From positions 10,236 through 74,235 of the forward strand of contig CBFIGS010000008.1 of NCBI GenBank assembly GCA_965662295.1: a DNA stretch of 64,000 bases, written 5' to 3'. Each line of letters starts with the position of its first letter. Positions within the stretch are counted from its first letter, which is position 1. Both the position numbers and the translations under genes were made by a program. Positions 1 to 64,000 of this stretch are shown here, one piece after another. A model generated the notes under the pieces. The model did not search any database. It saw nothing but the letters and a program-made list of their open reading frames with translations, and had not been told where the DNA came from. The DNA is from Polaribacter sp. Its GTDB lineage: Bacteria; Bacteroidota; Bacteroidia; Flavobacteriales; Flavobacteriaceae.

Positions 1-111
1 TTCTGGCTGAACAGCATAAATACTACTTAAAGAGCTCTCTTTAGTTCTTTTTTCTGCACCGCCAACAAGCTTAATGTCTAAGCCTTTTTTAATACGAATG
101 TCTTTTGACAT
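1..111 (-). CDS. nqrA: Na(+)-translocating NADH:quinone reductase subunit A, N-terminal part (runs off window edge)
   Basis: Manual translation from ATG at 111: MSKDIRIKKGLDIKLVGGAEKRTKESSLSSIYAVQPE, matching the NqrA N-terminal IxIKKGLDI pattern. -7 box TAAATTTG at 148-155 on the minus strand. Not in ORF track. Confidence 0.88.
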   Translation of the reverse strand, partial: MSKDIRIKKGLDIKLVGGAEKRTKESSLSSIYAVQPE

Positions 112-366
112 AGTAAATGGAATTGTTAGTTATCTAAAAAAATCATGCAAATTTAGGGTTTTTGTCAATTATGATGGATATAATTTAAAGGTTATCTTAA
201 GTTAATATGATTATTTATAATAATTCTAAATAACTATTTTAGGGAACTCTTTTAAGCCCTTCTAAAAGGAACTCTAAAAAACAGATATCCAATACGATTG
301 TCTTGATAATATCGTAATTACTTCCTAAAAAAAATCACTACTTTTACAAGGCATAAAAGAAAAAAT

Positions 367-1581
367 ATGTCTCGAAAATTAATCCTTTGTTTTTTATTTA
401 TTTCCACTAATTTTTTTTCGCAAAACATAAAGTCTATTCAACTTAGACCATTACAAGAAAACAATTTTTCAACAATAGTTCCATTGGGGACTTCTTTAGA
501 ATTATCTTTTGATGATTTGGAGGCAGATAATAAAAACTATCAATACAAAATTGAGCACATGACGCATGATTGGAAATCTAGCAGACTCTCTTCAAGTCAA
601 TTTATTGATGGCTTTGATCAAAACACCATCATCAATGTCACGAATTCATTTAACACCCTGCAAAATTACACTCATTATTCTGTGAGAATACCAAATGTAA
701 ATACGGTGATTACCAAAAGTGGAAATTATCTTTTATCTGTTTTAAATTTTAACGATGACGTTATTTTTACGAGACGGTTTGTGTTGTATGAACCATTAGC
801 AACTGTGGGAGTGACTGTAGAGAGAAGTAGAAATTCTAAGACGCAAAACACACAGCAAACTGTTGAGTTTTTTATAAACCATCCTAGAATAAAAATAAAT
901 AATCCTGCTCAAGAAATACACGTTGTTATTCTAAAAAACAACAATTGGGATGAAAAAATAACCGACTTACAACCTACCTTTTTTAGACCAAATCAATTGT
1001 CGTACACCTACACGAACAGCACAAATTTCTGGGGTGGAAATGAATATCTGAATTTTGATAATAAATACCTCAGAAATAATAGTTTCAATATCGTAAAAAT
1101 CATAAAAAAAGATGTTTTCCATCATTATTTATATCCCTTTGAATTTACTCCTTTTCGAAAATACAGTTACAATCCAGATATCAATGGCCAATTTGTAATT
1201 AGAACCCTAGAAGGTAGCGACTCAAAAACAGAAGCAGATTATGCTATGATACATTTCTCGATGCCTGTCGATGAGAGGTTCCCCGAAAAAGAAGTATACG
1301 TTTATGGTGCTTTTAATGATTTTAAAATTACAGAGGAAAATAAAATGTATTTTGATTCTGAAGAGAATACATACAAAGGAAACATTCTCTTAAAACAGGG
1401 TTTTTACAACTATACTTTTGCAACAAAAGAGGCGGATGGCAGCATCAATACCAATTATATAAATGGTTCTTTTTATGAAACTGAAAATGAATACACCATC
1501 ATCGTTTATTACAAACCTTTTGGAAGTTTTTTTGAACGAGTAGTGGGAGTAGGAACAGGAATTTTCAATCAAAATAGGTAA
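367..1581 (+). CDS. DUF5103 / type IX secretion system plug-like protein
   Basis: Signal peptide; LELSFDDL, YxYxIxHxxxDW and WGGNEYLNFD motifs and C-terminal LLKQGFYNY, recognised as DUF5103. Confidence 0.75.
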   Translation: MSRKLILCFLFISTNFFSQNIKSIQLRPLQENNFSTIVPLGTSLELSFDDLEADNKNYQYKIEHMTHDWKSSRLSSSQFIDGFDQNTIINVTNSFNTLQNYTHYSVRIPNVNTVITKSGNYLLSVLNFNDDVIFTRRFVLYEPLATVGVTVERSRNSKTQNTQQTVEFFINHPRIKINNPAQEIHVVILKNNNWDEKITDLQPTFFRPNQLSYTYTNSTNFWGGNEYLNFDNKYLRNNSFNIVKIIKKDVFHHYLYPFEFTPFRKYSYNPDINGQFVIRTLEGSDSKTEADYAMIHFSMPVDERFPEKEVYVYGAFNDFKITEENKMYFDSEENTYKGNILLKQGFYNYTFATKEADGSINTNYINGSFYETENEYTIIVYYKPFGSFFERVVGVGTGIFNQNR

Positions 1582-1628
1582 GCATTTAAAATTATCGATC
1601 ACTTTTATAAAAAATAGAGAAACAGAGA

Positions 1629-2015
1629 ATGATATATCAAATTACAAAGGGGATAAAAATTTCTGTTGACACTAAATATAAGGGTATAAGTCACAGGGCC
1701 TCGAAAATTTATCATGTATTTTCCTATACAATTCGCATTGAAAATACTTCTTCAGAAACGGTAAAACTTACCGATCGATTTTGGAAAATTTACGATACAC
1801 TAAGCCCTACAGAAATCGTGAGTGGCGAAGGAGTTGTGGGACAAACTCCAATTTTAAAACCTACGGAAACGTACACCTATAATTCTGGATGTTTTTTAAT
1901 CTCTAATATGGGTGCGATGAAAGGTTTTTACACAATGATAAATCTGACTACTTTTGAACAATTTAAAGTAATCATTCCCACTTTTCAACTTGTAACACCT
2001 TTATTATCAAACTAA
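1629..2015 (+). CDS. apaG: ApaG (Co2+/Mg2+ efflux-associated) protein
   Basis: YVFSYTIRIEN-like segment, G-E-G-V-V-G-Q-T-P motif, YxSGC, GAMKGFY. Confidence 0.93.
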   Translation: MIYQITKGIKISVDTKYKGISHRASKIYHVFSYTIRIENTSSETVKLTDRFWKIYDTLSPTEIVSGEGVVGQTPILKPTETYTYNSGCFLISNMGAMKGFYTMINLTTFEQFKVIIPTFQLVTPLLSN

Positions 2016-2221
2016 AATAGTCATCTTCCAACCAACTCAAAAATTGAAAAATTAGTTTCTTAAGAAAATTCTGTATCGTGAAATAATGACTTCTAAGATA
2101 TAAAACATAGGGAACATTGCTTTACAATTATTTGCGATAAGTTATATTTTGTGTTGTAATTATTGAATTTCCTGTAAAAAAATACATGAAAACTCTAACA
2201 AATTTATTGAAACAAAAATTG

Positions 2222-2229
2222 TAACTTTG
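2222..2229 (+). promoter_or_regulatory. Bacteroidota sigma70 -7 box (TAACTTTG) for pruA
   Basis: Exact TAnnTTTG match 33 nt before ATG 2263; it overlaps the track's TTG start at 2227, arguing against that start. Confidence 0.6.
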
Positions 2230-2262
2230 AAACACCAATTATTAATTACTAAAAAAAAACCA

Positions 2263-3888
2263 ATGACAAGAGGATTTTTTAATGTTCCCAAGGCAGTCAA
2301 TGAACCTGTAAAAGCATATGCTCCGGGCTCTCTTGAAAGAAAGGAATTATTAGCTACTTACAAAGCAATGTTTCAAGACAACATGGATATTCCCATGCAC
2401 ATAAACGGGGAAGAAATAAGAACAGGAAATACCAAAAATATTAGACCTCCTCATGATCACAAACATAGTGTTGGGCAATATCACATTGCAGATAAATCTC
2501 ACATAGACATTGCTATTTCTACTGCTTTGGCAGCAAGAGAAGCTTGGTCTAGCGTAAGCTGGATGGAACGTGCTTCAATTTTCCTAAAAGCTGCAGAGTT
2601 ATTAGCAGGGCCTTATCGAGCAAGAATGAATGCTGCAACCATGATTGCTCAATCTAAAAATGTACATCAAGCAGAAATTGATGCATCTTGCGAAATGATC
2701 GATTTTTTTCGTTTTAACGTAGAATACATGACCGATATTTTCAAAGATCAACCAGCATCTGCTCCTGGAATCTGGAATAGAGTTGAATACAGGCCTTTGG
2801 AAGGATTTGTCTATGCAATTTCACCTTTTAATTTCACCTCTATTGCTGCAAATCTACCTGCAGCAGCAGCGTTAATGGGAAATGTTGTTGTTTGGAAACC
2901 CTCTGATCACCAAGCGTATTCTGCACAAGTGATTGTAGATTTATTTAAAGAAGCTGGCTTGCCAGATGGAGTAATTAACGTAGTATATGGAGATCCTGTG
3001 ATGATTTCTGACACTGTGTTGGCTTCTCGTGATTTCTCTGGATTGCACTTTACTGGATCTACCCATGTTTTTAAAAATTTATGGAAACAAATAGGAAATA
3101 ATATTCACCACTATAAGACATATCCAAGAATTGTCGGAGAAACAGGAGGAAAAGATTTTATTTGGGCTCATAATTCTTCCAATCCTTTGCAAGTTGCAAC
3201 GGCAATTGTAAGAGGTTCTTTTGAATATCAAGGGCAAAAATGCTCTGCCGCATCGAGAGCATACATTCCTCAATCATTGTGGGAAGACGTAAAAAAACAT
3301 GTAATCGCTCAAACAAAAGAAATTAAAATGGGTTCTCCAGAAGATCCATCAAACTTTGTCAATGCAGTAATTCATGAGGGTTCTTTTGATAAAATAGCTC
3401 GTTATATTGATGCTGCCAAAGCAGACAAAGAAATAGAAATTATTGTGGGTGGAAATCATGATAAAACTGTAGGTTATTTTATTGAACCCACAGTAATTTT
3501 GACAAAATCACCTACATATGCGACAATGACAGAGGAATTGTTTGGCCCAGTAATGACGGTATATGTATACGAAGATGCAGCATGGGAAACCTCTTTAAAA
3601 TTAGTAGACGAGTCTACAGAATTTGCACTAACAGGAGCGATTTTCTCAACAGATAGATACATCGTGGAAAAGGCTTCTAAAATATTAGAAAACGCAGCTG
3701 GAAATTTTTACATCAATGACAAACCAACAGGAGCTGTTGTTGGTCAGCAACCCTTTGGTGGAGCGAGAGCCTCAGGAACAAATGACAAGGCTGGTTCTGC
3801 TCAAAACTTGTTACGTTGGACCTCTGTTAGATTGATCAAAGAGACTTTTGTCTCTCCAACAGACTACAAATATCCTTTCTTAGGCTAA
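2263..3888 (+). CDS. pruA: L-glutamate gamma-semialdehyde (P5C) dehydrogenase
   Basis: ALDH motifs: FTGS, GETGGKDF, catalytic GQKCSA, EELFGP, QQPFGGARASGTNDKAGS. Start moved from TTG 2227 to ATG 2263. Confidence 0.95.
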   Translation: MTRGFFNVPKAVNEPVKAYAPGSLERKELLATYKAMFQDNMDIPMHINGEEIRTGNTKNIRPPHDHKHSVGQYHIADKSHIDIAISTALAAREAWSSVSWMERASIFLKAAELLAGPYRARMNAATMIAQSKNVHQAEIDASCEMIDFFRFNVEYMTDIFKDQPASAPGIWNRVEYRPLEGFVYAISPFNFTSIAANLPAAAALMGNVVVWKPSDHQAYSAQVIVDLFKEAGLPDGVINVVYGDPVMISDTVLASRDFSGLHFTGSTHVFKNLWKQIGNNIHHYKTYPRIVGETGGKDFIWAHNSSNPLQVATAIVRGSFEYQGQKCSAASRAYIPQSLWEDVKKHVIAQTKEIKMGSPEDPSNFVNAVIHEGSFDKIARYIDAAKADKEIEIIVGGNHDKTVGYFIEPTVILTKSPTYATMTEELFGPVMTVYVYEDAAWETSLKLVDESTEFALTGAIFSTDRYIVEKASKILENAAGNFYINDKPTGAVVGQQPFGGARASGTNDKAGSAQNLLRWTSVRLIKETFVSPTDYKYPFLG

Positions 3889-3905
3889 ACTTAAATAGTC
3901 AATTT

Positions 3906-3940
3906 AAAAGCCTCACCTACTAATAGTAGATGAGGCTTTT
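3906..3940. terminator. Bidirectional intrinsic terminator
   Basis: AAAAGCCTCA-cCTAC-taata-GTAGa-TGAGGCTTTT hairpin between convergent genes. Confidence 0.85.
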
Positions 3941-3957
3941 ATTGATTAACAAAAAAC

Positions 3958-6900
3958 CTATTTTATCATTAATTTTCTCATGACTTGTGTATCTCCACTT
4001 ATAACTTTTAAAAAATATAACCCAGCAGAGGCCTCCTCAAAATAAATTTTTTCAGAGAAATTTGAAGACCTTGGAATGTATTTTTTTTCATCAAGTAATC
4101 TTCCTCTAAGATCAAACAATTGAACCAAAATTTTATCAGAACGAACAAGGTTTAAAGCTAATGTAAATACTCCTTTTGTAGGGTTTGGATATAACTTAAA
4201 ATTACCTAAACTCTGATCTTCGACAGATGCTGTTGAATCTTCAATAATTAGGGTATAATCCTCCGTTTCACCATATTCAGAATTATGGTCTGCATCACAA
4301 GCTCCCTCTCCATGAGGAGATGAATTCCCTGTATATTCCACTAATACTCTCATTCTTGTCGCACCAAGTTGTGCAATTTCGGGAACAGTAATAGCAAGGG
4401 TTTTGGTACTTAGATTATCGTAACCAATTCCCAAATCATACCTTTCTGTTGCAACATCGAATACATAATCTTGATTCCAATCAATAAAAACAGTACAATT
4501 GTCTTGATACCCATCTGTATCAAAAGTGACACTCATTTGATGAGTTCCTCCTCTTTTTAAATTAGTAAGAATCGATGTATAATCTTCATAACCGTCTATC
4601 AAATCATTCCCAGAATCGTTATTAATCGTATTGAAAGTAACGTTGGTAATATGATCTGCTTCATCTGTAAAGGTAGATACACAATAGTCAGGTGTTAATG
4701 TTGTAAAGCTGAAAGTCACAGAATATGCTCCATCTCCACAGGGGTTTTTCGATTTAACTCTCCAATAATAAGTGGTGTTTGCTTCTAAACTTGTAGCGGT
4801 ATATGAATTTGTAGGTACATTTCCACTAGAAACTATTGTTGTAAATTCTTGATCAGAAGCAATTTCAACATCGTAACTAGACGCATTAATGATTGAATCC
4901 CACCTTAAAACCTCAGATAAAGAAATCCCAGTTGCATTATTTATAGGTGAAATTAACAACATCCTTGCATCAGTAATTTGTGAAAAAAGTTTGAAGGGAA
5001 GATCAATATTTTTATTTTCACTCGAACTTCCAGCAATATTCACTGTATACATTTGAGCTGAAGCCTCACTAAAATTTGAAATTGTCATCGTAACATTCCC
5101 ATCATCGCTTATCGTTGATGGATTAAATGTTACTGAAGCTCCTTCAGGAAAACCTGATGCTGACAATGATACTGACTCTGTAAAACCATTGATAAAATCA
5201 AAATTCAACACATAACTTACTGATTCATTTCCTGAATTGCATGCAGACTGTTCTCCACTTAAATTCGTAATAATAAATGAAGGCGCTGAGGAGTTGATTG
5301 TAAAGTTTGTGGCATTGATATTGTAAAAAATATTATCCGCCGCTTCCACCATAATTCTGGAAGTAGTTGAAGGGGTATCCGGAATCACTACCGATTCTGA
5401 ACCGTCGTTAGGAGTATTTGCTTTCAGAATAATTGGAAAAGTAGTCCCCCCATCGATTGATAATTTGATATTTACATTTTGACAATTGATGGGAGCAACA
5501 TCTGTAGTTCCTTTATTCCAAGTAATTGTTTGAGTAGTCCCTGTATCCCAAATAACAGCTGAATTCGCCGCTGTAACCCTAAATGCCTCAGAATTTTCTA
5601 CAGATACTCTCATATTGTCTCTTGCTGTACCTCCACCTCCATAATAATCATCTCTTACAAAAAAAGAAAAATTTAATTCTCTTACTACATCAGGCAGTAC
5701 TTCCCAGGTTGAAAAATTGGAACCTGCAACAACAGTTTCCAGAGCTGGCATGTATCTAATTGGAGAGGCTTTTGATGGTAAAGATCTGAACATTGGACCT
5801 CGAGTACTCGAAGCCTCCGGAGGCATTGTAAGTGCAATTTCGTTATCTATTTGCTCCCAATTATAGGTTAAAGAAGCGGTACCATCTGCATCGGTAGCTT
5901 CTCCTTTTAAAACAAAAGGAGTCGCTTTGGGAATGCTAAAATCTGCTCCAGCATCTGCAGTTGGCAAGGCGTTATCTATCGCTGATATACTTGCACAGGT
6001 TGCAGAACTCTGAATTGTACTCCACATTTCTGCAATACTTACTGCATGAAAATAAGCATCACTTTTATTTTGAACATTTGGAGAACAAATACCCGCATAT
6101 CCCATTATTGTAGATCCACTTCCTGGTTCTACCGCTGTTGATAAATTTCTATTACAATCATTATTTTGAGTGTGATTCGCTCCAAATTGATGCCCGATTT
6201 CATGTGCAACATAATCGATATCATAAGAATCTCCTATGGGCGAACCACTACCGGTAATTCCTTTTGCCTTTTGCCCATCAACGCATACAACTCCAAGACC
6301 AGCCAGACCTCCTCCCTCTGTACTAAAAGTATGACCAATATCATAATTATTGGAACCAATCGTTGTATCACAAATCGTTTGACTTTCATCAATTAAATCA
6401 TCGGCATTATCATTTGAGAATCCATCGGTGGATGCGTCTAGAAAAATAATTTTATCATTCTCTTCAACAAGAACCATTTTTACAGCCAAATCTCTTTCAA
6501 AAACACCATTCACTCTGGTTATTGTAGTATTCATTGCAGATAAAATAGCTGCTTTTTTACCTTCTTCTGTGGCTGTTGCTGATACATTTTGATTTGCCAA
6601 ATGAAATTGCGCATACTCTCCAGTACAAGCCAGTGCCAGACGAAATATCCTTAATTTTCCATCATTCGTGTTTTGTGACGTATTTTTTTGTCCAATTTTT
6701 TTATGTGATAGGCCTTCAACTTCACAAGTAAAATCGTCTTTATCTTTAACTATATGAGATTTTTTATAAACTATTAAGGTTTTACTATCTTTTGAATAAG
6801 GATCTATGTATAAGGTTTCTTCATTTCCAGAAAATACAATTGCATGAAAGCCATCTGATCCAATACTGATCTTTGCAACGGATGTTGGGTCATCTATTCC

Positions 6901-7233
6901 TTGAGCAGAGTACGACTTTATCATTGAAAATTTTTGAGCTAATTTTGTTTCAAAATTTGAAGATTCTTCCAATAAAAATCGAGAATAACTACCCGTTGCA
7001 TTCGGAATCTTTATAAGTCGTTTTTTGAGATTGGATTGTAAACCGATAGTATTTTTAAAACGGTCTATTTCAAAAGACATCAACACATATTTAGAAGGTA
7101 AATTCTTCTCATAATAGCCCTCATTCTGCAAAATATTGATCTTATCTTCATCAAGTTTCCTGAAGAAATCTTGTGCATTAATTCCTTCTAAAGAAAAAAG
7201 AAAAAAAATAACAATTAGGGGATATATTTTCAT
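3958..7233 (-). CDS. T9SS-secreted reprolysin-like (M12B) zinc metalloprotease with FN3 and GEVED domains
   Basis: Signal peptide, HEIGHQFGANH zinc motif, EPGSGSTIMGYAG Met-turn, TTYYWRV (FN3), GETEDY (GEVED), C-terminal LYPNP...GLYFLKV (T9SS CTD). Confidence 0.9.
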   Translation of the reverse strand: MKIYPLIVIFFLFSLEGINAQDFFRKLDEDKINILQNEGYYEKNLPSKYVLMSFEIDRFKNTIGLQSNLKKRLIKIPNATGSYSRFLLEESSNFETKLAQKFSMIKSYSAQGIDDPTSVAKISIGSDGFHAIVFSGNEETLYIDPYSKDSKTLIVYKKSHIVKDKDDFTCEVEGLSHKKIGQKNTSQNTNDGKLRIFRLALACTGEYAQFHLANQNVSATATEEGKKAAILSAMNTTITRVNGVFERDLAVKMVLVEENDKIIFLDASTDGFSNDNADDLIDESQTICDTTIGSNNYDIGHTFSTEGGGLAGLGVVCVDGQKAKGITGSGSPIGDSYDIDYVAHEIGHQFGANHTQNNDCNRNLSTAVEPGSGSTIMGYAGICSPNVQNKSDAYFHAVSIAEMWSTIQSSATCASISAIDNALPTADAGADFSIPKATPFVLKGEATDADGTASLTYNWEQIDNEIALTMPPEASSTRGPMFRSLPSKASPIRYMPALETVVAGSNFSTWEVLPDVVRELNFSFFVRDDYYGGGGTARDNMRVSVENSEAFRVTAANSAVIWDTGTTQTITWNKGTTDVAPINCQNVNIKLSIDGGTTFPIILKANTPNDGSESVVIPDTPSTTSRIMVEAADNIFYNINATNFTINSSAPSFIITNLSGEQSACNSGNESVSYVLNFDFINGFTESVSLSASGFPEGASVTFNPSTISDDGNVTMTISNFSEASAQMYTVNIAGSSSENKNIDLPFKLFSQITDARMLLISPINNATGISLSEVLRWDSIINASSYDVEIASDQEFTTIVSSGNVPTNSYTATSLEANTTYYWRVKSKNPCGDGAYSVTFSFTTLTPDYCVSTFTDEADHITNVTFNTINNDSGNDLIDGYEDYTSILTNLKRGGTHQMSVTFDTDGYQDNCTVFIDWNQDYVFDVATERYDLGIGYDNLSTKTLAITVPEIAQLGATRMRVLVEYTGNSSPHGEGACDADHNSEYGETEDYTLIIEDSTASVEDQSLGNFKLYPNPTKGVFTLALNLVRSDKILVQLFDLRGRLLDEKKYIPRSSNFSEKIYFEEASAGLYFLKVISGDTQVMRKLMIK

Positions 7234-7296
7234 GACATAATTTTTTAATAATAGATAAAGTAAATATAATGAAATAATTATCTTTACAATTTGCTC

Positions 7297-8001
7297 ATGA
7301 ACAGAAATATACTCTTAAGAGACTTAAATATAATAGACTACAAAGAAGCCTGGGACTATCAAACTCAGTTACTTCAGGAAATTGTAGAAACAAAAACAAA
7401 AAATAGAAAAAGTACGCTTCAAGAAACTACTAAAAATCACTTTTTATTTGTAGAACATCCTCATGTGTATACGTTAGGAAAAAGTGGCGATTTGAGTAAT
7501 TTATTGCTCACTGAAAAACAACTTCAACAAAAAAAAGCTTCCTTTTACAAAATAAATCGCGGGGGTGACATTACTTATCATGGCCCTGGACAAATTGTTG
7601 GATATCCCATCTTGGATTTAGAAAACTTCTTTACAGATATTCATAAATACTTGCGTTTTTTAGAAGAAGCAATTATTTTAACCATCGCTGAATATGGTTT
7701 AAAAGGATCAAGAAGTTCCGGAGAAACTGGAGTTTGGCTAGATGTTGGTACACCATTTGCTCGAAAAATTTGTGCGCTTGGAATACGCTCCTCTCGTTGG
7801 GTGACCATGCATGGGTTTGCCTTAAATGTAAATGTGAACTTAGGGTATTTTGACCATATTATCCCTTGTGGAATTAAAGGAAAATCAGTGACCTCAATGG
7901 AAGCTGAATTGAACAGAAAGATAGACTTAGAAGAAGTGAAGAAAAAAATATTAACTCATTTCAAGACCCTCTTTGAAGTGGAAAAGTTCATCATTTCTTA
8001 A
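7297..8001 (+). CDS. lipB: Lipoyl(octanoyl) transferase LipB
   Basis: EHPHVYTLG, RGGDITYHGPGQ, RKICALG, HGFALN, IIPCGI. Track start is TTG 7291; ATG 7297 used. Confidence 0.96.
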   Translation: MNRNILLRDLNIIDYKEAWDYQTQLLQEIVETKTKNRKSTLQETTKNHFLFVEHPHVYTLGKSGDLSNLLLTEKQLQQKKASFYKINRGGDITYHGPGQIVGYPILDLENFFTDIHKYLRFLEEAIILTIAEYGLKGSRSSGETGVWLDVGTPFARKICALGIRSSRWVTMHGFALNVNVNLGYFDHIIPCGIKGKSVTSMEAELNRKIDLEEVKKKILTHFKTLFEVEKFIIS

Positions 8002-8033
8002 AAAATCACAGGTAATATTGACAATGAATTTGA

Positions 8034-9086
8034 TCACTTCTCTTCGTTAAAATACACCTTGTAATACTTCATTTTTTTATCTTCATCATATCCTCTTTCA
8101 AGATATTCTGATGCCGCTTCTGGCGCATCTACATCTAATTTTATGCGAATATTTGTGTCTAACTTGATCTCCGTTTTAAGCTTGTTTTTCTCTTTTTTTA
8201 ATACTACTCCAGAAACATCAAAATTATTTCTAATCAAGACATCATTTAAGGTTTCGAAATGCTTTTTATAATCGTCAAATAACTCTTTGTGTTTCTCCTC
8301 AGTAAAAACTTCGTCTTTAAAATCAGTATAATCAACCGCTTCATTTTCTTTAAAATAATCTACTGTATTGGCTAAAAAATTTCCTTGTTCATGCATTCCT
8401 AATTCAGGTTTTATAACCTCTTCAGAAAAATCTTTACACAATTCTAAATAATTCTGAGTATGGGAATTATAATCATCAGCTAACCTAACTGATAAGAAGT
8501 TTTTGATCCAATATTGAGCATCATAATTATTATTATCAATGGAGAATACAACAGTCCCCTGTGTATCTGTTGTATTCAAAATCAGACATCCTTTATCCAT
8601 TTTTTTGGTGGAAATCCCTTTTTGAACAACCACATCAAAATTTTCGTTATCGTCCAAATATGTTTGAAAAAAATCAACTTTATTTTCAATTTTAAAAACC
8701 CCTAAAGCTTCTGTTAAAATCCCATTAAATTCGATGTCCTCTATAAGAACAACTAATACATCTCCTGTTTTTATTTGTGCAGAATTAGACTGCTCATACA
8801 AATGATTTACAATGTTTTTAGAATACTCAATAAAAACCTCTTCTTCTTTAAAAATTTTAGAGGCATAATTATTCAATTCATTCAAACGTACATCGGCATG
8901 ATGTGAAAATCGATAACTCTGCGAAACCCCTGCAAAAGGCTTCAATAAAAAACTCTTCATTACATCGTAACTTTCTTGGTCAAAACGAATTAAATCTTCA
9001 GAAAAAACATTCTGTCCGCTATTAAATTTATTCGCGACTTTGTGTAAGATACATTTGGTAATTTCTGCGTTGGCTTTTTTAATCAT
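8034..9086 (-). CDS. Nucleoid-associated protein (NA37/YejK-like)
   Basis: LHKVANK N-terminus, HLYEQSNSAQIKTGD, GVFKIENK, KMDKGCLI, AQYW; family recognition from memory. Confidence 0.72.
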   Translation of the reverse strand: MIKKANAEITKCILHKVANKFNSGQNVFSEDLIRFDQESYDVMKSFLLKPFAGVSQSYRFSHHADVRLNELNNYASKIFKEEEVFIEYSKNIVNHLYEQSNSAQIKTGDVLVVLIEDIEFNGILTEALGVFKIENKVDFFQTYLDDNENFDVVVQKGISTKKMDKGCLILNTTDTQGTVVFSIDNNNYDAQYWIKNFLSVRLADDYNSHTQNYLELCKDFSEEVIKPELGMHEQGNFLANTVDYFKENEAVDYTDFKDEVFTEEKHKELFDDYKKHFETLNDVLIRNNFDVSGVVLKKEKNKLKTEIKLDTNIRIKLDVDAPEAASEYLERGYDEDKKMKYYKVYFNEEK

Positions 9087-9143
9087 TATCTTAAATTGAG
9101 TGGGTAAAAATAGAAAAAGTTTGACGATGATTTTAAGAAAAGA

Positions 9144-9743
9144 CTATAATTCTAACGTTAATTGTTCTGGTAATAATTTGAAGGTTTTTCTATGGTATTT
9201 TGTTACACCAAATTCACGAATTGCATCTCGATGTTCTTTCGTAGGATATCCCTTATTTTTTTTCCAATTATACATTGGAAATTCTTTGTGAATTTTTTCC
9301 ATGTATGCATCTCTGTAGGTTTTTGCCAATACAGATGCCGCTGCAATACTTTGGTATTTTGCATCTCCTTTGACAATAGTTTTGTAAGGAATCTCTTTAT
9401 AACTGCTAAATTTATTCCCATCAACGATAATGAATTCTGGTTGAATCTGAAGCAAACCTATAGAACGATGCATCCCTGTGATAGAGGCCTGTAAAACATT
9501 GATTTTATCAACTTCATCTTGCCAAACAAAAGAAACCCCATAAGCAATGGCATTTTCTTCAATAAAAGGCCTTAATTCCTCTCTTTTTTTTTCAGACAAC
9601 TGCTTGGAATCATTTAAAAAGGGATGGGTAAACTCTTTGGGTAAAATAACTGCTGCTGCAACAACAGGGCCAGAAAGACAGCCTCTACCAGCCTCATCTG
9701 TGCCCGCTTCCAAAGAAAAACCACTATAGTTAGATGCTAACAT
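9144..9743 (-). CDS. rnhB: Ribonuclease HII
   Basis: [50 protein letters not shown]. Confidence 0.97.
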
Positions 9744-9915
9744 TTTACAAAGAAAAGAAAAAATATTTTAGAGTACTGTTTGGATAATCGTGCTATTGAT
9801 TCTAAGAGTTTTAAAACTTGTTTTAAGAAGCTTTTTATGATTCCTGTTTTTCGTGGCACTTATTAACAATTATTTTCGTTTTATTATTTTACATTTGCCA
9901 ATAGAGCAACTAACT

Positions 9916-11883
9916 ATGAATAAATCATTACTTTTTTCTGTAATACTTACTCTTTTTACAGTAAACATATTGTTTTGTCAAAGACCTATGGAATTAGGTC
10001 AAAAACTTAACGGTTTTAATTCAAGAGGTAATAATCAAGATAACGCGAATCTTAATTCTGGAGAAGTCTCTGTAAAATTATCTGGAAAAACAAGTTATAC
10101 AGATTATAAAATTTTTTCTCATAAGAGAGATACTTCGTTTGTAGACACAACCCTAACCATTCAAAAAGACTACACCTTTAACTACCTAAGAACTGATAAT
10201 TTTGAATTATTAGCCTTTCATAATCAAGGGCAAACTTTTACAAATCTTGGCTATGATTTTAGCAACCTAAAATTATTTCCTGATATTGGTTTTACAGCAA
10301 AACAATTTAGCTACTTAGATATTGACGAAATAAAATATTACGAAGTCCCTACGACCACAACACAAATTACGTATAGAACTGGTTTGCAACAAGGTCAGGT
10401 TTTAGATGCCCTTTTTACGACCAACTTTTCTAGAAGATTAAATGTTTCGCTTTCCTACAAAGGCCTGAGATCTTTGGGTGCCTATAGGAGGTCTTTGGCG
10501 AGCAATGGAAATTTTAGAGGTGCTTTTCATTACAGAACTAAAAAGAATCAATATGAGATTCGTGGTCATTTGACAAGGCAAGATTTCTTTAATCAAGAAA
10601 ATGGTGGGCTACCAGAAAGTGAAATTGAAAAATTTCAAAGTGATGATGAAAATTTCACAACAAGAGCGAGATTGGATGTAAATTTAAATGATGCTGAAAA
10701 TCAATTTGATGGGAATAGGATATACATAGACCACAGCTATAAATTACTAGCAAGTAAAGACACCCTAAACAATAAGGATTTTAGTAATTTAAAAATTGGT
10801 CATGTTTTTACCAATGAAAAGAAGTCTTACCGTTTTTCTCAACCTTCAAATTCCCCTATTTTTGGAAATGTCTCAGCATCTGGGGCAACTCAAAATGATG
10901 CCACTCAAAAAATTTCTAACAACGAATTCAATTTAGAATTCAATTCTAAATATGTTTTAGGAAAATTGAAAGCGAAAATCAATTTTACAAATTATTCATA
11001 CGGGTATGATACCATTTTAAATACCAACAGCAATATTACCAAAACAACATTAGAAGGAAATGCCGTTTCTTTTGGAGCTGATTGGAATGCTACTATAAAA
11101 AACTTTCAATTAAATGCAACTGGAAATCTAACTCCTGGAAACGGAAATCTATCTGGAAACTATCTCAAAGGAGAGGCACTTTACAGAAAAAAGGATTTAT
11201 TTGAATTGAAAGGACATCTATTAATCAGTTCTAAATCTGCAAATTTTAACAAATTACTTCATCTAAGTAAATTTGATGATTACAATTGGCAAAATAATTT
11301 TAGTCCTGAAAATACAAGAGATCTGGGTTTTTCTTTTCGTTCTAAATGGATCAATACCTCCCTTAATTTTACCAATATTGACAACTATACTTATTTCGAT
11401 CAAAACAATCTGCCGCAACAATTTTCAAATCAAATTACCTATTTAAAAGTAAAAGCACATCGAGAATTTAAATACAAAAAGTTCGCGCTAGACAATACAT
11501 TGATGTTTCAAAATGTAAGTAGTGGAAGTTCTGTTTTTCGAGTTCCAGAAATGCTTACAAGAAACACCTTGTATTATCAAGATTATTGGTTTGAAGGCAA
11601 ACCAATGTTAGTGAATATTGGCGCTACTTTTAACTACTTTACAAAATACAAAGCAAATGCCTACAACCCCTTACTGGCTGAATTTACGCTTCAAAACACA
11701 CAAGAAATAGGCTTCCCCTCTGTAGATGTTTTCTTTAATGCACAAGTAAGAAGAACACGTTTGTATTTTAAAATTGACAATGTAACTTCTAAATTTACAG
11801 AAAAAAATTACTTTTCTGCGCCAAACTATCCTTACAGAGATTTTACCATTCGTTTTGGATTGGTCTGGAACTGGTTTATTTAA
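9916..11883 (+). CDS. Putative outer-membrane porin (Porin_10-like beta-barrel)
   Basis: Signal peptide from ATG 9916 (-7 box TACATTTG at 9891-9898); alternating beta-strand pattern; C-terminal YPYRDFTIRFGLVWNWF. Confidence 0.75.
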   Translation: MNKSLLFSVILTLFTVNILFCQRPMELGQKLNGFNSRGNNQDNANLNSGEVSVKLSGKTSYTDYKIFSHKRDTSFVDTTLTIQKDYTFNYLRTDNFELLAFHNQGQTFTNLGYDFSNLKLFPDIGFTAKQFSYLDIDEIKYYEVPTTTTQITYRTGLQQGQVLDALFTTNFSRRLNVSLSYKGLRSLGAYRRSLASNGNFRGAFHYRTKKNQYEIRGHLTRQDFFNQENGGLPESEIEKFQSDDENFTTRARLDVNLNDAENQFDGNRIYIDHSYKLLASKDTLNNKDFSNLKIGHVFTNEKKSYRFSQPSNSPIFGNVSASGATQNDATQKISNNEFNLEFNSKYVLGKLKAKINFTNYSYGYDTILNTNSNITKTTLEGNAVSFGADWNATIKNFQLNATGNLTPGNGNLSGNYLKGEALYRKKDLFELKGHLLISSKSANFNKLLHLSKFDDYNWQNNFSPENTRDLGFSFRSKWINTSLNFTNIDNYTYFDQNNLPQQFSNQITYLKVKAHREFKYKKFALDNTLMFQNVSSGSSVFRVPEMLTRNTLYYQDYWFEGKPMLVNIGATFNYFTKYKANAYNPLLAEFTLQNTQEIGFPSVDVFFNAQVRRTRLYFKIDNVTSKFTEKNYFSAPNYPYRDFTIRFGLVWNWFI

Positions 11884-11991
11884 AGTTTTTTATAAACACA
11901 AAGATTCAAAAAGCAGCTCTTTTTTAGAAGTGGTTAGACTTTAAAAACTACGGGCTTATTTTAACTTAAATGGAGTACAAAAAGAATTGTT

Positions 11992-13476
11992 TTACTTGGC
12001 TGCCAACTGCTTAATTTTGATTTTAAAAGCTGCAAAAATTAATGTCATAAAAGGACTTAACCAATTAAAAACGGCATAAATAGCATAGTCAAAAACAGCA
12101 ACTCCTAAAACTCCAGAATGATAAGCACCGCAGGTATTCCAAGGAATCAAAACAGAGGTTACTGTCCCTGAATCTTCTAAAGTTCTACTCAAGTTTTCGG
12201 GCGCTAAACCCTTATCTTCATAGGCTTTTAAATACATTTTTCCTGGAACTACAATGGCCATGTATTGGTCTGATGCTGTAAAATTTAATCCTATACAAGT
12301 AAAAACTGTACTTGAAAACAACCCGAAAATAGAATCAAAAAGCGTTAAAAGAAAAGCACTAATTTTAGCCAATGCTCCAATTGCATCCATAATACCTCCA
12401 AAAACCATAGCGCATAAGATGAGCCAAATTGTACCTAACATTTTAGACATTCCCCCCGCTGTAAATAAATCTGCTAGTGCTGCATTTTCTGTTGCTATGG
12501 ATGTTTTAACAGTGATTGCTTGCATGATTCCTTTATAAGCAGAAGAAAAAGTAAGTTCTTCAGTACCCGTAATTTGTGCCACAACTTCTGGTTGAAAGAG
12601 TAATGCAAAAATACCTCCTAAAATAGTACCTGCTAGTAATGCAACCAATGGAGGAGTTTTCTTAATGATTAAAAAGATAACGATTATTGGGACTAAAAAT
12701 AACCAAGGTGTGATCATAAAGGCCTTATTTATATCGGCTAATAAAACAACAGTATCCGCCTCGCCATTTGAATTTTGTGTAAACCCTATAATAATAAAAA
12801 AGATCAATGTAATTATAATAGTGGGCACGGTTGTGTAAGCCATATATTTTATGTGCGTAAAAAGATCTGCACCCGCCATTGCTGGTGCTAAATTTGTAGT
12901 ATCTGACATTGGTGACATTTTATCACCAAAATAAGCACCAGACAAAACAGCCCCTGCCGTCATTCCTAAAGAAATACCTAGAGCTTCTCCGATACCTACT
13001 AATGCAATACCTACGGTTGCTGAAGTTGTCCAAGAGCTTCCAGTTGCAATAGAAATAATAGCACAAATTATCAAACATGCCGCTAAAAATATTGTAGGAT
13101 TCAAGACTTGTAACCCATAATAAATCATAGCTGGAATAATACCACTAATCAACCAAGTACCTGCTAAAGCACCGACCATTAAAAGAATTAAAATTGCGCC
13201 GGCTGTAGATTTTATATTTTCTGCAACTTCATCAATCATCAATTTATATGAAACTTTATTTCTAAAACCTACAAGTGCCGCAACGGCACCACCTAAAAGT
13301 AAAACAAACTGATTACTACCACTCAAAGCATCATCCCCAAAAACAAAAACATTGTAGGCCAACATTATAACTAAAGCTAAAATAGGAAACAAAGCCTCCC
13401 AAATATTTAGCTCTTTGTTATCAATTATTTTCTGATCCTCTATGTTAACTTCTACTCGGTTTTTATCGTCTTGCAT
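11992..13476 (-). CDS. nhaC: Na+/H+ antiporter NhaC family
   Basis: Polytopic membrane protein with ATGSSWTT, GAYFGDKMSPMSDTTNLA, SRTLEDSGT, LIPWN. Confidence 0.92.
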   Translation of the reverse strand: MQDDKNRVEVNIEDQKIIDNKELNIWEALFPILALVIMLAYNVFVFGDDALSGSNQFVLLLGGAVAALVGFRNKVSYKLMIDEVAENIKSTAGAILILLMVGALAGTWLISGIIPAMIYYGLQVLNPTIFLAACLIICAIISIATGSSWTTSATVGIALVGIGEALGISLGMTAGAVLSGAYFGDKMSPMSDTTNLAPAMAGADLFTHIKYMAYTTVPTIIITLIFFIIIGFTQNSNGEADTVVLLADINKAFMITPWLFLVPIIVIFLIIKKTPPLVALLAGTILGGIFALLFQPEVVAQITGTEELTFSSAYKGIMQAITVKTSIATENAALADLFTAGGMSKMLGTIWLILCAMVFGGIMDAIGALAKISAFLLTLFDSIFGLFSSTVFTCIGLNFTASDQYMAIVVPGKMYLKAYEDKGLAPENLSRTLEDSGTVTSVLIPWNTCGAYHSGVLGVAVFDYAIYAVFNWLSPFMTLIFAAFKIKIKQLAAK

Positions 13477-13555
13477 TCTAAAAAATTTTGTTCTGTAATG
13501 TTACGCTTTTACCTACGGTTATGCAAATCAAAATAGTTGCCCTATTTTTGCACTC

Positions 13556-14578
13556 ATGGATTCGTTAACTCAACTTGTTTTAGGAGCTGCTTGTGGAGAA
13601 ATTGTGCTCGGTAAAAAAATTGGAAATAAGGCCTTATTATTTGGGGCCATTGGTGGTACAATACCAGATTTAGATGTTTTTGTCGGTCGGTTTTTGTTTG
13701 ATAATGAAATACAGGCAATGGCGTTTCATCGAGGAATCATGCATTCTATTTTATTTGCTTTTTTGGGGGCTTTTCTATTTGGCTGGAGCGCCTACAGACT
13801 CTATGACACTGGGAAAAGAAAGGGGAAAACAACACTGCAAAATTGGAGGTGGCTTTTCTTTTTAGCGATATTTACACACCCAATTTTAGATTGTTTTACG
13901 CCTTATGGCACCCAGCTATTTGCTCCATTCTCCGACTACAGAGTTGCTTTTAATACGATTGCTGTTGCAGATCCTTTCTATACAATGCCATTTTTGTTGT
14001 GTTTGATCATTATGATGTTCTATCAGAGGAATAAACAACAAAGGACTTGGTGGTTAAAAGCAGGAATTTATGTGAGTTCTGCCTATCTATTTTTTACGGT
14101 TGGAAATAAACTCTACATGGATTCGGTCTTTAAAAAATCATTTAAAAAAGCAGGGATTGCTTACAATCGTTTCTCTGCACAACCCACCATATTAAACTCT
14201 GTTTTATGGTATGCTGTTGCAGAAAGTGATACTCAGTACCATCTGACTTTTTATTCTTTATTAGATAAAAAACCCATTACAGAAAACATTATTAGTGTAA
14301 ACAAAAATCATTCGCTGATAGAGATGAACGATGAAAATTTAGAACTCTTATCGTGGTTTAGCAATGGTTATTTTAACCTCTCTAAACAAAAAGAAACAGA
14401 TACTTATACCTATGTAGATTTACGATATCCTATGCTAAACCCTGAGGATCAAAATTCAAGTGTTTTTAATTTTACGATCTATTACAAAGACAAGGAATGG
14501 GACATGCTTCCTTTTACTGGAACCGCTCCCCAAAAAGAGGATTTTACAAATTTCATAACTCGTTTGAAAGGAATTTAA
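13556..14578 (+). CDS. Inner-membrane metal-dependent hydrolase (YdjM-like)
   Basis: MDSLTQ start, GTIPDLD, HRGIMHS, THPILDCFTPYG motifs. Confidence 0.85.
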   Translation: MDSLTQLVLGAACGEIVLGKKIGNKALLFGAIGGTIPDLDVFVGRFLFDNEIQAMAFHRGIMHSILFAFLGAFLFGWSAYRLYDTGKRKGKTTLQNWRWLFFLAIFTHPILDCFTPYGTQLFAPFSDYRVAFNTIAVADPFYTMPFLLCLIIMMFYQRNKQQRTWWLKAGIYVSSAYLFFTVGNKLYMDSVFKKSFKKAGIAYNRFSAQPTILNSVLWYAVAESDTQYHLTFYSLLDKKPITENIISVNKNHSLIEMNDENLELLSWFSNGYFNLSKQKETDTYTYVDLRYPMLNPEDQNSSVFNFTIYYKDKEWDMLPFTGTAPQKEDFTNFITRLKGI

Positions 14579-14623
14579 ATCTATCTTCTACAATAGAATT
14601 GTACAACACAATAGAAGCTTTCA

Positions 14624-15823
14624 TTATAAAATGTCCAATTCTGTCATACAAGATTTCATCATTCCGTAGGTTCTCTCAATATCATTATCCAACCCAATAG
14701 AAAATCGAATTAACCCATTGGTTAAGCCCATTTCTTTTTGTTCTTCCTCTGAAATTTCTGAAGAAGTTGAGGTTCCAGGTGCACTAAAAAGTGTTTTATA
14801 AAATCCTAGACTAACCGCTAAATATCCAATATTTCTCTCCTGCATTGACTTCATTAGAGCATTCGCTTTCTCTAAAGAACCAACATCAATGGTTAACATG
14901 CCTCCAAATCCATAAGCAGTATTCATCATGGAGGTAAATAATTGATGAGAAGGATGAGATTCCAATCCTGGATACACTGTTTTTAATCCATCAGCTTCAA
15001 ATTTATGCGCCAAGAAAGAAGCATTGTAGCTGTGTTGTTTCATTCTGATAGGAAGCGTTCTCATATTTTTAAGAATCGAGGAAGCTCTTAGACTATCCAT
15101 GGTAGACCCCAACAACATGCTTGCGCCATTGTTTACATTTCGTAAATCATCGATAAACTCCTGCGCACCACAAGCGACTCCTCCAACAGCATCTGAGGTA
15201 CCATTTATAAATTTTGTAAGACTGTGACATACCACGTCTGCACCTAATTTCGCCGGAGAAATTGACAGGGGTGAAAAAGTATTATCTACCACTAATTTTA
15301 TATTATATTTCTTCGCCAAAGCAGATAAAGCTCTGATATCTGCAACTTCCAACAGAGGATTACTTACCGTCTCACAAAACAACACTATCGTGTTTTTTGT
15401 AATGGCTGCTTCTACTAAATCTACTTTTGTAATATCTACAAAAGTAGTTGCAATCCCCAGTCTTGGGGTGAAATTTTTTAAGAAGGCGTAAGTTCCTCCA
15501 TAGATGGTTCTGCTAGAAACAATGTGTTCTCCTGAACCAACTAACTGCAATAAAACAGGAGTAATAGCACCCATTCCTGAGGCAGAAACATTGGCTGATT
15601 CTGTGCCCTCCATAGCTGCTAAAGCCTCCCCTAAATATCCATTACTTGGGGTAGAATGACGTGAATACAAATAGCAACCCTCCGTATTCCCTTCAAAAGT
15701 ATCTAACATTGTTTTTGCCGACATAAAGGTATAGGTAGAAGTATCTGAAATGGAAGGGTTTACACCTCCAAATTCGCCAAAAAACTGTAAATCTTGGATA
15801 ACGTCTGCGGGTTTGAATTTCAT
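14624..15823 (-). CDS. Cys/Met metabolism PLP enzyme (methionine gamma-lyase / cystathionine lyase family)
   Basis: YLYSRH, SGMGAI, YGGTY, VDNTF, PLP-lysine HSLTKF, GLIRFSIG. Confidence 0.88.
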   Translation of the reverse strand: MKFKPADVIQDLQFFGEFGGVNPSISDTSTYTFMSAKTMLDTFEGNTEGCYLYSRHSTPSNGYLGEALAAMEGTESANVSASGMGAITPVLLQLVGSGEHIVSSRTIYGGTYAFLKNFTPRLGIATTFVDITKVDLVEAAITKNTIVLFCETVSNPLLEVADIRALSALAKKYNIKLVVDNTFSPLSISPAKLGADVVCHSLTKFINGTSDAVGGVACGAQEFIDDLRNVNNGASMLLGSTMDSLRASSILKNMRTLPIRMKQHSYNASFLAHKFEADGLKTVYPGLESHPSHQLFTSMMNTAYGFGGMLTIDVGSLEKANALMKSMQERNIGYLAVSLGFYKTLFSAPGTSTSSEISEEEQKEMGLTNGLIRFSIGLDNDIERTYGMMKSCMTELDIL

Positions 15824-15980
15824 AAGATATTGATTTTATGAATACAAAATAACAATATAAAAGAAAAATTATCAATCAAAATACATAAATACAGTTTATA
15901 AATCTAAAAAAATATGTATTTTTAGTTTTTAAAACTAAACAAACCCCTAATTAAATCAAATCTTAGAAAAATTTAAACAT

Positions 15981-16439
15981 ATGATCTTGGATGTTACAGA
16001 CAAAAAGCTCCTTAATTTATTGCAACAGGATAGCAAACAAACCACCAAACAACTCTCTTTACAATTAAACCTCTCAGTGACGGCTGTGTACGAGCGTATT
16101 AAAAAATTAGAGAAAGGAAAGGTCATTCAAAAGTATGTAGCAATCGTCAATAAGAATAAAATTGAAAAGTCTTTTTTGGTCTTTTGTCATATCAAGCTGA
16201 TGCAACATTCTAAAGATCATGTCACTACTTTTGAACGAGAAGTTTTAAAATTAGAAGAAGTCTCTGAGTGTTTTCATGTAAGTGGAGCCTATGATTATAT
16301 TTTAAAAGTATATGTAAAAGATATGGACGAATACCGAGAGTTTATGGTTAAAAAATTAACCGCTATAAAATATATTGGAAGCACACATAGTACTTTTGCC
16401 ATTGAACAAGTTAAAAACACGACTGAGATTCAAGTCTAA
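15981..16439 (+). CDS. Lrp/AsnC family transcriptional regulator, divergent from the PLP lyase
   Basis: N-terminal HTH (LLQQDSK...AVYERIKKLE), ECFHVSGAYDYILKV. Confidence 0.93.
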   Translation: MILDVTDKKLLNLLQQDSKQTTKQLSLQLNLSVTAVYERIKKLEKGKVIQKYVAIVNKNKIEKSFLVFCHIKLMQHSKDHVTTFEREVLKLEEVSECFHVSGAYDYILKVYVKDMDEYREFMVKKLTAIKYIGSTHSTFAIEQVKNTTEIQV

Positions 16440-16470
16440 AAAAATACAAAACAAAGGTTTTGGATTTTTA
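16440..16470. terminator. Bidirectional terminator, repeat copy A
   Basis: AAAAAtaCAAAAC-aaag-GTTTTGgaTTTTT between convergent lrp and DUF3857. Confidence 0.7.
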
Positions 16471-18423
16471 AATTCTTTCTATTTCTATAAAAGAATCTTG
16501 AACATTGATCAATTTTTTATAAAACTGCTTTAGGTAAAAGTACTCATCAGCAGAGTAGCTTTTTTTATTCAACGAATATTTTAAATATATATTGATCGTA
16601 TTCCCTATCTGACTTGTGTTAAAAATGATTTTACCCCCTTTGTTAGGCAATGCCACACCCATATTTTTGGGAAGCTTAGCAATTTTGTATGTTTCGGGAA
16701 TTATGAGCTTCATTAAATAGGTTTTGCTTCTCTCATACCCAAAATCAACAGGATAATCTCTTTTATTTAATTTAAACGGATTTACACCAATCCTGTCAAT
16801 TACAAAAGGGTTCAACCTTATCCTGCGACTCCCCATGACATCTGTTTCAATAGTTATTTTATATGATTCATTGAGTGCTTTGTCATTGTCATCTAAATTT
16901 TCCAATGCAACATCTTCCACTTCAATATTTGGATAGTTATTTTCAAAGTCTTCTAAAATATCATCCTCCGACAAGCCGTCAAATTCTACTCTTTTATGTA
17001 CAGCAAAATAACCTGTTCTTTTAATTGACAAATCCCCAACGAAGGAATCATCTTTAAGAAGCAAAGACAACCTAATTGTTTTGGATGTCTTTTGTCTTAG
17101 ATTAATCTGCTCCCAAAAACTTCCATTTTTAAAATCCATCACTCTTCCTTCTCCATTTAAACTCTCAGATTGGATAAAGCCGAATCCCAAATATTTATTT
17201 ACAGCATCTAAAAAGTAGATCTGATTATTAATTACAGCCCTCACAACCATATAATTAAACTCAGAGATTACCGGATGTAATTTTGTAGGAATTTCCCGAT
17301 CTCTTGTTGACAAGAGTACCAACTTACTCTCAATGTTTGCCGCCTGCAACGCAAAGTACAATGATAAATTAATCTCAAAAACACTTCCTAGTTTGTTTTT
17401 AAATGCTTTTTTAACCTCTACTTTTCTGTTAACCCCGTATTTTTCATTCCATGTATAATGGTTTTGTACCCTTTTATAAATTTGCTTTGCCCTCTCTAAG
17501 CTATTCTCAGAATTCAAACTTGCCTCACTTGATAGATTCTCTTTAAAATATCTCTTTTTTAAATATTGACCAGATAAAAAATACGTTTCCAATTTTTTAT
17601 CTACAGCTTTCCATGTTTTTGTATAATTGGTGACCTGTCCTCCAAAATGGGTTCGTGATATTAATTTAAAAGAGAGTCGAGACACATAATTGTCTAGACT
17701 CAACATATAGTCCTCCTTTTTAAATGCCGGAACAGCATCCATTCCATATTCTAAAACACCACAAGGGCCTGTTCCAATTCCTGGCAAGTAAAAACAACCA
17801 TTTTTCACACGAAAATTTTCTCTATGCAACTTTAAATTTCCCACAAGTCGAATATTATACTTAAAATTTCCTATGATAGCTGCTGTAAAATCACTTTTTA
17901 ACTTTGGGATATCAGATTGATATTTCCAATCATCTATTTGTGGATAAGGAGAGATTAATGAATACCGAAATTCAATCACACTCCCAACTTTTATATTTGG
18001 CAGGGTAAAGTAAGTTTCTTTCCATTTTCCAGACAAATCTTTTGTATAAATTTTATCCTTTTCCAAACTCGTTGTATGCATGACATTATTCTCAGTTAAA
18101 TTATTTGTTACCGCCTGAATATCATACACTTCTTGTTCATCATAAAACGGAATTTTAATAGTCGCTTTATCAAAACCAGTTGTCTTCAAAATTTTTATTC
18201 TAAAATAAAAATCGGTTGTAAATTTATATTTAAATTTATCTTTTTTATTCATGTAATAATTACCGTGTTCGTATAAAACGACGGCACGTGCAGTTGTATC
18301 CTTTTGATATACTTGCATCTTTAACTCCTCTATGGTTGTTTTGCCCATCGTTGTCGATTTCTTGCTTTGTCCAAAACAAAAAACAACAACAAAACTAAAG
18401 GCCAATACTAATTTTAACTTCAT
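16468..18423 (-). CDS. DUF3857 / transglutaminase-like exported protein (catalytic Cys and His apparently absent)
   Basis: Signal peptide, GSVIEFRY, WKYQSDIP, C-terminal PVDFGY and LPK segments typical of DUF3857/DUF3858 proteins. Confidence 0.82.
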   Translation of the reverse strand: MKLKLVLAFSFVVVFCFGQSKKSTTMGKTTIEELKMQVYQKDTTARAVVLYEHGNYYMNKKDKFKYKFTTDFYFRIKILKTTGFDKATIKIPFYDEQEVYDIQAVTNNLTENNVMHTTSLEKDKIYTKDLSGKWKETYFTLPNIKVGSVIEFRYSLISPYPQIDDWKYQSDIPKLKSDFTAAIIGNFKYNIRLVGNLKLHRENFRVKNGCFYLPGIGTGPCGVLEYGMDAVPAFKKEDYMLSLDNYVSRLSFKLISRTHFGGQVTNYTKTWKAVDKKLETYFLSGQYLKKRYFKENLSSEASLNSENSLERAKQIYKRVQNHYTWNEKYGVNRKVEVKKAFKNKLGSVFEINLSLYFALQAANIESKLVLLSTRDREIPTKLHPVISEFNYMVVRAVINNQIYFLDAVNKYLGFGFIQSESLNGEGRVMDFKNGSFWEQINLRQKTSKTIRLSLLLKDDSFVGDLSIKRTGYFAVHKRVEFDGLSEDDILEDFENNYPNIEVEDVALENLDDNDKALNESYKITIETDVMGSRRIRLNPFVIDRIGVNPFKLNKRDYPVDFGYERSKTYLMKLIIPETYKIAKLPKNMGVALPNKGGKIIFNTSQIGNTINIYLKYSLNKKSYSADEYFYLKQFYKKLINVQDSFIEIERI

Positions 18424-18464
18424 AACTTTTTTTTACTAGAATTGTATGTAATCTTGAGGCTTCG

Positions 18465-20387
18465 TTAAGTTTTTATCAATGCTATTCTTAAATTGTCATT
18501 CTTAGCAACTTTACGTCTAAAAGCTCTGTAAGTTTTATAATCCTCTTTAGGATATAATCCTTCTTTAATAAATAAAATACGCTTGTATTTTATGTGATGC
18601 TTGTCAATTTTATCAATTGAAATTTGATACATACCAAATTTATTGATGATGGACTTGTCTTCAAACAGAGCTTCTACTTGATATCCTTTTGGAATTTCAA
18701 TAATAGACTCATCTTCATCCTTATAACCTCTTGGAATTAGAAGGGGTAATTTCCGATTTCTATATCTTTTGGGTATAAAACTATTTTTATTAAAAAAATT
18801 GACCCTAAAAAGTATTTCTGCATCAGTAATAGTTGCATAATCTTCTATTGAAATTGAAAAATCTTCCGTAAAAATAACCTGCTCTTTATCATTTTTTAAT
18901 TTCACAGACTCAACTTCTAAATTGTTATTGTAGCTCCAAACCTCAGATTTATAAAGCTTAATTAATGTTTCTTTTGGATACCTATCGTAATTATGTCTAT
19001 TATAAAAATTCAATCCTTTTGATACCCTTTCTAAAGTTGCTTGTATGGTCCCTTTTTCGTCTAATCGAATCGTTGCTTTTGTGGTTTGTAAGTTTGTTTC
19101 ATTTTTATAAGAGGGTGTTCTTTTTATAATCCCTCCCTCTGGAGTTATAACAAGTACATCTCTATCATCAGTAAAATCTCCTAAAAAACCAAATGGAATG
19201 GTTTGATCGGTACATTCTAACCAGATGTCATTTCCTCCAGTAAGCTCAGAAGCAGGAATATTTAGTATAGCATGATTCCCTTGAAAAGTTACAAAATCTT
19301 TATCGATATTTCTTTTTTGTTTCGCATAAACCAGGGTGTAATAAGAGGTTATTCCAACTGCAGCTAACAATGCTTTTGTGTAATTTGTTAGTCCTTTACA
19401 GTCTCCATAACCTACTTTGTCAACTTTATTTGCAGCAATTGGTTGCCACCCCCCAATACCAATACTTACGTTAATATATCGTGTTTTATTTTGCACAAAC
19501 TCATAAACAAGTTTTGCTTTCTCTGTGGGATTATCTACATCTTTTACCAAGTCTTTTATTTTTGTAACCGTTGCTGGCTCTAAAATATCTCGTCCTGATA
19601 TTAAATAATCATTTTGCCATTTTCCAAATTCTTTCCAATTAGAAACATATCCTTTTACTCCTTTTAATGAAAAATCATTTGAAGCAACCATTAAATTAGG
19701 CATGAAATCTCTCGAAGGAATTGCATGTACTTCTGGTTTTATTGCTGGTTGATTTTCAAATATATAATGTAAATTAAATTCTGAAGATTTATCTTGAATA
19801 GGGTAATTCTTAAAATTTTTCTTTTTTGTTCTAACAATGATTTTTAAGGGATTATTCAGTTTGTACTGACTTTTTTCTATCCCAACATAATATCCTTTTA
19901 CAGGATACCATCTTGGAATAAAACCTGTAGTAGAGGTTTTATATTCCGATTCAAACACAACAGTGTAGGGATAAGCAACAGGAGTATACGTTACAGATTT
20001 AACTCTTGCATCTGAATATAAGGTTTCACCTCCTATGGCACTTACATCTGAAAATTTTCTTTTCGAATATTTTTTTATTTCCCTTCCTAAAGCATCATAA
20101 ATTTTAGCAGAAAGTTTTGTTAATTTAGTATCATTATTATACCCTTTTGCTATTCTTACGTATATATTTCCAAATTCATTTAGAACTGTTACAACTTTTT
20201 TTTCATACACAACCATTTTGTCGATTGCTTCAATAGTAATCTCTGTAGTACTATTTCTAATAACTGCATTAGCATTCTTTGTCAACTCATTGGAAATCAA
20301 AGCTGAAGCGTAAATATTTTCTTGGGAAAAAATTAAATTACAGGTAAATAATAATATTAGAAATAAAATTCTTGTAGGGTATTTCAT
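18465..20387 (-). CDS. DUF3857 / transglutaminase-like exported protein
   Basis: Signal peptide from ATG 20387; YEFVQNKTRY, GGWQP, YGDCKGL, NHAIL, WLECT. Confidence 0.85.
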   Translation of the reverse strand: MKYPTRILFLILLFTCNLIFSQENIYASALISNELTKNANAVIRNSTTEITIEAIDKMVVYEKKVVTVLNEFGNIYVRIAKGYNNDTKLTKLSAKIYDALGREIKKYSKRKFSDVSAIGGETLYSDARVKSVTYTPVAYPYTVVFESEYKTSTTGFIPRWYPVKGYYVGIEKSQYKLNNPLKIIVRTKKKNFKNYPIQDKSSEFNLHYIFENQPAIKPEVHAIPSRDFMPNLMVASNDFSLKGVKGYVSNWKEFGKWQNDYLISGRDILEPATVTKIKDLVKDVDNPTEKAKLVYEFVQNKTRYINVSIGIGGWQPIAANKVDKVGYGDCKGLTNYTKALLAAVGITSYYTLVYAKQKRNIDKDFVTFQGNHAILNIPASELTGGNDIWLECTDQTIPFGFLGDFTDDRDVLVITPEGGIIKRTPSYKNETNLQTTKATIRLDEKGTIQATLERVSKGLNFYNRHNYDRYPKETLIKLYKSEVWSYNNNLEVESVKLKNDKEQVIFTEDFSISIEDYATITDAEILFRVNFFNKNSFIPKRYRNRKLPLLIPRGYKDEDESIIEIPKGYQVEALFEDKSIINKFGMYQISIDKIDKHHIKYKRILFIKEGLYPKEDYKTYRAFRRKVAKNDNLRIALIKT

Positions 20388-20421
20388 GAAGTTTTTCTTT
20401 TTTATAGCACTGCAATATAAT

Positions 20422-20454
20422 AAAAAAACCCAAAACAAAGGTTTTGGGTTTTTT
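20422..20454 (-). terminator. Intrinsic terminator of the yceI-CDGSH unit, repeat copy B
   Basis: AAAAAACCCAAAAC-aaag-GTTTTGGGTTTTTT perfect 14-bp stem. Confidence 0.85.
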
Positions 20455-20481
20455 AAATTATTCTTTCAGTTTGATGGCAAG

Positions 20482-20574
20482 CTATTTATTTAAATGCGAT
20501 CCATCACAATATCCATTAGGGTCTGACGTATTACCACATCCACAAGTTGGTCTATCGATTTTAGTTGATTCCAT
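20482..20574 (-). CDS. 30-aa CDGSH iron-sulfur motif mini-protein
   Basis: Manual translation MESTKIDRPTCGCGNTSDPNGYCDGSHLNK*, with CxC...CDGSH ligand set; 27 nt downstream of yceI and followed by a terminator. Below the track's length cutoff. Confidence 0.8.
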   Translation of the reverse strand: MESTKIDRPTCGCGNTSDPNGYCDGSHLNK

Positions 20575-20601
20575 ATTTTTATAGTTTAAAATTAGTATTC
20601 G

Positions 20602-21237
20602 TTATCTAAGAACAACAACAAAAGACATCTCCATTAAGTCATTTATAAATTTATCTTTCAATCCTTCAATCCATCTTTTAGACCCATATTTTACATTAAA
20701 ATCTGCTCTATCCACATTAAAAACATCACTCTTAAAAGAAGTTACTCCTGCTTCTGTAGAAATCGTTGCAGGAATTGTAATGCTCTTGGTAACGTCTTTA
20801 ATTTGAAGGTTCCCTGTTACTGCTAATTTCCCTTCAGTTTCTTCTACCTTGGTAATTACAAATTTAGAGGTAGGATACACAGCAATGTCAAAAAAATCAG
20901 GTGCTTTTAAGTGACCTTCTAGGTTTTGTGCCCCATCAGTTCCTGCCATGTCTAGGTTTGTAATGGTACTCATATCTATGACAAACTCACCTCCTTTTAA
21001 AACCCCTTCTTCTAGCAACATCCCTCCGCTTTTTAGAGCGACGGTCCCATTATGAGAACCTGTAGGCTTACTCCCTTTCCATGTTAACACAGAAACGGCC
21101 GTATCTATATTATTTAGGTCAGCAATATTTGTTTCAACTTTTTCAGCTTCGTTTACTGCTACTTTTTCTTTCTTCTCTCCTTTACACGCTGTTAAAAGTG
21201 ATGCGACAATCAGTATTGATAAAACTATTTTTTTCAT
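20602..21237 (-). CDS. YceI family lipoprotein
   Basis: Lipobox LLTAC; SVLTWKG, HNGTV, HLKAPDFFD, GNLQIKDVTK. -7 box TATATTTG at 21270-21277 lies too close to ATG 21267, so ATG 21237 was chosen. Confidence 0.88.
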   Translation of the reverse strand: MKKIVLSILIVASLLTACKGEKKEKVAVNEAEKVETNIADLNNIDTAVSVLTWKGSKPTGSHNGTVALKSGGMLLEEGVLKGGEFVIDMSTITNLDMAGTDGAQNLEGHLKAPDFFDIAVYPTSKFVITKVEETEGKLAVTGNLQIKDVTKSITIPATISTEAGVTSFKSDVFNVDRADFNVKYGSKRWIEGLKDKFINDLMEMSFVVVLR

Positions 21238-21350
21238 TTTAATGTTGATTTTAAATTTATTTTCCATGGCAAATATATGCTTTTTATTTTCCTTGGAAAA
21301 TAAAAAAGTATTTTTTTAGATAATATTAACACTTGTCGAAAATAGAAAGG

Positions 21351-21803
21351 CTATTCTTTTATTTTGGAATCAATGATAATAGTAACGGGGCCATCATTCA
21401 ACAACTCCACTTTCATCTCTGCACCAAATACTCCAGTAGCCACTTTTTTGCCAAGTACTTTTTCTAGAGAGGCTACAAATTCTTGATACAAAGGAATTGC
21501 TACGAGTGGTTTTGCAGCCTTAATATAACTGGGTCTGCTTCCTTTTTTTGTGGAGGCATGTAGGGTAAATTGACTCACCACTAATGCTGCTGCATTGAGA
21601 TCCATTAAAGATAAATTCATCACGTCATTTTCATCATTAAAAATCCGAAGATTTGAAACTTTTTTTACCAACCAATGAATATCCTCTTCTGTATCATCGT
21701 GCTCAATCCCTAAAAGAATCAGCAATCCTGCTGATATATTTGCAACTTTATCTCCATGAACCGTTACACTTGCTTTTGATACTCTTTGAACAACAATTCT
21801 CAT
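21351..21803 (-). CDS. dtd: D-aminoacyl-tRNA deacylase
   Basis: MRIVVQRV, SQFTL, RPSY, GVFGAEM, NDGPVT. Confidence 0.97.
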   Translation of the reverse strand: MRIVVQRVSKASVTVHGDKVANISAGLLILLGIEHDDTEEDIHWLVKKVSNLRIFNDENDVMNLSLMDLNAAALVVSQFTLHASTKKGSRPSYIKAAKPLVAIPLYQEFVASLEKVLGKKVATGVFGAEMKVELLNDGPVTIIIDSKIKE

Positions 21804-21809
21804 AGGCTA

Positions 21810-22775
21810 TTAAGTATCTTGATCTTCGTTCCAAATATCTGTTCTAAAATGCGCTGTTTCATCTTCTCCCTCTAAAATTTGAAGATAACTTTTATAGCGA
21901 GACCAAGAAATCCGTTCTTCTTCTAGAGCGGCCTTAATGGCACAATTCGGTTCTTTTGTATGGATACAGTTATTAAATTTACAATCTTGTTTTAAGGCAA
22001 AAAACTCAGGGAAATAGTCTCCTAATTCATACTTATCGATGTCTACAACTCCAAAACCTTTGATTCCTGGGGTATCAATAATTCGTGCATTAAAATTTAA
22101 ATCGAACATTTCCGCAAATGTTGTCGTATGTTTTCCTTGTTGATGTTGGTCTGAAATTTCTTTGGTTTTTAAATCTAGGGTAGCATCAATTGCATTTACA
22201 AGGGTTGTTTTTCCAACTCCTGAGTGACCCACAAACATCGATGTCTTATCTTTCATTATTTCTTTAATGATAGAGACGTTTGTGTGTTGGGTAGCAGAAA
22301 CCTCTATGCATCTATATCCTATTGCTTCATAAATATCCTTGAGGTATAATACCTCTGCCCGAGCCTCAATAGCATAAGAATCTATTTTATTAAAAACCAA
22401 GACGGTGTCAATCCTGTAGGCTCTTGCAGCCACTAAAAAACGATCTATAAATGTTGAAAATGTTGGCGGATTATTAATGGTTATAAGTAAAAAAACTTGA
22501 TCAATATTTGCCGCAATAATATGGGTTTGTTTCGAAAGGTTTACAGATTTTCTAACAATGAAATTCTCTCGATCTAAGATTTTTTTAATTACACCTGTTT
22601 CTTCATCTCCTTTTTTTTCTAAGTCGAAAAGAACTCGATCTCCAACTGCTACAGGATTGGTACTCTTAATTCCTTTGATTCGGAATTTTCCTTTGATTCT
22701 ACATTGGTGAAATTCACCATCTTCAGATTTTACCTGATACCAACTTCCAGTAGATTTATATACGGTTCCTGTCAT
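21810..22775 (-). CDS. rsgA: Ribosome small subunit-dependent GTPase A
   Basis: NKID, GHSGVGKTT, GKHTTT, DTPG, zinc finger CKFNNCIHTKEPNCA. Confidence 0.97.
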   Translation of the reverse strand: MTGTVYKSTGSWYQVKSEDGEFHQCRIKGKFRIKGIKSTNPVAVGDRVLFDLEKKGDEETGVIKKILDRENFIVRKSVNLSKQTHIIAANIDQVFLLITINNPPTFSTFIDRFLVAARAYRIDTVLVFNKIDSYAIEARAEVLYLKDIYEAIGYRCIEVSATQHTNVSIIKEIMKDKTSMFVGHSGVGKTTLVNAIDATLDLKTKEISDQHQQGKHTTTFAEMFDLNFNARIIDTPGIKGFGVVDIDKYELGDYFPEFFALKQDCKFNNCIHTKEPNCAIKAALEEERISWSRYKSYLQILEGEDETAHFRTDIWNEDQDT

Positions 22776-22809
22776 TAATACAAAGATGCAGAATTTATAA
22801 TAAATACAT

Positions 22810-22846
22810 AAAAAAATTCTTCAGATTTATAAACCTGAAGAATTTT
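22810..22846 (-). terminator. Intrinsic terminator of the aromatic amino-acid operon
   Basis: AAAATTCTTCAG-N10-CTGAAGAATTTT with a T-run on the minus strand. Confidence 0.8.
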
Positions 22847-22901
22847 ATTATATAGACTAACAAAAAGTGATTACTCGCTCTTTATCTGTTATTCCAAAAA
22901 A

Positions 22902-23984
22902 CTATCCGTTAATTATCTTTTCTTGATGATTGATTGATTCTTGGTGAATTGCTTTGAACATTTTTAAAACAAATTCTTCGCTCAAACCTTTGCTTTCCCC
23001 CTCTAAAATCATATTTCCAAGTATCTCATTCCAACGTTTCGATTGTAAAACAGCAACGTTTTTATCTTTCTTTAAAGCTCCAATTTGATCGGCAACTTTC
23101 ATACGTTTTCCCAAAGTCTCTAACAATTGTGTATCTGCCACATTAATTTGCGCTCTTAAATTGTCTAAAGATTTTGTGTAATCTGCTTCTGTATTGGTTT
23201 CTTTTCTGATTTTTAAATCTTCCATAATTTGCTTAAGCTTCGTTGGAGTCACTTGTTGAGCGGCATCAGACCAAGCATTTTCAGGATCGAAATGAGTTTC
23301 GATCATTAAACCATCAAAATTTAAATCCAATGCAGTTTGAGAAACATCTTGAATCATTTCTCTATTTCCTGTAATATGAGAAGGATCGTTAATTAATGGT
23401 AAATCTGGAAATTTATTTTGGAACTCAATCGCTAATTGCCATTCTGGGGTATTTCTATAATTTGTTTTTTCATAGGTAGAGAACCCTCTGTGAATTGCTC
23501 CTAAATTTTTAATCCCTGCCGTATACAATCTTTCGATACCACCTAACCATAAAGCCAAATCTGGATTTACTGGATTTTTAACCAACACAATTTTGTCTGA
23601 CCCTTGCAAAGCATCTGCAATTTCTTGCATGATGAATGGCGATACTGTAGAACGTGCCCCAATCCATAATAAATCGACATCATTTTCGATGGCCAATTTA
23701 ACATGGGCCGCATTGGCAACTTCTGTACAGGTTTTCATACCTGTTTCTTCTTTTACTTTCTTTAACCATCTTAAACCAATTTCTCCAACACCTTCAAACA
23801 TTCCTGGTCTTGTTCTTGGCTTCCAAATTCCCGCTCTAAAATAATTTACATCAGAATCTTTTAATTCGTGTGCAATTTTTAAAACCTGTTCTTCGGTTTC
23901 TGCACTACAAGGCCCTGCTATTACTAGTGGATGCGCTAAATTCATATCATCCAACCATGTTCTTAATTCTTTTGTATTTTTCAT
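22902..23984 (-). CDS. Bifunctional DAHP synthase / chorismate mutase type II
   Basis: IAGPCSAE, WKPRTRP, WIGAR, KNP, HRGF, DPSH, GLMIETH; C-terminal LRAQIN...RMK CM2 domain. Confidence 0.93.
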   Translation of the reverse strand: MKNTKELRTWLDDMNLAHPLVIAGPCSAETEEQVLKIAHELKDSDVNYFRAGIWKPRTRPGMFEGVGEIGLRWLKKVKEETGMKTCTEVANAAHVKLAIENDVDLLWIGARSTVSPFIMQEIADALQGSDKIVLVKNPVNPDLALWLGGIERLYTAGIKNLGAIHRGFSTYEKTNYRNTPEWQLAIEFQNKFPDLPLINDPSHITGNREMIQDVSQTALDLNFDGLMIETHFDPENAWSDAAQQVTPTKLKQIMEDLKIRKETNTEADYTKSLDNLRAQINVADTQLLETLGKRMKVADQIGALKKDKNVAVLQSKRWNEILGNMILEGESKGLSEEFVLKMFKAIHQESINHQEKIING

Positions 23985-24004
23985 TTTTCTACTTGTTTTG
24001 GCTT

Positions 24005-24856
24005 TTATTTTATGCCGTTTAAAATTTGCTTTATATAATTTGTATTCTCCATTTCGTTAAAAATTTCAGAGAAATTATCTTGTTGCATCAACGCTTTAAA
24101 ATGTTGTAAATTATTGATGTATTCTTCTAATGTTTCTATAACATTCTCTTTATTCTGTTTAAAAATTGGTGTCCACATGGCTGGCGAACTCTTTGCCAAA
24201 CGAACGGTGGATGCAAAACCAGAACCTGCCATATCAAAAATATCGCGTTCATTTTTTTCTTTATTGATCACTGTTTTACCTAACATAAACGCACTAATGT
24301 GAGATAGATGCGAAACATAAGCAATATGTTTGTCATGAGAGACAGCATCCATATAACGAATACGCATTCCAATGTCTGTAAAAAGCTGTAAAGCTTTTTC
24401 TTGCAACTTAAAAGTGGTCTTTTCTACTTCACAAATAATATTTGTTTTCCCAACGTATAAGCCAGAAATTGCTGCTGCAGGTCCAGATTTTTCTGTTCCT
24501 GCAATTGGATGACATGCTAAAAAATTTCTTCTTTTTGGATGATGTTCAACCGCCTTACAAATTGCTTCTTTTGTGGATCCTGCATCAACAACCAAGGTCT
24601 GATCTGAAATCTTATCCAAAATTGTTGGTAATAATTGAACCGTTGCATCTACCGGAATAGAAACAATGACTACGTCTGCATTTACCAAATCGTCTAAAGT
24701 GGCTTTTTTATCGATGAGATTTAATTCCAACGCTTTGTCTAGGGTCTCCTTTTTTCTACTAATTCCATGTATAACAACTGCTGGATACTTATTTTTAATA
24801 TCAATAGCAAAGCTACCTCCAATTAAACCAATACCAATCATGTAGATATTTTTCAT
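24005..24856 (-). CDS. tyrA: Prephenate dehydrogenase
   Basis: GIGLIGGS Rossmann motif, DAGSTK, HPIAGTE, HDKHIAYVSHLSH, GSGFASTVRLA. Confidence 0.93.
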   Translation of the reverse strand: MKNIYMIGIGLIGGSFAIDIKNKYPAVVIHGISRKKETLDKALELNLIDKKATLDDLVNADVVIVSIPVDATVQLLPTILDKISDQTLVVDAGSTKEAICKAVEHHPKRRNFLACHPIAGTEKSGPAAAISGLYVGKTNIICEVEKTTFKLQEKALQLFTDIGMRIRYMDAVSHDKHIAYVSHLSHISAFMLGKTVINKEKNERDIFDMAGSGFASTVRLAKSSPAMWTPIFKQNKENVIETLEEYINNLQHFKALMQQDNFSEIFNEMENTNYIKQILNGIK

Positions 24857-25995
24857 ATTCTAGATATTGCTTTTTTAATGATTGTTGAACTTACACATAG
24901 TGAAAAACGAATGTACCCTTCTCCTTGACTACCAAAAACAGTTCCAGGAGTTATAAATATGTCTTTCCCATATAAAATAGTATCCGTAACTTCTTCTGAT
25001 TTTTTACCCGCTGGAATTTTAGCCCAAACAAATAATCCTGTTGAATTTCTGTCATATACACAGTCTAATTTATCTGCCAATTGCCAGATTAAATTTCTGC
25101 GTTCTGTATATATTTTATTTTGTTCTAAAAACCAAGAATCAGATAAACTTAGCGCTTCAATAGCTCCTTTTTGAATTCCGTAAAACATGCCAGAATCCAT
25201 ATTCGATTTTACTTTTAAAATCTCATTAATATATTTTTGATTTCCTAAAACCATTCCAACACGCCAACCAGCCATGTTAAAAGTTTTACTTAAAGAATTT
25301 AATTCTAAAGCAATCTCTTTTGCTCCATCAACTTGTAAAATACTCTTGGGAGTATCGTTTAAAATAAAACTATATGGATTGTCATTGATGATTAAAATAT
25401 CATGCTTCTTTCCAAATGCGACTAACTTCTCAAAGGTTTCTGTAAGTGCATTTGTTCCTGTTGGCATGTGTGGATAATTTACCCACATAATTTTCACCTC
25501 AGACAAATTTTGACTTTCCAATTCTTTAAAATCTGGCTGCCAGTTATTTGCAGCACTGAGGTTATAAAAAAGAGGCTCGGCTCCTACTAATTTTGTTACT
25601 GATGTGTAGGTTGGATATCCTGGATTTGGAATCAACACTTTATCGCCTTCGTTTAAAAAAGCCATAGAAATATGCATAATTCCTTCTTTACTCCCCATTA
25701 ATGGCAGCACTTCATTTTCTGGATCTGAAACAACAGATAACTTGTTCTTATAAAAATTAGAAATCGCATTTCTTAATTCGGGCAACCCTTGATAGGATTG
25801 ATATTTATGAGCAGAAGCATCATGTAAACTATTCTGAATCGCCTCTAAAACTTTTGCAGGTGGTTGCAAATCGGGAGATCCAATTCCCATATTGATAATG
25901 GGTTTCCCTGCTGCCATTAGCCCTCTTACTTCTCTTAATTTTTTTGAAAAATAGTATTCTTGAACCGTATCTAATCTTTTGGCTGCCTTCATCAT
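24853..25995 (-). CDS. Class I/II PLP aminotransferase (probable aromatic/prephenate aminotransferase)
   Basis: GIGSPD, PNPGYPTY, NYPHMPTG, DNPY, SLSKTFNMAGWRVG; 4-nt overlaps with pheA and tyrA. Confidence 0.85.
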   Translation of the reverse strand: MMKAAKRLDTVQEYYFSKKLREVRGLMAAGKPIINMGIGSPDLQPPAKVLEAIQNSLHDASAHKYQSYQGLPELRNAISNFYKNKLSVVSDPENEVLPLMGSKEGIMHISMAFLNEGDKVLIPNPGYPTYTSVTKLVGAEPLFYNLSAANNWQPDFKELESQNLSEVKIMWVNYPHMPTGTNALTETFEKLVAFGKKHDILIINDNPYSFILNDTPKSILQVDGAKEIALELNSLSKTFNMAGWRVGMVLGNQKYINEILKVKSNMDSGMFYGIQKGAIEALSLSDSWFLEQNKIYTERRNLIWQLADKLDCVYDRNSTGLFVWAKIPAGKKSEEVTDTILYGKDIFITPGTVFGSQGEGYIRFSLCVSSTIIKKAISRI

Positions 25996-26819
25996 TTCCT
26001 ACCGTTTTTATAAGTTCCTAAAACCTTAAACTCCTCTGCCATGATTTCAATAATTGTTACTGCTTTTTTATAATTTTTGAAGTCATCAAAAGTAATGTCT
26101 ACAAAAAATGAATATTTCCAAGGAGTTTCGATCACTGGAATTGATTGTATTTTTGTCAAGTTCATTTTGCAATCACTTAACACATTAAGAATTGCCGCCA
26201 GGCTGCCTCTTTTATGATTTAATTCAAATTTTAAAGAGGCTTTATTTATCTCATCTATTTCATTGTTTGACTCTTGTGTCTGAACAATTACAAACCTAGT
26301 CGCATTGTCTTTAATGGTTTGTATTTCATCTTCAATGACCTCCAAATTAAAAATTTCTGCAGCAATTTTTGGAGCAATTGCTCCGATTCCTACTAAATTT
26401 TCTTTAGAAATTCTTTTGGCTACCTCGGCAGTATCCACATCCTCCACTAATTTGATATGTGGATATTTTTTAAAGAATTCTTTGCATTGTAACAATGCCA
26501 TAGGATGTGACCAAATCTCCTTAATATCTTCAATTTTTTGACCTTTTAACCCCATTAAATGATGATGAATGTGTAAGTATTCTTCTCCCGTTATGTGTAA
26601 ATTATACTTATCGATTAAAGCATAATTGGGAATGATAGATCCTGCAATTGTATTCTCTAACGCCATCACCCCAAGATCTGCAGAACCATCTAATAAACTA
26701 TCTACCAAGACATCAAAAGACATACACTCTTTCAACTGTATTTCTGAACCATAAAAGTCGCGAGCAACTTTATGATGATTTGAGCCTTCTGCTCCTTGTA
26801 TGGCAATCGTTTTGTTCAT
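25992..26819 (-). CDS. pheA: Prephenate dehydratase
   Basis: IAIQG, ENTIAGS, SHPMALLQC, DTA, NATRF, ACT domain NLTKIQS. Confidence 0.94.
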   Translation of the reverse strand: MNKTIAIQGAEGSNHHKVARDFYGSEIQLKECMSFDVLVDSLLDGSADLGVMALENTIAGSIIPNYALIDKYNLHITGEEYLHIHHHLMGLKGQKIEDIKEIWSHPMALLQCKEFFKKYPHIKLVEDVDTAEVAKRISKENLVGIGAIAPKIAAEIFNLEVIEDEIQTIKDNATRFVIVQTQESNNEIDEINKASLKFELNHKRGSLAAILNVLSDCKMNLTKIQSIPVIETPWKYSFFVDITFDDFKNYKKAVTIIEIMAEEFKVLGTYKNGRK

Positions 26820-26837
26820 CGATTTAAAAAGTCTATC

Positions 26838-26870
26838 AAAAAAAAAGTCTCGAAATTAATTCGAGACTTT
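26838..26870 (-). terminator. Attenuator terminator upstream of pheA
   Basis: AAAGTCTCGAA-N5-TTCGAGACTTT 11-bp stem followed by a T-run on the minus strand. Confidence 0.88.
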
Positions 26871-26887
26871 ATATTTTTGAATGTTTC

Positions 26888-26968
26888 TTAACAACATACT
26901 ACAAAGTCTCTTCTTTTATTATAAAAATAAAAGTAAAAATAGAAACGTGTAAAGTTGATATTCAACAT
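26888..26968 (-). CDS. Phe/Tyr-rich leader peptide (26 aa)
   Basis: Manual translation MLNINFTRFYFYFYFYNKRRDFVVCC*; eight consecutive alternating Phe/Tyr codons. Confidence 0.88.
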   Translation of the reverse strand: MLNINFTRFYFYFYFYNKRRDFVVCC

Positions 26969-27129
26969 CTTAATTCTCTTGTTTTGAAGAGCAAATCTAA
27001 AGATTATATTGAAACAAACAAATTAAATTTCCTTTTTTGTAAAAGAATTGACATATTGATAAATATCGCAGAAAATGCAAGGCTGGTTTTATGAAATTCT
27101 TTGATGAAAAAGGGATTAGAAATACATTT

Positions 27130-28626
27130 CTAAATTTTAAACCATTCTTTTACCAATTTTTTCTCAGTAGAAGTGGCTGTTTTATGGATGTAATCATTTT
27201 TAATTGCCTCATACTGATAGTCTTTAGACCATTCTTCAATATGTATGGACAACTCTTCTAGAGAAGTACAAATAAATTGCAACTCTTCTGAAGTTATTGT
27301 TGGATGTAGAGATAAGCGAACCCAACCTGGCTTTTCTGTATTACAACCGTGTAAAATTTGATCTTGAATCTTGTTGGAAGTTTCTTGATCTACATTTAAT
27401 AAAAAATGTCCGTAGGTTCCTGCACAAGAACAACCTCCTCTTGTTTGAATTCCAAAACGATCATTTAGTAATTTTACAACAAGGTTAAAGTGATACTTTT
27501 CAAAATAAAAAGAAAAAATACTCAATCGTTCTTTATGATTTGGCGCTAAAACTTTTACTCCAGACAAGTTTTCTAAAGTTTTAAATACGAGTTTGTTGAT
27601 TTCTTCTTCTCTGTTTTTAATATGATGTACTCCCATTTTTTCTTTCAACTGAAGTGAAAGTGCCACTCTTATTGTTTGTAAAAAACCTGGGGTACCCCCA
27701 TCTTCTCGAGTTTCTACATCATCAAAATAATCATGTTCTCCCCAAGGGTTTGTATAGCTTACTGTTCCTCCTCCAGGGTTGTCTGGAACCGTATTTTTAT
27801 ATAAGCTTTTATTAAAGATGAGCACTCCTGAACTTCCTGGTCCTCCTAAAAATTTATGGGGAGAAAAGAAGATCGCGTCTAAATATTCATCTTTATTTTC
27901 TGGATGCATATCAATGGCGACATAAGGCGCACAACAAGCAAAATCAACAAAACACAAACCATGATACCTATGAATTAGTTTTGCTACTTTGTGATAGGGG
28001 GTTTTTATCCCTGTAACATTGGAACAGGAGGTAATAGAAGCTATTTTTATTTTTCTGTGTTGATGTTTTTGTATGCATCTTTCAAATTCATTAAGACATA
28101 GCAATCCTTCATCATCACATGGAACCACTACTACATCTGCAATCGTTTCTAACCATGATGTTTGATTGGAATGATGCTCCATATGACTGACAAAAACAAT
28201 GGGTTTTAAATCCTCTGGAATCGCGGTATGATTCTTTAGGCTTTCAGAAACTTTTAATCCTAATATTCGCTGAAATTTATTAACAACTCCTGTCATTCCA
28301 GAACCTGTCGTAATCAAAACATCATTCGAATTTGCGTGAACGTGGCGTTTGATAATTTTCCTAGCTTCATGATAGGCCAACGTCATCGCAGCCCCCGAGG
28401 TCGTTGTTTCTGTATGTGTATTTGCAACAAAGGGACCAAATTGATGTAGCATTTTTTCTTCAATGGGAGCGTACAGTCTTCCACTTGCGGTCCAGTCTGA
28501 ATAAATCAATTTTTGCACTCCATAAGGAGATTGAAAGGTTTGTTCTATGCCAACAATATGTTCTCTAAATTGTTGAAAATATTCCTCTAGAGGAGACTTT
28601 TCTGTATGTTGATTTATTGAACTCAT
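27130..28626 (-). CDS. Class V PLP aminotransferase / cysteine desulfurase-like protein
   Basis: DWTASG, MEHHSN, SCSNVTG, FSPHKFLGGPG, RGGCSCAG. -7 box TATTTTTG at 28651-28658 overlaps the track's start, so ATG 28626 was used. Confidence 0.85.
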   Translation of the reverse strand: MSSINQHTEKSPLEEYFQQFREHIVGIEQTFQSPYGVQKLIYSDWTASGRLYAPIEEKMLHQFGPFVANTHTETTTSGAAMTLAYHEARKIIKRHVHANSNDVLITTGSGMTGVVNKFQRILGLKVSESLKNHTAIPEDLKPIVFVSHMEHHSNQTSWLETIADVVVVPCDDEGLLCLNEFERCIQKHQHRKIKIASITSCSNVTGIKTPYHKVAKLIHRYHGLCFVDFACCAPYVAIDMHPENKDEYLDAIFFSPHKFLGGPGSSGVLIFNKSLYKNTVPDNPGGGTVSYTNPWGEHDYFDDVETREDGGTPGFLQTIRVALSLQLKEKMGVHHIKNREEEINKLVFKTLENLSGVKVLAPNHKERLSIFSFYFEKYHFNLVVKLLNDRFGIQTRGGCSCAGTYGHFLLNVDQETSNKIQDQILHGCNTEKPGWVRLSLHPTITSEELQFICTSLEELSIHIEEWSKDYQYEAIKNDYIHKTATSTEKKLVKEWFKI

Positions 28627-28670
28627 TCTTATGAAATTCGTTTTTACTTTCAAAAATAAGCAATAAAAAA

Positions 28671-30701
28671 TTATTCGTTAACATGCTGTTTAAACACCTC
28701 TAAACCACATTCTAAAAACTGTGCATATTCATTTTCATCTGGCGTATATCCAACCGCTTGATTTAATATTTTAGACCCCTCAGAATTTAGCAAAACATAA
28801 TAGGGCTGTGAATTTATTTTAAAAAATTGAGTTTGGAAGTTCGCCCATTTATGTCCATAATTTTCTAATCTTCTTGTTCCTCCATTGGGTCTGTTTACAA
28901 GAAGTTGCTCTTCTACAGGCAATGTTTTCTTATCATCTACATAAAGAGAAATTAAAACAACATTATTTCTCAAATACCTATCAATTTTTTGAAGTGGCCA
29001 AACTTGCTCCTCCATTTTTCTACAATTTACACAGGCATACCCGGTAAAATCTAATAGAATTGGTTTTTCTACTTTTTTTGCATATTCAATTCCTGATTTT
29101 AAATCTTTAAAACAATCCAAATTATTCGGACAGTCGTTAGGGTACAAAAAACTATAACCAACCGGGGGTGCCAATCCACTTAATAAGGTCAACGGTGTAA
29201 AAGTTTTTGTCTCTTTATTTACCATAAAACCAGAAGCTAAATAAATGACAAAAGAGGCTACTAAAATACCTCCAATGATTCTTGAAAATGATATTTTTTT
29301 AATAGATGAGTCGTGAGGAAATTTTAATTTACCAAATAAATACAGCGCCAATCCGGTAAAAATTAAGATCCAAAGAAGCAAGAATGGTTCAATTTTTAAA
29401 AGGTTCCAGTGTGCTACTAAATCTGCATTCGATAAAAATTTAAATGCCAAAGCTAATTCTAAAAACCCTAAAATTACTTTGGTCGTATTGAGCCAACCTC
29501 CCGATTTTGGTAGCGCCTTAATCATATTGGGAAATAAAGCAAATAAAGCAAAAGGAAACCCAAGAGAAATTCCAAAACCTGCCATTCCTGCTGTCAATTG
29601 CCAAGCACCTCCGTCTGCTGTAAGTGATCCTGCTAAGAGCGATCCTAAAATTGGACCTGTGCATGAAAATGAGACAATTGCTAGCGTTAGTGCCATAAAA
29701 AATATTCCTATGAAACCTCCTGAACTCTCCCCTTGTGTGGTGGTGTTTGTCCAGCTTGATGGGAGTGTTAATTCGTAGTATCCAAAAAAAGAAAAGGCAA
29801 AAAAAACAAAGACTATAAAAAAGAGACTATTCAGCCAAACGTTGGTAGATATTTCATTCAAAATATCAGGATTTACGGAATCCAATAAATGAAAAGGAAT
29901 GCTTAAAATCACATATACCGCAAAAATAAAAAACCCATACAACAAAGCCTTTGAGATACCTGAACGATTATTTTGTCCATTATTTTTAGTAAAAAAACTA
30001 ACGGTCAAAGGAATCATTGGGAAAACACAAGGAGTTAGCAAGGCTAGAAGCCCCCCTAAAAACCCCAATCCAAAGAGGTTCCATAGAGAGTTCCCTCCCT
30101 TTTGTATTTCCGTAGAACTGCTCCGAACCTCCTCTTGGCATTTAATGGAAGATACAGTCATATCGGTGGTATCCATTCCATATAAAAGGGTATTCACCTC
30201 TTTGTTATCAATACGAATAGTGTTCTTATTTTTAATTGTAGAGGAAGAAATTCCTTTTTTTAAATAAAAAACCAACTCTATTTCTGTTGGAGCCAAACAC
30301 TTAGTGTCATCACATACCATAAATTCCACCACTCCTTTGATGGACTTTAAATCAGTTTTGGTTTGAATTTTTTGCCTAAAAATAGCCGTATTTTCAAAAA
30401 ATTTTATTTTCATTCCAAAAACAGGATCGTCTATAGTAACTCCTTCTTGTTCGGTAGTCCCCCCTTTTAAAGAATAGCGATTTTTAAGATTCTCAAAGGA
30501 AAATGATGTTGCTATGGGTCCGTCTTCAGGCACCTCTTGCGCATACAGATGCCAACCATCATCTATCGAAGCAGTAGAGACCAATACAAACTCGGTGTCT
30601 GAAATTTTCTCAACGGATGTCGCCCATTTTAGCGGTTCTTCTATTTGGGAAAAGATTCCTAAACTTAACGTAAGAAATACAAAAATAAATACATTTTTCA
30701 T
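28671..30701 (-). CDS. dsbD: Protein-disulfide reductase DsbD family
   Basis: GWHLYA, MVCDDTKC, LTPCVFPMIPLT, FSCTGP, LPKSGGWLN, thioredoxin domain FTGYACVNCRKME. Confidence 0.92.
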   Translation of the reverse strand: MKNVFIFVFLTLSLGIFSQIEEPLKWATSVEKISDTEFVLVSTASIDDGWHLYAQEVPEDGPIATSFSFENLKNRYSLKGGTTEQEGVTIDDPVFGMKIKFFENTAIFRQKIQTKTDLKSIKGVVEFMVCDDTKCLAPTEIELVFYLKKGISSSTIKNKNTIRIDNKEVNTLLYGMDTTDMTVSSIKCQEEVRSSSTEIQKGGNSLWNLFGLGFLGGLLALLTPCVFPMIPLTVSFFTKNNGQNNRSGISKALLYGFFIFAVYVILSIPFHLLDSVNPDILNEISTNVWLNSLFFIVFVFFAFSFFGYYELTLPSSWTNTTTQGESSGGFIGIFFMALTLAIVSFSCTGPILGSLLAGSLTADGGAWQLTAGMAGFGISLGFPFALFALFPNMIKALPKSGGWLNTTKVILGFLELALAFKFLSNADLVAHWNLLKIEPFLLLWILIFTGLALYLFGKLKFPHDSSIKKISFSRIIGGILVASFVIYLASGFMVNKETKTFTPLTLLSGLAPPVGYSFLYPNDCPNNLDCFKDLKSGIEYAKKVEKPILLDFTGYACVNCRKMEEQVWPLQKIDRYLRNNVVLISLYVDDKKTLPVEEQLLVNRPNGGTRRLENYGHKWANFQTQFFKINSQPYYVLLNSEGSKILNQAVGYTPDENEYAQFLECGLEVFKQHVNE

Positions 30702-30855
30702 AGGGTAAAATCTACTGCAAAAAAAACTATTTGAAACTAGAAAAACCATGTTTAGGTTCTTAGAGAATTCAAAGGTACTTAATTAAAAATACTTGATTTC
30801 ATGAAAAAGGAAATTTAACAAAAATGTAGTTTCAACACTCCTAACTTAGGAAATC

Positions 30856-32406
30856 CTATACCGATTTTTCTACAAGCTCCAACTCCAATTCTTCAAGTGA
30901 TTTCCCTTTGGTTTCTGGGACTATTTTTATCATAATGAAAAAACCTACAAGTGCAATGATTCCGAAGATAAAAAACGTAAGTGCATTTCCTAAATTGGAT
31001 AGCTCCCAAGGAAATATAAGCTGAACTAGAGAACTGATCAATGAATTTACAAAAGCAATGACGCCAATTGCGAGACCCCGGTACTTTAAAGGATATAATT
31101 CTGACAATAACACCCACATAACAGGCCCCAATGAAAATGCAAAACAAGCGATAAAACCTAAAATCCCTATCAATATTAAATTGGCATTAATCTTAGTAGC
31201 TACCTCTAAAATAGCTCCGTCATTTTTACTGTATATTTTATTTCCTAAAACCGCTTTTATTTCTTTTTTGAAAGTAAGATCATTCTCATATACTTTGTTC
31301 GCAAAAGGAAGTAGTTTTTGTGATTCCGAGAACTCTAATTGGTTAATTTTTTCGGTTGTTAATTGATAAGTCGCTTGATTAAACCCATAGGCACACAACA
31401 ATAAACTAACTGCAATACCTGCTGTACCGATTAAAAGTAGGGGTCTTCTACCCATTCGATCTATCAAATAAATCGCTGCAAAGGTAAAAAGTACAGAAAT
31501 TGTACTTAACAGAACTCCCGACGAAAAAGCAGCATCTGTTCCGATTCCTGTTTGCTTAAAAATTGAGGTTGCATAAAAATAAACTGCGTTTATACCTGTA
31601 ATTTGTTGAAGGACTCCAATAATTAATCCTACGATTAAAATAAAACGCAGTGAGGGTTTTAATAAATCTTTGAGCTGCAAGTCGGCCTTGTTTTTTTCGG
31701 CATCAATATTGCTATCAATCACATCAATTTCTATACGTCCTCTATCCAAGCCATGAATTTCAGTTAATACTTTTTTGGCTCCTTCTAAATTACCTTTTAA
31801 GTATAACCAACGAGGACTTTTCGGAACAAAGAACAAGAGAACAAAATAACATAATGCAGGAATTAACTCTACTCCTAACATCCATCTCCAAACATTTTGA
31901 TCTGTTAAAAAAGCACTTTCTGAAGTATTGTATTTATTGAAAAAATAATTGCTTAAAAATGCCGCAAAAAATCCAAAAACAATATTTAATTGCTGCAAAG
32001 AAACCAGTTTCCCTCTGTTTTCTGCTGTTGAAATTTCTGCAATGTACATGGGTGCTAAAACCAACGCAGCACCAAAAGCAATACCTCCAATAATTCTTGC
32101 GACATACAACATTTCATAAGAAGTGGCCATGGCAGATAAAACTGCAGAAATTGCATACAAAAAAGCAACAAAAATGAGGGTTTTTTTTCTTCCGATATGG
32201 TCACTTAACCTTCCAGAAAATAACATCGCAAACATCGCTGCAAATGAAGGTGCACTCACTACCCATCCTGATTGAATTTCATTTAAATTAAATTCAGGAC
32301 CAGCAAAAGACATGACCCCAGAAATAATTCCTGCATCAAAACCAAATAAAAATCCTCCCAATGCAACAATAAAACTGATAAAAATAGTGTAGGTCTTGTT
32401 ATTCAT
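30856..32406 (-). CDS. MFS sugar porter (probable glucose/H+ symporter)
   Basis: GGFLFGFD, SDHIGRK, YIAEIS...RGKL, QQITGIN, DRMGRRPLL, PETKGKSLEE. Confidence 0.93.
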   Translation of the reverse strand: MNNKTYTIFISFIVALGGFLFGFDAGIISGVMSFAGPEFNLNEIQSGWVVSAPSFAAMFAMLFSGRLSDHIGRKKTLIFVAFLYAISAVLSAMATSYEMLYVARIIGGIAFGAALVLAPMYIAEISTAENRGKLVSLQQLNIVFGFFAAFLSNYFFNKYNTSESAFLTDQNVWRWMLGVELIPALCYFVLLFFVPKSPRWLYLKGNLEGAKKVLTEIHGLDRGRIEIDVIDSNIDAEKNKADLQLKDLLKPSLRFILIVGLIIGVLQQITGINAVYFYATSIFKQTGIGTDAAFSSGVLLSTISVLFTFAAIYLIDRMGRRPLLLIGTAGIAVSLLLCAYGFNQATYQLTTEKINQLEFSESQKLLPFANKVYENDLTFKKEIKAVLGNKIYSKNDGAILEVATKINANLILIGILGFIACFAFSLGPVMWVLLSELYPLKYRGLAIGVIAFVNSLISSLVQLIFPWELSNLGNALTFFIFGIIALVGFFIMIKIVPETKGKSLEELELELVEKSV

Positions 32407-32436
32407 ACGATATGTTAAATTTTAAAAACAGTAAAT

Positions 32437-33912
32437 TTAGTAAATTATTGATTGCATTGCACGTGGTTGTATTTCTAAAAATGTTTCACTCTCTCCAACA
32501 ATTAATTTGTAACCGATTTTCTGATTCGTTTTATTCATCACTACCGTTATGATTTCTCCATCTGGATTTTGGAAAGAAGTGCTTTCTATAGATGTTCTAC
32601 TAGTGGTTGTACTCACTCGCAAAGCTCCAGGTTTTATAAATTTTGAAAAATGCCCAATGTAATAATAGGTTGGTGTAAATGTAAGTTCTCCAGTTTTTGT
32701 ATTGGCATGAATGGGTGCAAAACAGAAATTTTGAACGTGATTTGGCCCCCCTCTTTCGTCGAGTAAAATATTCCAATCTGTCCAACCGACAACACCACTG
32801 TTAAAATCATTGATCATCGAATTCCCATAACGCTCTGCATTGGGCCAAAAATGCAATCTCTCAGAATCAAACCCCTCTTGACAACCCTCTGTAAATAACA
32901 TATTTTTTGATGGAAAGGATTCGTTTATATTTTTTAAATTGTCATACTTAGGCAATCCTCCCGTCCATGTCTCATACCAATGAAACCCTATCCCCCAAGC
33001 ATATTTTGAGGCTTCAGGATCCTCAAAAATAGTATTTGCTCTCTCTGAAATTAAATCTCTATTATGGTCCCAAACAACAATTTTTTTATCGCCTAACCCT
33101 TCTTTTTCTAATGTAGGCCCTAAATAATTTTTTAAAAAATCACGCTCTTCATCTGCCGTATAAATACAAGACTCCCATCGTTGCACTGCCATGGGTTCAT
33201 TTTGAATGGTTAGCCCCCATACAGGAATTCCCTCTTCTTCATATGCCTTAATAAACTTCACATAATAATCTGCCCATGATTGACGAAATTCTGGAAGTAA
33301 CTTCCCTCCTTGCAACATATTTTTATTGGTTTTCATAAAGGCTGGAGGACTCCAAGGACTTGCATAAAAAACCACATCATCCTTGATTAAATCAATGGCT
33401 CTTTTTATAAAAGGGATTCTTTTTTCTTTGTCTTTTTCAATTGAAAACGTTTTTAAATCTGCATCTCCCTCCTCAATATAAGTGTGACTTCCTAAGCCAA
33501 AATCACTACTATGAATACTAGTTCTAATAATATTGTACCCAATCCCATCTTTACCGTATAAAGATTCTAATAATGTATCTTGTTGAGCAGCATTTAGGGT
33601 CGCAAAAACTTCTGATGAAGCATCAGTAATGGCACCACCAATCCCAAGGTATTTTTGAAATGTTTTTTTTGGATTTATAAAAACAGCCACCTCGGTCTCT
33701 AGAGGCTGAACCTTTTTCTTAAAAGTTTGTTCGGAGGTCTTAGACAATCTTAATTCTGTGTCTTTTGCTGTTGTATACACCTGAAGTGTTTTGTTGCTGT
33801 ATACTTTTGAGGAGGATACTGCTAAAGAATTACTTACTTCTTTCTCTTTTATATTGGAGCAGGATGCTATCAAAAGTACAAGGCCTATTCTTTTTAAATT
33901 ATTATATGACAT
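32437..33912 (-). CDS. GH30 glycoside hydrolase lipoprotein (probable beta-1,6-glucanase/glucosidase)
   Basis: Lipobox IASC; GIGGAITD, ASPWSPP, acid/base QNEP, WDHN, nucleophile FTEG, WTDWN, GGPNH. Confidence 0.9.
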   Translation of the reverse strand: MSYNNLKRIGLVLLIASCSNIKEKEVSNSLAVSSSKVYSNKTLQVYTTAKDTELRLSKTSEQTFKKKVQPLETEVAVFINPKKTFQKYLGIGGAITDASSEVFATLNAAQQDTLLESLYGKDGIGYNIIRTSIHSSDFGLGSHTYIEEGDADLKTFSIEKDKEKRIPFIKRAIDLIKDDVVFYASPWSPPAFMKTNKNMLQGGKLLPEFRQSWADYYVKFIKAYEEEGIPVWGLTIQNEPMAVQRWESCIYTADEERDFLKNYLGPTLEKEGLGDKKIVVWDHNRDLISERANTIFEDPEASKYAWGIGFHWYETWTGGLPKYDNLKNINESFPSKNMLFTEGCQEGFDSERLHFWPNAERYGNSMINDFNSGVVGWTDWNILLDERGGPNHVQNFCFAPIHANTKTGELTFTPTYYYIGHFSKFIKPGALRVSTTTSRTSIESTSFQNPDGEIITVVMNKTNQKIGYKLIVGESETFLEIQPRAMQSIIY

Positions 33913-33925
33913 CTCTTGTTAAAAA

Positions 33926-34792
33926 TTATATTCTATATTCATGTTTTACCCAATCTACTTCCATTACCCATTCTCCTTCCATGGGTGCATCGGTGATTTT
34001 AGCAAAATTTAAAATCGCAAACATCTTTTCTGGGTAGGCATCCCCTATTCCTTGATTTCGATAAATTTCTTTTTGATCAACTCTGTAAACAAGATCATTG
34101 TCTTCCCATTCAACAGAATACTCATGATATTCATTTAATAGCGTATCGAATCCTCTTCGTAAGGTCCACCAGTCGCCCTTATCACAAGTTCCAAGGCTTT
34201 TAATCGCTCCTGTTGTAAAATGATTTTTTTGATGATCTCCATGATGTTCGAAAATATCTATTTCACCAGAACCCGTCATAGGCCAACAAATATTTTCATC
34301 GGCTTCTTGAACAGGAGATTCATTATTTTGTGCACCGAGAATCCACCAAGCAGGAAACATACTCGATTCTCCGTTACTGTGAAGTCTCAATCTTGCAGTC
34401 CATTTCCCTTTGATAAATTCTTTTTTATTTTTAGAAACCACTCTACCCGCCACATATTGTGTTTCAGGATGTTGTTTCCCATATTTGTCAAAATTATCAC
34501 AAGGAAGTTTCTCTCCAACATTGACCACTTTCAACTTTAGTGAACCTTCACTTACTTCTCGGGTTCCAAATTCATTATCTGGAACATAACAATGGGTTTC
34601 GTTATTCACCCAAATACGTTGGTCTTGCCAATTATTGGAATTAAAACTATCAAAATTATCTAAAAAGTCAACTTTCCATTCTCTAGAACTGTCTACATTA
34701 GATACATTTTCCTTTTCTTTTGTCTTACAAGCAGTAAAGACAGCTGTTGCTACAACAAAACTTAACAACAGTTTATACTTTGATTTGTTCAT
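33926..34792 (-). CDS. GH16 glycoside hydrolase lipoprotein (probable endo-beta-1,3-glucanase)
   Basis: Lipobox FTAC; FPAWWILG, catalytic GEIDIFE, HEYSVEW, MEVDWVK. Confidence 0.85.
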   Translation of the reverse strand: MNKSKYKLLLSFVVATAVFTACKTKEKENVSNVDSSREWKVDFLDNFDSFNSNNWQDQRIWVNNETHCYVPDNEFGTREVSEGSLKLKVVNVGEKLPCDNFDKYGKQHPETQYVAGRVVSKNKKEFIKGKWTARLRLHSNGESSMFPAWWILGAQNNESPVQEADENICWPMTGSGEIDIFEHHGDHQKNHFTTGAIKSLGTCDKGDWWTLRRGFDTLLNEYHEYSVEWEDNDLVYRVDQKEIYRNQGIGDAYPEKMFAILNFAKITDAPMEGEWVMEVDWVKHEYRI

Positions 34793-34797
34793 GAATA

Positions 34798-37485
34798 TTA
34801 TTTTTTAATTATTTTTTTCTGAAAACGTTCTTTATCAGTATCTAAAAGAAGAAAGTAAATCCCAGATTTTAAATTTGATAACTGATATATATGATTGGAT
34901 AAATTGGGATCTAATTTTTTTACGACACGCCCATTTACATCTATAATTTTAAGGCTTCTAACTTTTTGTTGATTGTTTAAGTTTATTTGAAATTCTTCTG
35001 AGATCGGGTTTGGATTAAGGGTTGCCCTATTCTTTTTTGGATTCTCAAGACCTAAGCTACTTATAAATTTAAACTCAAACCAATTCATATTGAATCCCGA
35101 CTCTAGGACTTTCATTTTTAAAGAATAGACCCCCGCATTTAGAACGGTTTCTGTAGTTGTCGTTTGCCAAGATTGCCAACCTCCAGTAACAGGCAAATCT
35201 AAAACTGAGATACTTTGCGTAACAGCACCGTTGGTTAGTTGAAATTCTATTTTTCCCGTATCCCATTGTGCAGCGGTTCTCACATTTAAATTATAGTTCC
35301 CGTCATCAGACACATAAACTAAATACTCTGCATAATCGCCATTATCTGTATACCCAATATTGAGTCCTGCTCCTGAATCTGAAGTATCCTCTATTTCCAA
35401 TCCAAATTGATTGGTAAAATCTTCAGCTTGTATTTTTCCAGGGATTTGTAACCTTGTTATTAAGTTATTATCAACCACCAACCCATTAAATGTATTTAGT
35501 GATGTATTGTATATTGATTTTACAACACTTCCCGTATAGCTTACATTAATAACGTCCTGATAAAATAAATAATCCATCAATTTTATAGTAATTCGTCTAT
35601 TGTTGTCAGTATCTATGACTACTGATTCAATGGCCACTTCTTCATTATTAACTATTACTTCAAACAAATCATTTGTGAGTGTTTGATTTGTTATAGGATG
35701 ATTTAAAACTATTTGTATGGATTTTTCATCATTGGCTGTACTTGAACTCAACTCTTTAAATTCAGGAACTTCTGAAGTTTTGATGAACTCAAGACTGCTC
35801 ATATTAACTTCTCTGTTCCCATCAATTTGAACTTTGAGGACATGTGTTCCTTCTTCTAAATAAGAATTATTTATCGTATGATTTACAAAATTATTCCAAC
35901 CTCCTGTACTTCCCAAAGTAACATTTCCAGCAATATCAACCTCATTGATAAAAAATTCAACTTTTGCACCAGATTGAGGTGATGCATACCTAAACTTAAG
36001 GGTATAAAAACCTGTTTCTGCAATATGAAGGGTGTATTTTAGCCATTCATTATCTTTTGTGTACGCAATATGATATCCATTACTATTTATTGCATCTGAG
36101 TTTGTTTGAATATCTACACCATCATTTCTATATGCCCACCCAGAATTCCAGGGCTGATAATCTTCTCCTGAAGACAAGGTATAGTTTCCATAATCGGTGT
36201 CATTATAGGCAATCCCATTGGTTCCCATATCGTAATCAGACAAATAAACGACTCCAGGGATGCTATGATTGGCATATGGTATGTGTGTTTCGTCTTGTGG
36301 TTGTCTTAACATCGCATCAATAACATCTTTGTAATACACATTGTTGTCCACCAACAAATCTGTCGTTAATTGAGTCAATCCTTGCACTGCGACATCAACG
36401 GAGGGCTTTGAACCTTCCCCTTTCCAGTACTTAAGAATCGCTTCATAATTGGCATTGGATTTTATTGAGTAAGGACAAACGATGGTCTGAATTCTTTTCC
36501 AGGGCCACCAAGCCCAACCAATATCGTTGTCTTCCAATAAGTTGATAGCTTCTGTAAACCAAACGTTGGAGTTCTCTCCTGATTCACCGAGCCAAAGAGG
36601 AACATTGTGCTGGGCTCTGATATCCAAAACCCATTGAATGGAAGCCGTATCGTTATAGGTCCAATATTTATGGGGACTGTAAACCATATTGGCATCCCAT
36701 GGAGGAGTCAAACCAGAAAAATCGTTGGCAAATCCGTTCCCCTCAATAAAAAGAATATGATTCGAATCTACGGCCCTAATTTCATTTGTAATTCTAACAT
36801 ACAACTCGCGTAATACATTCGATCCTAATGGCCAATTTACTTCGTTCAGTAAATCATAGCCTCCAATCCATTGTTTGTCTTTATACCTTGTTGCCAACTT
36901 ACCCCATAATGCGACGGTTTTACTTTTATTAAATTCACTTTCCCACAACGAAGGTTTTGTATCATCGTAATCTGAAATAGCAGCATCTTTCCCCTGGCCT
37001 CCTGGAGCAGCATGTAGATCTAAAATTAAATATATTTGATTGGACTCACACCATGACAGAAGTTCATCAACCATCTCAAACCCTGTATCTAACCAAGTGT
37101 TTTCTCCCGCAACAGGTTCCTTTTCTATAGGCAGAGTAAAAAGGTTGTAATGCATTGGTAGGCGTATGCTATTAAACCCCCACTTTGCAATAGAATCTAC
37201 ATCTCGTTTTGTTACAAAATTCTGACGCCAATTTGAATAAAACTCTTCGGTCTTTTCAGCGCCAATAAGTGTCGTTAATTTTTCTATGAACTCATGTTGG
37301 GTATCTGCTCCTCCTGAAGAGTTCATCATATACCCTTCTTGCAACATCCACCCTCCTAAGCCAACTCCCTTCAATAGGACAGGATCTCCATTCGAATTAA
37401 TTATTTTTTTTCCAAGAGTTCTTAATCCTTGAGAATTTGCAGAGAGTACAAAAACAAGAAAAACATGTATCAAATATTTTTTCAT
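34798..37485 (-). CDS. T9SS-secreted GH5 with two CBM6-like modules
   Basis: GLGGWMLQEGYM, IRLPMHY, DLHAAPGGQG, LLNEV, SPHKYW, GESGEN; YTKDNEWLKY and GYTDNGDYAEY CBM6-like repeats; C-terminal NPNP CTD. Confidence 0.9.
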   Translation of the reverse strand: MKKYLIHVFLVFVLSANSQGLRTLGKKIINSNGDPVLLKGVGLGGWMLQEGYMMNSSGGADTQHEFIEKLTTLIGAEKTEEFYSNWRQNFVTKRDVDSIAKWGFNSIRLPMHYNLFTLPIEKEPVAGENTWLDTGFEMVDELLSWCESNQIYLILDLHAAPGGQGKDAAISDYDDTKPSLWESEFNKSKTVALWGKLATRYKDKQWIGGYDLLNEVNWPLGSNVLRELYVRITNEIRAVDSNHILFIEGNGFANDFSGLTPPWDANMVYSPHKYWTYNDTASIQWVLDIRAQHNVPLWLGESGENSNVWFTEAINLLEDNDIGWAWWPWKRIQTIVCPYSIKSNANYEAILKYWKGEGSKPSVDVAVQGLTQLTTDLLVDNNVYYKDVIDAMLRQPQDETHIPYANHSIPGVVYLSDYDMGTNGIAYNDTDYGNYTLSSGEDYQPWNSGWAYRNDGVDIQTNSDAINSNGYHIAYTKDNEWLKYTLHIAETGFYTLKFRYASPQSGAKVEFFINEVDIAGNVTLGSTGGWNNFVNHTINNSYLEEGTHVLKVQIDGNREVNMSSLEFIKTSEVPEFKELSSSTANDEKSIQIVLNHPITNQTLTNDLFEVIVNNEEVAIESVVIDTDNNRRITIKLMDYLFYQDVINVSYTGSVVKSIYNTSLNTFNGLVVDNNLITRLQIPGKIQAEDFTNQFGLEIEDTSDSGAGLNIGYTDNGDYAEYLVYVSDDGNYNLNVRTAAQWDTGKIEFQLTNGAVTQSISVLDLPVTGGWQSWQTTTTETVLNAGVYSLKMKVLESGFNMNWFEFKFISSLGLENPKKNRATLNPNPISEEFQINLNNQQKVRSLKIIDVNGRVVKKLDPNLSNHIYQLSNLKSGIYFLLLDTDKERFQKKIIKK

Positions 37486-37503
37486 ATAAATTTTTTAAAA
37501 AAA

Positions 37504-38703
37504 TTATTGATTATCCAACCCGAATAAGGTTATTTCTGAACCCACTGTTATTTGAGTACTTCCATAATTTGAAGTAATCTGGAATTTTAGATATCTGAAA
37601 GCTTCAGAAGTATTTTCTAAACTAAATTCATGCCCATCGATTGCTTCTTGAAAAGCAGTTGCTGGAATTTCGCCCGCGCCATTTCTTGGGTCACCAATAT
37701 CAAATTCGCCGAGTAAATTCCATGTTTGAGCATCTGAACTGGCATACAAATTAAAAGACTTGATATTTTCTTCCTGATAATGATAAGTAACGCCACCACC
37801 TTGATACCAATAGGCCCTTTGCCAAACTATAAATCGTTGTATTTTCACATTCTTGTTAAGGTCAATAACAATATCCAAAGGAAAATTTAAGCTCCCACCA
37901 TTATTATCTCTTGTGGCAATAAAATAACTGTTATCTGCATCTGTTTCGACAGTATCAACCACGTCATCCCAAAAATTAACGGTTTTCCCTTCATAAGCAT
38001 TTCCATTGATAGATTGCCCGCTGACTAAAGTCCAAGTTGACTTGTCTATTTTCTCTTCAAAAAGAGGGGTATACCTTCCTTTTTCTTCCAACTCGGTGAT
38101 GTTCCCGTCAAAATCCTCAACTTTGGTCGAAATACTGATTTCTGAGGGTGCCAATCCTCTAATAAAAATACTTTCTTGTGCGTTATTAGAAGATAAGATT
38201 CTAATGACTTCATCAGCTCCTTCTAAAATATGTACGTATACAAACACTGTTTTTGAAGCAATATTTTCCCAGGTTATTTTAACACCTCCTAAATCTGGAC
38301 TTATTTGAATACTCTCTTGCACAAAAAAGATAAATGATTTTAAAGGTGTAAAATCAATAGATACCGTTTCAGAAACATTTTCATTCAAATCAACCACAAA
38401 TAATTTTACATTCACAGGAGTTAATTGACTTAAACCAGTAATTTCTACCGAAGTATTATGCTTGCTTGAGACTCTAAAAACTTCCTCTCCTTGTGAATTT
38501 GTATAAACTGCTTTTACATAGAGAATATCGTCATCCGAGGGAAGTGTATAAGAAATAATCCCTCCTCCATTGGTGGGTGTTACGGAAACATTAGAAAGCA
38601 CCCCTGGAGGAGATGTATCTAGATCCTCGTGATCAGAACATGATATAATTGCTGCGAAAATAAAGAGTAAAAAAAGTACCGCTTTGTTTAATTGTTTTTT
38701 CAT
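37504..38703 (-). CDS. PUL surface lipoprotein (DUF4959/DUF5126/DUF5000-type)
   Basis: Lipobox IISC with acidic +2..+7 residues; PTNGGGIISY, WQRAY, FRYLKF; lies directly after susD. Confidence 0.75.
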   Translation of the reverse strand: MKKQLNKAVLFLLFIFAAIISCSDHEDLDTSPPGVLSNVSVTPTNGGGIISYTLPSDDDILYVKAVYTNSQGEEVFRVSSKHNTSVEITGLSQLTPVNVKLFVVDLNENVSETVSIDFTPLKSFIFFVQESIQISPDLGGVKITWENIASKTVFVYVHILEGADEVIRILSSNNAQESIFIRGLAPSEISISTKVEDFDGNITELEEKGRYTPLFEEKIDKSTWTLVSGQSINGNAYEGKTVNFWDDVVDTVETDADNSYFIATRDNNGGSLNFPLDIVIDLNKNVKIQRFIVWQRAYWYQGGGVTYHYQEENIKSFNLYASSDAQTWNLLGEFDIGDPRNGAGEIPATAFQEAIDGHEFSLENTSEAFRYLKFQITSNYGSTQITVGSEITLFGLDNQ

Positions 38704-38713
38704 AATAATGTTT

Positions 38714-40633
38714 TTACCAACCTGGATTTTGAATTAAATTAGGATTTCTAGAAAGCTCAGTAAAACTAATAGGTTGAAGATAATCTCTTGGACTATTAAA
38801 AGAGCGTTGACCTATCTCCATAATTTGATAGTAATTCGCCTCTGAATCTTCATCTACAGACCAACCTTTGATAGGGGTCGTAAAGTATTTCTCTGCCAAT
38901 TTCCAACGTCGTATATCATAATATCGATGGCCTTCAAAAGCCAACTCTATCATTCTTTCTTGTTGAATAATTTCTCTTAAGCCATCTTGACTAGTATGTT
39001 TATTTGGAGTAGCAGCATAGGTTGTATTACTCCAAGCCTCTTGAACTGAGGGAATTCCTGCCCGGTCTCTAATTTGGTTTAAAGCATCATAGACTTCTGT
39101 TGAAGGGCCGCTAAATTCATTCAAAGCCTCCGCATACATTAAATACAAATCACTTAAGCGTATCATTGGCCATGGATAGGTAATTGCCTTATTGTAAGCG
39201 TCTCCTTCTGAATCTTGATGTACTAATTTTTTTAGTGCATACCCTGTTACTAAATAATCTCCTGTATTGGCTCTTCTTCCATGGATTTCTCCTTTTCTCA
39301 TCTTCAGCTTCCAAAGATTTCCCCATGTTCTGTTAAGCCCTCTGTCAAAACCAAGAGACGCGTAAAAACGAGGTTCTCTATTTAAATTTAATTTTGCTGT
39401 TCTGTTGGCAAATTGAGCATAAAAACGTTGATTAAAAGCAATGGTCGCTATATCATGCCTTTCCGAATAAGCAAAAGACAAATCTTCATCAATAGGCAAC
39501 CCATTTTTGGTATAATAGGTTTCTGCCATTCTCAGACTAGGTGCTAACCACTGCCATGCGGCCTCTACAGAAGAAGAACTTGGATCTTTCATCATCGCTG
39601 TGGATTGAATTTGCCAATATTGTCCATTGGTTACTGGACTAGAATTCCCCCACAAGAGTTCAGAATTCCATGGATCTGTGATTGAATAACGATTATCATA
39701 TTGAGTTCTAATAAATTCATATTGAGAATTATTTTTATCATAGTCTGGCATTGTTTCTGTAAAATAATACATACTCGCTCCTTGAGCAATCGCAGCATCC
39801 AGCGCTTCTTTGATTGCTTTAGCTGCCAACTCCCATTTTGAACTTTCATAATTTTGATTGAAAAAATGATCTCCATTTGTATTGGTGAAATTTGAATACA
39901 TGGAACTGTTTCCATTAAACAATGGACTTGCACTAAAGAGGAGTACTTTCGCTTTTATAGATTTAGCAATAACCTGATCTATTCTTCCTAAATCATTATT
40001 TCCGAGAACTCTCTCAGGTAAATCTGTAATCGCAGCATCTATTGTCTCCACAATATAGCTGAAACATTCGTCTACTGTTTTTCTCTCCAATCGGACTTCT
40101 TGATCTGAAGCTGCAATTGATAAGTTCACGTCAACAATGGGTATAGGCCCATAATTGCTAACCAATAAAAAATGATAATAGGCTTTTAAAAATTTCACTT
40201 CTGCTTTCCATTGATTTTTCTCTTCTTGAGTCATATCTACAACCAAATCAATATTTTGGATAAGGGTATTTGCACTTCGTATTCCTTCCCACAGAGAACC
40301 TTGTCCTCTTCCTGTTGCAGAAAACCCAGACCAATACCCCAGCAATGGCGATGAAACATTTTGTTGTCCTTTCATTAATTTAATAGCGTTTGGTTCTTTC
40401 GCAACAGGAACTGCTACTTCATCACTTGCCAAAACATAACTGGCATAGGTTCCGTCATTTTGAGGCAAATAACTATAGGTATTCGCCAACGCTTTATAGG
40501 CAGTTTCTTTCCTATTAAAAAGTAAACTTAGCTCTTGTGTTCCATCAGGAACAATGTCTAAATACTCTTCACAACTCGTGAATAGAAAAATACTCCCTAG
40601 TAAAATTGCTATATAACTGTTTTTAAAACTCAT
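38714..40633 (-). CDS. susD: SusD/RagB family glycan-binding lipoprotein
   Basis: Lipobox FTSCEEYLD, KAYYHFLL, REPRFYA, IRLSDLYLMYAEA, ERMIELAFEGHRYYDIRRW, QNPGW. Confidence 0.96.
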   Translation of the reverse strand: MSFKNSYIAILLGSIFLFTSCEEYLDIVPDGTQELSLLFNRKETAYKALANTYSYLPQNDGTYASYVLASDEVAVPVAKEPNAIKLMKGQQNVSSPLLGYWSGFSATGRGQGSLWEGIRSANTLIQNIDLVVDMTQEEKNQWKAEVKFLKAYYHFLLVSNYGPIPIVDVNLSIAASDQEVRLERKTVDECFSYIVETIDAAITDLPERVLGNNDLGRIDQVIAKSIKAKVLLFSASPLFNGNSSMYSNFTNTNGDHFFNQNYESSKWELAAKAIKEALDAAIAQGASMYYFTETMPDYDKNNSQYEFIRTQYDNRYSITDPWNSELLWGNSSPVTNGQYWQIQSTAMMKDPSSSSVEAAWQWLAPSLRMAETYYTKNGLPIDEDLSFAYSERHDIATIAFNQRFYAQFANRTAKLNLNREPRFYASLGFDRGLNRTWGNLWKLKMRKGEIHGRRANTGDYLVTGYALKKLVHQDSEGDAYNKAITYPWPMIRLSDLYLMYAEALNEFSGPSTEVYDALNQIRDRAGIPSVQEAWSNTTYAATPNKHTSQDGLREIIQQERMIELAFEGHRYYDIRRWKLAEKYFTTPIKGWSVDEDSEANYYQIMEIGQRSFNSPRDYLQPISFTELSRNPNLIQNPGW

Positions 40634-40640
40634 CTTTTAA

Positions 40641-43600
40641 TTAAAATTTTATTTGAGCACCAATATTAATCACTCTTTGTAATGGATATCCCAATCCGTT
40701 TCCTGCTAACTCTGGATCCCATAAATCAAACTTTGAAAAATTCAATAGGTTCAGTCCTGTAACATAAATTCTCGTTTTTGAATTTGCAAATACTTTTCCT
40801 GCTGATGCTGGAATTGTATAGCCAAATTCTACATTTTTTAATCTTAAAAAATCACCGTCTCTTAACCACCATGTAGATGTTTTTTGGTTATTTTGTATGG
40901 CTTCAATAGATAATCGAGGCCAAAAAGCATTGGGGTCTGGATTGTTTTCTGACCAATGATTGTTCGCAATGATACTCAATGCATTTCTTTGATTTACAAA
41001 AGGAGAGATATCATTCGGATTTATAAAAAAAGAAGACCTTGCAGAACCCTGCATAAACACAGAAATATCAAAATTTTTGTAAACTGCAGACACTCCAAAA
41101 CCATAGACAATCTCAGGCACATTTGGTTTCCCAATAGGAGCTTGATCCAATTCATTGACCACTCCATCTTGATTGAGGTCTGTATATTTAATATCTCCTG
41201 GTAAATAAGAGTTGGTTGTTGAAAAACCATTAAATTGTTCTGGAGAATTGTCGATATCTTCTTGATCTACAAATAAGCGTTCTGCAATATATCCCCACTG
41301 TTGATTCACGGGATATCCAATTCTACTTAAATTTTTATTTTGAAATTCAGGCTCTCCATTTACCAAAATTTTGTTGGTAGAATAGGTAAAATTACCTCTT
41401 GCAGTAATATAAAAGTCTCCACTAAAAGCGTGATTATAATCTAAAGACACATCTATTCCTTTGGTCTTCACTTCTCCAATATTACTACTTATAGCAGCTG
41501 TTAACCCAGATGTTTCTGGAATGTATTCTCGTTCCATGTAAATGTCTTTACGATGTTCGGTAAAATAATCTGCTTGAATCATTAGCTTATTAAAAAGACC
41601 TAACTCTAAACCAATATTTGATTTGGTAGCAACCTCCCAAGAAACATTTTCATTTCCATATCTATTAATAATATAACCCGTTCTGTAATCATTATAGCTT
41701 TCTCCAAAAGTGTACCCTGTTCCTCCGTTGTTAAGATTAACATTGGATAAATAGAAGAAACGATCACTAGGACTAGAAATTCCATCATTCCCAACCAAAC
41801 CATAGGTATATTTTAATTTCAGTAAATTGATGGAAGGAATATTTTTCTCAAAATAAGTTTCATTTGAAATAATCCAACCCAACCCAACCGAAGGGAAAAA
41901 ACCAAATCGATTCTTTTTAGCAAATTTTTCAGAACCATTATATCCAAAATTAAACTCCCCAAAATAGCGACTGTCATAACTGTAAGAAGCTCTTCCAGAT
42001 ACTCCCATATTTCGTGAAGGCAACGTAGCAAATGTTGAACTTCCTCCAATGGTATTTAAAGCTTCGGTAAAATTTGCCACTAGTAACCCCCCTACATCAT
42101 GTTTTTCGTTAAAATTTCTATTATATTCTGCAACCATTTCATAATAAAAATTACTGTTCCCATAATTATAGGTCGGAGCTGGATTTAGAAATTCTGTTCC
42201 TTCTTGAATAGAGTATAAAGAATTGACAATCCCTGTTGGGGTTTCTATTTCAGCCAATCCATAGTAAAAGGGAGTAAAACTACTTTCATTTTGATTTTCG
42301 GTATATGTTTTTACAGAAGCAAGTGCCCTTATTTTTAGACCTTCAGTGATAAAACTTAAATCTTGACGTAATTGAATCTGTGCCAAAGTTGTATTTGTAA
42401 AGCGATCTTTATATCCTTTTACACTCTCTGCATATGGGTTTGCAAACCCTCCGTTCCCTTTGTTTCCAAACAATGTATGATTGAAGCTAGAGGTGACTTC
42501 ATCGGGCTCATAGGCTTTTGGAAAGTTTGCAGGATTTGCCTGTGCTACTTGATAAAAAATATCTGATGCACTGACAACAGGTCCGTTATATCTTTCAAAT
42601 AAGGAATAAAACTTTACCGCAACTTTGGTTGACTTTGTTAAATTGATATTGACATTTGCTCTTAAATTAGAACGATTGATATCTATATTGTTGTTGAAAT
42701 TATTTATGGGATCAATTTTTAACAAGCCTTTTTCATTAGAATTAGAAACCGATAAATAATATTGAGCGACCTCTCCACCTCCATTTATATTTAGGTTAAT
42801 TCTATTGTTTACAGCATAATCGGTAAATAATTCATCATACCAATCTACATCTGGGTACAAATTAGGATTCAAACCATTTCTTGTTCCTTCTATTTTTTGT
42901 TTGGAATACAATAAATTCGCAGAGGGATCTCTCATTCGTTGCGCTCTATTATAAAGCTCCATGTAATCTACCGCTCCAAGAAAACTATTGATTTTTGAAG
43001 GCGCTGAAAGTGAATTTTCATAACGCACAGATACTTTTGCTTTCCCTTTTTTCCCTTCTTTTGTGGTAACTAGTACCACTCCATTTGCTCCCTTTGCTCC
43101 ATACAAAGAGGTCGCTGTCGCATCTTTCATAATGGAGAAGGTTGCAATATTATCAGGTTCTATACGTGCCAAATCGGAGGCAGAAACTTGCAAACCGTCC
43201 AATAAAATCAACGGACCGTTGTTAAATCCAAAAGTAGTGACCCCTCTAATAAAGAATGCAGCATTATCTTGTCCTGGTTCACCCGATCTTTGATAGGAAA
43301 TCAACCCTGCAATTTTACCTGCCAATGTATTGGTAATATTAGAAGTAGGTTGTTTCAACTCTGATACTTTGAGTGTTGTTATAGATCCTATAACACTGTT
43401 TTTCTTTTGTTTTGAAAATGCAACAACTTGTACTTCATCTAATTGATCAGCGCTTTCTTTTAAAATGAGGTTGATTTTCTTTTGATTCCCCACCTTAATT
43501 TTTTGCGTTTCAAAACCTAAATATTGAAATATTAATGTTGCATTTGGAGTTTTGATATTGATGACATATTGACCATCAAAATCTGTTGAGGCCCCGTTAG

Positions 43601-43757
43601 TTGTTCCTTCTACCAATATTGATACTCCTGGAAGATAATTCCCTGAATCATCTACAATCTCTCCCGAAACAATGACGGTTTGCGAAAACAAAGAAAATGA
43701 GAAAAAGAAAAAAATCACTGGGAATAGCCTAATGAAAATAATTGGAAATTTGTTCAT
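40641..43757 (-). CDS. susC: SusC-like TonB-dependent transporter
   Basis: CarboxypepD_reg N-terminus, LDEVQV, IRGVTTF, KDATATSLYGAKGANGVVLVTT, GDIKYTDLN, C-terminal Phe. Start at ATG 43757 (the track's 43802 lies inside a hairpin). Confidence 0.96.
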   Translation of the reverse strand: MNKFPIIFIRLFPVIFFFFSFSLFSQTVIVSGEIVDDSGNYLPGVSILVEGTTNGASTDFDGQYVINIKTPNATLIFQYLGFETQKIKVGNQKKINLILKESADQLDEVQVVAFSKQKKNSVIGSITTLKVSELKQPTSNITNTLAGKIAGLISYQRSGEPGQDNAAFFIRGVTTFGFNNGPLILLDGLQVSASDLARIEPDNIATFSIMKDATATSLYGAKGANGVVLVTTKEGKKGKAKVSVRYENSLSAPSKINSFLGAVDYMELYNRAQRMRDPSANLLYSKQKIEGTRNGLNPNLYPDVDWYDELFTDYAVNNRINLNINGGGEVAQYYLSVSNSNEKGLLKIDPINNFNNNIDINRSNLRANVNINLTKSTKVAVKFYSLFERYNGPVVSASDIFYQVAQANPANFPKAYEPDEVTSSFNHTLFGNKGNGGFANPYAESVKGYKDRFTNTTLAQIQLRQDLSFITEGLKIRALASVKTYTENQNESSFTPFYYGLAEIETPTGIVNSLYSIQEGTEFLNPAPTYNYGNSNFYYEMVAEYNRNFNEKHDVGGLLVANFTEALNTIGGSSTFATLPSRNMGVSGRASYSYDSRYFGEFNFGYNGSEKFAKKNRFGFFPSVGLGWIISNETYFEKNIPSINLLKLKYTYGLVGNDGISSPSDRFFYLSNVNLNNGGTGYTFGESYNDYRTGYIINRYGNENVSWEVATKSNIGLELGLFNKLMIQADYFTEHRKDIYMEREYIPETSGLTAAISSNIGEVKTKGIDVSLDYNHAFSGDFYITARGNFTYSTNKILVNGEPEFQNKNLSRIGYPVNQQWGYIAERLFVDQEDIDNSPEQFNGFSTTNSYLPGDIKYTDLNQDGVVNELDQAPIGKPNVPEIVYGFGVSAVYKNFDISVFMQGSARSSFFINPNDISPFVNQRNALSIIANNHWSENNPDPNAFWPRLSIEAIQNNQKTSTWWLRDGDFLRLKNVEFGYTIPASAGKVFANSKTRIYVTGLNLLNFSKFDLWDPELAGNGLGYPLQRVINIGAQIKF

Positions 43758-43768
43758 ATGTTGCTTTA

Positions 43769-43807
43769 TAAAAAACGGAATGAAAGAGGGTTTCTCTCTC
43801 ATCCCGT
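43769..43807 (-). terminator. Intra-PUL terminator-like hairpin
   Basis: Minus strand ACGGGATGAGAGAG-aaac-CCTCTTTCATTCCGT-TTTTT, ending about 12 nt before susC ATG. Confidence 0.7.
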
Positions 43808-43827
43808 AAGATATTAAATTTAAAGTT

Positions 43828-46257
43828 TTATTCTTTAATTAACTTTTTATATTGGCCGTTAACTTCTAAAAAGTAAAACCCTGGCTTTAAATTTTTAATC
43901 GATAACTCATTGGTTTCAATTTCTTTTTTTAGCACTTGTTTTGTATTTATGTCAAAAATTCTAATTTGTTTTTTTCCATCTAGATTACTGAAACGAATCA
44001 TGTCGTTTGCTGGATTTGGAAAAAACTGAAACGTTGCTTTTTCAAAATCATTTGTGGATGCAGTTCCTTGTAATTGAGGTCCTTTTACATCATCAATATA
44101 AAAGTCTCCTGTAACATCACCATTACCAGGTCCTATAAAAATAAAAACATGATCAAAGCTTATACCATCAGCTAACTCAGAAGCATCGATATAAACGGTT
44201 TGCCATTGATTTGCTGCTATGATATCTCCATATATCTCAAAATTTGCATTTTGATCTCCATCTCCTTTTGCATCTGCCAGTTTGTACATGAAATTTGTTT
44301 TAACAGAAGAATACACTCTAAAAGAGAAGATGTCATCTTTAGTAGCATCATAAGGAGCATTTAATTGAAAATGTATTCTTTCCCAACCTCCCCAAGAGTT
44401 TCCTTTTTTCCATTTAGCAACCATATTTGTTCCATCTGTAGGGTCTGCAACTGTTGTGAATTCTCCGGCAGGATCTCCCATAGATTCTGAAACTGTTGTT
44501 AAGGAATTTCCGTCAAAATCATTATAGGTTACCATCGACACAGCAGTGGCCGTTGTTGTAAATGTTGCTGAAAGTCCTGTAACCGCAGTATTGGTTTCTT
44601 TATATTCAATAACATCATCTTTAATCCCGTACCAATAAGTGGTATTTACAGCCAAAAGTTCTGAAGGACTTATTGTAATCGAAGAATTATCAGTACTTAA
44701 AGCAGCAGTCATTGCAACAAGTTCTCCTGATGCATCATTCTTTCTTAATTCTACATAACTAGAAACATCTGTTATTGAGCTGTCGTCTAAGTTTCTAAAT
44801 TGGAAATTAGAGGTAATGGTTGGTATTGCAAACTCAGAAACATCGGTGGCACCATCAACTGGAGAATACGTATTTTCAACGGCAGGCGGTACATTACTTT
44901 TTAAATAATCATCAAAATAATATTTGTCTCCAACCGAAGAACCTCCAGTACCATCTTTGTCAAAATAAATTTGAGCTCTGTCATAATTTGTTGCAGTAAT
45001 CGCGCCATAATTAAAAATGACTTCTACCCATTTATTGGTCTCTGTAACTTCAATCATTTGTTCGTGCCCCTGACCCCAGTCAGGATAATTTTGAAGCTTT
45101 ATCGACACTCCTACTGGCTTACTTACCCAAACTTTAACTTTTATAAAAGCTGTTTCAGAAAAATCAAATGGAGTCAGAGGTGTAGCACCATTGACTAAAT
45201 CATTTTCTAAACCAGCAGAGCCCCCGTTATAGGTATACTCACCAACATGATCAGATACATTAATTCCTGACTTATCAGGATTTGCAATTTTAGCAAACCC
45301 AACTCCACCCCATGAAGTAAACGCTAAATCTGCGTTCGTAGTGTCAAAATCAAAGAGCATCTCATTAATGTCTCCGGTCACAGCGGCCTTCGTTGTAAAA
45401 GTTGCTGAAACTCCTGTTACTGGAGCATCTGTTGAATACTCTATGGCACCATCAACAACTCCATACCAATACGTTGTAGAATTGTCTAAATCACTCAATG
45501 GATCAATGGTTATTTTATTTTTATCATTATTAATGGTAGCGGTAATAGCAACATCTGCACCCTCTGCATCCCCTACTTTTAATGCAACTTTAGAAGTTAG
45601 GTCTGTGATCTCAGAATCATCTAAATTTCTAAATTTGCCATTGGAAGTGATTTCTAGGTTTGTAGATACAGTAGCATCGGTTAAACCATTAGCTGGAGAA
45701 TACTGTTGAGCAGGAGATGTATATAATTCTGGCCCTTTGATGTTATCAAAAAAATAGATATCACCTTGAGTAGTATTTGAACCCCCAATTTTAATAACGA
45801 TGTTATTCATAAAGATATTAGAAAATTCACTAAAGTCAAAGGTTAACTCTGTCCATTTATTAATATCAGAAGCCCCTACAGAAGCAGTTACTTCAATGTT
45901 ATTACCCCAATCTGGAGAATTCTCTAAATGAAAAATAACATCAATTTCTTCCGTTGTAAAGACCATCATCTTAAAAACAGCATTTGAGGCTAAATTAAAA
46001 GGTGAAGTAAAAACTGATGTAGGATCTATAACTCCGATTCCGATTCCATTATCACTACCAGCAGTAAATTGACCAACAAAATCAGAATTATTTGTATCAT
46101 CTGAAGCAGGATTTGCCACTTTTGAGAAGGTAGATGAACTGTTCCAACTATTAAAAACAATGTTAGCATTGTTGGTATCAAAATCTATATGAGTGACTTC
46201 TTGAGCACTCACAATACCGATAGTTAATAATAAGATTAAAAGTAGTTTTTGTTTCAT
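43828..46257 (-). CDS. T9SS-secreted, apparently non-catalytic protein: three beta-sandwich (CBM-like) repeats alternating with two Big_5-like Ig domains
   Basis: Signal peptide; repeats xDFD...(Y/F)FD(N/D); YSPxxGxTD...TTYWYG...ATFTT twice; C-terminal FFPNP...GFYFLEV. Confidence 0.7.
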   Translation of the reverse strand: MKQKLLLILLLTIGIVSAQEVTHIDFDTNNANIVFNSWNSSSTFSKVANPASDDTNNSDFVGQFTAGSDNGIGIGVIDPTSVFTSPFNLASNAVFKMMVFTTEEIDVIFHLENSPDWGNNIEVTASVGASDINKWTELTFDFSEFSNIFMNNIVIKIGGSNTTQGDIYFFDNIKGPELYTSPAQQYSPANGLTDATVSTNLEITSNGKFRNLDDSEITDLTSKVALKVGDAEGADVAITATINNDKNKITIDPLSDLDNSTTYWYGVVDGAIEYSTDAPVTGVSATFTTKAAVTGDINEMLFDFDTTNADLAFTSWGGVGFAKIANPDKSGINVSDHVGEYTYNGGSAGLENDLVNGATPLTPFDFSETAFIKVKVWVSKPVGVSIKLQNYPDWGQGHEQMIEVTETNKWVEVIFNYGAITATNYDRAQIYFDKDGTGGSSVGDKYYFDDYLKSNVPPAVENTYSPVDGATDVSEFAIPTITSNFQFRNLDDSSITDVSSYVELRKNDASGELVAMTAALSTDNSSITISPSELLAVNTTYWYGIKDDVIEYKETNTAVTGLSATFTTTATAVSMVTYNDFDGNSLTTVSESMGDPAGEFTTVADPTDGTNMVAKWKKGNSWGGWERIHFQLNAPYDATKDDIFSFRVYSSVKTNFMYKLADAKGDGDQNANFEIYGDIIAANQWQTVYIDASELADGISFDHVFIFIGPGNGDVTGDFYIDDVKGPQLQGTASTNDFEKATFQFFPNPANDMIRFSNLDGKKQIRIFDINTKQVLKKEIETNELSIKNLKPGFYFLEVNGQYKKLIKE

Positions 46258-46348
46258 AATATTATGAATTAGGTTAAAAAAATTAAATCATTTAATATTG
46301 ATATATATTTGATGGTAAAAATTAACTTATTAGCTATGAAACCATCCT

Positions 46349-46381
46349 CAAAATTAAATGTATGTTTGTTTGCGAAACAAA
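46349..46381 (-). promoter_or_regulatory. PUL operon promoter
   Basis: -33 TTTG (46378-46381), 21-nt spacer, -7 TAATTTTG (46349-46356). Confidence 0.6.
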
Positions 46382-46416
46382 ATTGAAGTAAAATTACCTT
46401 ACTGACAATTCTTAAG

Positions 46417-46459
46417 CCTCTACAAAATTTAATACAACTAAAATACCACCTCTACAAAA
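46417..46459. repeat. 11-bp direct repeat CCTCTACAAAA x2, putative activator site
   Basis: Exact copies at 46417-46427 and 46449-46459 (32-bp period), just upstream of the PUL -33 box. Confidence 0.65.
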
Positions 46460-46508
46460 ACTTTGTTAATATTATTAACTTGCTGATTTTCAGTAGTTAA
46501 AAATTTGA

Positions 46509-49397
46509 TTAAATTTTTTGAATATAATTTACAAGATTTATGTCCTTATCTAAATTGAATTTTTTCCGTAGTCTATAACGACTTTGTTCTACACTTGTAT
46601 TGGCAACATTCATCAACGCAGCAATCTCTTTTGAAGAAAGATTTAATTTCAAGTAAGCGCTTAACTTAATTTCATTGGGGGATAAATCTGAATGTTTTTT
46701 TCTTAGATTTTCAAAAAATTGAGCGTGTGAATTGGAAAAATGAAGTTGAAAAGTTAACCAATCTTCTTTATCTAATAAGTGATTATTAATTTTTTTAATT
46801 ACTTTTTTTACTGGATAATGCAATGAATTATTCACCAATTCTTTGTCAATATTTATAAGATCATTAATTAGATCCGCTAGTAATTCATTTTTCTTAATAT
46901 TATTTAGAGTTGAAGAGGCCAAGGCCGAATTTTTCTTTTTAATTTCTAAATTCAAATTGTCTTCTTTTAAAAGAAATAACTCCTTATCCGCTGCTAGCTT
47001 CTGTAGTTCAAACTTTTCTTTTTGACGTTCTCTTTTTTGCTTTTCTAAATACTTTAATCGAATTACATATTTTTCATTTTTACGCTTTAGGAAGCTTCTA
47101 TAAGTGATGAATGTTATAAAAAACAACACTACATAAAAGGTTTTAGCTACCCCAGAAATATACCATGGATAAGCGATATAAAATGGAATTTTTACACTTT
47201 CAGAAACTTGATTAACTTCCATTTTTGTTCTCAATTCTAATACATAATCACCTGAAGTAAGAGAAGGGAGTTTTATTTCAGATTCATTAATCCAATGAGA
47301 CCATTGATTTTCCAACCCATTCAATTTATATTGAAATTGTCTAGAATTACTTAGCGGATTGTTTGGTAAAGCAAGTTTAATTTTTAAAAAGTTATTACTG
47401 TATGGAATCTTTAACTCCTTTTCAAAAATAATTGGTGCGGTGATCGTATCTATAGAACTTATAAATTCTAATGATTTTATTGTAGGTTTAACTTGTGATT
47501 TTTTGTGAATTGTTTTATGAATCTTGTGAAAAACAAGACCGTTATCTATCCCAATTGCATAAATCGAATTATTTAATTTTTTTACATTGTTAAAGTCTTT
47601 TAAATTGCTGTCCCAAATAGTATGAAAAGGTTCTTGAACCTTCTTAAAATCGTTGCCACTTCTTACAACATATCCCAAGGAATTCGGAGTGGAATACCAA
47701 AATATATTTTCATCTTGTGAAATATAATTGATGTTTGTTAATCCCTTAAATATTTCAGACGGATATTTTGCTTTTGTAAATGCGTTATCTATGGCATCAT
47801 ATGAAAAGAACCCCTTAGGATTATAAAAAATTAAACTCCCATCTATCTTACAAAAGTAGGCATAAGGTGTAACGTTAGAGTTTTCTACTCCGTAAAACTC
47901 AACATCATTAAGCTCCTTGCCATCTGTAGACAATGTTAATCTATAATACCCTTTTGAGGGGTGAGCAACCCATAATTGACCAAACTGATCGAATTCTAAA
48001 AACCTTGATGATTCTCCAAAATTTTGAAATTTTTCAACAAAACTCCACTGATTATTTACTTTTTCAAAAACGGCAATTCCTGAATAAAAACCAACATACA
48101 GTAGATCTTTAATTTTAGGGTGTTTGATAAAACTCCAAGCACCTCCTTCCAGATGAATTGTTTTTAAGGAATTATCACGAACTACGGAAAGCCCTTTATC
48201 ACTTCCAACTATGAGTTGCCCATCAATCTCATCTATCCTCCAAATTTGCTCAGTACTGTTATTCAAAAGTTTTGGATCAGAAAAACTATTTTTTATATTC
48301 TTTACAAACAATCCTTGGTACGTGCCTAAATATAGAGAAGAATCTTTTAAAAAACTTGAATAAACAGTCCCAAAACCATTTTTCGTATCTAACAAATATT
48401 TGGTATTACTATTTATTTCTATATAACTAATCCCAGATTCTGTTCCCAACCATATATTGTCATTATTATCAACAAAAAGTTTACGGATAGCATTGTTTGC
48501 TATTCCATTATCTCTATTAAAGTGTGCTTGTATACTACCTTCTTTAGAAATAATATAAAACCCATTTCTCAAAGACCCGATAATTAATCTGTTTTTTTGG
48601 TATTTTTTTACATCAGTAATGATAGATTTTTGAATTTCCTCATTAATTTGCCAGGACTTCTTTTGGAGCACTCCATTTTTTAAATTCCAAAAACCGTTAT
48701 TCTTGGTAGCCAATAACAATCCATGAGTATTATCCTCAAATACACCAATGATATCAAAAGAAATGTTCTCCGAGCCTTTGATGAAGGTTTTATTAGAATC
48801 AATTATTTCAAACAACCCAATAGATACATCTTGGACAAAAACCCTTTTATTTGATGAAAATAATTTACTAAATCCTTTGATCGCAGAAATGTTATTTAAA
48901 TCATTATTTTTCGGGTTGTAGGTATATATTTGTTGAAAAGATTGAAAAAAAATTGTTCCTTTTGCTGATACTATATTTAAAAATACCGGAAGTAATGGCG
49001 CTTGTTTATTTGGATATTTAAAATACAAACTTGAATATTCTAAAATTCCTTTCTTGTTTTTAGACCAAAATCCAAAACCACCAATACCAGCAGTGTAAAT
49101 ATGATCATCATCCTCATATAGAACAGCACGAAGGTCTGATTGGTCTTTAACAAAATAATTTTTAAAAGAAAACCCGTCATATTCTAATAAATATCCAGGA
49201 TTTGCAAAATACATCTCTCCGTTTTTATTTTGAGAAATATCGAAAACATCGCTTAGGTCTTTTTTTACTTCTTTTTTTGAGAAATTTTTAATAAACGGAT
49301 TCCCTAAACCAGTCTTGAATTGACAAAAGCTGGTTTTATTAGAGAGTAAAAACAGCCCCACCAACAAAAGAAGTTTTATTCTTTTAAAATAGTTCAT
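46509..49397 (-). CDS. Membrane-anchored PUL regulator: beta-propeller sensor + Y_Y_Y + TM + LuxR-type HTH
   Basis: Repeated IWLGT/LYLGT/LWVA blades, QFQYKLNGLENQW, GDYVLE, PWY-TM, C-terminal LSPNEIKLSAYLKLNLSSKEIA...RYRLRKK. ATG 49397 chosen over 49427. Confidence 0.9.
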   Translation of the reverse strand: MNYFKRIKLLLLVGLFLLSNKTSFCQFKTGLGNPFIKNFSKKEVKKDLSDVFDISQNKNGEMYFANPGYLLEYDGFSFKNYFVKDQSDLRAVLYEDDDHIYTAGIGGFGFWSKNKKGILEYSSLYFKYPNKQAPLLPVFLNIVSAKGTIFFQSFQQIYTYNPKNNDLNNISAIKGFSKLFSSNKRVFVQDVSIGLFEIIDSNKTFIKGSENISFDIIGVFEDNTHGLLLATKNNGFWNLKNGVLQKKSWQINEEIQKSIITDVKKYQKNRLIIGSLRNGFYIISKEGSIQAHFNRDNGIANNAIRKLFVDNNDNIWLGTESGISYIEINSNTKYLLDTKNGFGTVYSSFLKDSSLYLGTYQGLFVKNIKNSFSDPKLLNNSTEQIWRIDEIDGQLIVGSDKGLSVVRDNSLKTIHLEGGAWSFIKHPKIKDLLYVGFYSGIAVFEKVNNQWSFVEKFQNFGESSRFLEFDQFGQLWVAHPSKGYYRLTLSTDGKELNDVEFYGVENSNVTPYAYFCKIDGSLIFYNPKGFFSYDAIDNAFTKAKYPSEIFKGLTNINYISQDENIFWYSTPNSLGYVVRSGNDFKKVQEPFHTIWDSNLKDFNNVKKLNNSIYAIGIDNGLVFHKIHKTIHKKSQVKPTIKSLEFISSIDTITAPIIFEKELKIPYSNNFLKIKLALPNNPLSNSRQFQYKLNGLENQWSHWINESEIKLPSLTSGDYVLELRTKMEVNQVSESVKIPFYIAYPWYISGVAKTFYVVLFFITFITYRSFLKRKNEKYVIRLKYLEKQKRERQKEKFELQKLAADKELFLLKEDNLNLEIKKKNSALASSTLNNIKKNELLADLINDLINIDKELVNNSLHYPVKKVIKKINNHLLDKEDWLTFQLHFSNSHAQFFENLRKKHSDLSPNEIKLSAYLKLNLSSKEIAALMNVANTSVEQSRYRLRKKFNLDKDINLVNYIQKI

Positions 49398-49568
49398 CGA
49401 ATTCTTATGTAGTACAGTTTGTATCAATAGAAAAGCATCTTGCTAAGATTTAAATAAAAAAAATCTGATTTTCGAATGATAAAAATAAATATCCATAACG
49501 TGATTAGCAAAATAAAAGACTGAATAATTTTTCTGTCTTGAATTGATTACCACATTTAAACAACTAGA

Positions 49569-50009
49569 TCAAAGAGAACTTCTTAATTCTTGAACAAATT
49601 TTAAGTACTCTTTTTTTCTTGTTTCTTCAAATACATGACGATCGGAAGTAATCGCTTGCTTTATTTCAATTTGAGATTCATTCAAAACGGACTCGTCAAT
49701 AGATTCAATAGAGAACAAATATAAATTCATGATGATCGGTAGGGTTGAAATTCCTTTATCTGTTGCTATGTATTGGGTGCTTTTTTTTGTTCCTAAAGGA
49801 TTGAGTTTTTCAATAAGAAAGGCTTCAAGAAGAGTTTTTAATCTATTTGACAGAATATTAGTGGCTATTTTTTCTTTAGAGGATTTAAATTCTTTAAATC
49901 TAGATTTTTTATGTAGGATAATATCTCTTAATATTAGAAGAGACCATTTATCCCCCAGGAGGTTGATGGATTTTGCAATCGCACAGGTATAATTTCTTTT
50001 CAAACTCAA
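49569..50009 (-). CDS. HxlR-family winged-helix regulator with an N-terminal Cys
   Basis: YTCAIAKSINLLGDKWSLLILRD, RFKEF, IATNILSNRLKTL, YIATDKG. TTG start at 50009 or 50003; -7 box TATATTTG at 50057-50064. Confidence 0.9.
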   Translation of the reverse strand: MSLKRNYTCAIAKSINLLGDKWSLLILRDIILHKKSRFKEFKSSKEKIATNILSNRLKTLLEAFLIEKLNPLGTKKSTQYIATDKGISTLPIIMNLYLFSIESIDESVLNESQIEIKQAITSDRHVFEETRKKEYLKFVQELRSSL

Positions 50010-50152
50010 ATCTTAACAGTATCTATATAAAACGAATTATTTTTTAAAATCTTGTGCAAATATAACAAATACAATTTTTACACCTAATATTTAACAACAA
50101 TGTAATTTAAAAAGAATAAAATATAATAAAATGAATTTTCAATAGATTTAAA

Positions 50153-50186
50153 ATAATTGCTTTTAACAACTAATTTTTTATATTTG
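50153..50186 (+). promoter_or_regulatory. Palindromic site ATAATTG-N7-CAACTAA plus -7 box TATATTTG
   Basis: Site 50153-50173, 5-nt gap, -7 box 50179-50186; lies in the hxlR divergent region. Confidence 0.6.
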
Positions 50187-50227
50187 TTTACATTCATCTA
50201 TTAATCTTTTAATTTAAAACCTTCATT

Positions 50228-51364
50228 ATGAAAAACATTATCACCCTTATTGCTTTAAGCTTTACAATGATTATAAATGCTCAGTGGATTGAAAAAGCTT
50301 CCTGCAATAAAAAAGCTACAATTATTGCAAATCAAGCAGTAGAATATGCATTCAATTTAGAATATATGGCAGCTTTTGGTTCGGCCAAATCAGCCTTATT
50401 ATTGGACGAAAATTGTGGTTGTGCTAAATTAACTCTAGCCTTCATCAGCAGCGCAAATTCAAATTGGGGAAGTAGAGCTAAAAAATTAAAAGAAATTAAC
50501 CCCAATAAACTAACCGCAGAAGAAAAAGCATGGTTTGATCATATGTCAGCCTCTTCTGAAGATCAGAAATCTTTAGAAAAAAGTATGGTTGAAAAATTTC
50601 CAAAAAGCCCGTTAATTAATTTCCTACCTACCTCTATTCGAGATTTTAATTCTTATAAAGTATTTGCTGAAAAATTTCCAGAATACTCTTCATCTGCCTA
50701 TAATATGATGTCATACGGATACATGAATGGAGCCTACGGAGAAAAGGATACAGCACAAGCTATGAAATACGTGAAAATGTCTCAAAATAGCCATGATGGT
50801 CCTAATTCATATGATTCAATGGCAGAGCACTATGCTTCAATGAACGATTATGAAAACGCTTTAAAAACACAACTTAAAGCAATAGATTTTGGGACATTCT
50901 CTTCTCCTTACAGAGCTAATGCATTGCTATATTATGCTAAGAATAACGTTGCTGATATGAGCAAAAACATTACGGAAAAACAACAAGAAATGCAACAAGC
51001 AATTCTGGCTGGCGATTATGAGTCTTATAAAAAGTTTGAACACCCAGAAATTCAAGTATCTACTGGAGACTCAAATTTAAATCCTTTTTACATTTACACA
51101 AAAAAAGATGTAATTAAAGAGGCCCCTTTGACGTGGGAATTCTTTGAGTTGTCTGATATGAAAACTTACTTTTCTCCAAATATGAAAACGGCTGTGATTA
51201 CTTTCGTCGCAGATGGGAAATACACAATAATTAAGACAAATAAGACGGTCTCATATGCAACTAGAGCTTCTTCAACTTGGGTTGAGACTGATGAGGGTTG
51301 GAAAATTTTACATACGTCCTATGCTCCAAGAAAAGGAAAAAATGGTCTTCCAGAAATGAATTAA
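50228..51364 (+). CDS. Exported protein, TPR-like N-terminus + C-terminal NTF2-like (DUF4440) domain
   Basis: Signal peptide; AYNMMSYGY and NSYDSMAEHY helical repeats; C-terminal TAVITF...RASSTWVETDEGWKILHTSY. Confidence 0.65.
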   Translation: MKNIITLIALSFTMIINAQWIEKASCNKKATIIANQAVEYAFNLEYMAAFGSAKSALLLDENCGCAKLTLAFISSANSNWGSRAKKLKEINPNKLTAEEKAWFDHMSASSEDQKSLEKSMVEKFPKSPLINFLPTSIRDFNSYKVFAEKFPEYSSSAYNMMSYGYMNGAYGEKDTAQAMKYVKMSQNSHDGPNSYDSMAEHYASMNDYENALKTQLKAIDFGTFSSPYRANALLYYAKNNVADMSKNITEKQQEMQQAILAGDYESYKKFEHPEIQVSTGDSNLNPFYIYTKKDVIKEAPLTWEFFELSDMKTYFSPNMKTAVITFVADGKYTIIKTNKTVSYATRASSTWVETDEGWKILHTSYAPRKGKNGLPEMN

Positions 51365-51462
51365 AATAATTCGTTTTAGAATGATGACTAAAAACAGAAC
51401 TGATGATGTTCCTAATTAACAGGATCATTGTAACTGAATTTAACTCTTTTAAAATTGAAATA

Positions 51463-51495
51463 AGTGCTCGATTTATATCCAAAAAATCGAGCACT
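51463..51495. terminator. Hairpin between convergent units
   Basis: AGTGCTCGATTT-N9-AAATCGAGCACT. Confidence 0.75.
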
Positions 51496-51528
51496 ATTTA
51501 TCTATTTAAAAATAAAATGTCCTTTAAA

Positions 51529-51669
51529 TTAAAGTGCTTTCCTATCGGAACTTTTGTTTGGATAATTATCTTCTCTTTGCTTACGGTTTGAGTAAATGAT
51601 GTTATATATGGTAAATCCCATATATGTCGCAAATATAACAGCACCCACTATGAAAAATCCTATATTCAT
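51529..51669 (-). CDS. Small single-TM protein (46 aa)
   Basis: MNIGFFIVGAVIFATYMGFTIYNIIYSNRKQREDNYPNKSSDRKAL*; ATG overlaps the upstream TGA (ATGA). Confidence 0.7.
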   Translation of the reverse strand: MNIGFFIVGAVIFATYMGFTIYNIIYSNRKQREDNYPNKSSDRKAL

Positions 51670-51836
51670 TTTTTGTTTCTTCTTTGTCTAATGGCGATTG
51701 CAAATAATAATATTGTTCCCGGCCAATGTGCTGAATATTGAGCCTCTTCATACATTCCAAGTAGTGCATAGGATACAGAATATAATAAACAGCCAAATGC
51801 TAAAATAATTGGATACCAATTGTTGATAAATTTCAT
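51666..51836 (-). CDS. Small two-TM protein (56 aa)
   Basis: MKFINNWYPIILAFGCLLYSVSYALLGMYEEAQYSAHWPGTILLFAIAIRQRRNKK*; two hydrophobic segments and a basic tail. Confidence 0.72.
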   Translation of the reverse strand: MKFINNWYPIILAFGCLLYSVSYALLGMYEEAQYSAHWPGTILLFAIAIRQRRNKK

Positions 51837-52101
51837 ACGATCAAATATTTTTATAAATTCTTGTTCTAATATACGAAGAGAATGCGACGTTTTAAAAAAT
51901 TATTCATTAATTCGATTAAGAGTTTTATCTTTTTAAGAAAAAAAATCTCTACACCCCATACATATGTATCAAAAATATCATGAGACATATAAGCTATAAA
52001 AACCAATGACCAAATGAAATTATTACCCGATAGATACTCATTTCATTTTTTCATATAGCTGTATTTTTTTACTAACTGAGCTAGCAATATATCATAGGGA
52101 T

Positions 52102-52134
52102 AAAAAAATAAACCCTCAACGAGTGAGGGTTTAT
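52102..52134 (-). terminator. Intrinsic terminator after 52165-52662
   Basis: ATAAACCCTCA-acgag-TGAGGGTTTAT with a T-run on the minus strand. Confidence 0.82.
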
Positions 52135-52164
52135 ATGATATCTATAATCTGATAATTTCTACAG

Positions 52165-52662
52165 TTATTCAGTTTCCGAAGAAGCAGATTCCATGAGGAA
52201 ATTTGTTAATCCACCAGCATCAAAATAATCGCCGCCAGCAATAATTTTTCCATCTTTAAAATCCCATGTATGATAAGATGTTATTTCCCAACTTTTACCC
52301 GTTGCAGAGTGTATTCCTGTCCATTTCCCATAGGAACGAACACTTCCGTCAGCCAATTTAGTTTCGGCTGAAACACCTGGCAAATAATTCTCTGGAGTGT
52401 AAACAACTCCTTCCATAGCATCTTGCCAACCTTTTAGATACTGTCCCATTGCTTCTTTTCCAACTTGACTTGCTCCATGAAACGCAGGTTGCCACATTAC
52501 ATCAGGGTGAATCATCTCTAGTTGATCTTCGAAACCTGTCTCTGAAGCTTGCAATTCAAGAAATTTTTTAACTGTTTCTACATTGGCATCATAGGTACTA
52601 TTTCCCTGATCAGAACATGAAATACATACAGTTAGTAGGGTTAATAAAATTAATTTTTTCAT
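52165..52662 (-). CDS. NTF2/SnoaL-like lipoprotein
   Basis: Lipobox CISC; NVETVKKF, HPDVMW, VRSYGKWTG...TGK, WDFKDGKI...DYFD. Confidence 0.82.
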   Translation of the reverse strand: MKKLILLTLLTVCISCSDQGNSTYDANVETVKKFLELQASETGFEDQLEMIHPDVMWQPAFHGASQVGKEAMGQYLKGWQDAMEGVVYTPENYLPGVSAETKLADGSVRSYGKWTGIHSATGKSWEITSYHTWDFKDGKIIAGGDYFDAGGLTNFLMESASSETE

Positions 52663-52687
52663 TTTGTTAAATTTTTAAATTATTTTA

Positions 52688-52721
52688 ACAATATAGTAAA
52701 TTAGTTGTTAAAAAAATTAAT
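52688..52721 (-). promoter_or_regulatory. Palindromic half-site CAACTAA plus -7 variant TATATTGT
   Basis: Minus strand TTTTAACAACTAATTTACTATATTGT, nearly identical to TTTTAACAACTAATTTTTTATATTTGT upstream of 50228. Confidence 0.6.
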
Positions 52722-52726
52722 TACAT

Positions 52727-52754
52727 AAAAAACCCTCAATGATTGAGGGTTTTA
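52727..52754 (-). terminator. Intrinsic terminator after 52782-53711
   Basis: AAAACCCTCAA-tga-TTGAGGGTTTT; near-copy of the 52102 terminator. Confidence 0.85.
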
Positions 52755-52781
52755 TATTCGGTTCAAAAGAATTAAATCCTA

Positions 52782-53711
52782 TTACTTAGGAAGCTGTGAT
52801 GCATTAAAATAATATTGCTCATTAATAATTTTCCCTTCCTTATTTACCACTATCTGAGAATGGTGAACAGCCTCTTTTATCGCATTTGATTTTTTGTTTT
52901 TTACAGTTATATCCCACCATGATATGATTGTTTTGTTATCTGACCCTTCATATTCGAATAAATCCGGATATCCACTTTCACTCACATTAAGAATCTCATA
53001 TTGTTTGTAAAATTCTTTAAGACTTTCCATTTCTTCTTCAACTGATTTAGAGGCATCCTTCTCTGAATTCATAACGTCTAATATGGTCGCATTTTCAGAA
53101 TACAAAGCCTTCATTGATTCCATATCTCCTATTTCTATATATGCGTATAATAATCTCGCTTTTGAAATCATTGGATGGTCTTTGTAGATCGTTCCATTTT
53201 TTGTAGTACCCCAAGCATCGTAAGATTTTTTCCACTTTAGTTGACTATCTGATACCGATAAACCACTAATTTTTTTACCATCTTTACTAAAAAAGAAGAT
53301 TGAATTTCTTGGTATCTGAAATTTATAACCTGTGTTTTTATCAAATCCTTTCAATATTTGATAGGTATATACATTTAAATCGTCTTTCCCATATTCCATT
53401 GCATCAGAATAAGCAGACCCTCTGTCTTTAATTTGTAATCCAATAACATTTTTACTCAAATAATTAGATCTTCTGAGCAATCTATTTAGGGTTAATGGCT
53501 TTGGTTCCATAGAATTCATTTGCCACCATTTAAAATCTTCAGTTACCATAGATTTCAATTTATCTGCGTCTCCTGCAACAAAAGCATCAGTAAATTCATT
53601 GACTAATTCAATCCCAGGGTGCTGGTCATATATTCTACCATTCTTATGTTTTTTCTGTGCAGAGATTGACATCGTTGATAACATCAATACGCCTAATACT
53701 AATTTTTTCAT
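52782..53711 (-). CDS. Exported tandem NTF2/SnoaL-like two-domain protein
   Basis: Signal peptide; two repeats starting GRIYDQHP and GTIYKDHP; AFVAGDADKL, LYSENA, GYPD, C-terminal EGKIINEQYYFN. Confidence 0.75.
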   Translation of the reverse strand: MKKLVLGVLMLSTMSISAQKKHKNGRIYDQHPGIELVNEFTDAFVAGDADKLKSMVTEDFKWWQMNSMEPKPLTLNRLLRRSNYLSKNVIGLQIKDRGSAYSDAMEYGKDDLNVYTYQILKGFDKNTGYKFQIPRNSIFFFSKDGKKISGLSVSDSQLKWKKSYDAWGTTKNGTIYKDHPMISKARLLYAYIEIGDMESMKALYSENATILDVMNSEKDASKSVEEEMESLKEFYKQYEILNVSESGYPDLFEYEGSDNKTIISWWDITVKNKKSNAIKEAVHHSQIVVNKEGKIINEQYYFNASQLPK

Positions 53712-53747
53712 TGTTTTTAAATTTAAGATTATTTATTATTGTTGAAG

Positions 53748-53780
53748 TAAATATAATAATTAATTTTAAAAAGCAACTAA
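53748..53780 (-). promoter_or_regulatory. Site TTAGTTG-N7-AAATTAA plus -7 variant TATATTTA
   Basis: Site 53760-53780, 4-nt gap, -7 variant 53748-53755. Confidence 0.55.
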
Positions 53781-53900
53781 CTATCAAAATTTAAAACTGT
53801 TACAATGGTATTCTTTTTGAGTCAATTTAACAAAGAGAAAGTAGACCTCAAATTGCATTCAAAAATCTTATCATGGCAATTTCGATGTACTTTTCATCGT

Positions 53901-55157
53901 TTATTTTTTATCTGTAAATCTTAATTTTTCTTTGATATCTTGGAAAGGTTGTTCTATACAGACATACATGAGAGTAGAGCCGATTATAATGGCAAATACT
54001 GAAATTAAACTATTTGTTAAAACAATCTGTGTATCAGACAAACTTCCAAGAGCATAGTCATTAAATTTTGGGAAAAACCAAAACATGAACATCTCGTGAA
54101 AAAGATACGCAGAATAAGAAATCTGAGAAATGGGATAAAAAAACTTCATAGAGAGAAAGCGATTCAAGGGCCTTACTATTTTTGATTCTGAATACAAACA
54201 GCAAAAAATCATAAACAATACGGCATATGAAAAAATTTCACGGTGAATAATTTCATAAATTCTCGGTATGTTGTTATGATACCCATCAAAAATGGAACTT
54301 TTAAGATTTGTCCATTGTCCTAAAGATATACTTGATATCAAAATAAAAATTACAAAGCTGAGGCAAAAAAGAAAATTAGTCACTTGCTGTTTATTGTCAA
54401 AAAATGATTTTATTTGATTCTGATGGTATACATTAATGTATGCTCCAATAACTCCACAAAGTAATCCACCATATCTTAAATGTGTAAGCATATAGTACTC
54501 CCAAAACCAATTCTGCCAATCTTCATCTAAAAAAGACGACTTGAATGGCACTTTAAAATCATGAATATTCACTGAATAATGATAGGTTAATGAAATCGTT
54601 AGCAAGGTCAAAATAACAAATGGGATACGCTTTCTCTTAAAAAAGGGAAATATAAAAGCAATGAGAAAAGGAATGACAATATAAAATTGTTCTTCAATTG
54701 CTAAAGACCAGGTCCAACCCATATAAGATCCTCTCACATAATTATTTATATATAACAAATTAGACCATGCGGTTGTCCATCGATCTGCACCCTTACCCTC
54801 AAGAAAATATAAAGCGATGATCATAGAAAAAACATAGACTGGTAGCAGACGTAAAATACGTCTGGTATAAAACTTTTTAAAATTGAGACGGTTAGACCTT
54901 TTAAACTCTTTAAATAAAATTGACCCTATCAAAAAACCACTGATCACAAAAAATAAATCGACCCCTAAATCTCCCTTAGAGATCCATATTAAAAGAGGAT
55001 TTTCAAATATTTTTTCTCCCACAGAAGTGAAGTCATTGTACTGAAATAGCCAAGCATGAAAAATAATAACCCATAAAACAGCGATGGCTCTAATACCATC
55101 GATAGGTTTATAATTTTGAGAAGGTCTTGAAAATAATCTTGAAAAATAACTTGCCAT
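53901..55157 (-). CDS. Acyltransferase-3 (OafA/YrhL-like) membrane O-acyltransferase
   Basis: IDGIRAIAVLWVIIFH, GVDLFFVISGFLI, FYTRRILRLLP, WSLAIEEQFY, ISYSAYLFH, IEQPF. Start at ATG 55157. Confidence 0.92.
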   Translation of the reverse strand: MASYFSRLFSRPSQNYKPIDGIRAIAVLWVIIFHAWLFQYNDFTSVGEKIFENPLLIWISKGDLGVDLFFVISGFLIGSILFKEFKRSNRLNFKKFYTRRILRLLPVYVFSMIIALYFLEGKGADRWTTAWSNLLYINNYVRGSYMGWTWSLAIEEQFYIVIPFLIAFIFPFFKRKRIPFVILTLLTISLTYHYSVNIHDFKVPFKSSFLDEDWQNWFWEYYMLTHLRYGGLLCGVIGAYINVYHQNQIKSFFDNKQQVTNFLFCLSFVIFILISSISLGQWTNLKSSIFDGYHNNIPRIYEIIHREIFSYAVLFMIFCCLYSESKIVRPLNRFLSMKFFYPISQISYSAYLFHEMFMFWFFPKFNDYALGSLSDTQIVLTNSLISVFAIIIGSTLMYVCIEQPFQDIKEKLRFTDKK

Positions 55158-55185
55158 AAAAGAATTGATATAAAAAATAAAAAAC

Positions 55186-55219
55186 CAAATATAGATAATA
55201 ACTTGCAACAAACAACTTA
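55186..55219 (-). promoter_or_regulatory. Site TAAGTTG-N7-CAAGTTA plus -7 box TATATTTG
   Basis: Site 55199-55219, 5-nt gap, -7 box 55186-55193. Confidence 0.6.
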
Positions 55220-55290
55220 TTTTAAAAAAGATGCTATTCAGGGAATAAAAACAGTTTTTTAAAAAGTGTTCATAAATATATTTTACAATA

Positions 55291-55318
55291 AAAAGCCCAT
55301 CAAATATGATGGGCTTTT
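55291..55318 (-). terminator. Intrinsic terminator after 55335-55826
   Basis: AAAAGCCCATCA-aata-TGATGGGCTTTT. Confidence 0.85.
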
Positions 55319-55334
55319 TATTGTATCTGTTATT

Positions 55335-55826
55335 TTACCAGTCGGCTTTCCATTCGCGTATCGTATGAACAATATCATCTTCGCCAATAAAAAACTTATC
55401 GATGACACGTTCTTTTTCAATATTTCCATTTTTATTAAATCTTGTTTCTACAGCCCCCACTTGAACGATACTTCCAGACCAAGATTCAACAGTGTAAGGC
55501 AGGTAGTATTTTATGACCTTTTGAATCGAATCGTATTGAGAAAAATAATCTTTTAACATGTTTACATCCATTTTAATGGCTGATTTCATATTATGAGGAT
55601 AGTAGGTTAACGAATCATTAATTGAAGAAAACACCCCTTCTGCATCTAATGACACATGGCTTGATAACATTTTTTTGACAATCGCTACATCAGCATCTGA
55701 TCCTATTGAATATTTCACCCCTGTATTTACCCACTCACCGGCTTTTCGATCAACTTCAACCTCTTTAACTGAATTGCTACAAGAAATGAATACCGAAACA
55801 ACTAATAATAATGTTATTGTTTTCAT
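55335..55826 (-). CDS. Hypothetical lipoprotein, possibly NTF2-like
   Basis: Lipobox FISC; helix (VAIVKKMLSS) followed by beta-rich part ending DKFFIGEDDIV; fold call is weak. Confidence 0.55.
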   Translation of the reverse strand: MKTITLLLVVSVFISCSNSVKEVEVDRKAGEWVNTGVKYSIGSDADVAIVKKMLSSHVSLDAEGVFSSINDSLTYYPHNMKSAIKMDVNMLKDYFSQYDSIQKVIKYYLPYTVESWSGSIVQVGAVETRFNKNGNIEKERVIDKFFIGEDDIVHTIREWKADW

Positions 55827-55972
55827 TGTTTTATTTTTTAAATGAATTTTAAATGTAAAATAAAAATCTGAGGAAAAAAAAATGCAAAAAATTAGTTGTA
55901 AAAAGTAATTATTTTTATCTATTTTGGCATTCTAAAAAAATTTCACCTTACACAAGTCACAATATTTATATT

Positions 55973-57373
55973 ATGAAAAAAACAGCTTTTAAAATCTTTT
56001 TTTTATCAATTTCAATGATCATAATTTCATGCAACAAAGATGATAATTATAATGACCCAGATTCAAATGATTCCGCAGAGATTCCAACCGTATACGAAGG
56101 ATGGACCCTACAATGGAATGATGAATTTAATGAAGCGCAGATAAATAGGAATAACTGGACCTATGAGTTAGGTGATGGAGCAGATTATGGATTGCCTGTT
56201 GGTTGGGGTAATGATGAAAAACAAATTTATACATCAAATAGTGAAAATGCAAGTATCGTTGAAGATGAAGGTGCTTCCGTTTTAGCGATAACAGCACTTG
56301 AAGATAATTCAGGGGGCTATACTTCTGCAAAACTAACCACTCAAAATCTTTTTAGCATGCGCTTTGGTCGTTTAGAAATAAAAGCTAAAATGCCAAAAGG
56401 ACAGGGTTTATGGCCTGCCATTTGGATGTTAGGAGACAACAAAGATCAAATTGGCTGGCCAGGATGCGGGGAAATAGATATGGTAGAAGTCCTAGGGAAT
56501 GAGCCCTCAAAAGAGTATTCAACTATTCATTTTACAAACGATGAAAATAAACATGGTGAAATACAAAGGAGTTCTATCAAATCTCCAGACTTTAGCTCTT
56601 CTTATCATGTTTTTAGTATGGATTGGACTCCTAATTCAATAACTTTTAGTGTAGATGGCAATATGCTGAATACAATTGCGATTGAAGATGACATGAAAGA
56701 ATTTCTTCGCAGTTACTTTTTAATTCTGAATGTTGCTGTAGGAGGCTATTGGCCTGGAGAACCGGATGCAACAACTGTTTTTCCTCAAACCATGTATACA
56801 GATTATATAAGAGTTTACTCTAAGAATGGTTTTCAGGCCCCAGATGCTCCTGTTTTGAATATTGAAGAAGAAACTGTGGGACAACTTATAGAACCTACCC
56901 TAGCAGATCATGCCGTTCAAGACGGATTTACAGACCTTGGGACAATGGAGGTAATTGTATATGGCCCAGGAGCACCAGAAGTAGCCTCCTCTGACAGTGC
57001 AATTGACGGAGATGCTAGTTTGGCGTTCAATTTCCCCGGTGAAAATTGGGGTGGTGGATACCTTCTGCTAGAGAACTCTAAAGATATGAATGCCTTTACA
57101 GCACTTAAATTTTCACTAAAAAAACCAGATTCTTTTGTGAATTGTGAGATAAAACTAGAAACTATTAGAACTGATGCTGTTGTTTATTTGGCTGATTATA
57201 CTGGAACTGAACTATCTGATGGATTTGTAGAGTATACGATTCCGCTGGCTGATTTTACAGATTTAGACCTTTCGGGATTGAAAATTCCATTTTCTATGTG
57301 GAATCCTCAGGATTCAAACAATGCATTTGTCAACGCAACAGTGCTAATTGATAACGTCTACTTCTCGATGTAA
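55973..57373 (+). CDS. GH16 lipoprotein with a C-terminal beta-sandwich extension
   Basis: Lipobox IISC-NKDD; WNDEFN, WGNDEKQIY, YTSAKL, GLWPAIWMLG, catalytic GEIDMVE, LILNVAVGGYWPG. Confidence 0.92.
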   Translation: MKKTAFKIFFLSISMIIISCNKDDNYNDPDSNDSAEIPTVYEGWTLQWNDEFNEAQINRNNWTYELGDGADYGLPVGWGNDEKQIYTSNSENASIVEDEGASVLAITALEDNSGGYTSAKLTTQNLFSMRFGRLEIKAKMPKGQGLWPAIWMLGDNKDQIGWPGCGEIDMVEVLGNEPSKEYSTIHFTNDENKHGEIQRSSIKSPDFSSSYHVFSMDWTPNSITFSVDGNMLNTIAIEDDMKEFLRSYFLILNVAVGGYWPGEPDATTVFPQTMYTDYIRVYSKNGFQAPDAPVLNIEEETVGQLIEPTLADHAVQDGFTDLGTMEVIVYGPGAPEVASSDSAIDGDASLAFNFPGENWGGGYLLLENSKDMNAFTALKFSLKKPDSFVNCEIKLETIRTDAVVYLADYTGTELSDGFVEYTIPLADFTDLDLSGLKIPFSMWNPQDSNNAFVNATVLIDNVYFSM

Positions 57374-57430
57374 CTATAGCAAATCTTGTGATTGATTAAA
57401 TCACTGACGTAATTAACGACAATTCAAATG

Positions 57431-57464
57431 AAAATAGGGTCTCTTTAAGACACCCTATTTTTTT
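57431..57464 (+). terminator. Intrinsic terminator after GH16
   Basis: AAAATAGGG...CCCTATTTT followed by a T-run. Confidence 0.7.
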
Positions 57465-57650
57465 AGTCCCTATTTTTGAATGCCTATTCTAAAACCCTTG
57501 GGATTTGTTTACCTACTTTAATATGGTTTTGATAAAATCCAGTTAAGAATATATGATTGGTAACCTTATTTGTAGGGTAACTCCAGGTTAGAGGGTTCAG
57601 AAAACATAATTGATCTTGATAAAAAAAGAAGGTCTTAAATTTGAACAGAA

Positions 57651-58994
57651 TTATATGAATTTATCGTAAAAATCCTTATTAAAAATAACCGATTTATATC
57701 TAGCATCAAAAGAAGATTTGACAATAATTAAAATATCATGATTAGAACCCAATAGCCATTTAATCTGGGTGTTAATTTTATCAATGTACTGATTTCGTAT
57801 GCGTTCGTTTTGAATTTTGCTTAAATGATTTTTACTAACAAGAGCATATATTTCTGTAAATTCCATTTCTCTTGTAATCGCTCTTTTAAGAATAGTAAGA
57901 GCCATAACATCCAATTCTATAAACTTAGATCTATACTTCAACCCATTCTCTAATATAACCAACGAGTTCCTTGATTTTATATATCTATAAATTCCAAAAA
58001 AAGCGATGCATAAAAAAACAAGTCCAAAACTAATTAATAAATAAATGACCGTCATTTCTGTATCATATAAAGCTGTAATTTGTACAATCTTATTTGTAAG
58101 CTCTTTAAAAGCTACTTTTTTCAACACACTACTCTTATTAATATAATAAAGTTGATCATTGAAAATGACAGGATCGATATCATTATTAAATAAATGTAAA
58201 ATAGGATTAATTTTATATTCAGTGAGTGTATTTTGTTCAATATTCACCTTAAATAAGGTGGCTTTACCATCCAAAATATAACTATGCTTACCATCAGTAA
58301 AACTTCTAAAATCGCGTCCTGAAAAATTAGCTTTTAATTTCCCTAAAAGATTCCAATTTTTACTTTGAAAATTAAAAGACCAAACTTCATTATTTGAAAC
58401 CTCATTTCTTGTTCCGAGATGAGTCACATAAAATCCCCCAAAAAAATAAAAAAAATTCTCTTTATTAATGGCAAAATGATTACTAACTGTAGTAGCTTTC
58501 TTTGAAGTTAGAGATATAGGATATATCTCCCATTCCTTTGTACTTTTATCTAAATAAGTAAAAAAATTAGACTGTGTCCAATACCCATAACCACCATGTC
58601 TCATGAGGGTATCATTTTTTATGAATATAGAACTTCCTATCAAGAAATTTTTAATATCAGAATTATCAACTCTTAGGAGACTGTCTTGTTCTGTTAATTG
58701 AAAAACTTCACCTCCTTTTTGATTTAGAAAAAGTAATCTATTTTGTTTGATAACTGGGAGAAGGGAAATCCAAGTATTTGGCTTTACGATTTTCTTTGTT
58801 TCAAGAATCTCTAAACTGTTTGCATCTAATCGTGTTAAAGATTCACTAGTAGCAAATAAAATCTGATTTGTTAGCGAGTCTACGATTAAACGTTCAGTGA
58901 TTTCAGGAATTGCCCTTTGTTGGCTAAAAGAGGTGAAAGGAATTAAAAATATAAAAATAAATAGGGAATATAACCCCTTCGAAAAATACATCAT
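57651..58994 (-). CDS. Hypothetical membrane-anchored protein (Kelch-like periplasmic part, TM, small cytoplasmic domain)
   Basis: Signal peptide; HGGYG, FFGG, VWSFNF Kelch-like elements; one TM near aa 315-340; basic C-terminal domain. Confidence 0.55.
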   Translation of the reverse strand: MMYFSKGLYSLFIFIFLIPFTSFSQQRAIPEITERLIVDSLTNQILFATSESLTRLDANSLEILETKKIVKPNTWISLLPVIKQNRLLFLNQKGGEVFQLTEQDSLLRVDNSDIKNFLIGSSIFIKNDTLMRHGGYGYWTQSNFFTYLDKSTKEWEIYPISLTSKKATTVSNHFAINKENFFYFFGGFYVTHLGTRNEVSNNEVWSFNFQSKNWNLLGKLKANFSGRDFRSFTDGKHSYILDGKATLFKVNIEQNTLTEYKINPILHLFNNDIDPVIFNDQLYYINKSSVLKKVAFKELTNKIVQITALYDTEMTVIYLLISFGLVFLCIAFFGIYRYIKSRNSLVILENGLKYRSKFIELDVMALTILKRAITREMEFTEIYALVSKNHLSKIQNERIRNQYIDKINTQIKWLLGSNHDILIIVKSSFDARYKSVIFNKDFYDKFI

Positions 58995-59339
58995 TGAATG
59001 AAAATAAGTATAATAATTTTAAATTTAACCTAGTTACAAAGTGCAGGAATGACCAAATTGAATAAAAGAAATCCAAAATAATATAATTCTCCAAAAGAAT
59101 TCAACTTAGCTTTGGCAAAAAGTTGGATCATCCTTTTTGGTGTGTTGCTATCAGCATCCTCTTCGTTAAACAATTGATTCCTATATTCAAACGCTATTTT
59201 ATTGAAATAGTTTCCTTCTCAAATATAATAAAAAAGATGGTTTAGATATTGATGTCCATAAGGCTTTTTTCTAAAAATTCTTGTCTTTTCTATCTTAACT
59301 TCTTCTGTCGTCTAGAAAGCACTAGAAAAATTATTATGG

Positions 59340-59385
59340 TGTAACGTTTGCGTATCATTAAAATAAATGTTACGTTTGCGTTACA
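59340..59385 (+). promoter_or_regulatory. Promoter with twin 18-bp operators
   Basis: TGTAACG-TTTG-CGTATCA (59340-59357) and TGTTACG-TTTG-CGTTACA (59368-59385), covering -33 TTTG (59347-59350) and -7 TACGTTTG (59371-59378). Confidence 0.75.
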
Positions 59386-59402
59386 TTAATAAAAATTAAA
59401 TT

Positions 59403-59798
59403 ATGGATCAAAATATTATTATACCCATTTTTGGAATGCTAACTGGAATCATAATTCCACTCGCTGTATTTTTCTGGCTTTATAAAGAAAGTAAGGACAA
59501 GAATAAAACTATAATTGAGGTTTCCAAACATTTAGATGACAAATCAAAATTAGAAGAATTACTAAGTATTTTTGATGAAAGAAAAAAAGAGCCAATAGAT
59601 TATCGTAGAAACGGAGTCATCACAATTTTTGTGGGTATGGGTTTATATCTTCTTGGAGAATTTGCAATTGGAAATGTTCTAAAGGGTGTTGGAGCTTTGG
59701 TTGGGTTTATAGGAATAGGAACTATGATCGCTGGTTATCTCTATCCAAATACAGGAAAAGAATTGACCAATGCTGTTGAAGAATTTGAAAAGAAATAA
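59403..59798 (+). CDS. DUF6249-like membrane protein
   Basis: N-terminal TM, EPIDYRRNGVITIFVGMGL, two C-terminal TMs. Confidence 0.72.
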   Translation: MDQNIIIPIFGMLTGIIIPLAVFFWLYKESKDKNKTIIEVSKHLDDKSKLEELLSIFDERKKEPIDYRRNGVITIFVGMGLYLLGEFAIGNVLKGVGALVGFIGIGTMIAGYLYPNTGKELTNAVEEFEKK

Positions 59799-59800
59799 TT

Positions 59801-60013
59801 ATGGGTAAAAACCATAAAAAACTCCTCAATAATTTAGAGACCCTGAGAAAAGCCGCTGGTTTAACACAGCAAGAAATGTCTGTTAGAGCCGAGGTGTCAA
59901 GAAAGAGCATTAATGCCATTGAAAATGGAGTGTATGTTCCCTCCACGGTATTGGCTTTGAAAATTTCTAAAACATTGAATTGCAATGTGGAAGATTTATT
60001 CAAATTACCCTAA
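59801..60013 (+). CDS. XRE-family HTH transcriptional regulator
   Basis: LRKAAGLTQQEMS...VSRKSINAIENGVYVPSTVLALKIS...VEDLF. Confidence 0.93.
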   Translation: MGKNHKKLLNNLETLRKAAGLTQQEMSVRAEVSRKSINAIENGVYVPSTVLALKISKTLNCNVEDLFKLP

Positions 60014-60035
60014 ATTATTTTTTATGTTAAGAGAT

Positions 60036-60068
60036 AAAACAGTCATACGCTTTTAGTATGACTGTTTT
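60036..60068. terminator. Bidirectional terminator
   Basis: AAAACAGTCATAC-N7-GTATGACTGTTTT. Confidence 0.85.
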
Positions 60069-60140
60069 CTTATTTTTTTTGATTCCTTGTAAAAATCCAA
60101 TCTAGACCCTTTCTCAAAAACTTTTTCACAGTCATAAAAT

Positions 60141-60518
60141 TTACTTAACTGAGAAAAACTTTCTATAAATATGTTTGTCTAACATCTTTTCATATTTTGG
60201 AGTGAAATAGTTTACCCAAAAATCATCTATTTCTTCTGAATGCGCATTGTTATATTCTGCATCATTAGACCATGTACTTAACCACATGTAGCGATGTTCT
60301 TTGGCTTCGTCTTCTGAACTTACTTGGTAAACCCTGTATTTATTAGCTCCAAATCCATTTTTTTCATATATATTATTTGCCCGATCTAGGTCTTTTTGAA
60401 ATTCTTCAATTGTTACTCCACTTGGTAAATCAAAAACATGTAAACTAATACGTTCTTTGGATTGTGAGAAAACTATTGAAGAGATTAAGAATGCGAAAAG
60501 ATAGAGTTGTTTTTTCAT
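60141..60518 (-). CDS. Small exported hypothetical protein (possibly dimeric alpha-beta barrel)
   Basis: Signal peptide ending VFSQ; YRVYQV, YMWLSTW; -7 box TATATTTG at 60540-60547. Confidence 0.6.
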   Translation of the reverse strand: MKKQLYLFAFLISSIVFSQSKERISLHVFDLPSGVTIEEFQKDLDRANNIYEKNGFGANKYRVYQVSSEDEAKEHRYMWLSTWSNDAEYNNAHSEEIDDFWVNYFTPKYEKMLDKHIYRKFFSVK

Positions 60519-60763
60519 AATTAGGTAGTTTTAATATTCAAATATAAGAAATGTTCGTTTAATTTTTTAATTGCCTCGAATCAAAAGAAATAAAAGGAGA
60601 AGATATTAATAACCTGCCTCCAATAACACCAACAAATAGCAAAATACAGTGACTTTGTATAAAGTAATCGCTACCCTACCTTCGGAGTTTATAAGTTATT
60701 AAACTAGAAGAATGTAACATGCCTATGATCAAGAAACCAAGCAACAAAATACAAACGTTGGTC

Positions 60764-61657
60764 TTAGTTGATTACTTTTTCATATACCCTTACCCAATCA
60801 ACATACATGTGTTGTGGGAAATTAGTGGTATCATCCGGCCTACCTGCATAAGTTCCTCCTACAGCTATATTAAAAAGAATAAAAAACTCTTTGTGAAGCT
60901 CTGTTAATTCATCTGAAGAAATATCCATCTCTGCAAATTGTTTTCCGTCTACAAACCAAATAAGTTCATTTTCATTCCATTCTAATTCAAATACATGGAA
61001 CTCATCTGAAAATTTGCCTTTCTCTAATTGAAAAGACTCTGCTCCCATGGATGCATGTGAGCCTGAAGCATCTGCGTAATGAACATTCGATTCAATAAGA
61101 CCATCGTCTTTAGTGCCATACAATTCTAAAATATCAATTTCTCCACACTGAGGCCAAGGCGTGTCACCCCCATTTTCGTCTATATTCGCTCCGAGCATCC
61201 AAAAGGCTGGCCACATACCCATGCCTTGAGGAAGCTTTATACGTGCAGCAATTTTTCCATATTTCCAAGATTGCTTGTTGGCTGTGTGTAATCGTGCAGA
61301 GGTATATTGATTTAAACCATGTTTATCACTTTCGTGTATTGCCCTTATAACTAGGCAATTATTTTCTACATATGCATTTTGACCACTGTTTGTATAACGC
61401 TGCCACTCCCCATTAAATCTTCCAGCTTTCACTACTTGTGCTGTCCAATTATTAGAGTCTATAGTTTCTTTTTCAAATTCATCTGCCCATTTTAGTTTCC
61501 AGTGTGTATCCTTCATTTTATTTATGCTATCATAAGAAATTGTTGATATCTCTATTTTCTCATCACTAAAATGAGTTATTTTTTCCTTCTTTTTAAACGA
61601 ATATATTAAGACTAAAATTGTAGCTAAAATTAGGAATATGGGGAATACTTTTTTCAT
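60764..61657 (-). CDS. GH16 glycoside hydrolase (probable beta-1,3-glucanase)
   Basis: WADEFE, NGEWQRY, YTSARL, GMWPAFWMLG, catalytic GEIDILE, FNIAVGG, YVDWVRVY. Confidence 0.93.
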   Translation of the reverse strand: MKKVFPIFLILATILVLIYSFKKKEKITHFSDEKIEISTISYDSINKMKDTHWKLKWADEFEKETIDSNNWTAQVVKAGRFNGEWQRYTNSGQNAYVENNCLVIRAIHESDKHGLNQYTSARLHTANKQSWKYGKIAARIKLPQGMGMWPAFWMLGANIDENGGDTPWPQCGEIDILELYGTKDDGLIESNVHYADASGSHASMGAESFQLEKGKFSDEFHVFELEWNENELIWFVDGKQFAEMDISSDELTELHKEFFILFNIAVGGTYAGRPDDTTNFPQHMYVDWVRVYEKVIN

Positions 61658-61839
61658 TTAGTTATTATTTTTATGTGATGCCTATCGTTTCGGATAAGAT
61701 CTCCTAGCAAACCAACAGGTGCTGTGCAATATACACATTTTGTATACTATATTATTATTTTAATAGGTAGTTCCTCGAAAAATTGACGGTTCGTTCTAGT
61801 GATGAAGATTTTGAAATTATCATCTATTGGATAAACAAA

Positions 61840-62262
61840 TTACATCCTAAGATTATTGATAATATTGGGGTTAATTTTCTGTAAATCTTCAGAGAATTTC
61901 ACTTTGTGTTTTGGTGAAATTATAATTTCCTCAAACTTACCATATGTAATTTCAATCCTATCAAACGAAGCTGCAGGAGACGAAATCATATTATAAGACT
62001 TTGAAATTTTTTTAATTTCCATGATATTTATCGAATTATGACGAAAAAAACCACATGTAATGTGTAGCCTCTCATTATCAATTGTATAAATTGTATTGAA
62101 AAACATATGTAAAATAAATCCATATAAAATGATCAAAGCTACGGTCATTAAAACCATATTACTTTTAAAATCATCGTATATATAGCTAGGAATTAGTGGT
62201 CCAAAAAAAACTATAAATACAATAATCAATAAGGGATATGAGACTTTAGAATAATAAGTCAT
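61840..62262 (-). CDS. Membrane protein with bacterial PH domain (bPH_5/YyaB-like)
   Basis: Two TMs, then YTIDNERLHI and SSPAASFDRIEITY, IIISP. Confidence 0.75.
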   Translation of the reverse strand: MTYYSKVSYPLLIIVFIVFFGPLIPSYIYDDFKSNMVLMTVALIILYGFILHMFFNTIYTIDNERLHITCGFFRHNSINIMEIKKISKSYNMISSPAASFDRIEITYGKFEEIIISPKHKVKFSEDLQKINPNIINNLRM

Positions 62263-62290
62263 TTAATTAAAAGTTACACTTAAAGATATA

Positions 62291-62330
62291 AATAAACGGC
62301 TACACTTCAAAAAAAGTATAACCGTTTATT
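62291..62330 (-). terminator. Probable terminator after 62388-63287
   Basis: AATAAACGG...CCGTTTATT outer stem with imperfect inner pairing. Confidence 0.55.
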
Positions 62331-62387
62331 ATATTAGGAAAGTTCTCTTTTGAAATATCGAACTTAAAAATTGGTAGAGGAGGGTGC

Positions 62388-63287
62388 TTAATTAGCCATA
62401 TAAATAACTTCTCTGGTCACTTTACCTTCACTGTTAAAGTCGTGACTCATATGAAGATATTCACGAGTTTTTTCTCCTGTTTCTGCATTTGTATTGTTTA
62501 CCCACCACCAAGACAGCACCACCCATTGGCCTTTGTCTCTTGAATAATAAATAGCATCCGGATATCCTGACTGTTCTAGTTTACGAACCCTGTTTGCTGC
62601 TACAGCCTGATTCCATGTAGCAGTTCGTTCTTCTAGATTTAATTTTCCGTCCACACCAAGTCGGTAAAAGGCTGCATCTTCTGAAAAGTAAGAAGCCAAT
62701 TCCGAGATTTCTCCAGCTTCGAAATGTGCAACCATTTTATTCAATTTATCAATAATTGGGTGTTCATCAAACACACGACCGTTTCTATGCCATCCAAAAG
62801 ATGCTTGAATTTGCTCTCCTGCAGACTCTCTATCAAAGTGGCTCATTGACATCGTGATTTTCCCATCTTCAGTCACATAATTATTCGAGTGAATATTTAC
62901 TTTAATAGCCTTACCACTGGTTTTGTTTACAGCAGAGAATACCATCCAGTCCATCGTCCAAGCTCCTTTATCATCATCTTCATATTTAATAATGTCTGGT
63001 GTTGCGCCTTTCATGACAGTATATTTTATATCGCTAAAATTTTCTTGCCACCAGAGCATGTTACTTACTTCTTGATCTATATTATTAGCTTCCTCGTCAC
63101 CAGGCCCCCAAAATTTAGCTCCCTCCGCATACAATGCTCTAAGTTCAGCTTCCGTTCCTGATTCCCATATTTGGTAAGATTTTGTAATTACATCATAAGC
63201 TGGATGCTCTGAATAAGTTACCCCTGATTTTACTTGACTCCACCCTAATAATGGAATGAGCGCTAAGGCCAGTACTAATTTCTTCAT
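62388..63287 (-). CDS. Exported tandem NTF2/SnoaL-like two-domain protein (paralog of 52782-53711)
   Basis: Signal peptide; repeats GVTYSEHP and GRVFDEHP; PDIIKY and GYPDAIYY; SWW; EGKVTRE. Confidence 0.75.
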   Translation of the reverse strand: MKKLVLALALIPLLGWSQVKSGVTYSEHPAYDVITKSYQIWESGTEAELRALYAEGAKFWGPGDEEANNIDQEVSNMLWWQENFSDIKYTVMKGATPDIIKYEDDDKGAWTMDWMVFSAVNKTSGKAIKVNIHSNNYVTEDGKITMSMSHFDRESAGEQIQASFGWHRNGRVFDEHPIIDKLNKMVAHFEAGEISELASYFSEDAAFYRLGVDGKLNLEERTATWNQAVAANRVRKLEQSGYPDAIYYSRDKGQWVVLSWWWVNNTNAETGEKTREYLHMSHDFNSEGKVTREVIYMAN

Positions 63288-63323
63288 TTTAATTGTATTT
63301 AAAGTTAATTATTTAATTCTCTC

Positions 63324-63359
63324 ACAATATACTATTTATTAATTTTAAAATACAACTAA
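63324..63359 (-). promoter_or_regulatory. Site TTAGTTG-N7-AAATTAA plus -7 variant TATATTGT
   Basis: Site 63339-63359, 7-nt gap, -7 variant 63324-63331; shares AGTTAGTTGnnTTTTAAAATTAAT with the 53711 upstream region. Confidence 0.55.
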
Positions 63360-63370
63360 CTTATTTTTAT

Positions 63371-63790
63371 TTAGTCTTTTATTTTTCTAAAAACAACCGC
63401 AGTTACAACTCCAAATACAATAAAATGAAGAACCCATATTAATGTCTCTAAAGTAGCAATTGAATTACTGATATAAAAATTGTTAAATGATTCCTTGGAA
63501 ATATTGGTTGTAATGACAGCAAATACAGATACGAAAAATCCCAATTTAGCGCCACTTATATTTGAGTGCGATTCATCACTAAACTTTTGAAACCCATAGT
63601 AAAAAGCAACTCCAGTAATGATACTACTAAGTAAATTTAAGACTAAATTATTATTTTCAGGATTGTTCATTTCTGGAAATGTTGCATTTGCTCCAAAAAA
63701 TTCTGCACCACCTAATCCAAAATAAACGAGTGTGGCGAATGAAAACTGGTAAATTACCGCTAACAAAGCCATGATAAAAAGTTTTTTCAT
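63371..63790 (-). CDS. Small four-TM membrane protein of unknown function
   Basis: 139 aa with four hydrophobic segments; no family recognised with confidence. Confidence 0.6.
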   Translation of the reverse strand: MKKLFIMALLAVIYQFSFATLVYFGLGGAEFFGANATFPEMNNPENNNLVLNLLSSIITGVAFYYGFQKFSDESHSNISGAKLGFFVSVFAVITTNISKESFNNFYISNSIATLETLIWVLHFIVFGVVTAVVFRKIKD

Positions 63791-64000
63791 TTTTACTATT
63801 TTTTAGTATTTGTAAATTTCAATTTACAAAATTTAATTTTACCCAAACTATCTATATTTTCTATTTAAAATATCTATGACTTGTGACTAGTTATTCTGTT
63901 TGTAGTTCAGAAATTCCAACATTAAAGATAGAATAGTTGTGCCTGTGGTTTAAATTCCTATATTCGTATAACCAAAACATGACGATGAAAAAACTTTTTT

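Follow-up and report, generated by a model that had tools for sequence, protein, structure and literature searches.

Results

The mini-CDGSH open reading frame and its transcription unit

The window, by which is meant the whole 64,000-nucleotide stretch of Polaribacter DNA that was analysed, contains on its minus strand a short open reading frame for a peptide of 30 amino acids, MESTKIDRPTCGCGNTSDPNGYCDGSHLNK (nt 20482–20574, ATG at 20574–20572, TAG stop at 20484–20482), for which a single start codon is possible. Pattern matching and two alignments, A1 and A2, delimited within it a ligand module of 17 residues, C11-G-C13-G-N-T-S-D-P-N-G-Y-C23-D-G-S-H27 (codons at nt 20494–20544, minus strand). 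The back-translated motif occurred once in the window and not at all in 100 shuffles. The ligands are spaced C11-x-C13-x9-C23-DGS-H27, which is one residue longer than in a canonical CDGSH domain: nine residues separate the second and third cysteines in 119 of 119 mini modules, whereas canonical modules in the same data have eight. The chain terminates three residues past H27, and no signal peptide was visible in the ten residues ahead of C11. The original prediction had described a stand-alone 30-residue ORF, 3' of yceI, that amounts to little more than the CDGSH ligand loop, with a C-x-C-x9-CDGSH spacing and no signal peptide; coordinates and translation agreed exactly, and both the spacing and the lack of a signal peptide were confirmed.

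The identical peptide sequence was found on 34 contigs in public protein collections. Searches with Pfam and NCBIfam profiles gave no match to the window peptide (Pfam E≤1). Some members of the family are labelled "CDGSH-type Zn-finger protein" in IMG, and the NCBI label is "hypothetical".

The gene upstream on the same strand (nt 20602–21267) encodes a lipoprotein of the YceI family (Pfam PF04264, E=3.3e-23), bacterial lipocalins that bind polyisoprenoids or quinones and that are among the commonest bacterial proteins of unclear function. Its true start is likely the ATG at nt 21237, which would give MKKIVLSILIVASLLTAC, with a lipobox cysteine. Gene order in the window is rsgA-dtd-yceI-peptide, with no regulator adjoining. 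Just upstream of yceI, a candidate Bacteroidota −7 promoter box, TAtaTTTG (nt 21270–21277, minus strand), was read from the sequence; we take it to correspond to the Bacteroidetes TAnnTTTG consensus. It weakly suggests that yceI may have its own promoter downstream of dtd, and no clear −33 box accompanies it.

Between the yceI stop codon and the start of the mini-ORF lie 27 A/T-rich nucleotides (nt 20575–20601, minus strand) that hold no terminator. This spacer is longer than in most other lineages, where the peptide ATG comes −1 to +5 nt after the yceI stop (37 of 57 cases). Twenty-seven nt downstream of the mini-ORF starts a bidirectional intrinsic terminator hairpin, AAAAAACCCAAAAC-loop-GTTTTGGGTTTTTT (nt 20423–20454, 14 bp stem), which closes the yceI–mini-CDGSH unit; the hairpin scan returned two sites, versus 0.5 expected in shuffles. 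The proposed co-transcription of the mini-ORF with yceI is supported by this predicted arrangement, in which no terminator separates the two genes and a hairpin follows the second.

Evidence for a conserved protein-coding family

Orthologues of the mini-ORF were detected in 13 of 37 Polaribacter genomes, at 70–88% identity and always directly after yceI. Among cultured Polaribacter, strains Hel1_33_78 and Hel1_33_96 carry an orthologue. Most Polaribacter keep yceI without the peptide, which is missing in two thirds of the species, and one species has a decayed relic of the peptide gene. The peptide is therefore dispensable for YceI. A search of public genomes with a back-translated DNA pattern gave at least 126 matches in at least 120 loci, and 72 matches at E<1e-3 were obtained in a representative library; the family spans three phyla. 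The tblastn-type check of conservation that had been suggested was thus positive, both within Polaribacter and in public genomes.

Short open frames surround every match among those listed (126 of 126), and an ATG sits 3–14 codons ahead of the motif in the 126 matches listed. In stand-alone forms a stop codon follows 2–6 codons past the motif (in a few, as many as about 20), and fused or tandem forms read on in frame. Inspection of the 13 Polaribacter orthologues revealed 9, 10 and 21 variable sites, out of 24, at the first, second and third codon positions, the third being about twice as variable as the other two. All synonymous codons occur at the residues that never change (Cys, Gly, Asp and His), and the pooled pS of the family was 0.79, versus a pN of 0.20. 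The family shows protein-level purifying selection, keeps its start and stop codons, and is syntenic. On these comparative grounds, the mini-CDGSH ORF belongs to a genuine, conserved protein-coding family.

Could the ORF nevertheless be non-functional as a protein, being a chance or decaying frame, a 3'-UTR element of yceI, or the precursor of a RiPP? Its very short length would agree with this, as would its absence from two thirds of Polaribacter species and the one relic pseudogene. However, the protein is under strong purifying selection with three-base periodicity, and the module has been kept across three phyla, with in-frame fusions to three protein families, so we consider such a reading extremely improbable. 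The RiPP precursor was rejected as a candidate, no recurrent radical-SAM, cyclodehydratase or other maturase gene being present in the neighbourhoods listed.

Relation to CDGSH domains

The mini family has in common with CDGSH domains (CISD, PF09360, the domain of mitoNEET and CISD1–3) the order C-x-C...C-D-G-(S/A/T)-H, with three cysteines and one histidine, and an aromatic residue before the third cysteine. Among 50–60 aligned members, C11, C13, C23, D24, G25 and H27 are invariant, and S26 is conserved in at least 90%. T16, which answers to the Ser/Thr at position 7 of the CDGSH motif, is invariant in alignment A2 and at least 90% conserved in A1, and G14 and G21 are also invariant columns in both alignments.

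Differences were found around this shared core. Locally, the mini family reads Pro-x-Gly-(Y/F/N/H), with the proline shifted and an invariant glycine inserted, whereas CDGSH domains have P11 followed by a hydrophobic position 12; the x9 spacing does occur in domain 1 of a bona fide two-domain CDGSH protein (P0101). At position 1, which is hydrophobic in CDGSH, the mini family has Lys, Thr or Met. Three elements of CDGSH are missing altogether, namely the N-strand, the P motif with its lid proline (G-P-hydrophobic-x-hydrophobic) and the β-sandwich dimerisation module, and stand-alone members have only 3–14 residues, mostly polar or basic, ahead of the first cysteine and 2–6 after the histidine. 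The iron-sulfur module of CDGSH requires the N-strand, the lid proline and the β-sandwich (Lin et al. 2011, PMC3174974), and the mini family was not found in the seven-type CDGSH classification or the supplementary alignments of that study, whose types 3–7 are bacterial.

Profile and structure searches pointed towards CDGSH at low scores. The window peptide falls below the gathering threshold of Pfam zf-CDGSH (29.5 bits) and was not among the genome-wide matches at E≤10. For tandem forms, zf-CDGSH was the top Pfam match, with 15 bits, over profile positions 31–48 only. When the family profile was run against the PDB, the only matches that aligned on the motif were the bacterial CDGSH structures 3tbm (E=0.07) and 3tbn (E=0.29). 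AF2 models, of low confidence (pLDDT 68 for the window peptide, 57 for a natural tandem form), consisted of a small β-hairpin knuckle with no other regular secondary structure, and the single Foldseek match of the AF2 model, the type-3 CDGSH protein 3tbo, was not significant (E=3.2). The best explanation of these resemblances appears to be that the module derives from a CDGSH (NEET-type) cluster cradle and has lost the surrounding fold.

The module may be read differently, as a knuckle in which Zn(II) has a structural role or as a rubredoxin-like site with a single Fe, and so as a small adaptor that resembles SEC-C in size and ligand pattern. It would then mediate contacts between proteins or with the membrane, for instance by tethering or regulating its fusion partners (YceI precursor, FMN reductase, RicT-like protein), or it might act as a thiol redox switch that releases zinc under oxidative or electrophile stress. 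A hydrophobic core is lacking from this tiny Cys3His module, unrelated proteins carry it at one end or the other, and in tandem forms the modules are beads on flexible Pro/Ala-rich linkers, as is typical of zinc knuckles. The elements called necessary for the CDGSH cluster site are missing, the low-confidence AF2 model gives a small β-hairpin knuckle only, and the surroundings of HxlR/MarR electrophile-stress genes would fit a redox switch too. In contrast, the conserved D-G-S between the third cysteine and the histidine and the Thr at position 7 would be superfluous in a knuckle and are a hallmark of the 2Fe-2S cradle. The IMG name "Zn-finger" also speaks for zinc, but CDGSH itself was first misnamed a zinc finger.

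Comparison with SEC-C (PF02810) is instructive here, as it too is an autonomous CxCG...C/H module of about 20 residues, located at the termini of diverse proteins or stand-alone, and its metal, Zn or Fe, is debated. Its ligand spacing is CxC-x8-C-H/C, the last ligands being adjacent, whereas the mini family has x9 and C-DGS-H, with the histidine three residues past the cysteine position. The partners of SEC-C belong to the secretion machinery, those of the mini family are YceI and a flavin reductase. The PF02810 profile gave no match even at E≤10, and there was no Pfam match to another zinc finger either. We therefore regard a zinc knuckle or mononuclear iron site as rather unlikely, and retain a CDGSH-derived cluster cradle as the working interpretation.

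Association with YceI

The linkage to YceI, suspected from the arrangement in the window, turned out to be real and strong. Of the 126 matches listed, 60 directly follow a yceI gene that is read in the same direction. No yceI was found on the opposite strand, and one downstream of the motif was always the fused domain. Several independent fusions place the module N-terminal to YceI, joined by a hydrophobic helix (loci L013, L041, L062, L072, L082, L105 and L118), and YceI fusions were present in about 10 of the 37 positive genomes of an order-wide sample. The pair moves between contexts, having been found in at least four unrelated chromosomal settings, and the module itself is portable, existing alone, in tandem, and in N-terminal or C-terminal position. 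From the gene arrangement, the peptide and YceI often appear to be translationally coupled in tight operons. A literature search found no paper connecting CDGSH with YceI.

Two ideas concerning classical CDGSH genes were rejected. A classical Fer4_19-CDGSH gene is located directly upstream of yceI at locus L195, in a dioxygenase/carboxylesterase operon; as a general rule, proximity of classical CDGSH genes to yceI did not hold (1 of 30 loci). The mini form is not a substitute for classical CDGSH in streamlined genomes either. In Polaribacter, classical CDGSH was found in 1 of 13 mini-positive versus 6 of 24 mini-negative genomes, and of 31 other Flavobacteriales genomes with the mini form, about 14 have classical CDGSH as well.

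Redox genes in the neighbourhood

A gene for an NADPH-FMN reductase (FMN_red) lies directly downstream of the module in 16 of the loci listed, and in 12 of them the stop of the peptide gene and the start of the reductase gene overlap by 1 nt. In one protein (P0084) the mini module is fused to FMN_red, and a C-terminal fusion to a PSP1/RicT-like protein was also observed. Neighbours confirmed by Pfam are pirin, DoxX, nitroreductase, HxlR, MarR, rhodanese and VOC dioxygenase; the rhodanese gene is divergently transcribed in 19 of the loci listed, and XRE, MarR or HxlR regulators adjoin the modules. Because MarR/HxlR/XRE regulators, pirin and DoxX lie beside the modules, the theme of the neighbourhood, as far as gene content tells, is quinone/oxidative stress. 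For the iron-sensor role that had been put forward no specific support was obtained; the genomic context points instead to quinone/flavin redox chemistry.

A similar gathering of genes is known from Firmicutes. There, the MhqR, YodB, CatR and QsrR regulons, whose theme is quinone/electrophile stress, consist of azoreductase/FMN reductase, nitroreductase, DoxX-like and dioxygenase genes controlled by MarR/HxlR-type repressors. The cast of neighbours of the mini modules (MarR/HxlR, FMN reductase, nitroreductase, DoxX, pirin, VOC dioxygenase) is the same. We know of no CDGSH-like peptide or YceI among the core members of the Firmicutes regulons.

The neighbourhood also bears on a reading in which the peptide binds a labile [2Fe-2S] cluster and takes no part in a quinone relay, serving rather as a donor, store or sensor of clusters or iron that repairs or loads Fe-S or iron-dependent partners under oxidative stress. 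RicT relatives carry Fe-S clusters, and the fusion with the PSP1/RicT-like protein, like the divergent gene for a sulfur-transferring rhodanese in 19 of the loci listed, would suit such a role. An exposed cluster would be labile, and NEET proteins are known cluster donors (PMC9490426). However, neither of the main partners, YceI or FMN reductase, is an Fe-S protein, YceI is an exported protein and the peptide a cytoplasmic one, and the neighbourhoods listed contain no recurrent Isc, Suf or iron-uptake genes. This role is in our opinion improbable.

Comparison with the YceI/BcnA-cytochrome b561 pair

YceI/BcnA and cytochrome b561 (LcoA) have been proposed to form a quinone-based system for the detoxification of lipid peroxyls (Naguib et al. 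2022, PMC9113575), and GNA1030, a YceI homologue, binds ubiquinone-8 (PMC9113575). The BcnA/LcoA pair and the window pair both combine an exported barrel of the YceI family with a small redox partner, putative in the case of the window, that is adjacent or in some lineages fused. Both are placed in an oxidative/quinone-stress setting, and the proposed logic is the same, namely that the partner would re-reduce the quinone used by YceI. For the window protein, export is indicated by the PF04264 match (E=3e-23) together with the lipoprotein signal MKKIVLSILIVASLLTAC.

The partners themselves differ. In the window it is the Cys3His peptide of 30 residues, predicted to stay on the cytoplasmic side, whereas LcoA/YceJ is a di-haem transmembrane cytochrome. 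In flavobacteria yceI precedes its partner, whereas in proteobacteria the cytochrome gene is upstream. No cytochrome b561 (PF01292) was found in this genome; it is missing in 33 of 37 relatives and present in 4. Within Polaribacter, the notion that the peptide and cytochrome b561 complement each other as partners of YceI was not supported, most species having neither.

Discussion

The reading that we favour, a plausible one though we stop short of calling it probable, is that the peptide is a cytoplasmic, autonomous metal module of about 20 residues, with a putative [2Fe-2S] cluster, that relays electrons from flavin to the membrane quinone used by YceI. Binding of [2Fe-2S] is proposed because the CDGSH/Thr signature is conserved and the neighbours are redox enzymes. 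Probably by forming a homo-oligomer or by docking on a partner, the peptide would hold a solvent-exposed, redox-active cluster where the inner membrane faces the cytoplasm. The cluster would take electrons from reduced flavin produced by the FMN reductase and hand them on to the membrane isoprenoid quinone. The quinol would then serve the periplasmic or lipoprotein YceI barrel in the quenching of oxidised lipids or quinones in the envelope, and the peptide would occupy the place that cytochrome b561 (LcoA/YceJ) has beside YceI/BcnA of proteobacteria.

A single cytoplasmic cluster cannot cross the membrane with electrons, so that the link to a periplasmic YceI would depend on quinone diffusion, a step that we purely infer. 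In the fusion proteins, the hydrophobic helix would keep the module within the cell and place YceI on the outside, and these are the compartments expected for the separate products of the window.

mitoNEET reduces O2 or ubiquinone with electrons taken from FMNH2 (PMC9490426), and the proposed relay would parallel its in vitro FMNH2-to-ubiquinone activity. This electron shuttle sits on the membrane by one N-terminal helix (PMC9490426), and the YceI-fused mini modules have a hydrophobic helix as well.

A [2Fe-2S] cluster with 20 residues to hold it would be strongly exposed, and labile under the aerobic conditions of the cell.

Because a conserved gene reduced to the motif is consistently coupled or fused to YceI in marine flavobacteria, the peptide is a candidate for the smallest of all natural redox modules based on iron and sulfur. 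In its fullest form, which we put forward as a doubtful but possible extension, the 25–30-residue peptide would be the smallest natural Fe-S protein, a fold-free cradle of about 20 residues with a redox-active [2Fe-2S] cluster, probably oligomerising or docking. Together with NADPH-FMN reductase and YceI it would constitute an unrecognised flavin-cluster-quinone system, replacing b561 and shielding the envelope of flavobacteria of the sunlit ocean from quinone and lipid-peroxidation stress.

A widespread family that is under selection and keeps only the ligand loop of 17–18 residues offers a direct test of the requirement for the N-strand, the lid proline and the β-sandwich dimer. If the loop binds 2Fe-2S, it would be a minimal natural Fe-S peptide, of relevance to the NEET mechanism, to protein design and to models of early evolution. 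Pfam and NCBIfam are blind to the family, and a curated family model would annotate hundreds of marine genomes. The genes for YceI, the peptide and FMN reductase make up a simple three-gene system suited to reconstitution in vitro. Finally, with the peptide YceI gains a second, independent candidate redox partner to which it is genetically locked, by adjacency as well as by fusion, and the case for YceI proteins acting in quinone redox chemistry becomes stronger.

The mini-ORF and its transcription unit

The mini-ORF MESTKIDRPTCGCGNTSDPNGYCDGSHLNK occupies positions 20574–20482 on the minus strand and has 30 codons, from ATG to TAG. It starts 27 nt after the stop codon of a YceI-family gene (20602–21267, minus strand; Pfam PF04264, E=3e-23) and ends 27 nt before a bidirectional hairpin terminator of 14 bp (20423–20454). 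Its motif CxC-x9-CDGSH, back-translated, had one match in the window and none in 100 shuffles. Re-reading of the window found the original prediction, a 30-aa protein carrying this motif between yceI and the terminator, to be right in every detail. Co-transcription with yceI, which it had considered probable, was also borne out: no terminator-like element was seen between the two genes in the window, so that they almost certainly form a single transcript.

The listed yceI ORF starts at ATG 21267, immediately preceded by a TAtaTTTG box (21277–21270, minus strand), a candidate that we take to be similar to the Bacteroidota −7 promoter element. A second ATG, at 21237 (minus strand), yields a textbook lipoprotein signal, MKKIVLSILIVASLLTAC. 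Since the box precedes ATG 21267 and the lipoprotein signal is obtained from ATG 21237, translation of yceI probably starts at 21237, and yceI and the peptide may be transcribed, downstream of dtd, from a promoter of their own. The terminator is directly followed by two tandem paralogues of ~650 aa each (DUF3857/transglutaminase-core/DUF3858; 16468–20438, minus strand); in several Polaribacter species this gene pair shows synteny with the peptide.

Conservation and coding status

Of 61 related genomes covered by a translated search, 37 are Polaribacter, and 13 of these carry the mini-ORF, at 70–88% identity. Every copy has an ATG and a stop codon, and the gene just before it is always yceI. 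Comparison of these orthologues showed variation at 9, 10 and 21 of 24 sites for codon positions 1, 2 and 3, respectively.

A DNA pattern, the back-translated motif, was then scanned over ~186,000 species genomes and gave at least 126 matches at no fewer than 120 loci. Every one of the 126 matches listed lies in an open frame with an ATG 3–14 codons upstream. Among them, stand-alone forms stop 2–6 codons past the motif (up to ~20 in a few), and in the remaining forms the frame stays open and leads to a second module or a fused domain. The 134 distinct nucleotide versions use all synonymous codons at the invariant Cys, Gly, Asp, His, Thr and Ser, with a pooled pS of 0.79 versus a pN of 0.20, a value biased by how the set was gathered. 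Such synonymous scatter is not explicable by selection at the DNA or RNA level. At the protein level, 1.8 billion representative proteins were searched exhaustively with HMMER, giving 72 matches at E<1e-3, nearly all 28–60 aa long.

Conservation, synteny and selection were the checks put forward with the original prediction, and judged by these comparisons the mini-ORF is a real gene, better supported than could be known at that time. That it is non-functional, or a RiPP precursor, is hardly credible in view of the selection on it, the in-frame fusions of the module and neighbourhoods without maturases.

Relation to CDGSH proteins

The family consensus is (D/E/N)(R/K)P(K)-C-G-C-G-(N/K)-T-x-(D/N)-(P)-x-G-(Y/F/N/H)-C-D-G-S-H-x-x-K. 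No variation was seen at the ligands (three Cys and one His), at the Asp-Gly of CDGSH or at the Gly two positions ahead of the third Cys; Gly14, Thr16 and Ser26 (numbering of the window peptide) are invariant or nearly so. The mini family keeps the ligands of the canonical 17-residue CDGSH motif, its Ser/Thr at position 7, DG(S) and usually the aromatic residue, whereas the hydrophobic position 1 is replaced by a basic or polar residue. In one and the same data set, canonical modules have 8 residues between the second and third Cys, whereas 119 of 119 mini modules have 9. The x9 spacing also occurs in domain 1 of P0101, an otherwise canonical two-domain CDGSH protein, so that the one-residue insertion is compatible with a true CDGSH site.

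Because the stand-alone protein stops three residues past the His, it leaves no room for the CDGSH N-strand, lid-proline P motif and beta-sandwich, which are present in all seven CISD types and held necessary for an integral domain (Lin et al., PMC3174974). The peptide was undetected by Pfam and NCBIfam models, and tandem members scored 15 bits at most against the Pfam CDGSH model (threshold 29.5), over its last 18 positions only. Against the PDB, the only matches of the family profile with the ligand motif aligned were the bacterial CDGSH proteins 3tbm (E=0.07) and 3tbn (E=0.29); the sole Foldseek match, obtained with a low-confidence AF2 model, was the type-3 CDGSH protein 3tbo (E=3.2). We conclude that the mini family either arose from the CDGSH cluster cradle or has closely converged on it. 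Under the structural criteria in the literature, as under Pfam, it is not a member of the CDGSH domain family.

This failure, a peptide without any fold, and tandem forms strung like beads on Pro/Ala linkers would suit a knuckle that binds Zn or mononuclear Fe and serves as adaptor or thiol switch, a reading that deserves weight and is nevertheless rather unlikely, the invariant DGS and Thr speaking against it. The metal and the oligomeric state of the peptide are points that we infer.

IMG labels some members 'CDGSH-type Zn-finger protein', one annotation pipeline thus already tagging them as CDGSH-type, and the NCBI label is hypothetical. No mini-type sequences were found in either of the two CISD classification papers or their supplementary alignments, and no paper on a CDGSH–YceI link was found in the literature searched. 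The family is a CDGSH-like module consisting of the motif alone; it has a spacing rule and a partner set of its own and lies outside any curated family or paper.

Coupling and fusion to YceI

The proposed tie to YceI held well beyond the window. Among the 126 motifs listed, 60 come right after a yceI gene of the same orientation; no yceI was seen on the opposite strand, and downstream it occurred only as a fused domain. As a control, 30 classical CDGSH loci in Bacteroidota were checked, and just one of them had a YceI neighbour. In 37 of 57 cases −1 to +5 nt separate the yceI stop from the peptide ATG, a spacing suggestive of translational coupling; in Polaribacter it is 11–54 nt.

Several lineages carry fusions of reversed order, in which the module is followed by a short basic linker, a hydrophobic helix of ~20 residues and the YceI barrel (loci L013, L041, L062, L072, L082, L105 and L118; in the Flavobacteriales sample, about 10 of its 37 positive genomes). 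As the domain order is reversed relative to the gene order, these are not read-through artefacts. By the positive-inside rule the fused module is predicted to be cytoplasmic and YceI outside, which matches the signal-less peptide and lipoprotein YceI of the window. In two gene calls of the representative library (P0105, P0058), the YceI C-terminus continues in frame into the peptide (e.g. ...DDIELEINLKLLNMNPNRPRCGCG...); these are either natural C-terminal fusions or frame/stop errors on short contigs.

Chromosomal settings and redox partners

Genomic context is the strongest result of the analysis. At least four chromosomal settings, unrelated to one another, harbour the yceI–peptide pair. 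Among the matches listed, MarR precedes yceI and the peptide, with a divergent rhodanese, at 20 loci; HxlR is divergent from the pair, or from the fusion gene, at about 10; and XRE is divergent from yceI, peptide and FMN reductase, in this order, at 12. In Polaribacter, including the window, the order is rsgA, dtd, yceI, peptide. A gene for an NADPH-dependent FMN reductase comes next after the peptide in 16 loci among the matches listed, its start overlapping the peptide stop by 1 nt in 12 of the 16, and a library protein (P0084) is a peptide–FMN reductase fusion. Elsewhere the peptide is followed by FMN reductase and then pirin, or stands beside HxlR with DoxX following. The module is also fused, as CHCGKTKNPNGNCDGSH, to the C-terminus of a PSP1/RicT-like protein of ~390 aa after a Lys-rich linker (locus L052, 2533–3732, plus strand; Pfam PSP1, E=2e-28); this form was found in seven or eight genomes, about 7 of them from one family, with frames of 383–400 aa.

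The one classical CDGSH locus with a YceI neighbour (L195, 810–3127, minus strand) encodes, in this order, a VOC/glyoxalase-type dioxygenase, a carboxylesterase-like protein, a 134-aa Fer4_19 plus classical CDGSH protein and a signal-peptide YceI. The Fer4_19–CDGSH gene is directly upstream of yceI, and the operon resembles hydroquinone detoxification. It shows that a full CDGSH protein can fill the same niche beside yceI.

Distribution and loss

The mini family is rare overall. It was present in 0 of 400 other genomes of an even Bacteroidota sample, and in 37 of 401 Flavobacteriales genomes (20 of 105 genera), mostly of 1–2.5 Mb. The matches listed came mainly from marine surface-water MAGs and single-cell genomes, and also from Chitinophagales, Spirosoma, Opitutales (tandem two-module proteins) and Paenibacillus. 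The Paenibacillus version has 25 aa, MGKCACGNTQNTEGNCDGSHAKKDK (L027, L035, L042, L065, L067, L068, L070, L075, L087, L095, L116 and L138); none of these 12 loci has YceI nearby and no consistent partner gene emerged, some having a nitroreductase gene within ~1 kb and others a gene for an SLH-type surface protein. Two Coraliomargaritaceae (Verrucomicrobiota) loci, L079 and L106, encode Ala/Glu/Pro-rich low-complexity proteins of ~190–200 aa with one module mid-protein. In a 94-aa library protein (P0057), three tandem modules follow an N-terminus that is rich in Arg and Ala and resembles an organellar transit peptide; the protein may be a eukaryotic (algal) member.

Within Polaribacter the peptide is an accessory gene, many species keeping the orthologous yceI with a terminator directly after it and no peptide between. 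Just downstream of yceI in one of the species (genome G012, locus L151) is a decayed relic, PRPFGCGLTSNFDENCDGSHTAK, without start codon, with the first Cys lost and a stop upstream; read as a remnant of the mini-ORF, it shows recent loss of the peptide with yceI retained. A profile search of the window's genome found no classical CDGSH protein; across genomes, the mini and classical forms are not mutually exclusive.

Proposed role

Lipocalins of the YceI family have polyisoprenoid ligands; for GNA1030, the homologue of N. meningitidis, the ligand is ubiquinone-8 (PMC9113575). Proteobacterial YceI lipocalins are genetically locked, and sometimes fused, to the cytochrome b561 LcoA, proposed to re-reduce quinone, the pair then quenching lipid peroxyl radicals (PMC9113575). 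MitoNEET, a CDGSH protein that sits on one membrane helix, takes electrons from the FMNH2 that a flavin reductase produces and hands them to O2 or ubiquinone (PMC9490426). Cytochrome b561 was not found in the window's genome, nor in 33 of 37 relatives.

The comparisons show that the ORF is coding, that its ligand signature is conserved, that the module is portable and that it is coupled and fused to YceI and FMN reductase. It is very probable that the peptide is a real metal-binding mini-protein functionally tied to YceI. That it donates a labile cluster or iron, and is not an electron relay, seems distinctly improbable. Because of the YceI–quinone and LcoA background, the FMNH2 activity of mitoNEET and the lack of cytochrome b561 here, we tentatively propose, at slightly less than even likelihood, a putative [2Fe-2S] relay from flavin to the quinone pool used by YceI. 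The peptide would be a cytoplasmic, membrane-proximal one-electron relay, its centre most likely [2Fe-2S]; we infer which way the electrons flow and that quinone carries them between compartments. It would thereby link NAD(P)H/flavin reduction to the membrane quinone pool on which the envelope YceI draws, and would belong to a quinone or oxidative-stress module.

What the first reader, a model, noticed from the sequence alone, without database searches (positions are those of the whole stretch)
26838..27022. Unannotated dual Phe/Tyr leader-peptide attenuator controlling pheA-aminotransferase-tyrA-DAHP synthase/CM
Seen: promoter (-33/-7), leader MLNINFTRFYFYFYFYNKRRDFVVCC* (26968-26888) with eight strictly alternating Phe/Tyr codons (26944-26921), an 11-bp terminator with U-tract, and an in-leader GAGACUUUGUA able to pair with the terminator's 5' arm region (UAUAAAGUCUC, one G-U) as antiterminator. 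A ribosome at the stop codon would mask the antiterminator; one stalled in the FY run would leave it free. Established: ribosome-mediated attenuation as in enteric pheL/trpL. Notable: one leader integrates two amino acids, has no Trp codons, and works without a Shine-Dalgarno sequence. It also implies the embedded aminotransferase serves Phe/Tyr synthesis.
Basis: partly seen in the sequence, partly recalled or inferred. Interest (0 to 1): 0.62.

Follow-up and report, generated by a model that had tools for sequence, protein, structure and literature searches.

The report
Phe/Tyr leader-peptide attenuator before pheA
A 26-codon mini-gene with eight alternating Phe and Tyr codons, followed by a switchable terminator hairpin, sits before the Phe/Tyr biosynthesis operon of this Polaribacter genome; it is a real, strongly conserved but textbook amino-acid-sensing switch, already reported for the same gene in Flavobacterium psychrophilum.

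Summary
These are a Bacteroidetes-type -33/-7 promoter, the leader ORF MLNINFTRFYFYFYFYNKRRDFVVCC*, an 11-bp terminator with a T9 tract, and an 11-bp antiterminator that competes for the terminator's 5' arm.

The element is not chance. The same F/Y-run leader plus terminator lies before pheA in 76 of 80 close relatives. A covariance model built from them hits 252 of 301 Flavobacteriaceae genomes sampled, and also Sphingobacteriaceae and other Bacteroidia families.

One terminator-arm position covaries with both its antiterminator partner and its terminator partner, which marks mutually exclusive helices. Phe and Tyr codons change mostly synonymously, which argues that the ORF is translated.

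The same genome also has a His leader before hisG and a Trp leader before trpE that passes the Rfam Bacteroid-trp threshold.

The interpretation, a ribosome-mediated attenuator sensing Phe and Tyr, is supported. It is not new: Guérin et al. [quoted passage not shown] I rate it a new member of a known kind, of low interest.

The parts
26992..27022 (-). Bacteroidetes-type promoter: -33 TTTG (27022-27019), 19-nt spacer, -7 TAGATTTG (26999-26992). The predicted transcription start is near 26985.
   Evidence: Pattern match. A -7 box lies 20-25 nt upstream of the leader ATG in 70 of 78 relatives, and the full -33/-7 motif is present in 63 of 78. The start site is inferred by analogy with the mapped F. 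psychrophilum start site.
26888..26968 (-). Leader ORF of 26 codons plus stop: MLNINFTRFYFYFYFYNKRRDFVVCC*
   Evidence: An in-frame ORF with an F/Y run is present in 76 of 80 close relatives, in 29 of 29 family-level loci and in other Bacteroidia families.
26921..26944 (-). Regulatory codon run: eight alternating Phe/Tyr codons (TTC TAT TTT TAC TTT TAT TTT TAT)
   Evidence: Per-position codon counts show mainly synonymous variation: TAT 53 / TAC 19 at run position 6, and TTT 60 / TTC 11 at position 3.
26941..26952 (-). Region 1 (UACAC-GUUUCU), the candidate partner of region 2 (anti-antiterminator). It overlaps the first Phe codon.
   Evidence: Part of the minimum-free-energy fold. The GUUUC/GAGAC core is about 90% paired in A1 and 82% in A2, with 5 sequences changed on both sides at one pair. 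The helix is weak, -4.8 kcal/mol alone, and is the least certain one.
26900..26910 (-). Region 2: the 5' arm of the antiterminator, GAGACUUUGUA, inside the leader ORF
   Evidence: Its 7-bp core is 92.5% paired across 48 diverse sequences, with an A-U to G-C change in 6 sequences.
26881..26897 (-). Small hairpin (AUGUU-N7-AACAU) in the antiterminator loop. It spans the leader stop codon.
   Evidence: Predicted within the antiterminator fold. Its conservation was not tested in depth.
26860..26873 (-). Region 3: UAUAAAGUCUCGAA, shared between the antiterminator (with region 2) and the terminator (with region 4)
   Evidence: Alignment column 170 covaries with both column 92 (region 2) and column 186 (region 4).
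26838..26854 (-). Region 4 (UUCGAGACUUU) plus the U-tract. With region 3 it forms the 11-bp intrinsic terminator (26870-26844, T9 ending at 26838).
   Evidence: The helix is 99.3% paired in 77 sequences and 98% in 48 diverse sequences, with 4 pairs changed on both sides.
25992..26819 (-). pheA: prephenate dehydratase with a C-terminal ACT domain, the first regulated gene
   Evidence: Pfam PDT 6e-53 plus ACT; NCBIfam prephenate dehydratase.
24853..25995 (-). Class I/II aminotransferase whose frame overlaps pheA and tyrA by 4 nt each. It is the probable aromatic or prephenate aminotransferase.
   Evidence: Pfam Aminotran_1_2 1e-57. Its best NCBIfam hits (LL-DAP aminotransferase) fall below their cut-offs. 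The function is inferred from operon context.
24005..24856 (-). tyrA: prephenate dehydrogenase
   Evidence: Pfam PDH_N and PDH_C. NCBIfam NF006307 scores 381.7 bits against a cut-off of 295.
22902..23984 (-). Bifunctional DAHP synthase / chorismate mutase (CM_2 at the C-terminus)
   Evidence: Pfam DAHP_synth_1 plus CM_2.
22813..22846 (-). Intrinsic terminator that ends the four-gene operon
   Evidence: A 15-bp stem followed by a T run, 56 nt after the stop codon of the DAHP synthase/CM gene.

Best explanation
This is a classical ribosome-mediated (leader-peptide) transcription attenuator. It controls the four-gene operon pheA - aminotransferase - tyrA - DAHP synthase/chorismate mutase of a marine Polaribacter (Flavobacteriaceae).

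Transcription starts at a -33/-7 promoter about 17 nt upstream of a 26-codon leader ORF.

- When charged tRNA-Phe and tRNA-Tyr are plentiful, the ribosome reads through the eight Phe/Tyr codons to the stop codon. There it covers region 2 (GAGACUUUGUA), so region 3 pairs with region 4. This forms the 11-bp terminator with its U9 tract, and transcription stops before pheA.
- When either amino acid is scarce, the ribosome stalls in the Phe/Tyr run. It covers region 1 and leaves region 2 free to pair with region 3, which forms the antiterminator. The terminator cannot form and the operon is transcribed.

What is shown here: the sequence elements, their mutually exclusive pairing, their covariation, their conservation, and the gene context. 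What is inferred: translation of the leader, the stalling, and the response to starvation. That inference has indirect experimental support from the orthologous element of Flavobacterium psychrophilum.
For: 1. Anatomy: all parts are present and correctly spaced. The antiterminator (-15.0 kcal/mol with its inner hairpin) and the terminator (-14.2) are similar in strength.
2. Geometry: when the mRNA is masked up to a ribosome stalled at run codons 1-6, the fold contains the antiterminator helix. Masking for run codons 7-8 or for the stop codon gives the terminator.
3. Conservation in close relatives: 76 of 80 pheA loci from Polaribacter, Tenacibaculum, Algibacter, Flavivirga and Flaviramulus carry the same leader.
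4. Conservation in the family: model R1 hits 252 of 301 Flavobacteriaceae genomes sampled. All 29 fetched hits lie next to pheA and carry an F/Y-run ORF.
5. Conservation beyond the family: hits occur in Sphingobacteriaceae (Mucilaginibacter) and other Bacteroidia families, again before pheA.
6. Covariation: the region-3 position is U in most sequences and C in six. In those six, both its region-2 partner (A to G) and its region-4 partner (A to G) change.
7. Translation signature: Phe and Tyr positions are held while TTT/TTC and TAT/TAC interchange. The peptide's C-terminus and stop position vary (NKS* versus ...RDFVxCC*) while the RNA stays constant.
8. The same genome has a His leader before hisG and a Trp leader before trpE. 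The Trp leader scores 55 bits against the Rfam Bacteroid-trp threshold of 49.
9. [quoted passage not shown] It has a mapped start site, a short 5' transcript, read-through in specific conditions and highest operon expression in minimal nutrient media (PMC9723704). Its sequence folds into the same antiterminator/terminator alternative.
Against: - There is no direct evidence in this organism that the leader is translated or that read-through responds to Phe or Tyr.
- The 1:2 helix is weak (-4.8 kcal/mol) and is not the best fold of the first 83 nt. The behaviour of an untranslated leader is therefore uncertain.
- Much of the helix support is invariance rather than covariation.
- The equilibrium fold of the full leader with a ribosome stalled at run codons 1-6 keeps a shortened 6-bp region-3/region-4 hairpin beside the antiterminator helix. 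The argument therefore rests on co-transcriptional kinetics.
- Transcription-translation coupling has not been demonstrated in Bacteroidota, to my knowledge.
Confidence: 0.88

Rival explanations
1. The attenuator senses Phe only. The Tyr codons are incidental, kept by RNA-structure or composition constraints in a U-rich leader, and Tyr starvation does not relieve termination.
For: The published F. psychrophilum element was labelled 'phenylalanine biosynthesis'. Phe codons outnumber Tyr codons in relatives, with means of 5.7 and 3.3. Run positions 2 and 8 toggle between F and Y. UAU and UUU differ by a single base.
Against: Tyr is held at run positions 4 and 6 in 68 of 72 and 72 of 72 leaders, with TAT/TAC interchange. 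Every leader has at least 2 Tyr codons. Distant families keep mixed F/Y runs on quite different nucleotide sequences. The operon encodes tyrA as well as pheA.
Confidence: 0.08
2. The terminator/antiterminator switch is real but is set by a trans-acting factor or a ligand (an RNA-binding protein, a small RNA or a riboswitch) rather than by ribosome position. The ORF is not the sensor.
For: Translation of the leader is not shown here. Bacteroidota lack Shine-Dalgarno-guided initiation (my own knowledge), so initiation on a 17-nt 5' UTR is assumed rather than demonstrated.
Against: The reading frame, the ATG and the F/Y run are kept across families while the nucleotides diverge. Substitutions in the run are mainly synonymous. 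No Rfam family reaches its threshold. There is no conserved structured aptamer-like domain beyond the three short helices. The his and trp leaders in the same genome carry runs of their own amino acid's codons.
Confidence: 0.03
3. The hairpin is just the intrinsic terminator of the upstream class V aminotransferase gene (28653-27130), and the short ORF is a chance reading frame in U-rich spacer DNA.
For: No other terminator-like site lies between that gene's stop codon (27130) and the hairpin. It may therefore also stop read-through from upstream.
Against: A promoter lies between the upstream gene and the leader. The element travels with pheA in all fetched loci across families. An 8-codon F/Y run is nearly unique in the genome. 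The antiterminator complement is rare in shuffles, 6 of 2000, and it covaries.
Confidence: 0.01

Closest known systems
Flavobacterium psychrophilum pheA-aspC3 leader-peptide attenuation element (5' region THC0290_N_0195; Guérin et al. 2021, ISME Commun, PMC9723704)
   Same: Same family of bacteria and the same position before pheA and the aminotransferase. Both have a short ORF rich in tandem Phe/Tyr codons and a -33/-7 promoter roughly 20 nt upstream of the ATG. Both have a region 2/region 3 antiterminator competing with a region 3/region 4 terminator plus U-tract. The authors noted conservation of the pheA 5' element in other Flavobacteriaceae genera and the absence of any Rfam family.
   Different: The nucleotide sequence has diverged: GGGAUUGU/ACAAUCCC there against GAGACUUU/AAAGUCUC here. 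The F. psychrophilum leader has a shorter, interrupted run (FY...FYFYW) with a Trp codon. In F. psychrophilum the DAHP synthase gene has its own mapped start site, and no tyrA was listed between the genes in the excerpts read. Here four genes appear to form one unit.
Escherichia coli pheL-pheA attenuator (Rfam Phe_leader RF01859)
   Same: It works the same way. A leader peptide rich in the codons of the end-product amino acid precedes pheA, with a four-region alternative structure and an intrinsic terminator. (My own knowledge of the classical system.)
   Different: This element is not a sequence or structure member: it scores 22.5 bits against a gathering score of 55. E. coli pheL has Phe codons only and an SD-led ORF. 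E. coli tyrA is controlled separately by TyrR (my own knowledge). Here one leader carries both Phe and Tyr codons and the operon contains both branch enzymes.
Bacteroid-trp leader (Rfam RF01692; Weinberg et al. 2010, PMC2864571)
   Same: It is a predicted leader-peptide attenuator in the same phylum with the same SD-less context. It is present in this very genome before trpE (55 bits against a threshold of 49; leader MKNNTIKTWWWSSLI).
   Different: It carries Trp codons and regulates the trp operon. Its sequence is unrelated.
Multi-amino-acid leaders thrL (Thr and Ile) and ilvL (Ile, Leu, Val) of enteric bacteria
   Same: One leader integrates more than one amino acid through mixed codon runs, giving OR logic. 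(My own knowledge.)
   Different: They differ in amino acids, pathway, phylum and sequence.

Membership tests
Classical ribosome-mediated leader-peptide transcription attenuators (trpL/pheL/hisL type) | A short ORF in the 5' leader carries a run of codons for the pathway's end-product amino acid(s). | tested here: met
   Eight consecutive Phe/Tyr codons in a 26-codon ORF lie before pheA...tyrA. The feature is conserved in relatives.
Classical ribosome-mediated leader-peptide transcription attenuators (trpL/pheL/hisL type) | An intrinsic terminator lies between the leader ORF and the first structural gene. | tested here: met
   An 11-bp stem with a U9 tract at 26870-26838 lies 18 nt upstream of the pheA ATG. 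It is 98-99% paired in the alignments.
Classical ribosome-mediated leader-peptide transcription attenuators (trpL/pheL/hisL type) | A mutually exclusive antiterminator shares the 5' arm of the terminator. | tested here: met
   The 11-bp region 2/region 3 helix is documented. The same region-3 column covaries with both region 2 and region 4 in 6 sequences.
Classical ribosome-mediated leader-peptide transcription attenuators (trpL/pheL/hisL type) | The spacing is such that a ribosome at the regulatory codons frees region 2, and a ribosome at the stop codon masks it. | tested here: met
   Region 2 starts 10 nt after the run and ends 10 nt before the stop codon. Masked folds switch as expected. 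This is a geometric inference, not an experiment.
Classical ribosome-mediated leader-peptide transcription attenuators (trpL/pheL/hisL type) | A region 1/region 2 hairpin (anti-antiterminator or pause hairpin) is present. | tested here: inconclusive
   The GUUUCU/AGAGAC core is 82-90% paired, with 5 sequences changed on both sides at one pair. The helix is only -4.8 kcal/mol and is not the best fold of the nascent 83 nt.
Classical ribosome-mediated leader-peptide transcription attenuators (trpL/pheL/hisL type) | The leader is translated, and read-through rises on starvation for the cognate amino acid. | not testable with these tools
Indirect support comes from the synonymous codon pattern. The F. 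psychrophilum orthologue shows conditional read-through and highest operon expression in minimal nutrient media.
Rfam Phe_leader (RF01859, gamma-proteobacterial pheL) | The sequence matches the family covariance model at or above its gathering score. | tested here: not met
   The score is 22.5 bits against a gathering score of 55, E = 0.86, and essentially only the terminator aligns. The element is therefore an analogue, not a member.
Flavobacteriaceae pheA 5' leader element (Guérin et al. 2021) | The element lies directly upstream of pheA and the aminotransferase, and consists of an aromatic-rich short ORF plus a terminator that is conserved across genera of the family. | tested here: met
   Context. 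Family-wide presence: 252 of 301 genomes. The published description and sequence were read, and the published sequence gives the same alternative folds.
Flavobacteriaceae pheA 5' leader element (Guérin et al. 2021) | There is detectable sequence homology to the published F. psychrophilum element. | tested here: inconclusive
   Model R1 found no hit in nine genomes of one sampled genus of the family that does have pheA. Orthology is inferred from position and architecture.

The most novel reading that the evidence does not exclude
The element may be more than a simple Phe sensor. The strictly alternating F-Y-F-Y arrangement could be a tuned OR-gate that gives equal weight to two branch end-products.

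Most relatives add a single conserved Trp codon just before or inside the run (50 of 78 leaders), which would make a three-aromatic sensor. That would fit an operon containing the common-pathway DAHP synthase. This Polaribacter lineage has lost the Trp input (NF in place of TW), so it would be a natural re-wiring of the attenuator's input set.

A further possibility is that the aromatic nascent chain itself contributes to stalling.
Probability: 0.12. Interest if true: 0.4.

Novelty: new member of a known kind. Interest (0 to 1): 0.2.

Why it matters
The finding adds a well-supported annotation: an unannotated leader ORF, an attenuator and the boundaries of a four-gene operon in a marine Polaribacter.

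It also shows that the pheA leader published for one Flavobacterium species is a family-wide RNA element. It was found in 252 of 301 Flavobacteriaceae genomes sampled and is recognisable in Sphingobacteriaceae, yet it still has no Rfam family. Alignments A1 and A2 and model R1 could seed one.

The element supports assigning the embedded aminotransferase to Phe/Tyr synthesis rather than to diaminopimelate synthesis.

It is also a convenient natural test case for whether transcription and translation are coupled in Bacteroidota, which initiate translation without Shine-Dalgarno pairing.

It does not reveal a new regulatory principle.

Tried and rejected
- **Rfam scan at permissive E-values.** It gave only sub-threshold hits (rimP, STnc230, Phe_leader), all driven by the terminator hairpin. 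I rejected them as family membership.
- **Other R1 hits in the same genome (E from 2e-4 to 0.7).** These are weak, generic matches. The exact hairpin motif AGTCTCG...CGAGACT occurs only once in the genome, so it is not a repeated or mobile terminator.
- **A second F/Y run of 8 codons (genome contig C2, position 259).** It has no ATG-started ORF and I rejected it as chance.
- **A generic genome scan for amino-acid-run ORFs before terminators.** It was very noisy. Only the His and Trp leaders stood up on inspection. The Ile- and Leu-rich candidates lay inside coding or non-leader contexts and were dropped.
- **A phylum-level sample through Pfam PDT.** Most pheA loci outside class Bacteroidia show no F/Y leader, with one exception in one family. 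The element is therefore largely confined to Bacteroidia and is not phylum-wide.
- **Literature.** Vitreschak et al. 2004 and Lopatovskaya et al. 2010 may list Bacteroidetes attenuators, but neither is held. Naville and Gautheret 2010 does not mention Bacteroidetes. Ryan et al. 2020 mentions leader-like short ORFs in B. thetaiotaomicron only in general terms.
- **Sigma-70 promoter scan.** It is uninformative for this phylum, finding 30 sites against 35 expected.

Full report
**Observation.**

- A match to the Bacteroidetes promoter consensus, TTTG-N19-TAGATTTG, lies at 27022-26992.
- A short ORF runs from ATG 26968 to TAA 26890-26888 and encodes MLNINFTRFYFYFYFYNKRRDFVVCC.
- Eight strictly alternating Phe/Tyr codons lie at 26944-26921.
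- A hairpin AAAGUCUCGAA-UUAAU-UUCGAGACUUU at 26870-26844 runs into nine U's ending at 26838.
- GAGACUUUGUA (26910-26900), inside the ORF, is complementary to UAUAAAGUCUC (26873-26863) with one G-U. That second segment contains most of the terminator's 5' arm.

Energies are -14.2 kcal/mol for the terminator. The antiterminator is -11.8 kcal/mol alone and -15.0 with the small hairpin in its loop. The whole leader folds better than all 200 shuffles, with z = -3.9. An 11-bp complement to the terminator arm arises in only 6 of 2000 shuffles of the leader. A run of 8 or more F/Y residues occurs only twice in the six-frame translation of the 2.1-Mb genome (GC 33%), and the other instance has no ATG-started ORF.

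**Context.**
Downstream on the same strand, with 4-nt overlaps between the first three genes, lie four genes:
- pheA (PDT plus ACT domains);
- a class I/II aminotransferase;
- tyrA (prephenate dehydrogenase; NCBIfam NF006307 above its cut-off);
- a bifunctional DAHP synthase/chorismate mutase.

A strong terminator at 22846-22813 closes the unit before rsgA. The operon therefore contains the entry enzyme of the shikimate pathway, the branch-point mutase and both Phe- and Tyr-specific branch enzymes. That is the gene content one would expect to be governed by Phe and Tyr.

**Organism and conservation.**
The closest PheA relatives are Polaribacter, then Tenacibaculum, Algibacter, Flavivirga and Flaviramulus. 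In 76 of the 80 fetched loci, an ATG-started short ORF with at least 5 of 8 F/Y residues lies about 140-150 nt before pheA and is followed by the same hairpin and U-tract. The exceptions are two loci cut by contig ends, L002 and L046, and two scored below 6 of 8 by the crude filter.

The -7 box lies 20-25 nt upstream of the ATG in 70 of 78 loci. I aligned 77 leaders (A1) and built covariance model R1. R1 finds the element in 252 of 301 Flavobacteriaceae genomes, with close to one genome sampled per genus. All 29 fetched family-level hits sit directly before a pheA homologue and contain an in-frame F/Y run. Examples are MSNNIWNSFYFYFYFSNKG, MKTSTNFTYFNWFYFFFNERNETLYV and MNASSYIWTFFYFYFYFFKGEKGTCIA.

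In a class-wide sample, R1 hits 34 of 401 genomes. These include a family identified by name as Sphingobacteriaceae (Mucilaginibacter) and several other families, again with F/Y leaders before pheA. Examples are MNNSRAYFYGFYFYFTSKSRD, MKLFNTYYFGYFYYFSKSRG and MTLTITYFNFYFFYFFSKSRLGM. In a phylum-level sample taken through Pfam PDT, most pheA loci outside class Bacteroidia have no such leader.

**RNA structure evidence.**
In A1 the terminator is 99.3% paired, the antiterminator 91.7%, and the GUUUCU/AGAGAC core of a region 1/region 2 helix about 90%. Most of that support is invariance.

The more diverse alignment A2 (48 sequences) is informative. Region 3 reads GUCUC in most sequences and GUCCC in six. 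In exactly those six, the region-2 partner changes from A to G (column pair 92/170: AU in 41, GC in 6). The region-4 partner changes too (column pair 170/186: UA in 31, UG in 11, CG in 6). One column covarying with two different partners is the signature of two mutually exclusive helices.

The region 1/region 2 helix also has a pair with changes on both sides (36/94: UA in 37, CG in 5). However, it is weak in this genome at -4.8 kcal/mol, and it is not the best fold of the first 83 nt. I regard it as the least certain element.

**Evidence that the ORF is read as codons.**
Within the run, F and Y identities are held while synonymous codons interchange. At run position 6 the counts are TAT 53 and TAC 19. 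At position 3 they are TTT 60 and TTC 11. At position 4, Tyr is present in 68 of 72 leaders.

By contrast, the C-terminal part of the peptide is not conserved as protein. Relatives either stop at a UGA that overlaps region 2 (...FNKS*) or read through region 2 to a stop about 9 codons later (...RDFVxCC*). The underlying RNA, GAGACUUUGUA, stays constant in both. Either stop position places a terminating ribosome over region 2.

**Mechanism.**
Region 2 begins 10 nt after the last F/Y codon and ends 10 nt before the stop codon. Region 3 begins 15 nt after the stop codon.

- Folding with the mRNA masked up to a ribosome whose A site is on run codons 1-6 gives a structure containing the antiterminator helix. 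A shortened 6-bp region-3/region-4 hairpin still forms beside it in that equilibrium fold.
- Masking for codons 7-8 or for the stop codon gives the full terminator.
- When only regions 1-3 have been transcribed, the best fold contains the antiterminator.

This is the classical trpL/pheL logic. The steps involving ribosome position, stalling and transcription-translation coupling are inferred, not shown.

**Support from the same genome and from the literature.**
The genome also carries a His leader (MTFIHLHHHFNNCNQAI plus terminator) before hisG and a Trp leader (MKNNTIKTWWWSSLI plus terminator) before trpE. The Trp leader passes the gathering score of Rfam Bacteroid-trp, 55 bits against 49.

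Guérin et al. 2021 (ISME Commun, PMC9723704) mapped start sites and transcripts in Flavobacterium psychrophilum. [quoted passage not shown] They report read-through under specific conditions and highest expression of the hisG, pheA and trpE operons in minimal nutrient media. They also note that the pheA 5' element is conserved in other genera of Flavobacteriaceae and has no Rfam hit. I folded their published sequence, and it shows the same alternative: GGGAUUGU/ACAAUCCC as antiterminator against an AUCCCG...CGGGAU terminator.

Earlier notes of this scan report the same kind of element in many other Bacteroidota genomes. I treat these as agreeing leads, not as evidence.

**Comparison and novelty.**
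The element works like E. coli pheL but is not a member of Rfam Phe_leader (22.5 bits against 55). It is an orthologue by position and architecture of the published F. psychrophilum element.

Leaders that sense several amino acids exist in thrL and ilvL, and translation without a Shine-Dalgarno sequence is a phylum-wide trait; both points are my own knowledge. "No Trp codons" is specific to this copy, since 50 of 78 relatives have one Trp codon near the run.

The aminotransferase scores below the cut-offs of every named NCBIfam family; for example, it scores 410 bits against the 507-bit cut-off for LL-DAP aminotransferase. Its frame also overlaps both neighbours by 4 nt. A role in Phe/Tyr synthesis is therefore a reasonable but untested inference.

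**Verdict.**
The element is a new member of a known kind and of low interest. What remains open is experimental: whether Tyr as well as Phe limitation relieves termination, and whether the single Trp codon in relatives matters.

**Limits.**
The older comparative-genomics papers on attenuators were not available.

Noticed in passing
own genome contig C5, + strand coordinates 58109-58224 (outside the window): A His leader peptide, MTFIHLHHHFNNCNQAI, is followed by the terminator AAACCCGUUUGAGCAAAUCAAACGGGUUUUUU and lies directly before a hisG-like ORF. It is a second leader-peptide attenuator in this genome.
   Followed up: partly
own genome contig C6:88219-88351 (outside the window): A Trp leader peptide, MKNNTIKTWWWSSLI, plus a terminator lies before trpE. 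It matches Rfam Bacteroid-trp (RF01692) at 55 bits, above the 49-bit threshold.
   Followed up: yes
window 26953-26955 (codon 6 of the leader) compared with loci L006, L009, L025, L089 and others: 50 of 78 relatives' leaders carry one Trp codon just before or inside the F/Y run (for example ..NTWTRFYFY.., ..NWFYFFF..). This genome has Phe (AAC TTT, 'NF') where many have 'TW'. This may reflect a third aromatic input that has been lost in this lineage.
   Followed up: partly
alignment A1; for example L011, L020, L024 against the window at 26888-26912: There are two classes of leader stop position. A short class ends ...FNKS* with a UGA that overlaps region 2. A long class reads through region 2 to ...RDFVxCC*. 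The RNA is conserved and the peptide tail is not.
   Followed up: partly
window 24853-25995 (-): The operon's aminotransferase scores best against LL-diaminopimelate aminotransferase models but below their cut-offs (410 bits against 507). Automatic annotation may misname it. Its context points to an aromatic or prephenate aminotransferase.
   Followed up: partly
window 21351-21803 (-) and 21810-22775 (-): A D-Tyr-tRNA(Tyr) deacylase gene (dtd) lies two genes downstream of the Phe/Tyr operon, after rsgA and beyond the operon terminator. The adjacency to Tyr metabolism may be coincidental.
   Followed up: no
L004 (record labelled Acidimicrobiia) and L078 (record labelled Arenicella sp.): Two metagenome-assembled contigs labelled as non-Bacteroidota carry Polaribacter-like pheA (76-86% identity) and the same leader. 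They are probably mis-binned. In L078 the leader lacks the terminator, so it may be an assembly chimera.
   Followed up: no
The genome search genus g174 (nine genomes, same family): A multi-species genus of the family has pheA but no hit to model R1. The published F. psychrophilum leader is likewise diverged in sequence. A single covariance model built from Polaribacter-like leaders under-counts the element.
   Followed up: partly
window 20423-20454: A perfect 14-bp palindromic hairpin is flanked by A-runs and T-runs on both strands. It looks like a bidirectional terminator between convergent or adjacent genes downstream of yceI.
   Followed up: no

Follow-up and report, generated by a model that had tools for sequence, protein, structure and literature searches.

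A conserved 21-bp palindrome associated with an HxlR-family regulator gene marks a putative dispersed regulon of exported NTF2-like proteins in Polaribacter

The window analysed here, a stretch of 64,000 nucleotides from a Polaribacter sp. contig, contains an hxlR gene and, next to it and at higher coordinates, genes for exported proteins and a membrane acyltransferase that are preceded by copies of a degenerate palindrome (Table 1). An earlier note on this DNA had listed six such 21-mers, and a sequence check reproduced their letters and coordinates. HxlR is read from a TTG start, matches PF01638 over residues 17–101 (44.7 bits; cut-off 20.8), and is thus a member of the family; its recognition helix is SKEKIATNILSNRLKTL. 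The N-terminal Cys noticed earlier in the regulator beside the first palindrome copy is C9 (context TCAIA), the only Cys of the protein. All PDB matches of HxlR are HxlR/DUF24 proteins, the nearest being 4gcv, 2f2e (PA1607), Bacillus subtilis HxlR (7bze) and YodB (5hs7), and C9 lines up with the Cys residue in 4gcv, 2f2e and B. subtilis HxlR. Across 27 HxlR orthologs and paralogs, neither the N-terminal Cys, usually the sole Cys, nor the recognition helix varies. A second HxlR paralog, 58% identical, is encoded on another contig (C5) of the same genome.

Table 1. Genes, predicted operators and promoter elements in the window. Operators of minus-strand genes are written on the strand of the gene; of the two matrix scores, the latter was obtained with the refined matrix.
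Feature	Coordinates	Strand	Evidence
hxlR, HxlR/DUF24-family winged-helix regulator (146 aa)	49569..50009	-	PF01638
Operator 1, ATAATTG-CTTTTAA-CAACTAA, promoter of 378-aa gene	50153..50173	+	Top intergenic match (rank 1); 20.0 and 20.2 bits
-7 box TATATTTG of 378-aa gene	50179..50186	+	-33 TTG at 50157-50159, 19-nt spacer
Target 1, exported 378-aa protein gene	50228..51364	+	PF14534
165-aa SnoaL_2 lipoprotein gene	52165-52662	-	SnoaL_2, 34.3 bits vs 27
Half-site, CAACTAA before TATATTGT, 165-aa gene	52701..52721	-	Full operator unsupported; 3.9 and 2.1 bits
309-aa secreted double-NTF2 protein gene	52782-53711	-	23.2 bits vs 27, sub-threshold
-7 box TATATTTA of 309-aa gene	53748-53755		
Operator, TTAGTTG-CTTTTTA-AAATTAA, 309-aa gene	53760..53780	-	Intergenic rank 2-3; 16.6 and 19.6 bits
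Acyl_transf_3 membrane acyltransferase gene	53901-55157	-	PF01757, E=1.4e-32
-7 box TATATTTG of acyltransferase gene	55186-55193		
Operator, TAAGTTG-TTTGTTG-CAAGTTA, acyltransferase gene	55199..55219	-	Rank ~11; 9.9 and 13.9 bits
163-aa NTF2-fold lipoprotein gene	55335-55826	-	AF2 + Foldseek
Operator, TTAGTTG-TAAAAAG-TAATTAT, between 163-aa and GH16 genes	55892..55912	.	Rank ~15; 11.9 and 12.2 bits
GH16 gene, divergent from 163-aa gene	55973-57373	+	
299-aa secreted double-NTF2 protein gene	62388-63287	-	26.9 bits vs 27 cut-off
-7 box TATATTGT of 299-aa gene	63324-63331		
Operator, TTAGTTG-TATTTTA-AAATTAA, 299-aa gene	63339..63359	-	13.3 and 18.6 bits

The earlier description of the targets as exported NTF2-like proteins holds: an NTF2 fold or an NTF2-family (SnoaL_2/DUF4440) match was found. 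The 378-aa and 165-aa proteins exceed the Pfam threshold, and structural evidence covers the 163-aa protein and, in the 378-aa protein, the C-terminus. The 378-aa protein combines an N-terminal all-helical repeat (TPR-like) domain with a C-terminal NTF2 (DUF4440) domain (29.3 bits; cut-off 25.2); in its AF2 model (pLDDT 89.7), the C-terminus resembles CaMKII-hub and NTF2 structures in Foldseek (TM about 0.75). No Pfam match was found for the 163-aa protein, and its AF2 model (pLDDT 86.5) adopts an NTF2 fold similar to LEH, KSI and SnoaL2 (probability 1.00, TM ~0.7). Identity of the NTF2-like targets to their structural matches is 8–16%, and a binding role and an NTF2-like enzyme role are equally possible.

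The acyltransferase gene most likely starts at ATG 55157, rather than at TTG 55211, so that the site precedes the gene instead of overlapping the start codon. Its sole ortholog found (in genome G046, 60% identity) is preceded by TTAATTGTAAAAAACAACTAA (19.5 bits) and has an hxlR paralog 2 kb away; the comparison supports the membrane acyltransferase as a predicted target, as had been proposed. The operator at 55892 most likely serves the 163-aa gene, given that four of nine homologs of this gene carry 13–21-bit sites at −74 to −79, followed by a −7 box.

The consensus given in the earlier note, TTAGTTG-N7-CAACTAA, stood as a conserved palindrome but not in its idealised form, of which copies with no or one mismatch are absent from the Polaribacter genome; the refined matrix reads TTA[G/A]TTG-[C/T]N5[G/A]-CAA[C/T]TAA. 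With a first matrix, trained on orthologous sites of other genomes only, the copies at 50153, 53760 and 63339 ranked within the top five intergenic matches of the 2.1-Mb genome, only 10% of which is intergenic. With the refined matrix, which is biased because later sites were picked up with the first one, six of the seven matches of at least 16 bits genome-wide are intergenic. A matrix from other genomes only gave seven intergenic matches of at least 14 bits in this genome versus 1.2 expected from dinucleotide shuffles (maximum of 6 in 200 shuffles), bearing out the enrichment over shuffled sequence. The copy at 52701, whose poor arm had already been suspected, did not survive as an operator and contains one good half-site only; homologs of the 165-aa gene in other genomes have a site at 8 of 29 loci. 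A site is found in two of three close orthologs of the 309-aa gene.

Phylogenetic footprinting, suggested as a check of the palindrome, recovered TTA[G/A]TTG-N7-CAA[C/T]TAA at an equivalent place in the promoter of all 378-aa orthologs from 30+ other genomes, ending 4–8 nt before the −7 box; in two of them (L016 and L017) the 10-nt arms are perfect. The remaining intergenic DNA around the palindrome is not visibly conserved between lineages, and none of the 15 hxlR/378-aa intergenic regions examined has another strong matrix site. Target homologs of only ~25–28% identity retain the site in other genomes. Among 299-aa homologs (27–81% identity) in genomes with hxlR, seven of eight have 15–22-bit sites 55–82 nt upstream; this family is present in 8 of 20 genomes with hxlR versus 1 of 80 without it, and the one homolog in a genome lacking hxlR has no site. 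Based on these comparisons, the 21-bp palindrome is a genuine, evolutionarily conserved cis-element of operator type, to which a protein would bind.

Bacteroidota σA promoters combine a −7 box, TAnnTTTG, at −12 to −5 with a −33 TTG ~19 nt apart (PMC9723704). In the present genome, TTG-to-TAnnTTTG spacing peaks at 19–20 nt, and the spacer at the window sites, 18–21 nt, conforms to this promoter type, with an imperfect −7 box (TGCATTTT) in the 163-aa promoter and no TTG in the 165-aa promoter. The sites end 5 (378-aa), 5 (165-aa), 4 (309-aa), 5 (acyltransferase), 5 (163-aa) and 7 nt (299-aa) before the best −7-like box, the 4–7 nt claimed earlier. The TTG of the distal, left arm is the −33 element, and in nearly all promoters the palindrome covers about −38 to −18, from the −33 element into the spacer. 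Generic TTG-N19-TAnnTTTG promoters of this genome have no CAAnTAA in the spacer, so the right arm does not belong to the promoter itself. Because the −33 element falls within the left arm, a dimer sitting on the site would mask the promoter, and the position of the site thus points to repression. Operator 1 lies 144 nt from the hxlR start and ~75 nt upstream of the −7 box of hxlR itself, and autoregulation is therefore not evident.

In 16 of 35 loci, the 378-aa ortholog has hxlR no more than 1.5 kb upstream; the 15 checked are divergent pairs, and in one of the genomes (L021) the palindrome sits in the middle of the entire 100-nt intergenic region. A Winogradskyella operon instead has the order site, 229-aa gene, hxlR, and a further top match in the Polaribacter genome adjoins the second hxlR paralog with a divergent 298-aa NTF2-like gene. 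The density of near-perfect palindromes is 0.90/Mb across 17 Polaribacter genomes with hxlR versus 0.24/Mb in 104 without it, a 3.8-fold difference (p=4e-9) that is not phylogenetically independent, because the hxlR-containing genomes are small and group in one clade; a reversed control pattern gave 0.80/Mb versus 0.64/Mb, which is not significant. Physical linkage of three kinds, phyletic co-occurrence and the second paralog beside a site support a tie between the palindrome and this HxlR subfamily.

Strong sites also precede further small secreted proteins on contigs C23, C29, C11 and C5. They include exported NTF2-like lipoproteins, of 174 aa on C23 and of 173 aa on C29, the latter together with a 294-aa SnoaL_2-like gene. 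SnoaL_2 and DUF4440 matches genome-wide are confined to these site-bearing loci with one exception, a weak DUF4440 match on C1 (E=0.06). Sites also stand before genes for unrelated proteins, namely the acyltransferase, a protein of CMD/AhpD-like type, a membrane protein of 125 aa and a 228-aa family.

A rival reading has no dedicated regulator at all. The targets belong to families of paralogs, the promoters of 50228 and 55826 are alike at ~30 of 37 nt, the generic −33 TTG forms part of the left arm, and across the genus the idealised pattern is, in raw counts, no more frequent than the reversed control; promoters copied along with paralogous NTF2 genes, plus AT-rich chance, might therefore mimic an operator. 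However, the site is kept before homologs of only 25–28% identity and before the unrelated proteins, its conservation is two-fold symmetric up to perfect palindromes, generic promoters lack the right arm and the shuffles fall short of the observed matches, which makes this account highly improbable. That HxlR binds the palindrome as an activator or dual regulator also appears quite unlikely. Family members characterised include the activators HypR and B. subtilis HxlR (PMC3351151, PMC7835342), so that family membership does not dictate repression, and the imperfect −7 or −33 boxes at several target promoters might need help; yet a site across the −33 element and spacer competes with σA contacts, and YodB/QsrR-type repressors of the same family act from such a position.

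The operator could also be real but bound by a different, co-inherited transcription factor, HxlR binding elsewhere or having other targets, which we regard as unlikely. Four Arcticimaribacter-type genomes keep TTAATTG-N7-CAATTAA at the 378-aa ortholog without a close HxlR ortholog, two hxlR orthologs (G013 and G019) lack the divergent partner and have another conserved palindrome, TTAACATATGTTAA, upstream, and a phyletic correlation cannot separate co-inherited genes. On the other hand, hxlR is the sole regulator gene recurrently beside the sites, in three arrangements and with two paralogs; distant homologs, including the best ones of the Arcticimaribacter-type genomes (38–47% identical), share the same recognition helix; and palindromes are under-represented in genomes lacking hxlR relative to the control pattern. 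Judged from comparative genomics, the HxlR-family regulator encoded next to the palindrome is its most likely binder.

We favor, as the probable though by no means certain reading, that the palindrome serves as operator in a small, dispersed regulon that an HxlR dimer binds and represses until released via its Cys or a ligand. The dimer encoded at 49569–50009 and/or the 58%-identical paralog would bind the palindrome and block RNA polymerase, keeping a gene set off that in the window would comprise the genes for the 378-aa TPR-like/NTF2 protein, the 309-aa and 299-aa double-NTF2 proteins, the 163-aa NTF2 lipoprotein and the membrane acyltransferase. Release might involve modification of the single invariant N-terminal Cys or ligand binding. 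The regulon proposed in the earlier note is thereby retained with its conserved element, NTF2 targets and link to hxlR, minus the 52701 copy. Such a regulon would be a new and well-supported one for a known regulator class, of an ordinary type of gene control.

An invariant N-terminal Cys is common to the whole DUF24/HxlR family. It is the sensing residue in YodB, CatR, HypR and HxlR (PMC3351151, PMC7835342), and its role across the family has been described (PMC3351151). Thiol/electrophile sensing by the present HxlR and detoxification of algal metabolites would hinge on this one invariant, family-wide Cys. An electrophile- or quinone-detoxifying oxidoreductase regulon was not found among the top sites in the Polaribacter genome, nor was a classical electrophile-detoxifying oxidoreductase among the targets in the window; the one redox-type target encountered comes from a different genome (G065) and is a CxxC protein of CMD/AhpD-like type that is exported.

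YodB and CatR of B. subtilis and QsrR of Staphylococcus aureus are DUF24/HxlR thiol-based repressors of quinone/diamide detoxification genes. Polaribacter HxlR shares with them PF01638, the small, presumably dimeric wHTH architecture, the N-terminal Cys at the start of helix α1, one Cys only, as in the 1-Cys S-alkylation mode, and a predicted palindromic operator over the promoters of a few dispersed genes, one of them neighbouring. In contrast, its similarity to YodB is weak (E=1.9e-4), it has a ~35-aa C-terminal extension, its promoters are of the Bacteroidota −33/−7 type with the −33 TTG inside a half-site, and it is predicted to control a membrane acyltransferase and exported proteins of NTF2 fold, rather than cytoplasmic azo-, nitro- or quinone reductases or dioxygenases. 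B. subtilis HxlR, which names the family and is likewise encoded divergently from its target, is a formaldehyde-activated activator of hxlAB that senses via Cys11 and acquires DNA binding when a methylene bridge joins Cys11 to Lys13 (FNCEKEL; PMC7835342), whereas the site position in Polaribacter argues for repression. The Cys-x-Lys pair is absent here (TCAIAK) and in all orthologs, which have C-A-I-A instead, because Ile occupies Cys+2. The best sequence matches among solved structures, PA1607 and 4gcv (E about 1e-9), resemble the present protein in length (146–168 aa), C-terminal extension and C-[PA]-[IV]-A motif, but are structural-genomics proteins from Proteobacteria. Divergent HxlR-SnoaL_2 pairs with 73–226-bp intergenic regions have been reported in 66 oral-bacterial genomes, and the authors propose local regulatory coupling from gene adjacency only, noting that neither promoter control nor a motif or ligand is known (bioRxiv 10.64898/2026.10.17.759843). 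The domain pairing, divergent orientation and short intergenic region are as in Polaribacter, where, unlike in the oral bacteria, a conserved predicted operator is found at ~10 dispersed promoters, in marine Flavobacteriaceae and upstream of genes for exported NTF2 proteins.

All six 21-mers that the earlier note had read as copies of one palindrome were found at their positions, and each is followed by a −7-like box 4–7 nt downstream (in the order reported, TATATTTG, TATATTGT, TATATTTA, TATATTTG, TGCATTTT and TATATTGT). The genome (G000; 2.13 Mb, 38 contigs, 32.8% GC), in which the window occupies C8:10236-74235, has as its nearest public record a Helgoland Polaribacter MAG, whose 378-aa protein is 95% identical. 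Genes were called as longest ORFs. The hxlR gene apparently starts at TTG 50009, an in-frame ATG being absent near its 5' end, and for the acyltransferase ATG 55157 (MASYFS...) is a more plausible start than the TTG 55211 used before, so that its site and TATATTTG box lie upstream of the gene and not across that TTG.

Genes, operator sites and neighboring features (window positions, or contig and position in G000; first-matrix scores comprise the best intergenic matches and the remaining window sites)
Feature	Position	Strand	Domain or description	First matrix (bits)	Refined matrix (bits)
hxlR, HxlR-family regulator	49569-50009	-	PF01638, 44.7 bits
378-aa exported protein	divergent from hxlR		DUF4440 domain
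165-aa lipoprotein	within 49.5-63.4 kb		SnoaL_2
309-aa and 299-aa secreted proteins	within 49.5-63.4 kb		SnoaL_2/DUF4440 matches, sub-threshold
Membrane protein	53901-55157 if started at ATG 55157		Acyl_transf_3
163-aa lipoprotein	55335-55826		no Pfam match
Two glycoside hydrolases	within 49.5-63.4 kb		GH16
Site, 378-aa gene	50153			20.0	20.2
Site, 165-aa gene	52701			3.9	2.1
Site, 309-aa gene	53760			16.6	19.6
Site, acyltransferase gene	55199			9.9	13.9
Site, between 163-aa and GH16 genes	55892			11.9	12.2
Site, 299-aa gene	63339			13.3	18.6
Site	C14:3405			15.6
Site, hxlR2/298-aa genes	C5:160587			15.6
Site, 174-aa gene	C23:6251			14.6
Site, 173-aa gene	C29:5692			14.3
Site, 228-aa gene	C11:43809-43829			14.1
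Decamer repeat	59340-59386		copies at 59344 and 59372
131-aa membrane protein	59403-59798
70-aa protein	59801-60013		XRE-type HTH
~445-aa paralogs	57651-58994; C21:2339-3667

Immediately 5' of the 131-aa membrane protein gene, there are two copies of the decamer ACGTTTGCGT at a distance of 28 nt, flanked by inverted TGTAACG...CGTTACA; together with the XRE-type HTH gene that follows, this repeat looks like a separate small operator/regulator pair. The two ~445-aa paralogs are alike in their N-terminal region and late transmembrane segment, and a 12.4-bit matrix match lies 85 nt upstream of the C21 copy.

Upstream of genes in G000, 574 TAnnTTTG boxes were found, mostly 10–40 nt from start codons, and TTG is enriched 19–20 nt upstream of these boxes (32–33 cases versus a background of ~10). 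This pattern is the Bacteroidota σA architecture, the box of the flavobacterial promoter lying at −12 to −5 (PMC9723704). The TTG that ends the distal palindrome arm is located 18–21 nt from the −7 box and thus corresponds to the −33 element, with the palindrome spanning about −38 to −18. A generic promoter element as the explanation of the palindrome was rejected, as CAAnTAA does not occur in the spacer of ordinary TTG-N19-TAnnTTTG promoters of G000; the proximal arm is therefore not a promoter feature.

The idealized consensus of the earlier note, TTAGTTG-N7-CAACTAA, has no copy with 0 or 1 mismatch in G000; with 2 mismatches, 16 copies occur, of which 3 lie within the 14-kb stretch, a count that is circular because the consensus had been derived from the same sites. 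Genus-wide, with all genomes pooled, it is no commoner than the reversed control; the signal emerges only on splitting genomes by hxlR presence or with a matrix limited to intergenic DNA. We hence built an independent test, in which a first matrix from 12 sites of other genomes (378-aa orthologous promoters) was scanned over the whole of G000. Indeed, 7 intergenic matches of at least 14 bits were observed versus 1.2 in dinucleotide shuffles (maximum 6 in 200 shuffles), and 15 versus 5.4 at a threshold of at least 11.5 bits. With a refined matrix of 46 sites, every one from other genomes, the later ones having been found using the earlier matrix, six of the seven genome-wide matches of at least 16 bits are intergenic. 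By the refined scores, three window sites rank as strong, two as moderate and 52701 as no more than a half-site; on both matrices, its reading as a full operator is rejected.

Orthologs of the 378-aa protein were found at 35 loci in other genomes, and wherever there was enough upstream sequence, TTAnTTG-N7-CAAnTAA stands 4–8 nt before a −7 box (for example, AAATTAGTTG-CTAATTA-CAACTAATTT at locus L016 and TTAGTTG-TGTATCG-CAACTAA at locus L017). The intergenic DNA around it is not conserved. For the other targets, homologs were searched in 20 genomes with an hxlR ortholog. Homologs of the 299-aa protein (27–81% identity) have 15–22-bit sites 55–82 nt upstream at seven of eight loci, those of the 163-aa protein have 13–21-bit sites at −74 to −79, each then followed by a −7 box, at four of nine, and those of the 165-aa protein reach at least 11.5 bits at 8 of 29, many of these genes lying within operons. 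The single acyltransferase ortholog (G046) is preceded by TTAATTGTAAAAAACAACTAA and then TACATTTG, and its contig carries an hxlR paralog at a distance of 2 kb. The 309-aa protein as single query retrieved three related loci only.

Comparison of genomes points to a strong association between hxlR and the operator, which is not in itself proof. At 16 of the 35 loci, hxlR is found upstream of the gene for the 378-aa ortholog, at no more than 1.5 kb (15 were checked as divergent pairs), and at L021 the entire region between the two genes comprises 100 nt, with the palindrome at its center. In Winogradskyella (L098), the site is followed by a 229-aa gene and then hxlR, these two being predicted to be co-transcribed. 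An hxlR ortholog is present in 17 of 121 Polaribacter genomes, in which palindromes with at most one mismatch occur at 0.90/Mb versus 0.24/Mb in the 104 genomes lacking it (binomial p = 4e-9, with related genomes), while a reversed control pattern gave 0.80 versus 0.64/Mb (not significant). Moreover, members of the 299-aa family were found in 8 of 20 genomes with and 1 of 80 without hxlR (Fisher p = 5e-6; the former are mutually related, and the co-occurrence statistics are therefore not phylogenetically corrected), and no site was found upstream of the one homolog in a genome lacking hxlR. Among the genomes without adjacency, four of eight have an hxlR ortholog elsewhere (64–74% identity). 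Four Arcticimaribacter-type genomes have HxlR homologs of only 38–47% identity, yet the TTAATTG-type palindrome is kept, and these homologs have the same recognition helix, I-A-[TS]-N-I-L-[ST]-[ND]-R-L-K.

A candidate second operator near the promoter of hxlR itself (AATTACATTGTTGTTAA; TTAACATATGTTAA in genomes G013 and G019) was rejected, as it is not conserved across orthologous intergenic regions. At loci L003 (G019) and L004 (G013), the hxlR orthologs stand without a divergent 378-aa partner and with a perfect palindrome, TTAACATATGTTAA, ~90 nt upstream, which is conserved between the two loci, different from the operator and unmatched by its matrix.

Outside the window, the C5 match lies between a second hxlR paralog (hxlR2, C5:160069-160515, 58% identical) and the divergent gene of a 298-aa lipoprotein whose matches to DUF4440/SnoaL_2 are weak; direct BLASTP of this protein with the 299-aa protein is barely significant, and their paralogy is at fold level only. 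The intergenic region (C5:160501-160661, locus L011) holds three half-sites, CAACTAA-N14-TTAGTTT-N7-AAACTAA, and since on the side of hxlR2 the palindrome directly adjoins a TATATTTT box, hxlR2 may be autoregulated. Further sites precede the genes of two lipoproteins, one of 174 aa (C23), which matches the NTF2 clan weakly in five cases, and one of 173 aa (C29), distantly related to the 163-aa family; the 294-aa open frame that comes after the latter is the only SnoaL_2-like match in G000 outside the window. The C11 site of the 228-aa secreted protein is among the strongest (19.9 bits). Near-perfect palindromes in other genomes also precede further secreted proteins, including a 244/248/229-aa family homologous to this C11 protein; the 228/229-aa proteins (C11; Winogradskyella L098) have no Pfam match. 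Matches of this kind within coding regions look like chance. At L081 (G065:C28), the gene for an exported 136-aa CMD/AhpD-family protein (PF02627, 55.5 bits) with a CAYC (CxxC) motif, the only clearly redox-type target seen, is preceded by a perfect palindrome, TTAGTTGCATTATGCAACTAA (1968-1988), which stands 6 nt ahead of TAGATTTG.

All the NTF2-type target proteins carry signal peptides or lipoboxes. Profile comparison of the 163-aa protein with the SnoaL_2 family gave 79–97% probability, and with a probability of 1.00 its AF2 model (pLDDT 86.5) matched structures of limonene-epoxide hydrolase, ketosteroid isomerase and SnoaL2. This family, including the C29 173-aa protein, combines a confident NTF2 fold with the lack of a Pfam model, and all of its public homologs have either no name or just the annotation "hypothetical protein". 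The 378-aa model (pLDDT 89.7) shows an all-helical repeat domain, then a CaMKII-hub/DUF4440-type NTF2 domain. The NTF2 target proteins may be enzymes or binders.

A dimeric wHTH protein bound to the palindrome, which includes the −33 element and takes up the spacer, would be expected to exclude σA; repression by HxlR, as for YodB, CatR and QsrR, is therefore the most likely mode suggested by the sequences. HxlR has a single cysteine, C9 in TCAIA, which is invariant in 27 relatives and aligns with the sensing cysteine of the HxlR/DUF24 family (PMC3351151). Formaldehyde-type sensing was discarded, as the Cys-x-Lys pair of B. subtilis HxlR is absent here. The signal could be an electrophile or oxidant or else a non-covalent ligand. 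That the NTF2 proteins handle reactive algal metabolites, as the earlier note imagined, is speculation, mildly encouraged because an exported AhpD-like target occurs in a relative. We regard as improbable the joint reading in which a one-Cys cytoplasmic HxlR sensor would de-repress an exported NTF2-fold battery and an envelope acyltransferase (in relatives, an AhpD-like thiol protein) handling reactive hydrophobic algal compounds in the periplasm or at the cell surface, with polyunsaturated aldehydes, quinones and halogenated metabolites as candidates to be bound or transformed. If true, it would be an extracytoplasmic electrophile-defense regulon particular to small-genome, bloom-associated Flavobacteriaceae, and would differ from the known regulons of the HxlR family, which serve detoxification in the cytoplasm.

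In marine Flavobacteriaceae, gene regulation is poorly mapped beyond polysaccharide utilization loci, and to our knowledge no HxlR/DUF24 regulon has been defined in Bacteroidota to date; a literature search found no description of this operator, nor of a regulon of HxlR or of NTF2 proteins in Polaribacter or Flavobacteriia. Gained here are a precise operator, TTARTTG-N7-CAAYTAA, overlapping the −33 element, a likely regulator with a predicted single sensing cysteine, and ~10 predicted co-regulated genes, coding for exported NTF2-fold proteins, in uncultured bloom-associated Polaribacter and relatives. The regulon prediction is solid and testable, in an ecologically important, genetically little-studied group, and its control logic is conventional; the inducer of one regulator could reveal the substrate class of abundant "hypothetical" lipoproteins. 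Divergent HxlR-SnoaL_2 pairs were described in oral bacteria in a 2026 preprint, with motif and regulation stated as not known (bioRxiv 10.64898/2026.10.17.759843), and our operator provides a motif-level hypothesis for this pairing, testable there too. Compared with YodB and QsrR, the regulon lacks their typical cytoplasmic reductases, and the regulator differs from B. subtilis HxlR in not being of the formaldehyde type; with domain, cysteine and palindrome all present, the window HxlR belongs to the HxlR/DUF24 family.
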